Source: Verrucomicrobiota bacterium (GTDB lineage Bacteria; Verrucomicrobiota; Verrucomicrobiia; Limisphaerales; UBA9464). Taken from it: a stretch of 33,758 bases of DNA. The translations under genes were made by a program, and so were the position numbers. The notes beneath the pieces are model-generated. The model was not told where the DNA came from, made no database searches, and worked only from the letters and a program-made list of their open reading frames with translations. The stretch is taken from positions 1-33,758 of the forward strand of contig JBJSZF010000199.1 in NCBI GenBank assembly GCA_046090125.1, read 5' to 3'. Shown here piece by piece: positions 1 to 33,758 of this stretch; position 1 is the first letter of the stretch, and each line of letters starts with the position of its first letter.

Positions 1-1728
1 GCTCCCCTCACTTCTTCACCGCAATCCGATGCGGCTGCCGGAGGACGATCCGGCCCTGGTGCGGCTGGAGGAAGATTTGGCGGTCCTCCCGGCGGGGTGC
101 AGCCGGACCGCAAGCTGCTCAAGCAGTTCGACAAGGATGGGAACAAGAAGCTGGACGCGCTGGAGCGGGACGCCGCGCGCGAGTTCCTGGCGAAGGAGGC
201 GGCGAGCGGTGGTGGTCCGCAACGACGCGGGCCGGGCCGCGGGGGCTTTGGGCCGGGCGGCCCGCGCCGGGAGAATGCCACGCCGCCCAAGCCGGGACCC
301 AGGGTGTCGCCGGCCGACGCGACGTCGCACGCGGGCAAGCCGCTGTATGACCCCGGGGTGTTGCGGACGTTGTTCCTGACGTTCGAGAGCCCGGACTGGG
401 AGAAGGAACTGGAGGCGTTCCATGGCTCGGACGTGGAGGTGCCGGCCAAGCTGCTGGTGGATGGCAAGACCTACGAGGACGTGGGCGTTCACTTCCGCGG
501 GAACTCGTCCTACAACATGGTGGGAACGGGCCAGAAGCGGTCGTTGAATCTCTCGTTGGACGCGTTCAAGGAGGGGCAGGCGATCGACGGCTTCCGGACG
601 TTGAACCTGTTGAACAGCCACGAGGACCCGAGCTTCCTGCGTGCGGTGCTGTACTGCGACGTGGCGCGGCAATACGTGCCCGCCCCGCGCGCGAACCTCG
701 TGAAGCTGGTGATCAACGGCGAGTCGTGGGGCATCTACGCGAACGTCGAGCAGTTCAACAAGGACTTCGCCCAGCAGCACTTCAAGGCGGCCAAGGCGGC
801 TCGGTGGAAGGTGCCCGGGTCGCCCAACGCGAAGGGCGGGCTCGAGTACCTGGGCGACGACGCGGCGCCGTACAAGAAGATCTACGACCTCAAGAGCAAG
901 GAGGACCCCAAGGCGTGGTCGGACCTGGTCCAGTTGTGCAAGGTCTTGAACCAAACGCCGACGGAACAGTTGGAGAAGGCGTTGGAGCCGATCCTGGACG
1001 TCGAGGGCGCGCTGCGCTTTCTCGCGTTGGAGAACGCGTTGGTGAACAACGACGGGTACTGGGTGCGCGCGAGCGACTACGTCCTGTGCCAGGACGGGCA
1101 AGGGAAGTTCCACGTGTTGCCGGGCGACACGAACGAGGGCTTCACGCGCGCGGGTCGGCCCGGTGGGCCGGGCGGTCCGGGCGGACGACGGCGCGGTCCC
1201 GGTGGCGGCGGGTGGGATGGCCCGGGCGGTCCCGGTGGCCCTGGAGGCCCTGGAGGGCCGGGAGGTCCCGGAGGCCCGGGAGGTCCGGGCGGCGCGACCA
1301 GTCCTGTTCAACCGGGACAGCCGGGAGGGCCTGCGGGACCGATGGGTCCCGGCGGCGGGCGGGGCGGGATGGGGGTTGAGCTGGACCCGCTGGTGTCCGC
1401 GAAGGACACGACGAAGCCCTTGTTGTCCAAGCTGCTGGCGGTGCCGGCCTTGCGGGAGCGTTACCTGGCGTTGGTGCGCGAGATTGCGGAGAAGCACCTG
1501 GACTGGGCGAAGCTGGGCCCGGTGGCGCAGCGGTATCATGACCTGATTGCGGCGGAGGTGCGCGTGGACACGCGGAAGCTGGACTCGACGGAGGCGTTTG
1601 AGACGAGCCTGACGCAGGACCACGCTGGAACGGGGTTTGGGCCCGGGGGCGGTGGAACGATTGGGTTGAAGAACTTTGCGGACCAGCGCCGGGCGTTCCT
1701 GCTGGGGAAGATCCCGGCGAAGCCCTGA
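1..1728 (+). CDS. CotH-family kinase-like protein with an EF-hand-like loop and Gly/Pro-rich inserts; 5' end probably outside the window
   Basis: Frame 1 is open from base 1. CotH-type motifs [43 protein letters not shown] and [10 protein letters not shown]-hand-like [13 protein letters not shown]. (GGP)n insert at ~1156-1375. Confidence 0.8.
1156..1375 (+). repeat. Intragenic 9-bp-period tandem repeat encoding (GGP)n
   Basis: ggcccgggc-ggtcccggt-ggccctgga-ggccctgga-gggccggga-ggtcccgga..., with synonymous variation between units. Confidence 0.85.
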
Positions 1729-1856
1729 GCCTAGAAACGGCAGTCGAAGAGGATTTCCAAACGAGGAAAGGGCCCTCCCATCAGGGAGGATGGGCTCACG
1801 GGCAGGAACCCAAGGGCTCACCCTGCGAGTGAGGTCGTGGTGGGCTCGACGCGGCT

Positions 1857-1929
1857 GTAGGCCGGGTCCCCTGACCCGGCGCACCGGGAATGCGGCATCG
1901 CCGTCGCCGCGTGAGGGCACGCGGCCTCA
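1857..1929. repeat. GTAG-type REP doublet, copy 1
   Basis: GTAG + hairpin GCCGGGTC-CCCT-GACCCGGC (1861-1880), then an inverted partner GCCGCGTG-AGGG-CACGCGGC (1906-1925) followed by CTCA (degenerate CTAC). Confidence 0.75.
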
Positions 1930-1956
1930 TGGGAGCGCATGGCAGCCGTCCACCGA

Positions 1957-2216
1957 GCCCCAACGGGGCGGCACGATGTGATCCCAGGGCAACGCCCTGG
2001 GTTTGGGCCACCCAACGAGCCCACCAGCCCTGAAAGGGCGGCCGAACCGCACCATGCGACGCACGGGGGGCTAGGGGAGGTGCGTCGTGGATGGCGTTGG
2101 GTTCACGACGTTGGGGTCTCGTTCGCGGTTAGGCCGCCCTTTCAGGGCTGATGTCCTTCGACCGGACGGAGACCTGGGGCGTTGCCCCAGGCTCACCAAG
2201 GATGCCCCGTTGGGGC
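1957..2216. repeat. Long inverted pair of a three-hairpin REP-like unit
   Basis: GCCCCAACGGGGC (1957-1969) is the reverse complement of 2204-2216. Hairpin 1983-2001 matches hairpin 2173-2191. 2025-2050 vs 2125-2150 is an inverted repeat at 25/26. Confidence 0.8.
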
Positions 2217-2268
2217 GGGTCGGAACGATCCGATGGAGCGGGTGATTGCGGTGGTCGTAAAGCGGGCA

Positions 2269-2342
2269 GAAGGCCGGGTCCCCTGACCCGGCGCACGAGG
2301 GATGTGGCATTGCCGCCGCCGCGTGAGGGCACGCGGCCTACA
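2269..2342. repeat. GTAG-type REP doublet, copy 2 (direct repeat of 1857-1929)
   Basis: The same two 20-nt hairpins occur at 2273-2292 and 2318-2337, ending in CTACA. Confidence 0.75.
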
Positions 2343-2364
2343 GACTGCCCCACTGCCGTTTCTA

Positions 2365-2470
2365 GGCTCACGGAGGCACCGAGATCACGGGGGGCGGGAG
2401 CGTGGGGATCCCCCACCCCTTTGCGTCTTGTCGTCTTGGTGTGATTTCCACCCCCAAAGCTCCGTGAGCC
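2365..2470. repeat. Short inverted repeat enclosing degenerate 8-mer repeats
   Basis: GGCTCACGGAG (2365-2375) and CTCCGTGAGCC (2460-2470) form a perfect 11-bp IR. CTTTGCGT-CTTGTCGT-CTTGGTGT at 2419-2442. Confidence 0.5.
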
Positions 2471-2508
2471 GCAGCGGGAGCGAGTCGTTGCATTGTCCCA
2501 ACGGGGTC

Positions 2509-2550
2509 AGAAAGGCACCCCGCCGCGGCCGTGGGCCATGGCGGGGCGCC
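2509..2550 (-). terminator. Possible intrinsic terminator of the 2581-3260 gene
   Basis: Minus strand GGCGCCCCGCC...GGCGGGGTGCC stem followed by TTTCT, 30 nt after the stop codon. Confidence 0.45.
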
Positions 2551-2580
2551 CAGGCGAAGGGAGCGTGCGGACGGGTCGGG

Positions 2581-3260
2581 TCAGACCGTGGCGGGGGTCC
2601 CGGCCGTGCCGGGTGCGGCCGCGGAGGTGGGCGTTCCCCGGGTGGCCTTCAGGTGAACCAACGCGCGTGCACTTCGATACGCCTCGACCAAGGCGGGCTC
2701 GGTGGCGCGGAACTGCCCCACCAACGCGTCCATCTGGCCCGTCAGGACGGCGTCGGCCGCGTCGAACTCGTCGGCGAGCTGCTGGGTCAAGGTCGCGCCT
2801 TGCGCGGTGGCGGCCCGGGGCTTGCCGATGCTGGCCGCGTAGGCGTCGATGGCCGTGCCGAGTCGCGCCACCGTGTCCGCCGTGATCCCGAAACGTTCCA
2901 ATCCCTCCGGATGTTCCAGGGCCAGGGCGTGAATGTTCCGCGCCATCACGGCCGCCACCGTGTCGCGTGCCTCGTTCATTCGGCTGACGGGGATGTTGGC
3001 CTTCGCGGCCAGTTCCGCGTTGCCGGCCTTGACCGCATACGCCCGGATCGCGAGGGCGGTGGCGTTGGCGGATTCCGTCATGCGTGCGCGCAGGCTGCGT
3101 TTGTCATCGGCAAGGCCGGCGCCGTTCACGTCGCGGAGCTGCGTGATGCGCTGGATGTTGGCGACGTGGCGGTTGAAGTCCGCGTGCGCCTCGTCCAGGG
3201 CGGGCAAGGACCGGATGACGGCACGGTGCGGCTCGCACGCGGCGAGGACGGCGAGGTGAC
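2581..3260 (-). pseudogene. Helical hypothetical protein whose native N-terminus is cut off by the IS630 element
   Basis: Protein-like sequence HLAVLAACEPH...AYRSARALVHL runs into the IS end at 3261 with no native start. The frame stays open into the IS (ATG at 3300). Confidence 0.6.
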
Positions 3261-4366
3261 GGTCTCGATCCTTATTAAGACTCGCAAAATAGGGTGACAT
3301 TTTGAATGAACCGTGTAGCTTTGCGGCATGGCGCAAAAGCGAGATCATATCCAGATGGAAAAGCGGCGGGTTCGGGCCGCAGCAATGTTTGCGAAAGGCG
3401 ATTCAGCCCCGGAAGTCGGGCGAAAACTCAATGTGAGCCGCCAAGTCGCCTACCGATGGAAGTCGGCGTGGCAGAAGAACGGCAAGGCGGGCCTGGCCAG
3501 CAAAGGCAAGGCGGGCCGCAAGTCCAAGCTGTCGGCGGTCCAAGCAGCGATGGTCGTGAAGGCTCTGGTCGCTGGCCCGGTGAGCCGCGGTTACAAGACG
3601 AATCTGTGGACTCTTCCGCGGGTCTCGGCGCTCATCGAGGAGCTGACGGGCGTCCAATACCATCCCGGACACGTCTGGCGTCTGCTGGGCGACAATGGGT
3701 TCAGTTGCCAACGCCCAGAACGTCGGGCGATCGAGCGCGACGAAGCGAAGATACGGCGGTGGAAGCGGGTCGAATGGCCGGCGATAAAAAAAAGGCCCGC
3801 AAAGAGGGTCGAACCATTGTCTTCATCGACGAAAGCGGATTGAGCACCCGCCCCACCCGGGTGCGCACGTGGGCCCCTCGTGGAAAGACACCGGTCATCC
3901 AGGAAACTTTGGATGGAAGAGCCTTTCCATCATCGGCGGAATGTCTCTCTACCGGTTCTACTTCCAGATCCACCCGGGCAGCATCAAGGGTCCGCAGGTG
4001 ATCGAGTTCCTGCGGCACCTGCAGCGGCATGTTCCGGGAAAGCTGACCATCATCTGGGATGGTGCCCCGATGCACCGGAGCCGAATGGTTCAGGACTATG
4101 TGGCCGGCACTGGCGGACGCATCGAGGTGGAACGACTCCCGGCATACGCCCCGGAGCTCAATCCGGTCGAGTACATGTGGGGAAACCTCAAGACACACCA
4201 GATTGGCAACCTGATCGCCACGCAGGCCTGGGAACTGAGCATGCAAGCCACCGCCGCCCTGCGCCGCATGCGCCGTCGACGCTCCATCATTGCCGCATGC
4301 TACAAGCAATCCACTCTCTGGCCTGAATGACACCCTATTATGCGAGTCTCAATGGGGAATGAGACC
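3261..4366 (+). mobile_element. IS630-family insertion sequence (core IR 3274-3301 / 4326-4353; extended 41-bp IR)
   Basis: 3261-3301 vs the reverse complement of 4326-4366 match at 34/41. Flanked by GAC (3258-3260) and GAC (4367-4369). Visibly lower GC than the flanks. Transposase inside. Confidence 0.9.
3328..4330 (+). pseudogene. tnp: IS630 transposase: HTH OrfA plus DDE OrfB via a -1 slippery site, with an extra frameshift near 3910
   Basis: OrfA 3328-3843 (VAYRWKSAW, WTLPRV, YHPGHVWRLL). A8G at 3786-3794 leads by -1 into IVFIDESG..TWAPRGKTP. The rest (IIWDGAPMH, LPAYAPELNPVEYMW) is in a third frame ending at 4330. Confidence 0.85.
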
Positions 4367-4499
4367 GACAGCTTCGCCTTGTCCTGGGCAATCGCCTTTC
4401 GGCCCGTTGGACCTTTTGCAGGGCGAGTCGAACGGACGATGTGGGGCGGCGCAGGATTCCCGGCTGGCCTTGCCGTGAGCCGTCTGGTTGCCTGTCTCC

Positions 4500-5324
4500 A
4501 TGTCCCGCATGTCCATGGCCCTCGTCGCCGGCCTCGGCGTCCTGCTCCAAGCAAGCGTCCGCGCCGAGTCGCCGGTCCCGAAGCTGTACTCCGGTCGCCC
4601 CTTGCAGTTGCTGCTCGTGACCGGCGGTTGCTGCCACAACTATCCCTTCCAGTCCGGCCAGCTCACCAACTGGGCCGCCCGGCGTGCCGACGTCCGCTTC
4701 ACCGTCGTCCACGAGGGCGGCAACGGCACCCGCGGGCAAATCCCGCTGTACGACAACCCCGGCTGGTCCAAGCCCTATGACGTCGTCGTGCACAACGAGT
4801 GCTTCGCGGACACGGACGACCCGGCGTACATCCGCCGCGTCGTGGCCGGGCATCGCGGCGGCACGCCCGCCGTCGTGGTGCATTGCGCGATGCACACGTA
4901 CCGGGCCGCGGCCATCGACGACTGGCGCGAGTTCCTGGGCGTCACCAGCCGCCGCCACGACCATCAAAGCCGCTACCCCGTCACCGTCGTCGCACCCGCC
5001 CATCCCGCGATGCAGGGCTTCCAAGCCCCTTGGACTACGGCGATGGACGAGCTCTACATCGTCGAGAAGCTCTGGCCCAAGGCCACCGCCCTTGCCACCG
5101 CCCGCAGCGAGGGCGACGGCTCAACCCATGCCGTCGCATGGGCCAACGACTTCCATGGAGCCCGCGTCTTCGGAACCACCTTCGGACACTCGGACGCCAC
5201 CTTCTCCGACCCTGCCTTCCTCGAAATGGTCACGCGCGGCATCGTCTGGGCCTCCGGCAAGGCCGACCGAAACAGCACGTCCAAGCCCGCCGTCGCCACC
5301 CCCCGAAGCCCATTTTCCCCCTAA
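4500..5324 (+). CDS. Secreted ThuA-like (trehalose-utilisation/GATase-like) domain protein
   Basis: Signal peptide ending VRA. LLVTGGCCHNY, YDVVVHNEC, HCAMHTY, DELY, GARVFGTTFGH, RGIVWA. Start at 4500 or 4509. Confidence 0.8.
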   Translation: MSRMSMALVAGLGVLLQASVRAESPVPKLYSGRPLQLLLVTGGCCHNYPFQSGQLTNWAARRADVRFTVVHEGGNGTRGQIPLYDNPGWSKPYDVVVHNECFADTDDPAYIRRVVAGHRGGTPAVVVHCAMHTYRAAAIDDWREFLGVTSRRHDHQSRYPVTVVAPAHPAMQGFQAPWTTAMDELYIVEKLWPKATALATARSEGDGSTHAVAWANDFHGARVFGTTFGHSDATFSDPAFLEMVTRGIVWASGKADRNSTSKPAVATPRSPFSP

Positions 5325-5343
5325 TCCCCACGATCTCCTTCAA

Positions 5344-5378
5344 CCTTCATCCCTCATCCTTCCCCCTTCCTCCTTCCC
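5344..5378. repeat. Heptamer tandem repeat (CCTTCMY-like) x5
   Basis: CCTTCAT CCCTCAT CCTTCCC CCTTCCT CCTTCCC. Confidence 0.65.
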
Positions 5379-5387
5379 TCCCCACTC

Positions 5388-6056
5388 ATGAACCCGCTCG
5401 CCTCCTTCCCCATCGTCCCCCGCCGCCGTTTCCTTCGTGCCGCCGCGTGGTCTGCGGCGTTCCTGTCCGTGCCGGGGGCCTACGCGGCGGCCCTGCGCGA
5501 GACGCCGCCCCAGACCGAGGGGCCGTTCTACCCGGACAAGCTCCCGCTCGACACGGACAACGACCTGGTCGTGGTGAATGACGCGCTCGATCCGTCCGCT
5601 GGCGTGGTGACATGGCTGGGCGGCCGGATCCTGGACGCGCGCGGCCAGCCCCTCCGCAACGCCACCGTGGAGATTTGGCAGGCCGACGCCCAAGGCGTGT
5701 ACCTGCACTCCAAGAGCGACAATGCGGGCAAGCGAGACCTGCGCTTCCAGGGCTTCGGCCGGTTCCTCACCGCCTCCTCCGGCGAGTACGTGTTCCGGAC
5801 AATCAAGCCCGTACCCTACCCGGGTCGGACGCCGCACATCCACGTCGCGGTCAAGGTGCCCGGACGGCCCAAGTTCACGACGCAGTGCTACATCGAAGGC
5901 GAGCCCCAGAACGCCAAGGACGGCATCCTGCAATCCGTGAAGGATCCCAAGGCCCGCGCGTTGCTGCTCGTCCCCTTCAAGCCCGTGCCCCAGTCCAAGG
6001 CCGGCGAGCTGTCCGCGCATTTCGACATCGTCCTGGGCGTCACCCCGGAGGCCTGA
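5388..6056 (+). CDS. Intradiol ring-cleavage dioxygenase-family protein with a Tat-type signal
   Basis: RRRFL twin-arginine motif. TEGPFY, VEIWQADAQGVY, FRTIKPVPYPGRTPHIH (Tyr/Tyr/His/His Fe ligands). Confidence 0.88.
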   Translation: MNPLASFPIVPRRRFLRAAAWSAAFLSVPGAYAAALRETPPQTEGPFYPDKLPLDTDNDLVVVNDALDPSAGVVTWLGGRILDARGQPLRNATVEIWQADAQGVYLHSKSDNAGKRDLRFQGFGRFLTASSGEYVFRTIKPVPYPGRTPHIHVAVKVPGRPKFTTQCYIEGEPQNAKDGILQSVKDPKARALLLVPFKPVPQSKAGELSAHFDIVLGVTPEA

Positions 6057-6064
6057 GCGCGGCC

Positions 6065-6526
6065 ATGGACGAGGACCAGCTCCTGCGCCGCCTCGCCGCC
6101 GTCGAGGCCCTCCATGCCGGCGCGGGCACGCCCGGCGAACGCGAGGCCGCCGCCGCCGCCCGCGACCGCATCCGCGCGCGCCTCGAGAAGCTCAAGGTCG
6201 AGGACCCGCCCGTGGAGTACACCTTCAGCCTCACGGATGGATGGTCGCGACGACTGCTCCTTGCCTTGATGCGTCGCTACGGCCTGAAGCCCTACCGCTA
6301 TCCGCGCCAACGGCGCACCACCGTGCGCGCCAAGATTCCCATTCGCTTCGTGGACGAGGTCCTTTGGCCCCAATACCTCCAGCTCTCCAAGCTGCTCCAC
6401 GATTACCTCTCGGAGGCCACCGACCGCGTCATCGCCCTGGGCCTCCAGGCCGACGCCTCCGAGGCCGAGGAGACGCCGGAACCGGCCGGCAACATCGGGC
6501 CAGAGGGGTCAGATCTTGATATTTGA
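6065..6526 (+). CDS. Conserved hypothetical protein (153 aa)
   Basis: ATG 8 nt after the previous stop. GAGTPGEREAA, WSRRLLLALMRRYGLKPYRYPRQRRTT and LWPQY look like a conserved family. Codon usage is typical. Confidence 0.7.
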   Translation: MDEDQLLRRLAAVEALHAGAGTPGEREAAAAARDRIRARLEKLKVEDPPVEYTFSLTDGWSRRLLLALMRRYGLKPYRYPRQRRTTVRAKIPIRFVDEVLWPQYLQLSKLLHDYLSEATDRVIALGLQADASEAEETPEPAGNIGPEGSDLDI

Positions 6527-6629
6527 CATTCGGGCTTCCGGGGTGTTCCCGCGAACGGCCCGTCCCCGGTTTCCTGTTCCCTACCGGCCGACAGTGGCCA
6601 TCAAACGTCAATGTTACAGATCTGACCCC
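6505..6629. repeat. GGGGTCAGATCT-type inverted repeat (REP/MITE-like)
   Basis: 6505-6530 vs the reverse complement of 6604-6629 match at 20/26, with the first 12 identical. Confidence 0.7.
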
Positions 6630-6663
6630 ATTGGCAGGGCCCATGGGCAGGGCGCGCGGTGGC

Positions 6664-7380
6664 TCACGACTCCATGTCGCGCGTGTAGTACAGGAGGCGG
6701 CCGCAGTTGGTGCAGTTGACAAGGTCCACCTGCGCCTTGGCCTGGAGGATGACCTGGATGGGCAGCTTGACGTGGCACCCGCCGCAGGTCTGGCGGTGCA
6801 CGCCCACCAGGACGTTGTCGCCTCGGGTCTTGAGGATTCGCTCGTAGCGGGTGACGGCGGCCGGGTCCAGGGAGGCCGCGTGTTGCGCCCGTTGCGTGAC
6901 CACGGCCGCCAGCTCGGCATTCAGGTTGGCCTCGCGGGCGTCCACGTCGGCCACGTGCTGGTCCGTCTCCTTCTTCTGGGCGGCGGCGAGTCCGTTGGCG
7001 GCCTGGAACTCCTTGGAGAGGCGCTCGACCTGTTCCATGAGGTCGATCTCGCGGTCCTCGAGCTTGCGGATGTCGGCCTCGTTGGACTCGATCTGGTGCT
7101 GGAAGGCCTTGTACTGGTCGTTGGAGCGCGTGGCTTGCTGCTCGGCCTGAAGCTTTTGGATGCGTTGCCGCAGCGTGGCGGCCTCTTGCTCCAGGGTCTT
7201 GCGCTCGCTCTCGGCCGCGCCGAGCCGCCGCTTGGCCTCGTCGAGGGCTGCCTGGGCGTGCGTGGCCTTGCCCCGGAGCAGCATCCGTTGGGGGGCCACC
7301 GTCTCCAATTCCGCCCGAAGCCGGATGAGGCGGCGGTCGCGGTCTTGGAGCACGAGCAGGCCTTCGATGATGGGGAGCAT
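6664..7380 (-). CDS. Coiled-coil protein with a C4-type zinc ribbon (DUF164 / CT398-HP0958-like)
   Basis: LLVLQDRD N-terminus, long coiled coil, CGGC...CTNCGRLLY. Confidence 0.9.
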   Translation of the reverse strand: MLPIIEGLLVLQDRDRRLIRLRAELETVAPQRMLLRGKATHAQAALDEAKRRLGAAESERKTLEQEAATLRQRIQKLQAEQQATRSNDQYKAFQHQIESNEADIRKLEDREIDLMEQVERLSKEFQAANGLAAAQKKETDQHVADVDAREANLNAELAAVVTQRAQHAASLDPAAVTRYERILKTRGDNVLVGVHRQTCGGCHVKLPIQVILQAKAQVDLVNCTNCGRLLYYTRDMES

Positions 7381-7451
7381 GTTGCGTGCACGCTACCGCC
7401 CGGCTTCGCCCAGCGTCAATTTGCACGAGCGACGGCCGACGCCGGAGGGGA

Positions 7452-7535
7452 TGGTGGGCGAGACAGGACTTGAACCTGCACGGCTTGCGCCACGGGATCC
7501 TAAGTCCCGCGTGTCTGCCATTTCACCACTCGCCC
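7452..7535 (-). tRNA. tRNA-Leu (anticodon TAG)
   Basis: GGGCGAG/CTCGCCC acceptor stem, discriminator A, encoded CCA. Anticodon arm CGGGA-CT-TAG-GA-TCCCG. Long variable arm. GGTTCAAGTCC T-arm. Confidence 0.96.
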
Positions 7536-7623
7536 GAAGGGCGCCATTAGGCGTCGGGCGCGTCGCCGGGGGAAGTTTCAAGTTGCCCGAAACCGGGCCC
7601 CTGCCCGAAGCTCAGACCGCTGC

Positions 7624-7697
7624 TGGCCGATGGTGTAAAGGTAGCACAGGGGTCTTTGGAGCCCTTAGTCATGGTTCGAATCCATGTCGGCCAGCCA
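7624..7697 (+). tRNA. tRNA-Gln (anticodon TTG)
   Basis: TGGCCGA/TCGGCCA acceptor stem (U1-A72), G discriminator, CCA. CT-TTG-GA anticodon loop. GGTTCGAATCC. Confidence 0.95.
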
Positions 7698-7763
7698 AGC
7701 CCGGTCCGCGCGACGGCCCCTGCCTTCCGCATCGTCCGCACCCTCTGCCACCGACCCACTTCA

Positions 7764-7926
7764 CGTCCTTCCCATTCCCTTGGCCATCGTGGTGTTGACG
7801 TGCGCTTGCGCGCGGAACGTGACGCCTTGCCCATCTTTAGCATCCCAGGCTTCGCGGCGTGACGTGGATGGGCGGCAACCGGCCGCAGGACTCCACCGGC
7901 TACGATGTGGGCAGGGGCCAAGGACG
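7764..7926 (+). ncRNA. Candidate structured non-coding RNA (rod-like)
   Basis: Nested helices CCTTGGCC/GGCCAAGG, CATCGTGG/CTACGATG and GCCCATC/GATGGGC. G-U pairs favour the + strand. Family not recognised. Confidence 0.3.
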
Positions 7927-7945
7927 ACGACCGCGCCGTGCCGGG

Positions 7946-9400
7946 TCATGCGAGGGAGGGTTGGCAGCGCCCGATGCCCCGGCCGACCTCGCGGGCGAGG
8001 TCCTCGGTGGTCCAGCCCGGGCCATCAGCCAGCAGGCGGTCTGCGGCGGCGCCATGCTCCAGGACGGCAGCGCGCACGACCCGGCCGGGGTCCGACGCCA
8101 ACGACGGTTGCGCGAGCAACCCGCCCATGAACCCCGCGAGGACATCGCCGCTCCCGCCTTGGGCGAGCCATGGGTTGCCCGTTGAGTTCCACCACGGCTT
8201 CAGGCCGCTTCGCCCCACGAGCGTCGCGTGGCCCTTCAACACCACCCATGCCCCGTCGAAGTCCGTCGCGAGCCGTCGCAAGGCCCCTGCGCGGTCGGCC
8301 TGCACGTGCGTGGCAGGACAGCCCAACAACCGGCCGGCCTCGCCCGGATGCGGCGTCAACACGCGTACCTTTCCCGGCCCCACGTGCCCCTTGGCAAGCC
8401 AGTCGAGCGCGGACGCATCCGCGACCATGGCCGTCGGCGAATGGGCCCACCATGCGCGCACGCGTTCCGCCCACCATGGATCGACGCCCGGCCCCGCAAG
8501 GCCCGGACCCACAACGATGCACGTGACGCCCTCCGGCACCTCGCGAGCGGGTTCCCAGGCCTGCACCATCGCCGAGGCCACCTGCGACGCGACGGGCAGG
8601 TAGGCCGATGGATGGGTCCAAGCCGTGACCAAGCCCGGGTTGGCACGCAGCGCGCCGCGAACGGCCAGCACGGCCGCTCCGTGGTATCCGACGTTGCCGG
8701 CCACGACCAGGACGTGCCCGTGGCTGCCCTTGTGCCCATCCACGCACCGGGGCTGCGGCCAGCCCTCGAAGTCCCCGGGCCTTCCCCATTCGCCCGCAAT
8801 GTCATCCTCGGGAATCCCCGCCGCCGTCCATGCCACGAGCCCCACATCCCCCGTGACACACATGCGCCCGACGTGGCGGCTGGCGTCACCCGAGATCATG
8901 CCCAGCTTGGGAGCACCCACCGTCAACGTTTCCTCCGCCCGCACCACGGCCCCCCAGGACGATCCGTCCGACGCGTTCAACCCCGACGGCACATCCACGG
9001 CAAGGACCCGGACGCCGGACGCGTTGAGTGCTTCGACCATCGCCTTCCAATCCGGCGAAAGCGGCCGGTTCAACCCGATGCCGAACAACCCGTCCACGAC
9101 CAACGCGGGCCGCGTCCTCAACGCCGCCTGCAGGATGCCAAGGGCCCGGGCGGGATCGGCCACCTCGAGAAGCGTCGCGTCGCCGGGCAACAGGTGCGGC
9201 AGGGCCGCACGGACGTCGTCGCCATTGTGTCCCGTCCCGGCCAGCAGCAGCACCGGGCCGCGCGGGGCCATGCGGCGCGCCGCACGGGCCACCTCGGCCC
9301 CGACCCGCGCGATCACGTCGGCCTCTCGCGCCCCGGCGTTCCAGGTGGCCCGTTCCCAGGCGCGCATCCCGGCGGGGGTGAGGACGGGCAACGCGGGCAT
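7946..9400 (-). CDS. nnr: Bifunctional NAD(P)H-hydrate epimerase/dehydratase (YjeF)
   Basis: GTGHNGDD, VDGLFGIG, AVDVPSG, HKGSHG, VGPGL, DASAL, LTPHPGEAGRL, VLKG, GGSGDVLAG. Confidence 0.95.
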   Translation of the reverse strand: MPALPVLTPAGMRAWERATWNAGAREADVIARVGAEVARAARRMAPRGPVLLLAGTGHNGDDVRAALPHLLPGDATLLEVADPARALGILQAALRTRPALVVDGLFGIGLNRPLSPDWKAMVEALNASGVRVLAVDVPSGLNASDGSSWGAVVRAEETLTVGAPKLGMISGDASRHVGRMCVTGDVGLVAWTAAGIPEDDIAGEWGRPGDFEGWPQPRCVDGHKGSHGHVLVVAGNVGYHGAAVLAVRGALRANPGLVTAWTHPSAYLPVASQVASAMVQAWEPAREVPEGVTCIVVGPGLAGPGVDPWWAERVRAWWAHSPTAMVADASALDWLAKGHVGPGKVRVLTPHPGEAGRLLGCPATHVQADRAGALRRLATDFDGAWVVLKGHATLVGRSGLKPWWNSTGNPWLAQGGSGDVLAGFMGGLLAQPSLASDPGRVVRAAVLEHGAAADRLLADGPGWTTEDLAREVGRGIGRCQPSLA

Positions 9401-9431
9401 GGGCGCAGGGGGCGGCCGAATGGAGGGTCGG

Positions 9432-10979
<1,548 letters not shown>

Positions 10980-11063
10980 GAGGTGCGGCCGCCACGGCGA
11001 CGCGCGCTCCCATTCAAGGCCACGCGGCCGCGCGGGCAAGATTGCATTTCCGCGGGAACGGCA

Positions 11064-11098
11064 AGCGGGGAGCGGGGAGCGGGGGGCGGGAAGCGGGA
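11064..11098. repeat. Heptamer tandem repeat (AGCGGGG) x5
   Basis: AGCGGGG AGCGGGG AGCGGGG GGCGGGA AGCGGGA, immediately after the hom stop codon. Confidence 0.7.
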
Positions 11099-11100
11099 GG

Positions 11101-12435
11101 CTACTCGGTGTCCTCGACGCGCAGGACCGTGGGGACGGCGCGGACGGCGGGCAGGCGGGCGATGCGTGCGACGGCCTTTTGGAGCACGGCGTGCGGCGCG
11201 TCGTGGAGCATCAGGATGACGGGCACGGCCTCGCCCTCGTGGCCCTCGGGCTGGAAGATGGAGGAGATGCCGATCTGGGCGGCGCCCAGGACGGCGGCGA
11301 CGCGCGCGAACACGCCGGGGCGGTCGATGACGGTCAGGCGCACGTAATAGCGGGACACGGCCTCGGCCATGGGGACGACATGAAGCGCCTTTTGCGCGTG
11401 GGGGACAAACGCCGGGACGCGGTCGTGGCTGTCGTGGCGCAGGTCCAGCGCGGCGTCGGCCAGGTCGCTGAGGACGGAGCTGGCGGTGGGATGGCCGCCG
11501 GCGCCGCGGCCATAGAAGAGGGTGTCGCCCACCATGTCGCCCCGGACGGCGACGGCGTTGAAGGCGTGGTTGACGGAGGCGAGGACGTGGTCGTTGCGGA
11601 CGAGGGCGGGATAGACGGCGACGAGGATGCCGGGCTTGGGACGGCGGCCCTTGATGGCGCGGGGGGTGACGTGCTTGACGACGCCCAGGAGCTTGATGGT
11701 GTAGCCGAGGTGGGCGGCCATCTGGATGTCGATGCGCGAGACGTGCCGGATGCCCTCGACGTGGACCTGGTCGGGGCGCACCCAGCAGCCGTGCGCCAGC
11801 GAGGCGAGGATGCCGGTCTTGTGGGCGGCGTCGTGGCCGTCGATGTCGAGGGAGGGATCGGCTTCGGCGAACCCGAGGCGTTGGGCGTCGGCGAGGACGT
11901 CCGCGAAGTCCGCCCCCTCGAGCTTCATGCGGGTGAGGATGTAGTTGCAGGTGCCGTTGACGATGCCGCGGAGGGCGAGGGTGCGGTTTCCGACGAGGGA
12001 TTCGCGAAGGATCTTGATGATGGGGATGCCGCCGGCGACGGAGGCTTCGTAGTAGAGGTTGGCGCGATGGGCGCGGGCGGTGGCGAAGAGCTCCTCGCCA
12101 TGGGCGGAGAGGAGGGCCTTGTTGGCGGTGACGACGGGCTTCCCGTGGCGGAGGGCGGCGAGGACGGCCTCGCGGGCGGTGGTGGTGCCGCCCATGAGCT
12201 CGACGACGACATGGACGGCCGGGTTGTGCACGACGGCCTTCCAGTCCTTCATGAGGAGGTGGGACGGGATGTCGAAGCCGCGGTGGCGCTGGGGGTCGCG
12301 CACGGCGATGGCGGCCACGGCCATGCGAAGCCCGAGGCGTGCGGACAAGAGGTCGGCCCGTTCGGCCAGGGCTTGGAACACGGCTCCGCCGACCGTCCCG
12401 CCGCCCAGCAACCCGAGGTTCACCTGCTGCATCAT
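11101..12435 (-). CDS. hom: Homoserine dehydrogenase with a C-terminal ACT domain
   Basis: GLLGGGTVG, VVTANKAL, YEASVAGGIP, NGTCNYIL, GFAEADPSLDIDGHDAAHK, GRGAGGHPTAS, DRPGVFA. Confidence 0.97.
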   Translation of the reverse strand: MMQQVNLGLLGGGTVGGAVFQALAERADLLSARLGLRMAVAAIAVRDPQRHRGFDIPSHLLMKDWKAVVHNPAVHVVVELMGGTTTAREAVLAALRHGKPVVTANKALLSAHGEELFATARAHRANLYYEASVAGGIPIIKILRESLVGNRTLALRGIVNGTCNYILTRMKLEGADFADVLADAQRLGFAEADPSLDIDGHDAAHKTGILASLAHGCWVRPDQVHVEGIRHVSRIDIQMAAHLGYTIKLLGVVKHVTPRAIKGRRPKPGILVAVYPALVRNDHVLASVNHAFNAVAVRGDMVGDTLFYGRGAGGHPTASSVLSDLADAALDLRHDSHDRVPAFVPHAQKALHVVPMAEAVSRYYVRLTVIDRPGVFARVAAVLGAAQIGISSIFQPEGHEGEAVPVILMLHDAPHAVLQKAVARIARLPAVRAVPTVLRVEDTE

Positions 12436-12525
12436 GGGGGGTGAGGATGCCTTTTCGTGACGCGTTGGGTGAAGCCTGAATGCGGGGCATTGCCACGGGA
12501 TGGCGGGTTGCCGCTGAATGCCCGG

Positions 12526-13305
12526 ATGAAGCTGACCGGGCGATGGGTGGTGGTGACGGGGGCGTCAAGCGGGTTTGGCGCGGCGGCGGCGTTGGCGTTC
12601 GCGCGGGAGGGCTGCCACGTCGTGCTGGCGGCGCGGCGCCGGGAGCGGCTGGAGGAGGTCGCCTCGGCGTGCCGCGCGGCCGGGGCGGCCTCGGCGCACA
12701 CCTGCGGGGTGGACGTTGGCTCCACACCGGAGGTCGAGGCCTTCGCGGCGGCGGTGCGTGGACGGACCCCTGCGGTGCACGTGTTGGTGAACAACGCAGG
12801 CGGGGCGCACGGTCTCGATCCCGTGGCCACGGCACGCGACGCGGACTGGGAGGCCATGGTGCAGTCGAACTTCCTGGGGCTGCTGCGGATGACGCGGGCG
12901 TTGCTTCCGTTGGTTCCGAGGGACGACGGCGCCTGGATCCTGAACGTAGGTTCCATTGCCGGGCACACGGCCTACGAGGGCGGGGCCGCGTACTGCGGGG
13001 TCAAGGCGGCGGAGCGTTCGGTGACGCAGGCGCTGCGCCTGGAACTGAATGGAACGGGCATCCGCGTGGGCTCCATCGACCCCGGCATGGCCGAGACGGC
13101 GTTTTCCTTGGTGCGATTCGGTGGGGACGAGGCTCGGGCGGCGAAGGTGTACGCGGGGGTCCGGCCATTGCAGGCGGAGGACGTGGCGGAGGCGATGGTC
13201 TGGATGGCCACGCGGCCGCCGCACGTGTGCATCGACGAGATGGTGATCAAGCCCACGGACCAGGCGGCGTTCCACAAGGTGCATCGCCGGCCCACGGCCC
13301 CGTGA
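12526..13305 (+). CDS. Short-chain dehydrogenase/reductase, YdfG-like
   Basis: TGASSGFG, LAARRRERL, NNAGGAHG, GSIAG, YCGVK, DPGMAETAFSLVRFGGD, RPPHVCI. Confidence 0.9.
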   Translation: MKLTGRWVVVTGASSGFGAAAALAFAREGCHVVLAARRRERLEEVASACRAAGAASAHTCGVDVGSTPEVEAFAAAVRGRTPAVHVLVNNAGGAHGLDPVATARDADWEAMVQSNFLGLLRMTRALLPLVPRDDGAWILNVGSIAGHTAYEGGAAYCGVKAAERSVTQALRLELNGTGIRVGSIDPGMAETAFSLVRFGGDEARAAKVYAGVRPLQAEDVAEAMVWMATRPPHVCIDEMVIKPTDQAAFHKVHRRPTAP

Positions 13306-13357
13306 GCGGCCTCGGGGTCCGCGGCACCCGAGGGCCCTGGCCGTTTCCAGGGAAACC

Positions 13358-14869
13358 CTACGGCCTTTCCCCAGCGGCTTCTTCTCGTGACTTCATGGGC
13401 TGGACCTCCCCCGGGAACAGGTCCGGAACGATGAGGTGCAGGCCGTTGCGCTCGTGGCCGAGGTCCGGCGACCAGTACATCTCGTGCGCGCGGATCCCCA
13501 GCAGGGTCAACGCCCCAAACCACGTCAGGCGTCCCTCCACCGCGCCCTCGCGGAAGGCATGCTCCCGGTCCGGGCCACGTCCCAGCGTGTCCGGCGTCCC
13601 ATGCACCGGAGCCAGCCGGACCTGCCCGGGCTCGGGGGGCCCCGGGTTGAACTCGGTCGCCAGCACGTCCACCGGCGAGAACACGTTCGCCCATGTCCTG
13701 AGCGGCCGTTTCACGTGGCAACGCCCCGCGTAGTAGCCCGGCCAATAGGTGAGGATGAAGGCCACCGGGCACCCGATCGTGACCAGCGTGTCCACCCGCT
13801 CCAGTCGGCGGGCGCGGAGGTTGTCCGCCGGGAAGAGCACGTCGAGGGCGACGATGCTCCCGAAGCTATACCCCATGAGGCCCACGCGCTCGTAGCCCTC
13901 CTCCTCCTCGAGCAACCGCTCCACGTGCTCGTCCACCATTCCGGTCACCTCCGCCCGGCGGTCGCCCAGCCCGAAGTAAAACACGAACGCGAGCATTTCC
14001 TCGGACATGCGGGTGATCCAGGCGACGAGGGCCGACCGGTCGCGCGCGAGCAGTTGCCGGGCGAGGACGAGGCTTGCGACGAGCCCCGCCCAGACGTAGC
14101 CGCCGCTCCAGCCGCGCCACAGGGACTCCCAGCCCCACTCGGAGGGGTCGGCCGATGGCCCCCGGATGCCCGGCGACGGTGGGACTGACGAAGGCAAATT
14201 GCGGGCGGGCGCGCCCGCGTTGGTACCCAGTTGGACGTCCCACGTCTCGGTGGCTGCATGGGGCCGAATCGCACGACGGGACGCCTCGGCAGCCGCCGTG
14301 GACGACGGCGACGATGACGACGACGCGGCGGTTGCGGCCGGGGTGGCGGCGCCGGGCGTGGCGAGGCCCGACGCTAGGCGCGCGGCCGAGAGGACCAGGA
14401 CGGCAAGATAGGCCAGCACGAGGGCCATCCCGCCCAGGACGATAAAGGTTTGGAACACCTCCTGCCGCGTGGCGCGGCGCGGGCGGCGGCCGAGCAGGTG
14501 CAAGCCGTGGCGCCGAGCCAGCTCCAGGGCCCCCACCGCCGCCAGCAGGCATCGCGTCAGCAGCACGCGCCCCCGATGCCGGGCCAGCAACGTGTCGCGA
14601 TAGTCCACCATGTACACGTCGGCGACCGGTTGGGGCTTCGGGTTGCTGGGGCTGCGGCGCAGGATCCGGCAAAACGACCGGGGCCCGCCGGGCGCGTCGC
14701 GCAGGGCGAGGACGGACTCGTAGCGGCTGGGGCCATGGGACGACTGGCGGTCGAGCGCGTTGGCGAGCTTGTGGCCGAGCACGTCGAGCTCGTTGTTGCG
14801 GCGCACGCCCAGGGGCGGCAGGTACAACAAGGCAAACGGGGCGCGCAGGGAGGACGCTGTGTCCGGCAT
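13358..14869 (-). CDS. Membrane-anchored alpha/beta-hydrolase (lipase-like) hypothetical protein
   Basis: Hydrophobic segments, then GYSFG nucleophile elbow, LVTIGCP, WANVFSPVDVL (Asp) and AHEMYW (His). Confidence 0.65.
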   Translation of the reverse strand: MPDTASSLRAPFALLYLPPLGVRRNNELDVLGHKLANALDRQSSHGPSRYESVLALRDAPGGPRSFCRILRRSPSNPKPQPVADVYMVDYRDTLLARHRGRVLLTRCLLAAVGALELARRHGLHLLGRRPRRATRQEVFQTFIVLGGMALVLAYLAVLVLSAARLASGLATPGAATPAATAASSSSSPSSTAAAEASRRAIRPHAATETWDVQLGTNAGAPARNLPSSVPPSPGIRGPSADPSEWGWESLWRGWSGGYVWAGLVASLVLARQLLARDRSALVAWITRMSEEMLAFVFYFGLGDRRAEVTGMVDEHVERLLEEEEGYERVGLMGYSFGSIVALDVLFPADNLRARRLERVDTLVTIGCPVAFILTYWPGYYAGRCHVKRPLRTWANVFSPVDVLATEFNPGPPEPGQVRLAPVHGTPDTLGRGPDREHAFREGAVEGRLTWFGALTLLGIRAHEMYWSPDLGHERNGLHLIVPDLFPGEVQPMKSREEAAGERP

Positions 14870-15050
14870 GAACGGGTTCAACCAAACCCCTCGCCTGGGT
14901 TCAAGCATGGACCCAGTCCGCACGATGATTCACGGGGCGCCTTGGAGCCGCGGATGGACGCGCGTGGGGCGCCGATGCCGGGAGAACCCTTCCCCGCCTG
15001 CAAGATTTCGGTGACGGCGCGATGCTGGGCTTGAAACAAACGCCGGTTTT

Positions 15051-15998
15051 TCAGGGGGAACGGCGCAGGAGGGCCTGGCCCATGCGGACGCGCGCGCCGG
15101 GCTGGATGGCCGGGCAGGGCTTGAAGCCTTTCGGCACGAACAGAACGATGGTGGAGCCGTGCTCGAACCACCCGAGTTCCTCGCCCCTCCGGACGGGGTG
15201 TTGGCAGGGGATGACGTTGGGCCCGCGCCATCGGAGGTGAAGCAGGACGTCCAGGAAGTGCAGGCGAACCGACGCCACGAGGATGGCCGCCACGGCGACC
15301 ATCGCGGCGGGGCGCCCGTCAGGCAGGCGCATCCGGACCACCACGCGCTCGTTGCGGCAGAACAACCGCTCGACGCGGCGGAGGGCAATGGGGTTCACGT
15401 TCCAGGTGTCCCCGCTCACGTAGGTCACGCCCTCGATCCGGCCATCGTCGGGCGCATGGAAGCGGTGGTACATCGACGACGTGAGCCGGAGCGTGACGAA
15501 GAGGCCGTCGCGGAAGGGGGCGGCGGTGGCGGCATCCCCCATCAGCTCCTCGATGGAATAGGGGAACCCCTTGGCCTGGAACACCTCGGTCCCGCGCGCC
15601 TCGCCCATCGCGCCCACGATGCCATCGCAGGGGCTCGTCAGGACGGAGGGGTCTGGGTCCACGGGCCGCGCCCCGGGCTTCAGCTCGCGGGTGAAGCAGT
15701 CGTGGAGGCTGTCGAAGCGTGGATGGCGGGCCTCGGAGAGGTCGAGGTCGGTGAACAGGCGCCACAGGGCGATGGCGCCCTGGGCGAACGTGCGGGAGCG
15801 CACCTGGCTCACGCGGCCCATGAGGCGCGTGAGGAGGATGCGGGGCACGCGGTTGGTGAGCAGGAAGTTGAGGTCCTCCTGCAAGAGGAGGCGGTCGCGC
15901 CATGCGCGGAGGGGGCCGGGGCTGGCGCCGCGCGGGGCTGCGGGGGGCGAGGACGGGGGGGGCATGGGCGACGGGGCGGGTGAGGTGGACGTTTTCAT
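15051..15998 (-). CDS. psd: Phosphatidylserine decarboxylase-family proenzyme (variant HGST cleavage motif)
   Basis: CFTRELKPGARP, SPCDG, QAKGFPYS, MYHRFHAP, LFCRNERV, GEELGWFEHGSTIV. Start is 15998 or 15965. Confidence 0.9.
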   Translation of the reverse strand: MKTSTSPAPSPMPPPSSPPAAPRGASPGPLRAWRDRLLLQEDLNFLLTNRVPRILLTRLMGRVSQVRSRTFAQGAIALWRLFTDLDLSEARHPRFDSLHDCFTRELKPGARPVDPDPSVLTSPCDGIVGAMGEARGTEVFQAKGFPYSIEELMGDAATAAPFRDGLFVTLRLTSSMYHRFHAPDDGRIEGVTYVSGDTWNVNPIALRRVERLFCRNERVVVRMRLPDGRPAAMVAVAAILVASVRLHFLDVLLHLRWRGPNVIPCQHPVRRGEELGWFEHGSTIVLFVPKGFKPCPAIQPGARVRMGQALLRRSP

Positions 15999-17676
15999 GA
16001 ATGCATCCAGCGCATGGTGGTTAGGGTTGGCTCCGGGGTTGGCCTTGGCGTGGAAGGGCTACCGCCGGCTCCAGCTCTCGTGGGCGAAGCATCCGTCGTT
16101 GGCGGGCCATTCCAAGTGGGCGGGACGGGTGGCGCGCCTGCTGCCGGGCTACTCGTTCGGCGAGGAACGGTTCTTCGACGCGGACGGGGCGGACGCCGTG
16201 CTGGCGTCGCGTCGCAGGGCTGGGTTTGAGCGGCTTGCGGGCGAGCTGGCACGGCGTCATGCACGAACGGTGGCCCTGACGTCCGAGGCGGCGGCGCACG
16301 TGTCGGACATGCAGTTCACCAAGGCGTACCGCGTGCCCTTTCCGTTCAGCCGCCACGTGCGCGAGCGGCTGCGGCTGGGCGGGTTCGTGGACGGGTCCGA
16401 CGGCGTGACGTTGCGGGACCTGGACGGGGAGACGTTCATCGACGTGACGGGGTCGTATGGGGTGAACGTGATGGGGCACGAGTTCTACAAGTCGTGCATG
16501 GAGGAGGCGGCGCGGCGGGTGGCGGGCATGGGGGTGGTGCTGGGGTCGTTGCATCCGTGCGTGGCATGGAACGCGGCGGAGCTGTGCCGGATCTCGGGCA
16601 AGGACGAGGTGTCGTTCCACATGTCGGGGACGGAGGCGGTGATGCAGGCGGTGCGGCTGGCCCGGTACCACACGCGGCGGACGCACGTGGTGCGGTTCTG
16701 CGGCGCGTATCATGGATGGTGGGACGACGTGCAGCCCGGCCCTGGGAATCCCTCGCGCCCCGGGAAGGTTTACACGTTGAAGGAGATGGACGCGGCGACG
16801 CTGCGGGTGCTTGGGACGCGCCGGGACATTGCCTGCGTGCTGGTGAACCCGTTGCAGGCGCTGCACCCGAACCGTCCGGCCCCGGGCGACTCCACGCTGG
16901 TGGATGGCACGCGTCGCGCGGGGTTCGACCGGGGGGCCTACGCGGCGTGGCTCCAACGGCTGCGCGAGGTGTGCACGCGACGGGGCATCGTGCTGGTGTT
17001 CGACGAGGTGTTCCTTGGGTTCCGCCTCGCGCCGGGCGGTGCGCAGGGATACTTCGGGGTGCAGGCGGACCTCGTCACGTATGGGAAGACCCTGGGGGGC
17101 GGGTTGCCCGTGGGCGTGGTGTGCGGCAGGCGGGACCTGATGCGCCGGTTCCGCGAGGATCGGCCGGCGGACATCTGCTTCGCGCGGGGCACGTTCAACT
17201 CGCACCCGTTGGTGATGGCGTCGATGCAGGTGTTCCTGGAACGGCTGCAAACGCCCGCCGTCCGTGCGCTGTACGAGGGCCTCGACGAACGCTGGCAAGG
17301 CCGTGCCCGGCGGATGAACGAGCGGCTCCGGCAGGAGGGCCACCCGGTGCGCGTGGAGGCGATGTCCACCGTCTGGACGGTCCTGTATGACGTGGCGTCT
17401 CGGTATCACTGGATGCTTCAGTTCTACCTGCGGGCGGAGGGGCTGGCCCTGTCGTGGGTCGGGAGCGGCCGGATGGTGTTCAGCCTGGACTTCACGGACG
17501 CCCAGTTTGACGAGGTCACGGAACGGTTTGCACGGGCGTGCCGACGCATGCGCGACGACGGGTGGTGGACGGCGCCCCCGGGCCTGACGCACCGGGCCAT
17601 CCGAAGGCGCCTTCTCGTCGAGATGAGGACGGCCCTGCTGCGGCGCTGGGCCGGGAATCGGCCCGCCACCCACTAG
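15997..17676 (+). CDS. Class-III PLP aminotransferase (GSA-aminomutase-like fold) with a hydrophobic N-terminus
   Basis: FIDVTGSYG, SGTEAVMQAVRLAR, GAYHGW, LVFDEVFLGFR, TYGKTLGGG (PLP Lys), GTFNSHP. Confidence 0.9.
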   Translation: MNASSAWWLGLAPGLALAWKGYRRLQLSWAKHPSLAGHSKWAGRVARLLPGYSFGEERFFDADGADAVLASRRRAGFERLAGELARRHARTVALTSEAAAHVSDMQFTKAYRVPFPFSRHVRERLRLGGFVDGSDGVTLRDLDGETFIDVTGSYGVNVMGHEFYKSCMEEAARRVAGMGVVLGSLHPCVAWNAAELCRISGKDEVSFHMSGTEAVMQAVRLARYHTRRTHVVRFCGAYHGWWDDVQPGPGNPSRPGKVYTLKEMDAATLRVLGTRRDIACVLVNPLQALHPNRPAPGDSTLVDGTRRAGFDRGAYAAWLQRLREVCTRRGIVLVFDEVFLGFRLAPGGAQGYFGVQADLVTYGKTLGGGLPVGVVCGRRDLMRRFREDRPADICFARGTFNSHPLVMASMQVFLERLQTPAVRALYEGLDERWQGRARRMNERLRQEGHPVRVEAMSTVWTVLYDVASRYHWMLQFYLRAEGLALSWVGSGRMVFSLDFTDAQFDEVTERFARACRRMRDDGWWTAPPGLTHRAIRRRLLVEMRTALLRRWAGNRPATH

Positions 17677-18317
17677 CGCCCGTTGGCCTTGGCCTCTCGG
17701 ACGTCGTCCATGGGGTCGATCCACTGGCCGCGCGCGAGGGCGAGGGGCGCGCGCCAGTACAGCAGGATGTCATGGAAGGGGTCCGTGATGATCTTGGACA
17801 TCCACACGAGCCCCGTGAGGACGTCCTTGATGAAGAAGAGGTGAACGGTGCGGAACACGAGGCCGCCGAGGCCGACGTAGAGCCACACGAGGCCGAGGTT
17901 ATGGACGAGGCCCCATGCGTCCCTGGGCTCTGGGAGCAACCCGAGGAAGGACGGGCTCGCCCAGAGGACGAGGGGGGCCAGCGCCCAGAGCGACATGAGC
18001 ACCACCTTGCGGCGGAGGTTGTAGCCCACCTTGATGTCCTCCTTGTGCTCGTGCGTGGCCTCGTTGACGTGGTCGTAGGACTTGGGCTCGAAGAAGAAGT
18101 GGCCGGCCTGCCGGCTGGTCATCGAGACGCCCCACGCCACCAAGGCCGCCCAAGCTGGGTCGATGAACAACAGCCCGTAGGCGACGAGGAAGCTCAGGGC
18201 GCTGAGCAGGTGCAGCGACTGGTTCACGCGGCTGTGGTGGTAGTACCGATGGTCGTCCCAGCGCTGCACGCGCAGCGCCTCGAGGCATACGTCCAACCGT
18301 TCGATCAGCGATTTCAT
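17673..18317 (-). CDS. Mpo1/DUF962-like integral membrane protein
   Basis: YYHHSRVNQSLH and RQAGHFFFEP match the Y-H-x3-N-x3-H and Q-x-G-H-x2-F-E pattern. Four to five TM segments. AAGGAAGG upstream of the ATG at 18317. Confidence 0.7.
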   Translation of the reverse strand: MKSLIERLDVCLEALRVQRWDDHRYYHHSRVNQSLHLLSALSFLVAYGLLFIDPAWAALVAWGVSMTSRQAGHFFFEPKSYDHVNEATHEHKEDIKVGYNLRRKVVLMSLWALAPLVLWASPSFLGLLPEPRDAWGLVHNLGLVWLYVGLGGLVFRTVHLFFIKDVLTGLVWMSKIITDPFHDILLYWRAPLALARGQWIDPMDDVREAKANGR

Positions 18318-18517
18318 GGGATGCTTGCTTCCTTCCTTCGTGGTCACGGGGGACTCAACCGTCGCCGCCGCCGTCCCAAGACGGCGCCTGCTCGGTTGGC
18401 TTCCCTGTCTCCCCATCACGCACGGCTCGTGTGAAGCCCGCGTGTCGCCGCCGTTTCGATACCGGAATATTGGAGGGCCGACACCGTGCCGTTGCCGCCG
18501 GGTGCCACGATCGATGG

Positions 18518-19789
18518 ATGCCTTCGCCCCTCCCGTCGCCCGGCACGGCGCTGCACGTCTCCGTCGTGACCGAGACCTACCCGCCCGAGATCAACGGCGT
18601 CGCCATCACCGTGGCGCGCCTCGTCCGCGGCCTGCGCGCCGACGGGCATGCCGTCACCGTCACGCGCCCATGGCAAAGCGGGGACCACGCCGCGCCGCAC
18701 GCCCCAGCAACAGCGGCGGGCGCGGACGTCCTGACGCGTGGGATTCCCATCCCGCGCTATCCCGGGCTGAAGGCGGGCTTGCCCTGCGGAAGGCGTCTCC
18801 GTCGCTTGTGGCGCGAGCAACGGCCGGACGTGGTGCACGTGGCGACCGAGGGACCGTTGGGATGGTCAGCCGTCCAAGCGGCACGAGCCTTGTCGATCCC
18901 CTGCGTGTCCGAGTTCCGGACGAACTTCCACGCCTACAGCGAGCATTACGGGATCGGCTTCCTGCGGGGCCTCGTCCTCGGCTACCTGCGCCGCTTCCAC
19001 AACCGCTGCCATGCGACCATGGCCCCCACGGACTCCCTCGCCCGCAGCCTCGCATCCGAGGGCTTCGAGCGCCTCCATGTCGTGGGGCGTGGCGTGGACA
19101 CGGGGCTCTTCAACCCGGGTCGCCGGTCCGAGGCCCTGCGTCGCTCTTGGGGCGCAGGCCCGGGGGACATCGTGGTCTTGTCGGTGGGGCGCATCGCGCC
19201 GGAGAAGAACCTCGGCCTCCTGGAACGTAGCGCTGCGGCGATCGCGGCCGCCCGGCCGGACTCGCGAATGGTCGTCGTGGGCGACGGGCCCTGCCGGGCC
19301 GCGCTTCAGGGGCGTTGGCCGTCGGCAGTGTTTGTTGGCAAGCAACGGGACGACGCCTTGGCCGCCCATTATGCATCGGGCGACCTGCTCCTCTTCCCAA
19401 GCCTGACGGAGACGTATGGAAACGTGACCCTCGAGGCGATGGCCAGCGGGTTGGGCGTGGTGGCCTTCGACTACGGGGCGGCCGCCGAGGCCATCCAGCA
19501 CGGCCGGTCTGGCTGGCTGGCGCCGCACGGCGACGCCACCGCCTTCGTCGCGGCGGCGGTTCGCGCCGCAACGCATGCCGGGGAACTCGCATGCGCGCGG
19601 ACGGCGGCGGCCGCCGAGTCCGCCCGGTTGGGCTGGGGGCGTGTCCTCGAGGACCTCGTCGCCGTCTATCGCCATGCCATCCGGGACGGGCTTCAACCGG
19701 GGCAACGGGCTCCCGCGTCCACGCCCGGCTGGACGCGGCCGGGCGCCGCGTGCGACGTCGGCACCTCCATGCCCGAGGGAACGCCATGA
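18518..19789 (+). CDS. GT4 glycosyltransferase (Agt/MgtA-like diacylglycerol glycosyltransferase)
   Basis: VTETYPPEINGVA, HVATEGPLG, FRTNFHAY, GRGVD, VGRIAPEKN, FPSLTETYGNVTLEAMASG. Confidence 0.9.
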   Translation: MPSPLPSPGTALHVSVVTETYPPEINGVAITVARLVRGLRADGHAVTVTRPWQSGDHAAPHAPATAAGADVLTRGIPIPRYPGLKAGLPCGRRLRRLWREQRPDVVHVATEGPLGWSAVQAARALSIPCVSEFRTNFHAYSEHYGIGFLRGLVLGYLRRFHNRCHATMAPTDSLARSLASEGFERLHVVGRGVDTGLFNPGRRSEALRRSWGAGPGDIVVLSVGRIAPEKNLGLLERSAAAIAAARPDSRMVVVGDGPCRAALQGRWPSAVFVGKQRDDALAAHYASGDLLLFPSLTETYGNVTLEAMASGLGVVAFDYGAAAEAIQHGRSGWLAPHGDATAFVAAAVRAATHAGELACARTAAAAESARLGWGRVLEDLVAVYRHAIRDGLQPGQRAPASTPGWTRPGAACDVGTSMPEGTP

Positions 19790-19941
19790 CAAGGGAACCG
19801 TGCTGGGGCCGGCGTCGCGCGTCGATGCCCATCGCCGCGAGATCGTCGATCCCCCTCCTTGACCCCTCCTGGGACCCGTGTTGGCCTTTGAAAAACGCGC
19901 GGTCGCGGCGTCCATCGAGGAGCCCGGCGGCGCACCTTCGG

Positions 19942-20499
19942 ATGCAAGCGCCCGTCCATGACACGCCCGCCGGAAACGCCGACGCCGTCGTCGCCCGGTT
20001 CAACCCCCTGTACCGGCCGTACCTGGTGGTCACCATTGGGTTTGCGATGGCCTGCACGGTCGTGGGCATTCCCCTCGCGGTCGCGTGGTTCTGCGGGCTT
20101 GGCCCGTGGTGGGCGCGGCACTACTTCGACAAGCTTGAGTGCCAGGTGACCGACCGCGTGCTGCGGTTCCGAAAGGGGATCCTGTTCCAGGTCGAGAAGA
20201 CGGTGCCGCTCGAGAACATCCAGGACGTCACGTTCATCGAGGGACCCCTCCTCAAGCGGTTCCACCTGGCGACGCTGAAGTTCGAGACGGCTGGGCACAG
20301 CGCGGGGCAGGCCCACGACATGCAGCTCACGGGCATCATCGACGCGCACGAGTTCCGGAACCGGATCCTCGAGCGGCGCGACGCAATGCGACATGGGACG
20401 AGGTCGGCGGATGCACAGGGGCAGGGCGAGGTGGAGCTGCTGCGGCGGATGGCGGAGCGATTGGACGAGATCGCGACGCTGCTGCGCGAACGTCGATAG
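19942..20499 (+). CDS. Bacterial PH-domain (bPH_2) membrane protein
   Basis: Two TM segments, then KGILFQVEKTVPLENIQDV..GPLLKRFHLATLKFETAG. An alternative in-frame ATG at 19786 overlaps the GT4 stop. Confidence 0.8.
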   Translation: MQAPVHDTPAGNADAVVARFNPLYRPYLVVTIGFAMACTVVGIPLAVAWFCGLGPWWARHYFDKLECQVTDRVLRFRKGILFQVEKTVPLENIQDVTFIEGPLLKRFHLATLKFETAGHSAGQAHDMQLTGIIDAHEFRNRILERRDAMRHGTRSADAQGQGEVELLRRMAERLDEIATLLRERR

Positions 20500-20552
20500 T
20501 GTGGCCCAGGCATCCTGGGCGGACTCGACACGACGGCACGCCCAAGCGGGGG

Positions 20553-21422
20553 CTAAAGGAGGCCGGCCAACTCCGGTTGGACGGGCGGCTTTCCACCAGG
20601 GTCCCCCAATCGCGCCCCCGGCGCCCGCGCCCGCTCGGGGACGTCGTTACCCAGGTCCGGCGCCTGCGACCCCTGCCCTGCCCCGACCGCGCCCCGCTCA
20701 TGATAGCGAATCAACTCGAAGGAACCGTCGAAGTGCTCCGCCAAGGCCGTGCAGCTCTCGACCCAGTCGCCGCAGTTCATGTAGGTCATGCCGTCGATCA
20801 CACGCATCTCCGCGCGATGGATGTGGCCGCAGATGATGCCGTCCACCCGGGACGTCGCCGCCAACCGACACATGCCCTCCTCAAACTGCGTCACGTACTG
20901 GACGGCGGACTTCGCCTGGAGCTTGAGGTAGGACGCCACGGACCAGTACCCGAACCCGAGCCTTCGTCGGACGCGGTTGAAGTGGAGGTTGAGGTCGAGG
21001 ATCCAGTCGTAGGCACGGCTCCCGACACGTTCCAGCAGGCGGTTGAAGTGCACCAACCCGTCGAGTTGATGGCCGTGCAACACCAGCAACCTGCGCCCGT
21101 CGGCCGTCACGTGGATCGTCCGCTCCATGAGCTGGACGCCGCCCAGGGCAAGGCCCGCGAAGCCCTCCATGAACTCGTCGTGGTTGCCATACAGGTACGT
21201 GACCCGGGTCTCCTTGCGGTTCATGCGAAGGATCTTTTGGACCACCGTGTTGGCGTCGGGGTCCCACAGCCAACGCCGCCTCAGCTCCCAGCCATCGACG
21301 ATGTCGCCGACGAGGTAGAGGTGGCGGCATTCCACGCCGCGCAGGAACTCCAGCAGCGCGCGTGACTGCGCATGGCGGCTGCCGAGGTGGACGTCTGAGA
21401 TCCAGAGCGCGCGGTATTGCAT
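20553..21422 (-). CDS. plcP: PlcP-type phospholipase C (LpxH-like metallophosphoesterase)
   Basis: YRALWISDVHLG, YLVGDIVDGW, VVQKILR, GNHDEF, LHGHQLD, GFGYWS, ICGHIH, YMNCGDWVESCTAL. Clustered with a GT4. Confidence 0.8.
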   Translation of the reverse strand: MQYRALWISDVHLGSRHAQSRALLEFLRGVECRHLYLVGDIVDGWELRRRWLWDPDANTVVQKILRMNRKETRVTYLYGNHDEFMEGFAGLALGGVQLMERTIHVTADGRRLLVLHGHQLDGLVHFNRLLERVGSRAYDWILDLNLHFNRVRRRLGFGYWSVASYLKLQAKSAVQYVTQFEEGMCRLAATSRVDGIICGHIHRAEMRVIDGMTYMNCGDWVESCTALAEHFDGSFELIRYHERGAVGAGQGSQAPDLGNDVPERARAPGARLGDPGGKPPVQPELAGLL

Positions 21423-21666
21423 GATGGCCCCGGCGTCTTGATCGCGGGACGCCTTTCCTTTCACCAACGCGAGGCGCTCCCGGCAAGGGCAGACCCAGCC
21501 CGTTTCTGGATTATCGCCCTGCCGTCACGCAGCCGCAGCATCGGGGGGGGCCGAGGGCCCGCGTCACCGGACGTTGCGTGCCCGCCATGCCGTCGTCGCG
21601 GCGTGTTTTCGGTTCCTTCACGGGCAGGCCGCCGATTTGGCAGCCATGACGAGGCCAAGATTCGGG

Positions 21667-24600
21667 GTGAAGAAAACGATGTGTTGGATTGGCTTGTGGG
21701 CATGCGCGGCGGCCGCGCACGCGCAGTTCGAGGGCTTCGTCAACCATGGCCTGGCGGGGGTGGGCCGCCTCCCGGCTGGCCTCTACGACCAGGCAGGGCC
21801 GGGACGCGACACGTTGGGGGGCCTGTTCTCCTCGATGGCCGTGGACCCATCCTCGCTTGTCTATGAAGGCGGCCAGATCCGCGGCGTGTTGTGGGGCCTG
21901 CCCGACCGCGGCTTCGGCGACGGCGCGACGGACTACCGGCCGCGCGTCCAGAAGCTGGGGTTTGGAATCACGCCGTTCCTCGGCGGCGGCACGGCGCCCG
22001 GCCAAGGGCAAATCGTGTTCACGAACCTCTCCACCGTGTTGTTCACCTACGGCGGCACGAACTTCACCGGGTTCGACGGGGGCTCCACCAACGCGCCCGT
22101 CCTCCCGCAGTCGCCGGCTGGATCCATCGGCGGCGGCCGGCTGTCGATCGACCCGGAGGGCCTCGTGCTGCTGCCGGACGGCGGCTTTTGGGTGAGCGAC
22201 GAGTACGGGCCTGCGCTCTACCGGTTCAATGCCCAGGGCGAGCTGCTGGAGACGCTCCTTCCCCCGCCCGCCCTCCTGCCCCGGAATGCGGCCGGCACCC
22301 TCAACTTCACCGGCGCCTCCGCCCCGGCCTACGGCCGCCGCAACAACCGCGGCCTCGAGGGGCTCTCCATCACGCCCGACGGCCGCCGCCTGGTCGCCGT
22401 CCTCCAAAGCCCCACCATCCAGGACGGCGGGGCCGGCAACCTCGGGCGCATGACCCGCGTGCTGCAATTCGACGTCTCCGACGGTTCCCCCACGCGCGGG
22501 CAAGTGGTGGCCGAGCACCTCTATCAGCTCACCCTGAACGGCACCGCCCAAACCAACCGCCACACGCCTGTCAGCGAGCTGCTCGTCGTCAACCCCACCA
22601 CGTTCCTCCTGCTCGAGCGCGACAGCCTCGGCCTTGGCGTGGGCACCAACACGCCGCCCTCCTTCAAGCGCGTCGTGGTCGCGTCCACCCTGGGGGCCAC
22701 CAACGTGGCCGGAGGAGCCTATGACCTCGCCCCGGGCACCCCGGGCCAGGCCAACCTCCCCGCGAACCAACCGCCCTCGGGCGTTGCTCCCCTCGCACGC
22801 AAGGACCTCATCGACCTCATCGATCCCGCCGACCTCGCGCGCTTCGGCCTCAACGTCAGCACCAACCAGGACGCCAACACGATCTCGGAGAAATGGGAGG
22901 CCCTTGGCCTTGTCCCCCTCAAGGATCCCACCCGTCCTGACGACTACCTGCTGCTCGTCGGCAACGACAACGACTTCAAGTCCCAGGTCGTCTTCCACAA
23001 CGGTGTCGCCGTCGGCACCAACGACGTCCCGGTGGACAACATGCTCCTCGCCTACCACGTGACCCTGCCGGGCGTTGGCGCGCCCGCGCCTGCCCTTTCG
23101 GCGCCCTCCGTGGCGTGGACGTTGCCCGCCACCGACCTCTACGCGGCCGGCCCCCTGACGCTGGGCGTGAGCGTGTACGACGACGATGGCCGCGTCATGA
23201 AGGCCGAGTTCCTTGAGGACGGCGTGCCGGTGGGCACCGCCACGGGTTTCCCGTTCCGCGTCACGATTCCCAACCCGGCCCCGGGGCAGCACGTGTACGT
23301 CGTGCGCGTCACGGACAACGACGGCCTCACGGCCGAGGCCACCCGCACCCTGCAAGTCACCGCCTCGAACCAGCCGCCGCAGGTCGCCGTCACCGCCCCC
23401 GCTGCCTCGCTGCGCGCCCCGGCCAACGTCGCCGCCGCCGTCTCGACGTCGGACCTCGACGGCAGCGTGGTCCAGGTGCAGTACCGCCTCGACGACGTGG
23501 CCATCCCAGCCAGCACCAACGCCCCGTTCGGCGTCACCCTTCCGTTCGTGGGCGTCGGGCCGCACCAGCTCGTCGCCGTGGCCACGGACAACCTCGGCCT
23601 CTCGTCCACGTCGGCGCCCGTGTCCTTCACCGTCCTGCGCGCCACGTCGGCCCCGCTGTCCCTGCAGGTCCTGCACGCCTCGGACTTCGAGGCCGGCATC
23701 CCGGCGCTCGACGACGCCGTCGGCTTTTCCCGCGTCCTCAACGCGCTCCGGACTGACTTCCCCACCAACACCCTCGTCCTCAGCTCCGGCGACAACTACA
23801 TCCCGGGCCCGTTCTTCACCGCCAGCGCCGACCCCGCCGCGCCCTACAACGGGGTCAAGGGCCGTGCCGACATCGCCATCCTCAACGCCCTCGGCATCCA
23901 GGTTTCCGCGGCGGGCAACCATGAGTTCGACGACAACACCGCGCAGTTTGCCTCGATGCTCCGTGCGGACGCGGCGGCGGGCTACGCCGGAACCTTGTTC
24001 CCCTATCTCAGCGCCAACCTCGACTTCAATGCGGACTCCAACACGCGCACGTTGATCACGGCGGATGCCCAGGACGCGCGCCTGGGCACCAACAAGGTCG
24101 CCCGTTCCTGCACCGTGCAGGTCGGAGGCCAGCTCGTCGGCCTCGTCGGGGCCACCACCATCGAGCTCCGCCAGATCAGCACGCCCGGCTCCATCGCCGT
24201 GTCCACCAACCTCGTGGGAACCATCCAGGCCGCCGTGGACGGCCTGCTCGCCCGCGGCTGCAACAAGGTGATTCTCCTCGCCCACCTCCAGCAGTACGCC
24301 AACGAGTTCGCCCTCGCCACCCGCCTTCGTGACGTGGACCTCATCATCGCCGGCGGCTCGCACGTCGTCTTTGCCAAGCCCTCCGACCGCCTACGGCCCG
24401 GCCAGTCGCGTGCCGAGAACTATCCCACCGCCTTCACCTCCCCGTCCGGCGAACCCGTCCACGTCGTCAATGCCGGGGCCAACTTCGAGTACGTCGGTCG
24501 ATGGATCGCCTCGTTTGACGAGGAGGGCCGCGTCGCGGTGATCGACGGCCGGAGCGGGGCCTACGCCACCGACGCCGAGGGCGTCGCCAGCACCGGGTCC

Positions 24601-25719
24601 GCTCCCGCACACCCCGCCATCACCAACATCGTCGGCAACCTCGGCGGGATCATCGACGGCAAGGACGGCCGTCGCTTCGGGCGCACCACCGTCTATCTGA
24701 ACGGCCTGCGCGCCTCCGTCCGCACGGAGGAAAGCAACCTCGGCAACCTCACCGCCGACGCCAACCTCTGGCGCGCCCAGCAGGCAGACCCAGGCACGTC
24801 CCTCTCCCTCAAGAACGGCGGCGGCATCCGTGACAGCATCGGCGGCATCCTCTCGTCGGCCGGGTCCAGCACCCCCGTCTTCATCCCGCCCCCGGCCAAC
24901 CCGCGCGTGGGCAAGCAGGCGGGCGAGGTGAGCCAGCTCGACATCGAGAACGCGCTCCGCTTCAACAACGGACTCTCGCTGCTGACCCTTACGGCGCAGC
25001 AACTGCGCGACGCCATGGAGTGGGCCGTCGCGGCCACCACCGCCACCGCCACCCCCGGGCAGTTCCCGCAGGTCTCCGGCATGTCGTTCTCCTTCGACAT
25101 TTCCCTCCCGGCCATGACCTACACCCGGTCCACCAACAACGTGATCACCGGGATCAACAACCCCGGGCAACGCCTTCGCTCCCTCGTGGCGCGGCGGGCC
25201 AACGGATCGCTGGACCTCGTCGTGGAGAACGGCGTCCTCGTGGGCGACCCTGGGCGCACCTTCCGCATGGTCACCCTCGAATTCCTCGCCACCGGCGGGG
25301 ACTCGTACTACCCGCTGTCGCTGGGCTCCGGCGTGGTCAACCTCGTGCCGGCCGGGATCCAGAAGACGTTCGACACGGACGGGGCCGAGCAGCGGGCCCT
25401 GGCCGACTACCTCCAGGTCATCGGCACGTACACCGCCGCCGACACCGGGCGGGCCCTCGATGAGCGCATCCAGAACCTTGGGTTCCGCTCCGACTCCACG
25501 CTGCGCCCCGCCATGACGTCGCTGGCTTCCGACGCCGGAGGCTCGGTCGTCTCCTTCACCACGCTGCCCGGCAAGTCCTACCGGCTGGAGTCCCAGGACC
25601 TCCTCGGCGGCGGCTGGCAGGCCGTGGGGGATGCCATCACCGGCGACGGAAGCATCCGCCAACTCGGCGACCCTTCACCCGCCGCCCCGATGCGCTTCTA
25701 TCGGGTTCGCGTTCCCTGA
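21667..25719 (+). CDS. Secreted multidomain phosphatase: phytase-like esterase domain, two Ig-like (Big) domains, 5'-nucleotidase (metallophosphoesterase + C-domain) and a C-terminal RFYRV domain
   Basis: Signal MKKT...AHA. TLGG, LPDRG, DPEG, WVSDEYGP, NNRGLEG, EKWEA, NDNDF. VTDNDG and ATDNLG Ig motifs. LHASDFE, SSGDNY, GNHEFD, AHLQQ, GGSH, NGGGIRDSI, GQFPQVSG. Start is GTG 21667 or ATG 21646. Confidence 0.88.
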   Translation: MKKTMCWIGLWACAAAAHAQFEGFVNHGLAGVGRLPAGLYDQAGPGRDTLGGLFSSMAVDPSSLVYEGGQIRGVLWGLPDRGFGDGATDYRPRVQKLGFGITPFLGGGTAPGQGQIVFTNLSTVLFTYGGTNFTGFDGGSTNAPVLPQSPAGSIGGGRLSIDPEGLVLLPDGGFWVSDEYGPALYRFNAQGELLETLLPPPALLPRNAAGTLNFTGASAPAYGRRNNRGLEGLSITPDGRRLVAVLQSPTIQDGGAGNLGRMTRVLQFDVSDGSPTRGQVVAEHLYQLTLNGTAQTNRHTPVSELLVVNPTTFLLLERDSLGLGVGTNTPPSFKRVVVASTLGATNVAGGAYDLAPGTPGQANLPANQPPSGVAPLARKDLIDLIDPADLARFGLNVSTNQDANTISEKWEALGLVPLKDPTRPDDYLLLVGNDNDFKSQVVFHNGVAVGTNDVPVDNMLLAYHVTLPGVGAPAPALSAPSVAWTLPATDLYAAGPLTLGVSVYDDDGRVMKAEFLEDGVPVGTATGFPFRVTIPNPAPGQHVYVVRVTDNDGLTAEATRTLQVTASNQPPQVAVTAPAASLRAPANVAAAVSTSDLDGSVVQVQYRLDDVAIPASTNAPFGVTLPFVGVGPHQLVAVATDNLGLSSTSAPVSFTVLRATSAPLSLQVLHASDFEAGIPALDDAVGFSRVLNALRTDFPTNTLVLSSGDNYIPGPFFTASADPAAPYNGVKGRADIAILNALGIQVSAAGNHEFDDNTAQFASMLRADAAAGYAGTLFPYLSANLDFNADSNTRTLITADAQDARLGTNKVARSCTVQVGGQLVGLVGATTIELRQISTPGSIAVSTNLVGTIQAAVDGLLARGCNKVILLAHLQQYANEFALATRLRDVDLIIAGGSHVVFAKPSDRLRPGQSRAENYPTAFTSPSGEPVHVVNAGANFEYVGRWIASFDEEGRVAVIDGRSGAYATDAEGVASTGSAPAHPAITNIVGNLGGIIDGKDGRRFGRTTVYLNGLRASVRTEESNLGNLTADANLWRAQQADPGTSLSLKNGGGIRDSIGGILSSAGSSTPVFIPPPANPRVGKQAGEVSQLDIENALRFNNGLSLLTLTAQQLRDAMEWAVAATTATATPGQFPQVSGMSFSFDISLPAMTYTRSTNNVITGINNPGQRLRSLVARRANGSLDLVVENGVLVGDPGRTFRMVTLEFLATGGDSYYPLSLGSGVVNLVPAGIQKTFDTDGAEQRALADYLQVIGTYTAADTGRALDERIQNLGFRSDSTLRPAMTSLASDAGGSVVSFTTLPGKSYRLESQDLLGGGWQAVGDAITGDGSIRQLGDPSPAAPMRFYRVRVP

Positions 25720-25856
25720 GCCATCCCGCACCCAAGCCGTCGGCTCCTCCCGCGGGGCCGACGGCCCGGGGCCGAATCGGTGGGGCCTGGAGGTGCCTTG
25801 CGCCGGTCCTTGGGCGTGATTGTCAACGGATGCAGGGTCGCGGCAGGGTGGGGGGC

Positions 25857-26795
25857 ATGAGGAGGGTTTGGCAGCTGTTGATGGGAGGGTGCCTGGCGGG
25901 CGGGCTGGCGCTGGCGGCAGGTCCGGGCGGCATGGCGGAGGGACAGGTGGATGCCGCGTTGCAGGCCCGCGTGGACGGGGCCGTCGCACGCGCTTGCCAG
26001 CAGGGACGCCCAAGCCCGCTGACTCCCAGCCAGGTCGCGGTCACGTTGATGGACATCTCCCGGCCCGGGGCCGCGCGATGGGCGGCGCACCGGGGCGACC
26101 AGCCCATCTACCCGGCGAGCGTGGTCAAGCTGTTCTACCTGGTGGCGGCGCACCGTTGGCTGGAGGACGGGCGCATCGAGGATTCGGCGGAGCTTCGGCG
26201 CGCGATGAAGGACATGATCGTGGACTCGTCGAACGAGGCGACGCACTACGTGCTGGACGTGTTGACGGGGACGACGAGCGGCCCGGAGCTGACGCCGGAC
26301 GCGCTGCGCTCGTGGCAGGAACAACGCAACGCGGTGAACCGTTACTTCGCGGGGCTGGGCTACCGGGGAATCAACTGCAACAAGAAGCCCTGGTGCGAGG
26401 GTCCCTACGGCCGGGAGACGCAGGCCATCCGGGCCTTCGAGCCCAAGCGAAACCAACTGACGACCGACGCGACGGCCCGGTTGATGGCGGAGGTGGCCCT
26501 CGGCCAATCGGTGACGCCGAAACGTTGCGATGACATGAAGGCGTTGCTAGCGCGGGATCCCAAGGCGGTCCCGAAGCCCGACGACCAAACGACAGGATTC
26601 GTGGCCGGCGGATTGCCGACGGGCGCCAAGCTTTGGTCGAAGGCCGGTTGGACCAGCCAGACGCGGCATGACTGCGCACTGGTGGAGTTGCCAGATGGCG
26701 GGCGTTGGGTGGTTGTGATCTTCACCGAGGGCCATGCGCAGGACGAGGGGCTCCTGCCGGGGCTGGCGCGCGACTTGTTGGCGCTGCGGCCGTGA
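25857..26795 (+). CDS. Serine hydrolase, class A beta-lactamase-like fold
   Basis: Signal peptide. SxxK (ASVVK), SxN (SSN), KAG (WSKAGWTSQTRHD). Confidence 0.88.
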   Translation: MRRVWQLLMGGCLAGGLALAAGPGGMAEGQVDAALQARVDGAVARACQQGRPSPLTPSQVAVTLMDISRPGAARWAAHRGDQPIYPASVVKLFYLVAAHRWLEDGRIEDSAELRRAMKDMIVDSSNEATHYVLDVLTGTTSGPELTPDALRSWQEQRNAVNRYFAGLGYRGINCNKKPWCEGPYGRETQAIRAFEPKRNQLTTDATARLMAEVALGQSVTPKRCDDMKALLARDPKAVPKPDDQTTGFVAGGLPTGAKLWSKAGWTSQTRHDCALVELPDGGRWVVVIFTEGHAQDEGLLPGLARDLLALRP

Positions 26796-26810
26796 GGGAC
26801 GGGACGCGGG

Positions 26811-26845
26811 GGCAGGGAGCGGGGAGCGGGGAACGGGGAACGGGG
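26811..26845. repeat. Heptamer tandem repeat (A[G/A]CGGGG) x5
   Basis: GGCAGGG AGCGGGG AGCGGGG AACGGGG AACGGGG, between convergent stop codons. Confidence 0.7.
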
Positions 26846-27637
26846 TCAGGCGTCGGGCAAAACGAGGGTGGTGCCCGGCGCATCCTGGGAGGTGTCCTCG
26901 ACCCGCACATGGGACGCTCCGACCGCATTGAGGCGGGCGGAAACGATGGACCGTGCGAGCTCGGGGCGGTTGCAGTCGCGGCTGAGGTGCCCGAGATAGA
27001 CCGTTGAGAGGCCGTGTGGGGCGAGCTCGGCGGCGACGTCTGCGGCGGCGTGGTTGGAGAGGTGGCCGTGGCGGCTAAGGATGCGTTGCTTGGTGCTCCA
27101 CGGGCGGCGGGTGTCCTCCTGGAGAAGGTGAAGGTCATGGTTGGCCTCGAGCACCAGGACCTCCGAATGGCGCACGCGTTGCAGGATGAGCTGGGTGACG
27201 TGGCCGAGGTCGGTCAGGAACCCGATGCGTCGCCCGGCGGCCGTGAGGGCGAAGCCGACGGGGTCCATGGCGTCATGCGGCACGGAGAAGGACTGGACGC
27301 CGACGTTGCCGATGTCGAAGGCGGCTCCCGTCTCGAAGATGCGCCATGCGAGCTTCCGTTCGAGGGAGCGGCTGGCGGCATCGGCGGTGAGACGGTTGGC
27401 GTAGATGGGGATGCCGAGCTTCTCGCACAGGACGCCGAGGCCGCAGATATGGTCGCCATGCTCATGGGTGACGAGGACGGCCGAGAGGCCCTCCGGGCTG
27501 CGGCCGATGCTGGCCAGGCGCTTCCGGATCTGGAGGGCGCTGAGGCCGGCGTCGATGAGGACCCGCGTCTCGCCGCATTCAAGATAGGCGCAGTTTCCGC
27601 TGCTTCCGCTGGCCAGGATGGTGAACTGCACCGGCAT
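26846..27637 (-). CDS. MBL-fold metallo-hydrolase (YycJ/WalJ-like)
   Basis: LASGSSGN, LIDAG, THEHGDH, HDAMDPVG, TDLG, EANHD, GHLSN, LGHLSRDCN. Confidence 0.92.
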   Translation of the reverse strand: MPVQFTILASGSSGNCAYLECGETRVLIDAGLSALQIRKRLASIGRSPEGLSAVLVTHEHGDHICGLGVLCEKLGIPIYANRLTADAASRSLERKLAWRIFETGAAFDIGNVGVQSFSVPHDAMDPVGFALTAAGRRIGFLTDLGHVTQLILQRVRHSEVLVLEANHDLHLLQEDTRRPWSTKQRILSRHGHLSNHAAADVAAELAPHGLSTVYLGHLSRDCNRPELARSIVSARLNAVGASHVRVEDTSQDAPGTTLVLPDA

Positions 27638-28014
27638 GGGGGAGCGAGAATCCACCAGGACCCGGGCGGCGGCAATCCAAGGGTTGGGCGAGGCTCGCGG
27701 GCGGGTGCGCCCGGGAGGCGTGAGGGCAGTGCCGCTCCAGAAAACGGGGCAAACGGGCCTGTAACCGGCCCATGGGCTGGGCGTAGCCGGGGAACGGAGC
27801 CGCGTCAGGTCACAGGGTTGGGTTCGTCGCATGGCTCCTGCGGCGGACCCACTTCAACACCGGCCGGGGCTTGCCCGGCAACCACCCGTCACCTGCTGCG
27901 GACGTCACGGCAACGCGCTCGTTCAGGCAAGAGGAACAGTGCCTCGTCGCACGGACGGAATGGGGGCAAGCCCCGGCCTTTCTTGTGCCCGGAGACAGGA
28001 GGGTTCCGGGCACG

Positions 28015-28062
28015 AAAAAGCCCCGGGAACGGTCGCTGGCACCGTTCCCGGGGCGTTTTGTT
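28015..28062. terminator. Bidirectional intrinsic terminator
   Basis: Perfect 14-bp stem GCCCCGGGAACGGT/ACCGTTCCCGGGGC (28020-28054), with AAAAA on the left and GTTTTGTT on the right. Confidence 0.85.
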
Positions 28063-28071
28063 GGGGCCTCC

Positions 28072-29901
28072 CTATCGCTGGCTGGGCCCGTAGAAGCGGA
28101 AGTGCATCCCCTGGCCATCCGTCACGCCGGAGAACACGGCGATCCCAAAGTGCTTCGAGATCTTCGCGTATTCGGGCAGCAGCTTGAAGTCGAACATCTG
28201 CGCCCAGTCGGCCGCGCCGCCGTCGCCCATGAGGTTGGCGAGGCCACCGGTGCGAAGGAACTCCCACTGGGACCGCATGGTCTCGCGTTGGTTCTCATAC
28301 CCGAAGACGCCGGTGCCGAAGCCACCAACCTTTTCGGCGGCGCGGGTGATGGCGGGGTCGTCGCGCAGGGACTTGGCGGGGGATTCCGAGGACCGGATGA
28401 CTTCCTCGATCAGGGAGGGCGTGGAGCTGAAGACGGCGTAGCCCGAGGCGGAGGCCATCTCCATCTTGCCGCCCTTGCCACCGGGGCCTGCCGGGGTGCG
28501 CATGGACCGGATCTTCTTCCCGTTGAACTCGCGATCCTTGCTGTCGTCGCCGCCACCACCACCGCCCCCGATGGCTCCCAGGGCGCCGGCCGCCATCTTG
28601 ACGCCACCGGTGAGGTTGTCGGGGCTGGGCGAGGCGAGAAGCATGACGGAAGGCGGGTTGGCGAGGTCCTCCATGGACGACCCAGCGGGAGCCTTGCCAT
28701 AGGAGATGATGTCGTCGCCGAGGTTGCCGACGACGTTCTTCTTGAGGTCGAAGTTGGGGTCCTTGTCCTTGCCGGCCTGGGCGACCATGAGCTGAACGAA
28801 GCCATTCAACTGCGGCGACACGGCGGCCAGGGTTTCCTCGAGCGTGGCCCACATCTTTTGGCCATCGAGCCGCCAGCGCTGGAACTTCACGGCGTCGGCC
28901 GGGATGAAGGGCAACGGGCCGGCATCCTTGCTGGACGCGGCCAGCATCTTGAACAGGCCCACGCGCTGCGACTCGGGGATGGAGAAGCTCAGCGCGCCGC
29001 CGTCGCCGTCGGCCCCGGGCGTCCAGGCCATGGCCACGGTCTTGAGGCCTTCGAGCCCGACCGCCTTCAACGCGGCCTTGGGATCCACGCCCATGGCGTC
29101 GGCCCCCTCCGCCCCGGCCGCCGCCTGGGAGAGGGCCTTGTACATGGGCACGAAGTGAATCCAACCAAACGCGGCGGCGTTGCGGAACCACGCGGCCTCG
29201 TTGGCTTGGAACGTGGGTTCCTCGGCGAGGCTTTCGGAGGTGCCGCCGCTGACGCGCGCGACGACCTTCTCGAGGGTCTTGGTGGAGCTGGCGACGACGA
29301 GGGCGGAGTCGAGCTGCCCGAAGTAAACGGTCTCTTGGTTGGGCTTGGCAGCGGCGTCCGCACCCGGCTTCTTCTCGTCCTCGTCCTCGTCCTTGGGCAT
29401 GTCGATGGCGATGGAGGAGAACTCCACGTCCCGGACCTTCTCCGTCTTCAACGGCTTCTTGGCGTCGGCCAGCTTGCGCCGGACCTCCGCGAGCCGCGCC
29501 TTGAGTTCGTCGGACTTGTCCTTGGCATCGAGGACGATCACCAGGCCGGGCTCGGTGTCGGGATCGCCCTTCCATCCGTCCTGCACGATGGCGAGCGTCA
29601 TCTGGCCCTGCGCGAGGGCGGTGTAGTCCGAGAGCTTGATCCCGAGGTCCTTCTCGAGGGCACCCGCGACCTTCTCGAAGAACTTCCTCTCGAAGTTGTC
29701 CCGAAAAGCCTTCATGGCGGGGTCGGCCCACAAGCGGCCGGAGCCGGAAGCGGACATGCTTTGGGACGCCTTGGACCAGTCGGGCACGGTGAACACGGCC
29801 AGCGTGTCCTTGGGCAGGAGACGGGACGGCACGGGCAAGGCGGCGGAGGCGGAGGCGGCCAGCAGCGCAAGGAGGGCCGAGAGACAATGCGAACGATTCA
29901 T
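28072..29901 (-). CDS. Secreted hypothetical protein (possibly DUF3352-like)
   Basis: Signal peptide, then SRLLPKDTLAVFTVPD. About 610 aa with strong codon bias. Followed by a terminator. Confidence 0.75.
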   Translation of the reverse strand: MNRSHCLSALLALLAASASAALPVPSRLLPKDTLAVFTVPDWSKASQSMSASGSGRLWADPAMKAFRDNFERKFFEKVAGALEKDLGIKLSDYTALAQGQMTLAIVQDGWKGDPDTEPGLVIVLDAKDKSDELKARLAEVRRKLADAKKPLKTEKVRDVEFSSIAIDMPKDEDEDEKKPGADAAAKPNQETVYFGQLDSALVVASSTKTLEKVVARVSGGTSESLAEEPTFQANEAAWFRNAAAFGWIHFVPMYKALSQAAAGAEGADAMGVDPKAALKAVGLEGLKTVAMAWTPGADGDGGALSFSIPESQRVGLFKMLAASSKDAGPLPFIPADAVKFQRWRLDGQKMWATLEETLAAVSPQLNGFVQLMVAQAGKDKDPNFDLKKNVVGNLGDDIISYGKAPAGSSMEDLANPPSVMLLASPSPDNLTGGVKMAAGALGAIGGGGGGGDDSKDREFNGKKIRSMRTPAGPGGKGGKMEMASASGYAVFSSTPSLIEEVIRSSESPAKSLRDDPAITRAAEKVGGFGTGVFGYENQRETMRSQWEFLRTGGLANLMGDGGAADWAQMFDFKLLPEYAKISKHFGIAVFSGVTDGQGMHFRFYGPSQR

Positions 29902-30172
29902 GCAGGTGAGAACCCGGCGGGGGCGCGCTCGTTTCACCCGAAATGACCGTTGCCCCGTGCCAAGCCTTTGGACAAGGGACGTTAGGACGTGGCCAATGGC
30001 AAGTGGCATCCCCGGGCGTCGTGCCATGCCGCGGATTCCAGGGCGGTCGATGACCCCAGAGCGGGAAGCGGAGCGATCCCGCAGGGCGAGAGCACGGGGG
30101 CGAGGCCGGGGACGCCCGCGCGGCGCACGGATTGACCGGCGGGCAGGTCGGTGGTTCCTTGGCCGTCACGAT

Positions 30173-31912
30173 ATGAAGCGCTTTCTTCGGGCTTGGGCGT
30201 GCGTGGCAATGGCGGCGGGCGCGGCCTGGGCCCAAAAAATCCCGGTTGTCGAGAAGACCCTTCCCAACGGCTTCAGGCTCCTCCTCGTCGAACGCCACGA
30301 CGAGCCGCGGATCGCGGGCGGGTGGGTGGCCCATGTGGGCTCCGCCAACGAGCGCCCGGGCATCACGGGCATCGCGCACCTCTTTGAGCACATGATGTTC
30401 AAGGGGACGCCCACCCTCGGGACCAAGGATGCCTCGCGGGACCTCGCCATCATCGCCGAGCAGGAAACGCTGCGCGATGGCATGCGCGCGGAGGAGGCGA
30501 AGATGCGCGCCGCGCTGCGGCGGGGAGACGTGGAGGACATCACGCGGCCCGAGGCGCGCACGGAGCGCTACCGGGAGCTCGAGGAGCAGTTCAAGAAGCT
30601 GGTGGAAGAGCAACGCGGGCTCCTCGTGAAGAACGAGTTCGACCGCATCTACACCACGGCCGGTGCGACCAAGATGAACGCCTTCACCACGGAGGACATG
30701 ACCGGCTACTTCATCGAGGTGCCCTCCAACAAGCTGGAGCTGTGGTGCTGGATGGAGAGCGAGCGCCTCCTCCGCCCCGTCTTCCGCGAGTTCTACGCCG
30801 AGCGCGACGTCGTCTTCGAGGAGCGTCGCATGCGCACCGAGTCCACCCCCACGGGCAAGTTCTACGAGCAGTTCAACGCCATGTTCTGGGACGCCCACCC
30901 GTACCATTGGCCCGTCATCGGCTGGCCCAGCGACATCCCCGCCATCACCAAGCGCCAAGCCGACGAGTTCTACTCCCTCTATTACCAGCCCCAGAACATC
31001 ACCCTCCTCCTCGTCGGCGACTTCAAGCCCGCCGACGCCGAGGCCATGGTCGCGCGCTACTTCGGGCGCATCCCCAAGGGCTCCCAGCCCCCGCCCGAGG
31101 TCACCACGCTCGAAATCCAGTCCATCGCCGAGAAACGCTACAACGCCGAGGCCGAGACCAACCCCCAGGTCGATGCCATGTGGCGCACCGTCGCCTTCGG
31201 CCACAAGGATTCCTACGCCCTCGAAGTGCTGGAGCAGCTCCTCAACGGCCGCACCGGTCGCCTCTACAAGGGCCTCGTCCTTGGCAGCAAGGTTGCCACC
31301 GACGCCAGCGCCTTCCATGCCGCCAAGAAATGGGCTGGCTTCTTCGATCTCTCCGCCGAGGTCCGCGACGGCCAATCCCTCGAGGACGTCGAGAAGGCCC
31401 TCTACGTGGAACTCGACAAGCTCGCCCGGGAACCCGTCCCCGCCGAGGAACTCCAGAAGGTGAAGAACAACTTCGCCGCAGCCGAGTACCGGCGCCTCAC
31501 CTCCACCTTCGGCATCCTGTATCAGCTCATCCAAGCCGAGGGCCTGGGTGACTGGTCCGAGATCAACAACGCCGGGGCCAAGTTCCAGGCCGTCACCGCC
31601 GCCGACGTCCAGCGCGTCGTCCGCAAGTACTTCACCCCGGAAAACCGCGCCGTCGCCCGCTACACCCGCAAGGCCGGCACGGGAGCCTCCGACGAGGACC
31701 CCGACCTCGCCGGCCTTTCGGGCGACCAAAAGCCCATGGTCCGCCAGCTCGCCGGGCGCATCCGCGACATGAAGGACGTCGCCCAGCTCAAGGGCATGTT
31801 GTCCGCCATGCAGGCCCAGGGGGCCGGCGGCGACCCCAAGCGCCAGCAGGTCCAGAAGATCATCGTCCGCAAGGTCGAGGCCCGCATCGCCGAGCTCGAA
31901 AAGAAGCCCTGA
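30173..31912 (+). CDS. M16 (pitrilysin) zinc peptidase, catalytic subunit
   Basis: Signal peptide. GSANERPGITGIAHLFEHMMFKGT (HxxEH), NAFT, ERDVVFEERRMR, HPYHWPVIGW. Confidence 0.95.
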   Translation: MKRFLRAWACVAMAAGAAWAQKIPVVEKTLPNGFRLLLVERHDEPRIAGGWVAHVGSANERPGITGIAHLFEHMMFKGTPTLGTKDASRDLAIIAEQETLRDGMRAEEAKMRAALRRGDVEDITRPEARTERYRELEEQFKKLVEEQRGLLVKNEFDRIYTTAGATKMNAFTTEDMTGYFIEVPSNKLELWCWMESERLLRPVFREFYAERDVVFEERRMRTESTPTGKFYEQFNAMFWDAHPYHWPVIGWPSDIPAITKRQADEFYSLYYQPQNITLLLVGDFKPADAEAMVARYFGRIPKGSQPPPEVTTLEIQSIAEKRYNAEAETNPQVDAMWRTVAFGHKDSYALEVLEQLLNGRTGRLYKGLVLGSKVATDASAFHAAKKWAGFFDLSAEVRDGQSLEDVEKALYVELDKLAREPVPAEELQKVKNNFAAAEYRRLTSTFGILYQLIQAEGLGDWSEINNAGAKFQAVTAADVQRVVRKYFTPENRAVARYTRKAGTGASDEDPDLAGLSGDQKPMVRQLAGRIRDMKDVAQLKGMLSAMQAQGAGGDPKRQQVQKIIVRKVEARIAELEKKP

Positions 31913-31963
31913 ACCACCCCCAGGAAACCCAAGGCCCCCGCCGAAATCCTCCGCTGTCTTCCC

Positions 31964-33475
31964 ATGAACACGCTCCCCCCTCGCCTCCTCGCCCTCCTCG
32001 CGTCCATCGCGTCCATCGCGTCCCTAGGGTCCATGACGTCCCTCGCCGCCGACGCGATCCCGGACCGCCCGGAGAAGCTGCAGTTCCCCGAGCTGCGCTA
32101 CGAGCCGCCCAACCCCGCCCAACACCGCGTGCCGCTCGCCTCCGGGCCGGTCGCGTACTTGGTTCCGGACCGTTCGCTCCCCTTGGTCACCGTGACCGTT
32201 CTGGTGCGAAGCGGCGCCTATCTGGACCCCGTCGGCAAGGAGGGTTCCGCCGAGTTCACCGCCGGGTTGCTGGTGCGCGGCGGCATTGCATCCAAGACGG
32301 CCGAGCAACTGGAGGAACGCCTTGCCTTTCTCGCCGCCGCGCTTTCCTCCGGGCTCGGCGAGGAAACCGGATCGCCCGTCAGCCTCAACCTCTTGTCCAA
32401 GGACCTGCCGGAGGGCCTCGCCCTCCTTCGCGAGGTCCTCACCGCGCCCCGCTTCCAGGAGGACCGCTTCAACCTCGAGCGCGACCAGGCATTGCAGGGC
32501 ATGAAGCAACGGAACGACGACTCCTCCTCCATCCAGGCCATGGAGGCCCGTCGGCTCGCCTACGGCACCAACTTCCCCGCCGCCCGCGTCCTCACTGCCG
32601 ACGCCCTCAACCGCCTCACCCCCGACGACCTCCGCGCCTTCCATCGGCGCTGGTATCACCCGGCCAACTTCGTCGTCAGCGCCAGCGGCGACTTCGACCG
32701 GGCCGACATGACCGCCCGCCTCGAGAAGCTGTTCGCCGACTGGCCCTTCAAGGGCGACGTCACCCCGCCCATGCCCTCCGACACCCAGATGGCCGCCGGC
32801 GGCGTGTACGTGGTTAACAAGGACGTCAACCAGGGTCGCGTCGCCGTCATGCTTCCCGGCGTGAAGCGCGACGACCCCGACTTCCCCGCCATCACCGTCA
32901 TGAACGACATCCTCGGCGGCGGCGGCTTCACCTCGCGCCTCATGAACCGCGTGCGCTCCGACGAGGGCCTGGCCTACGGCGCCGGCAGCTCGTTCCCGGG
33001 CGGCATTGCCTATGCGCGCGCCTTCCAGGCCGGCCTGAGCACCAAGTCCCGCACCGTCGCCTACGCCACGCGCATCGTCCTCGACGAGATGAACCGGATG
33101 GCCAACCAGCCCGTCACCGACGAGGAACTCAACACGGCCAAGCGTTCCTTCGTCGATTCGTTCCCCGGCAACTTCAACACCGCCTCCAAGGTCGCCTCCC
33201 TGTTCGCCGCCGACGAGCTGACGGGCCGCTTCGCGAAGCAGCCCAACTACTGGTCCCAGTGGCGCTCCCGCATGGAGTCCGTCACCAAGGACGACGTCTC
33301 GCGGGTCGCCAAGAAGCACCTGCACCCGGACAAGGCCGTGATCCTCGTGGTGGGCCAGAAGGAGGAGATCGTGAAGGGACATCCGGACCACCCGGTGAAG
33401 CTCGAGCAACTGGCCTCCGGCAAGGTCACGGAACTCCCCCTGCGCGACCCCCTCACGCAGGAACCGTTGAAGTAG
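31964..33475 (+). CDS. M16 peptidase, non-catalytic partner subunit
   Basis: No HxxEH. Has ILGGGGFTSRLMNRVRSDEGLAY (R/Y motif) and YHPANFVVSASGDF. Signal peptide. Confidence 0.9.
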   Translation: MNTLPPRLLALLASIASIASLGSMTSLAADAIPDRPEKLQFPELRYEPPNPAQHRVPLASGPVAYLVPDRSLPLVTVTVLVRSGAYLDPVGKEGSAEFTAGLLVRGGIASKTAEQLEERLAFLAAALSSGLGEETGSPVSLNLLSKDLPEGLALLREVLTAPRFQEDRFNLERDQALQGMKQRNDDSSSIQAMEARRLAYGTNFPAARVLTADALNRLTPDDLRAFHRRWYHPANFVVSASGDFDRADMTARLEKLFADWPFKGDVTPPMPSDTQMAAGGVYVVNKDVNQGRVAVMLPGVKRDDPDFPAITVMNDILGGGGFTSRLMNRVRSDEGLAYGAGSSFPGGIAYARAFQAGLSTKSRTVAYATRIVLDEMNRMANQPVTDEELNTAKRSFVDSFPGNFNTASKVASLFAADELTGRFAKQPNYWSQWRSRMESVTKDDVSRVAKKHLHPDKAVILVVGQKEEIVKGHPDHPVKLEQLASGKVTELPLRDPLTQEPLK

Positions 33476-33585
33476 GTGGCGCGCCCACGCCCGGCCGCCC
33501 CTCACCTGCGCTGCCAAGGGCCGTGCAGTCCACGTGTTGGAAGGCGCGCTTGAATCCCTCTTCCATCCGAACAAGCTCGGTTGCG

Positions 33586-33758
33586 ATGCGCGACCGCCTT
33601 TCCCGCCTCCTTTTGCCCATGGCCATGGCCATGGCCGTCACGACGCCCGTCGCCATGGCCGCACCGGAGGCCGCCGAGCCGCGCTTCGGGTTCATCGGGC
33701 CCGAAATCTTCCCCGTGGATGCCGGCATCGACTTCCTGCGGTCGGCCGACCTCGACGG
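33586..33758 (+). CDS. FG-GAP/VCBS-repeat secreted protein, truncated at the window edge
   Basis: MRDRLSRLLLPMAMAMAVTTPVAMAAPE...FGFIGPEIFPVDAGIDFLRSADLDG. Signal peptide and the start of an ADxDG repeat. Confidence 0.6.
   Translation, partial: MRDRLSRLLLPMAMAMAVTTPVAMAAPEAAEPRFGFIGPEIFPVDAGIDFLRSADLD

Follow-up and report, generated by a model that had tools for sequence, protein, structure and literature searches.

The replacement of phospholipids by phosphorus-free lipids is a major way in which bacteria cope with scarce phosphate, and it also alters how sensitive they are to antibiotics and phages. The known bacterial route through PlcP and Agt stops at neutral or acidic sugar lipids. 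Phosphate-stress remodelling of the PlcP-Agt type is described, in the available text of three papers, for S. meliloti (SMc00171), SAR11, Phaeobacter, P. aeruginosa and B. cenocepacia, the last with a plcP-agt-dagK arrangement (PMC4796936, PMC13691135, PMC13700237). According to the available text of PMC13691135, a keto-glucuronosyl diacylglycerol was tentatively assigned in phosphate-stressed B. cenocepacia, and in E. coli agt by itself does not produce this lipid. The words "aminotransferase" and "decarboxylase" have 0 occurrences in the available text of the two Burkholderia papers (PMC13691135, PMC13700237).

Two single enzymes provide further points of comparison. In phosphatidylserine decarboxylase (PSD) of E. 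coli, Tyr137 and Ser166 are phosphate ligands, as given in the available part of PMC7952604. Yeast Mpo1 (PF06127) is an Fe2+-dependent 2-hydroxy fatty acid dioxygenase, as given in the available part of PMC10398889. Here we describe a conserved group of genes in which a relative of the first enzyme and a protein weakly similar to the second stand beside what resembles a PlcP-Agt pair, and which probably makes an undescribed nitrogen-bearing membrane lipid. The sequence-only reading of this DNA could match its three central genes to no described pathway, and likewise no description of the module was found in the literature that we searched.

Results

The locus lies in a stretch of 33,758 nucleotides (the window, meaning the whole stretch that was analysed; contig JBJSZF010000199.1, assembly GCA_046090125.1) from a bacterium of the Verrucomicrobiota. 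Its features are:

15051..15998, minus strand: PSD-family pyruvoyl decarboxylase proenzyme (PSD-like), 315 aa, alternative start ATG at 15965
15997..17676, plus strand: membrane-anchored class-III (GSA-aminomutase/AMT-type) PLP aminotransferase, 559 aa, PF00202
17673..18317, minus strand: Mpo1/DUF962-like histidine-rich helical membrane protein, 214 aa, weak PF06127 match
18453..18470, no strand: 18-nt non-coding motif GTTTCGATACCGGAATAT in the divergent spacer between the Mpo1-like and GT4 genes
18518..19789, plus strand: GT4 lipid-type glycosyltransferase (PF13439, PF13692, PF00534), divergent from the Mpo1-like gene
19942..20499, plus strand: small bPH_2 (YdbS-like) membrane protein, PF03703 E 4e-14, between the GT4 and phosphoesterase genes
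20553..21467, minus strand: PlcP/LpxH-like calcineurin-type metallophosphoesterase (PF00149 and PF12850), likely start M16 at 21422

The gene calls of the first three genes, the triad (15051-18317), hold, and the genes abut literally, as had been claimed: the start codons of the psd-like and aminotransferase genes overlap in one CATG (15996-15999), and the stop codons of the aminotransferase and Mpo1-like genes overlap in one CTAG (17673-17676). What the sequence-only reading had missed is that the strands alternate (-, +, -). The triad is therefore not one operon, and its co-transcription cannot be assumed. The unit also extends beyond 18317, where that reading had ended it, to the GT4 and phosphoesterase genes that we found beside the triad.

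The GT4 reading frame opens at GTG 18431, its likely start being ATG 18518, and its best NCBIfam matches are lipid glycosyltransferases, all under cut-off. The phosphoesterase, whose translation shows the metal-binding motifs DVH, GDIVDG, GNHDE and GHIH, scores 39-46 bits with LpxH models that have cut-offs of 134-190. No NCBIfam model for PlcP or Agt was matched by either protein. The two genes are separated in the window by 764 bp and one small gene, and are directly adjacent in genome G002 and in loci L102, L106 and L107. The bPH gene was not seen as part of the conserved unit, having no tblastn match in the other loci. A phytase-like/5'-nucleotidase protein of 1381 aa adjoins the PlcP-like gene in the window.

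The PSD-like protein is a member of its family (PF02666, E 6e-60, 202.7 bits, cut-off 22; TIGR00163, 152.7 bits, cut-off 111.75) and matches E. coli PSD (7CNW/6L06) at E 2e-33, alignable over residues 47-246. It shares with that enzyme the catalytic residues and the G-S-T self-cleavage site: D90, H144, H147 and S254 of E. coli correspond to D125, H178, H181 and S282, and D125, H178, H181 and G-S282-T are invariant, the first three in all 80 relatives. The two enzymes differ elsewhere. The HGST in place of the usual LGST, to which attention had been drawn before, is present at residues 280-283 and marks the clade: 78 of the 80 relatives have H there. Tyr137, Asp142 and Ser166 of E. coli PSD are replaced by R171, M176 and N200, respectively, throughout the clade, and R171 and N200 recur in 80/80 relatives, so that the phosphate-binding residues of the E. 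coli enzyme are not retained across the clade. Among 81 full-length representatives the Tyr137 site is held by Arg in 45, Tyr in 34 and Phe in 2; the Arg type mostly carries H/Q-GST, and no Tyr-type representative has H before GST. This clade-wide swap provides a concrete structural hypothesis on substrate choice.

The aminotransferase belongs to class III (PF00202, E 4.5e-34, 118.2 bits, cut-off 30.5), and the PLP-binding lysine, Lys364 in TYGKTLGGG, is shared by all 12 sequences aligned. The hydrophobic N-terminus (MNASSAWWLGLAPGLALAW) that had been noted is a helix, and the protein also has a conserved extension of ∼110 aa. The closest solved chain is the aminotransferase (AMT) domain of the mycosubtilin synthase MycA (6KFM, E 1e-60, 209 bits, against 163 bits for the best HemL). 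Other near matches are beta-transaminases and GenB and NeoN, which are C-6' aminotransferases; all of these enzymes introduce an amine at a ketone or aldehyde of a large scaffold. The class-III PLP fold and the Lys in G-K-x-x-G-G-G are common to MycA AMT, HemL and the protein described here. Unlike MycA AMT, the latter is free-standing, has the N-terminal helix anchor and the extension, and is found outside any carrier-protein or synthase context. Assignment as HemL was rejected (TIGR00713, 175.5 bits, cut-off 527.3), and the true hemL lies elsewhere in the genome, with 573.1 bits.

A second psd, which is short and adjoins a CDP-alcohol transferase (pssA-type) gene, is found on contig C387. 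The earlier reading had proposed a search of the genome for a separate pssA-psd pair and hemL, and both are present; because of this, the psd-like and aminotransferase genes of the triad are extra, non-housekeeping copies. Its remark that no phosphatidylserine synthase is nearby also holds at the level of the contig, since all 4 CDP-alcohol transferase matches of the genome lie on other contigs, and the psd-like gene, in contrast to the E. coli comparison, is thus a second copy away from pssA.

The identity of the third protein could be upheld in part. Its match to PF06127, which covers the first histidine-rich helices, is below the gathering score (E 0.003-0.004, 17.6-18.1 bits against 24) and yet consistent, occurring in 27/27 relatives at E <= 0.1 (best 3e-5). 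The histidine motif that had been pointed out in this membrane protein is real: H23, H27, H36 and H73, together with E77, K92, E93, D179 and D183, are invariant in the 27 aligned relatives. The AF2 model is all-helical (pLDDT 88, pTM 0.83), and no solved structural relative was found for it (best Foldseek E 0.99, VIA-align Z 4.4). Thus, the protein resembles yeast Mpo1 in being a small helical membrane protein with a weak profile match, and differs from it in falling under the Pfam threshold. Its partners, an aminotransferase and a GT4 enzyme, suggest that its substrate is a head group and not a free fatty acid.

Conservation of the triad, on which the earlier proposal depended, was surveyed in 80 loci from other species, most of them from Burkholderiales with 61-72% identity. 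The psd-like gene is found in 78, the Mpo1-like gene in 73 and the GT4 gene in 63 of these loci, and all four genes, with the aminotransferase, in 62. Both triad partners flank the aminotransferase in 72/80 loci from two phyla, most of the misses being at contig ends. The divergent psd/aminotransferase layout is kept in 75 of 80 loci, and in three (L047, L062, L071) the Mpo1-like, aminotransferase and psd genes are co-directional. A PlcP-like gene occurs within the flanks in 30/80 loci, and four of the five verrucomicrobial loci that were extended have one. Among 41 relatives, 12 have the aminotransferase (at least 65% identity), the same 12 have the triad-type psd, and 11 of them have the Mpo1-like gene, the twelfth locus being cut off by a contig edge; the other 29 yielded none of the three genes.

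In another lineage these functions are joined in one chain. Protein P0121 (1151 aa) is a fusion of GT4 (28-404), aminotransferase (454-972) and Mpo1-like (984-1143) parts, the last matching the Mpo1-like family HMM at E 2.5e-25. In L102, L106 and L107 the fused gene lies directly downstream of a PlcP-like gene, and in 6 of the 9 loci with downstream DNA it is followed by a PEMT-like gene (PF04191). None of the 14 fused-lineage loci was found to have the psd-like gene, which is therefore not universal to the chemistry. Together with the neighbours of the triad in the window, the fusion bears out the link to lipid remodelling that had been suggested. Aminotransferase domains that are 39-48% identical, fused to a glycosyltransferase-like N-terminus, also occur in Euglena, Bigelowiella and other protists; these could be members of an equally undescribed algal pathway.

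Sites resembling CTGTCAT-N4-CTGTCAT, which we take to be the (E. coli-type) Pho-box consensus, were counted in the relatives when at least 11 of 14 positions agreed. They are found in 36/68 Mpo1/GT4 spacers and 27/81 psd/aminotransferase spacers (composition-matched shuffles, 0.73 and 0.83 loci, respectively). The relatives with these motifs are Burkholderiales. The window's own spacers have no E. coli-type Pho box at >= 10/14, and pstS, from which a local Pho motif might be derived, was not found in the window's genome, which is 90% complete. The window's spacer carries another motif, GTTTCGATACCGGAATAT, which is single-copy in the genome of 4.48 Mb, where the 4 further sites found have 4 mismatches each. 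The corresponding spacer carries it at 13 loci from ∼8 verrucomicrobial genomes, with at most one mismatch except for one locus with 3; it is present in none of the Burkholderiales loci and matches no Rfam family. It is a candidate operator or leader element.

Discussion

The locus shares with PlcP-Agt systems a calcineurin-type phosphoesterase beside a GT4 lipid-type glycosyltransferase, the plcP-agt order in the fused lineage, where the phosphoesterase gene directly precedes the GT4 part, Pho-box-like motifs in the Burkholderiales relatives, and an adjoining phosphate-scavenging enzyme in the window. It differs from them in its three additional conserved enzymes, in its alternating strands, and in that no dagK and no recognisable Pho box were seen in the window. 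We think it rather likely that the triad, the GT4 and the PlcP-like enzyme constitute a module that tailors membrane-lipid head groups, grafted onto remodelling of the PlcP-Agt type. Phosphate starvation may control this module in the window's organism.

With this in mind, one may propose a sequence of reactions. The PlcP-like enzyme would release diacylglycerol from phospholipids by stripping off their phospho-head groups, and onto this diacylglycerol the GT4 would place a sugar or sugar acid. The Mpo1-like protein, as a putative iron/O2 enzyme, would then form a carbonyl by oxidising a head-group hydroxyl, either one beside a carboxyl or a different one, and the membrane-anchored aminotransferase would convert this carbonyl to an amine; finally, the PSD-like pyruvoyl enzyme would take off the carboxyl group in the alpha position to the amine. 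The outcome would be a primary-amine, probably phosphorus-free, stand-in first for phosphatidylserine and then for phosphatidylethanolamine, and in the sister lineage a PEMT-like methyltransferase would take the decarboxylase's place. Such a module could provide the replacement for phosphatidylethanolamine, amine-bearing and zwitterionic or cationic, that has so far been missing. We count the keto-glucuronosyl diacylglycerol of B. cenocepacia, as far as the available text describes it, in favour of this reading as a chemical precedent. Against it count the sub-threshold likeness to Mpo1 and the fold that has no solved relative, as do the alternating strands, the lack of an E. coli-type Pho box in the window's spacers, the failure to find a psd-like gene in the fused lineage and the loci in which the triad stands without GT4. 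A further difficulty is that a pyruvoyl decarboxylase requires an alpha-amino acid, which an ordinary pyranosyl glucuronide does not offer.

A bolder version of this scheme, which is possible but which we hold only tentatively, would have the triad act on a lipid-bound 2-hydroxy-acid head group, converted to a 2-oxo acid by the Mpo1-like protein, to a 2-amino acid by the aminotransferase and to a primary amine by the PSD-like enzyme. Its products would be phosphorus-free mimics of phosphatidylserine and phosphatidylethanolamine, and N-methylated, betaine-like mimics in the PEMT lineage. If true, the products of this three-step converter would represent a new and widespread class of bacterial membrane lipids.

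It is also conceivable, though unlikely, that the triad acts on phospholipids independently of the GT4 and PlcP-like enzymes, these being mere frequent neighbours, and that a serine-like head group keeps its phosphate; for example, a hydroxy-acid head group would become a keto acid, then a phosphatidylserine analogue and then an ethanolamine analogue. The triad does occur with neither gene nearby, alone among housekeeping genes in Methyloversatilis (L092), and adjacent GT4 is missing in 5 loci with room for one. The PSD-like enzyme is moreover of the E. coli type, with the amphipathic N-terminal region aligned, and the Arg at the Tyr137 site could still bind phosphate, which is also a point against the tailoring module. 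However, GT4 is adjacent in most loci, and in the fused lineage the GT4-aminotransferase-Mpo1-like gene comes right after the PlcP-like gene. In addition, three phosphate-site or auxiliary residues of the PSD-like enzyme change together throughout the clade, which would not be expected if the substrate were still phosphatidylserine.

Aminoarabinose is made by oxidation of a uronic acid and then transamination (ArnA/ArnB). A similar logic could apply if the module added an amino sugar to another envelope glycoconjugate (lipid A, LPS core or exopolysaccharide), with an LpxH-like enzyme acting on a lipid A precursor. The sole named matches of the phosphoesterase are indeed LpxH models, and models of exopolysaccharide and LPS glycosyltransferases likewise score with the GT4. 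We nevertheless regard this as quite improbable: the LpxH scores are far under the cut-off (45.6 bits against 134), the best GT4 matches are lipid glycosyltransferases, the PSD and PEMT families work on glycerolipid head groups, and the neighbourhoods scanned showed no gene for a flippase, an ArnT-like transferase or polysaccharide export. That the triad consists of independent housekeeping-enzyme paralogues, neighbours by chance with no common pathway, would fit the alternating strands, which make no operon, and the ordinary housekeeping members in each family, but is contradicted by the comparative data and close to refuted, as order and orientation are kept in 72/80 loci across Verrucomicrobiota and Burkholderiales, presence and absence are strictly joint in the 41 genomes, and another lineage has two of the three fused to GT4.

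The module is found in at least 597 species-level genomes. Its carriers include, besides the window's verrucomicrobium, such common freshwater bacteria as Polynucleobacter, Limnohabitans-type Comamonadaceae and Rubrivivax, and harmless carriers are in culture (Variovorax, Rubrivivax, Pelomonas and Polynucleobacter among them), so that its role is directly testable. Metatranscriptome contigs from 3 studies, in which DNA carry-over is possible, contain partial psd, aminotransferase, Mpo1-like, GT4, bPH and PlcP-like genes. As a group, the carriers are freshwater and soil bacteria.

A probable lipid remodelling variant and its gene organisation

The psd-like, class-III aminotransferase and Mpo1-like genes (the triad) are real, widespread and undescribed, and probably form a variant within the known PlcP-Agt kind of lipid remodelling; PlcP-Agt remodelling provides the likely frame, to which the triad is an uncharacterised addition. 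Our search of the literature found nothing pertinent on this gene combination. The G+C content of the window is ~70%, and real reading frames were recognised by a third-position G+C of 0.84-0.93.

Genes of the triad and its surroundings
15051-15998, minus strand: PSD-family proenzyme (PF02666, E 6e-60; TIGR00163, 152.7 bits against a cut-off of 111.75)
15997-17676, plus strand: class-III aminotransferase (PF00202, E 4.5e-34)
17673-18317, minus strand: helical membrane protein of 214 aa; its sole family match is PF06127 (Mpo1-like), E 0.003-0.004, under the gathering score
18518-19789, plus strand: GT4 glycosyltransferase, divergent from the Mpo1-like gene
19942-20499, plus strand: small bPH_2 protein, between GT4 and the phosphoesterase
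20553-21467, minus strand: calcineurin-type phosphoesterase (PlcP-like); its named relatives are LpxH models only, with scores far under cut-off
21574-25719, plus strand: phytase-like/5'-nucleotidase protein of 1381 aa

The sequence-only reading described the triad as three abutting genes. The packing is indeed the tightest possible, but the strands alternate (-, +, -): the divergent psd and aminotransferase genes overlap by their start codons in one palindromic CATG (15996-15999), and the convergent aminotransferase and Mpo1-like genes overlap by their stop codons in one CTAG (17673-17676). An alternative psd start at 15965 leaves a 31-bp spacer to the aminotransferase gene. In a Polynucleobacter locus of low G+C (L083), where ORF calls are unambiguous, the psd-aminotransferase spacing is 21 bp, and the Mpo1-like gene runs into the 3' end of the aminotransferase coding region. 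With spacers as small as this, promoters must sit within adjacent coding sequence.

The 1381-aa protein is of secreted type, with a phytase-like esterase domain, Ig-like domains and a 5'-nucleotidase C-terminal domain, and is likely a phosphate-scavenging enzyme. Its gene, divergent from that of the PlcP-like protein, holds the same position in the closest relative (L116), at 95% identity. The window also encodes a CotH-kinase-family protein at its start (1-1728, plus strand) and a sigma-54-dependent response regulator (9432-11039, minus strand) upstream of homoserine dehydrogenase.

Conservation and co-occurrence

The aminotransferase was found at 65% identity or more in 12 of 41 relatives of the window genome, all from the window's own family; the order's remaining 16 families, covered by the same search, gave none. 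Three additional genomes in this tally are matches, at most 35% identical, to other class-III enzymes. The triad-type psd is present in the same 12 relatives at 58-98% identity (one copy is partial at a contig end), weaker matches in other relatives (at most 37% identity) being other PSD paralogues. Eleven of these 12 also have the Mpo1-like gene; the remaining contig stops inside the aminotransferase gene. The 29 relatives without the aminotransferase gave no close psd-like or Mpo1-like match.

Scanning species genomes with an alignment of aminotransferase relatives returned at least 597 matching stretches, of which 80 were retained. About seven of these loci are verrucomicrobial; the remainder, at 61-72% identity, belong to Burkholderiales and other Betaproteobacteria, with Rubrivivax, Variovorax, Aquincola, Pseudorhodoferax, Pelomonas and Polynucleobacter among the cultured carriers. 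Such identity across phyla implies spread by lateral transfer as well as strong constraint.

Genes accompanying the aminotransferase gene at the 80 retained loci
psd-like: 78 of 80; both absences have at most 81 nt of contig ahead of the aminotransferase gene
Mpo1-like: 73 of 80; six of the seven absences have at most 612 nt beyond the aminotransferase gene
GT4: 63 of 80; five loci with enough room are without GT4
All four (psd-like, aminotransferase, Mpo1-like, GT4): 62 of 80
Phosphoesterase: 30 of 80

These counts, together with co-occurrence in the 41 relatives, bear out the grouping of the three genes as a module. The psd gene is divergent from the aminotransferase gene at 75 of the 80 loci; at three (L047, L062, L071) the Mpo1-like, aminotransferase and psd genes are co-directional and GT4 is divergent. 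The phosphoesterase lies within a few kb in four of the five verrucomicrobial relatives for which long flanks were fetched, directly adjoining GT4 in the closest of them. At one Methyloversatilis locus (L092) the triad stands alone, flanked by topoisomerase IV genes and rluD/htpG-type genes.

A 521-aa protein with a GYSFGS motif (13358-14923, minus strand) had been called a lipase. It has no Pfam or NCBIfam match; its atlas look-alikes, a lead only, are alpha/beta hydrolases. Its gene adjoins psd only in the window and the closest relative and thus falls outside the conserved unit, so that we rejected it as a module member.

Housekeeping copies elsewhere in the genome

The genome (4.48 Mb in 793 contigs, 89.9% complete) holds a separate hemL, which at 573.1 bits passes the equivalog cut-off of 527.3, compared with 175.5 bits for the window's aminotransferase. 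A second, short-form psd lies on another contig (C387), directly adjoining a CDP-alcohol phosphatidyltransferase gene of pssA type. The genome's four CDP-alcohol phosphatidyltransferase matches are all on contigs other than the window's, in keeping with the earlier remark that no phosphatidylserine synthase is nearby. Since separate hemL and pssA-linked psd genes are present, the psd-like and aminotransferase genes of the triad are not the housekeeping copies, the alternative that the sequence-only reading had set against itself.

The PSD paralogue

The triad PSD aligns with E. coli PSD (7CNW, 6L06; E 2e-33) and keeps the equivalents of D90, H144 and H147 and the G-S-T cleavage site, all invariant in 80 of 80 relatives. 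In E. coli PSD the lipid phosphate is bound by Tyr137, Ser166 and the Val167 backbone, and Asp142 is an auxiliary maturation residue (PMC7952604). In the triad clade Tyr137 is replaced by Arg171, Ser166 by Asn200 and Asp142 by Met176, the Arg and Asn again being invariant (80/80). Across the wider PSD family, 81 full-length representatives divide into 45 with Arg at the Tyr137 site (mostly accompanied by Met, Asn and H/Q-GST), 34 with Tyr (accompanied by Asp/Asn, Ser/Pro/Thr and L/M/F/Y-GST) and two with Phe. His precedes GST in none of the 34 Tyr-type sequences, and Arg types mostly have H/Q-GST; the HGST noticed earlier in place of LGST is therefore real and marks a clade, in company with a rebuilt head-group pocket.

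The aminotransferase and the Mpo1-like protein

The description of the second enzyme as a class-III aminotransferase with a hydrophobic N-terminus holds: alongside its PF00202 match it has an N-terminal hydrophobic helix, a conserved extension and an invariant PLP lysine (K364). Its closest solved relative is the aminotransferase domain of MycA (E 1e-60), followed by HemL enzymes, beta-transaminases and aminoglycoside C-6' aminotransferases. HemL aminomutases excepted, these relatives aminate ketones or aldehydes of large molecules.

In yeast, Mpo1 acts on 2-hydroxy fatty acids as an Fe2+-dependent dioxygenase (PMC10398889). The likeness of the third protein to Mpo1 is weak, PF06127 being its sole family match, with a score under the gathering threshold. 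The predicted structure is all-helical and confident (pLDDT 88, pTM 0.83). Foldseek against the PDB gave nothing at E ≤0.001 (best 0.99), and the top VIA-align hit among 48,161 chains, a ferritin at Z 4.4, is under the helical-bundle noise level. The invariant His, Glu and Asp residues would fit a metal site.

Fused genes in other lineages

P0121, a longer protein of 1151 aa, joins GT4 (28-404), a 48% identical aminotransferase (454-972) and an Mpo1-like part (984-1143), the last matched by the family HMM built here at E 2.5e-25. The same order, on a single strand, is found in seven metagenome loci of this lineage; at L108 an overlapping ORF of its own encodes GT4, and the fusion comprises aminotransferase and Mpo1-like parts alone. 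At L102, L106 and L107 the fused gene is immediately preceded by a PlcP-like gene. The fusion indicates that GT4, aminotransferase and Mpo1-like protein form one functional unit, positioned after a PlcP-type enzyme.

No psd-like match was found in the 14 fused-lineage loci, the flanks extending up to 6.8 kb on the upstream side and 8 kb on the downstream side (L108). Directly after the fused gene, six of nine loci with downstream DNA (L108, at 10219-10797, L102, L104, L105, L107 and L109) have a gene for a PEMT-family phospholipid methyltransferase (PF04191, E 6e-15), a count that overstates independence as L105 and L108 are identical downstream. The PSD-like and PEMT-like proteins would then be two alternative finishing enzymes, drawn from the serine/ethanolamine/choline branch of phospholipid chemistry. 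A DUF3047 gene lies beside the PEMT-family gene at L103, L105-L108 and L110, and at L108 a sigma-54 activator is likewise near the fused module.

Thirteen further proteins of 1122-1296 aa (P0122-P0134), from Euglena, Bigelowiella and other protist transcriptomes and some metagenomes, have a conserved N-terminal region of ~700 aa fused to an aminotransferase domain that shares 39-48% identity with the window's. That region has a weak GT2 match and GT2-like atlas look-alikes. Family HMMs detected neither an Mpo1-like nor a PSD nor a GT4 part in these proteins, and the probability from comparing profiles with the Mpo1-like alignment was 0.2%. These fusions may represent an algal counterpart pathway.

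Proposed pathway

PlcP strips phospho-head groups to give diacylglycerol, to which an Agt-type GT4 adds glucose or glucuronic acid (PMC13691135, PMC13700237). The first of these sources also reports a tentatively assigned keto-glucuronosyl diacylglycerol in B. cenocepacia, and agt alone in E. coli without this product (PMC13691135). Oxidised sugar-lipid head groups therefore occur. Within this frame, the Mpo1-like enzyme would form a carbonyl on the lipid head group, the aminotransferase would convert it to an amine, and the PSD paralogue would remove an adjacent carboxyl; in the fused lineage the PEMT-like enzyme would methylate the amine instead. Pyruvoyl decarboxylases require an alpha-amino acid substrate, so that the most economical route would lead from a 2-hydroxy acid through a 2-oxo acid and a 2-amino acid to the amine, all at one carbon, a chemistry that matches the known preference of Mpo1 for 2-hydroxy acids. 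In an ordinary pyranosyl glucuronide the hydroxyl at this carbon is not free.

Regulation and expression

The Pho-box consensus used was CTGTCAT-N4-CTGTCAT, a site in the relatives being a match at 11 or more of 14 positions. Such sites are present in 36 of 68 spacers between the Mpo1-like and GT4 genes and in 27 of 81 between the psd and aminotransferase genes, against 0.73 and 0.83 loci, respectively, in composition-matched shuffles (at most 4 in 100 shuffles). As the loci are related, this enrichment reflects a conserved Pho-box-like element and not independent events. In the window, none of the eight sites with 10 or more of 14 positions over 33.8 kb is within a relevant spacer, and pstS (PF12849) had no match in the 89.9%-complete genome.

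Upstream of GT4 (18453-18470) lies a conserved 18-nt motif, GTTTCGATACCGGAATAT, shared by the window and ~7 other verrucomicrobial genomes (L011, L014, L015, L016, L019, L022, L024) and confined to verrucomicrobial carriers, with a semi-conserved GTGTGAAG block ~20 nt ahead of it. An operator or a leader element is a possible role for the 18-nt motif; as a regulon operator it was rejected, the window's genome having no other close copy. Rfam over 15800-18700 gave no family, except one sub-threshold chance match inside the aminotransferase gene.

Metatranscriptome contigs from three studies extend over parts of each of the six genes from psd-like to PlcP-like, and the parts of the stretch without such a contig are not evidence of silence. 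This RNA cover is compatible with expression, though the contigs may also stem from DNA carry-over. DNA near-identical to 14900-21600 (85-98% of sampled words) was found in metagenomes of nine studies, from freshwater, aquaculture, sediment and drinking water, one of these studies possibly the source of this DNA, which indicates that the verrucomicrobial lineage is widespread in fresh water.
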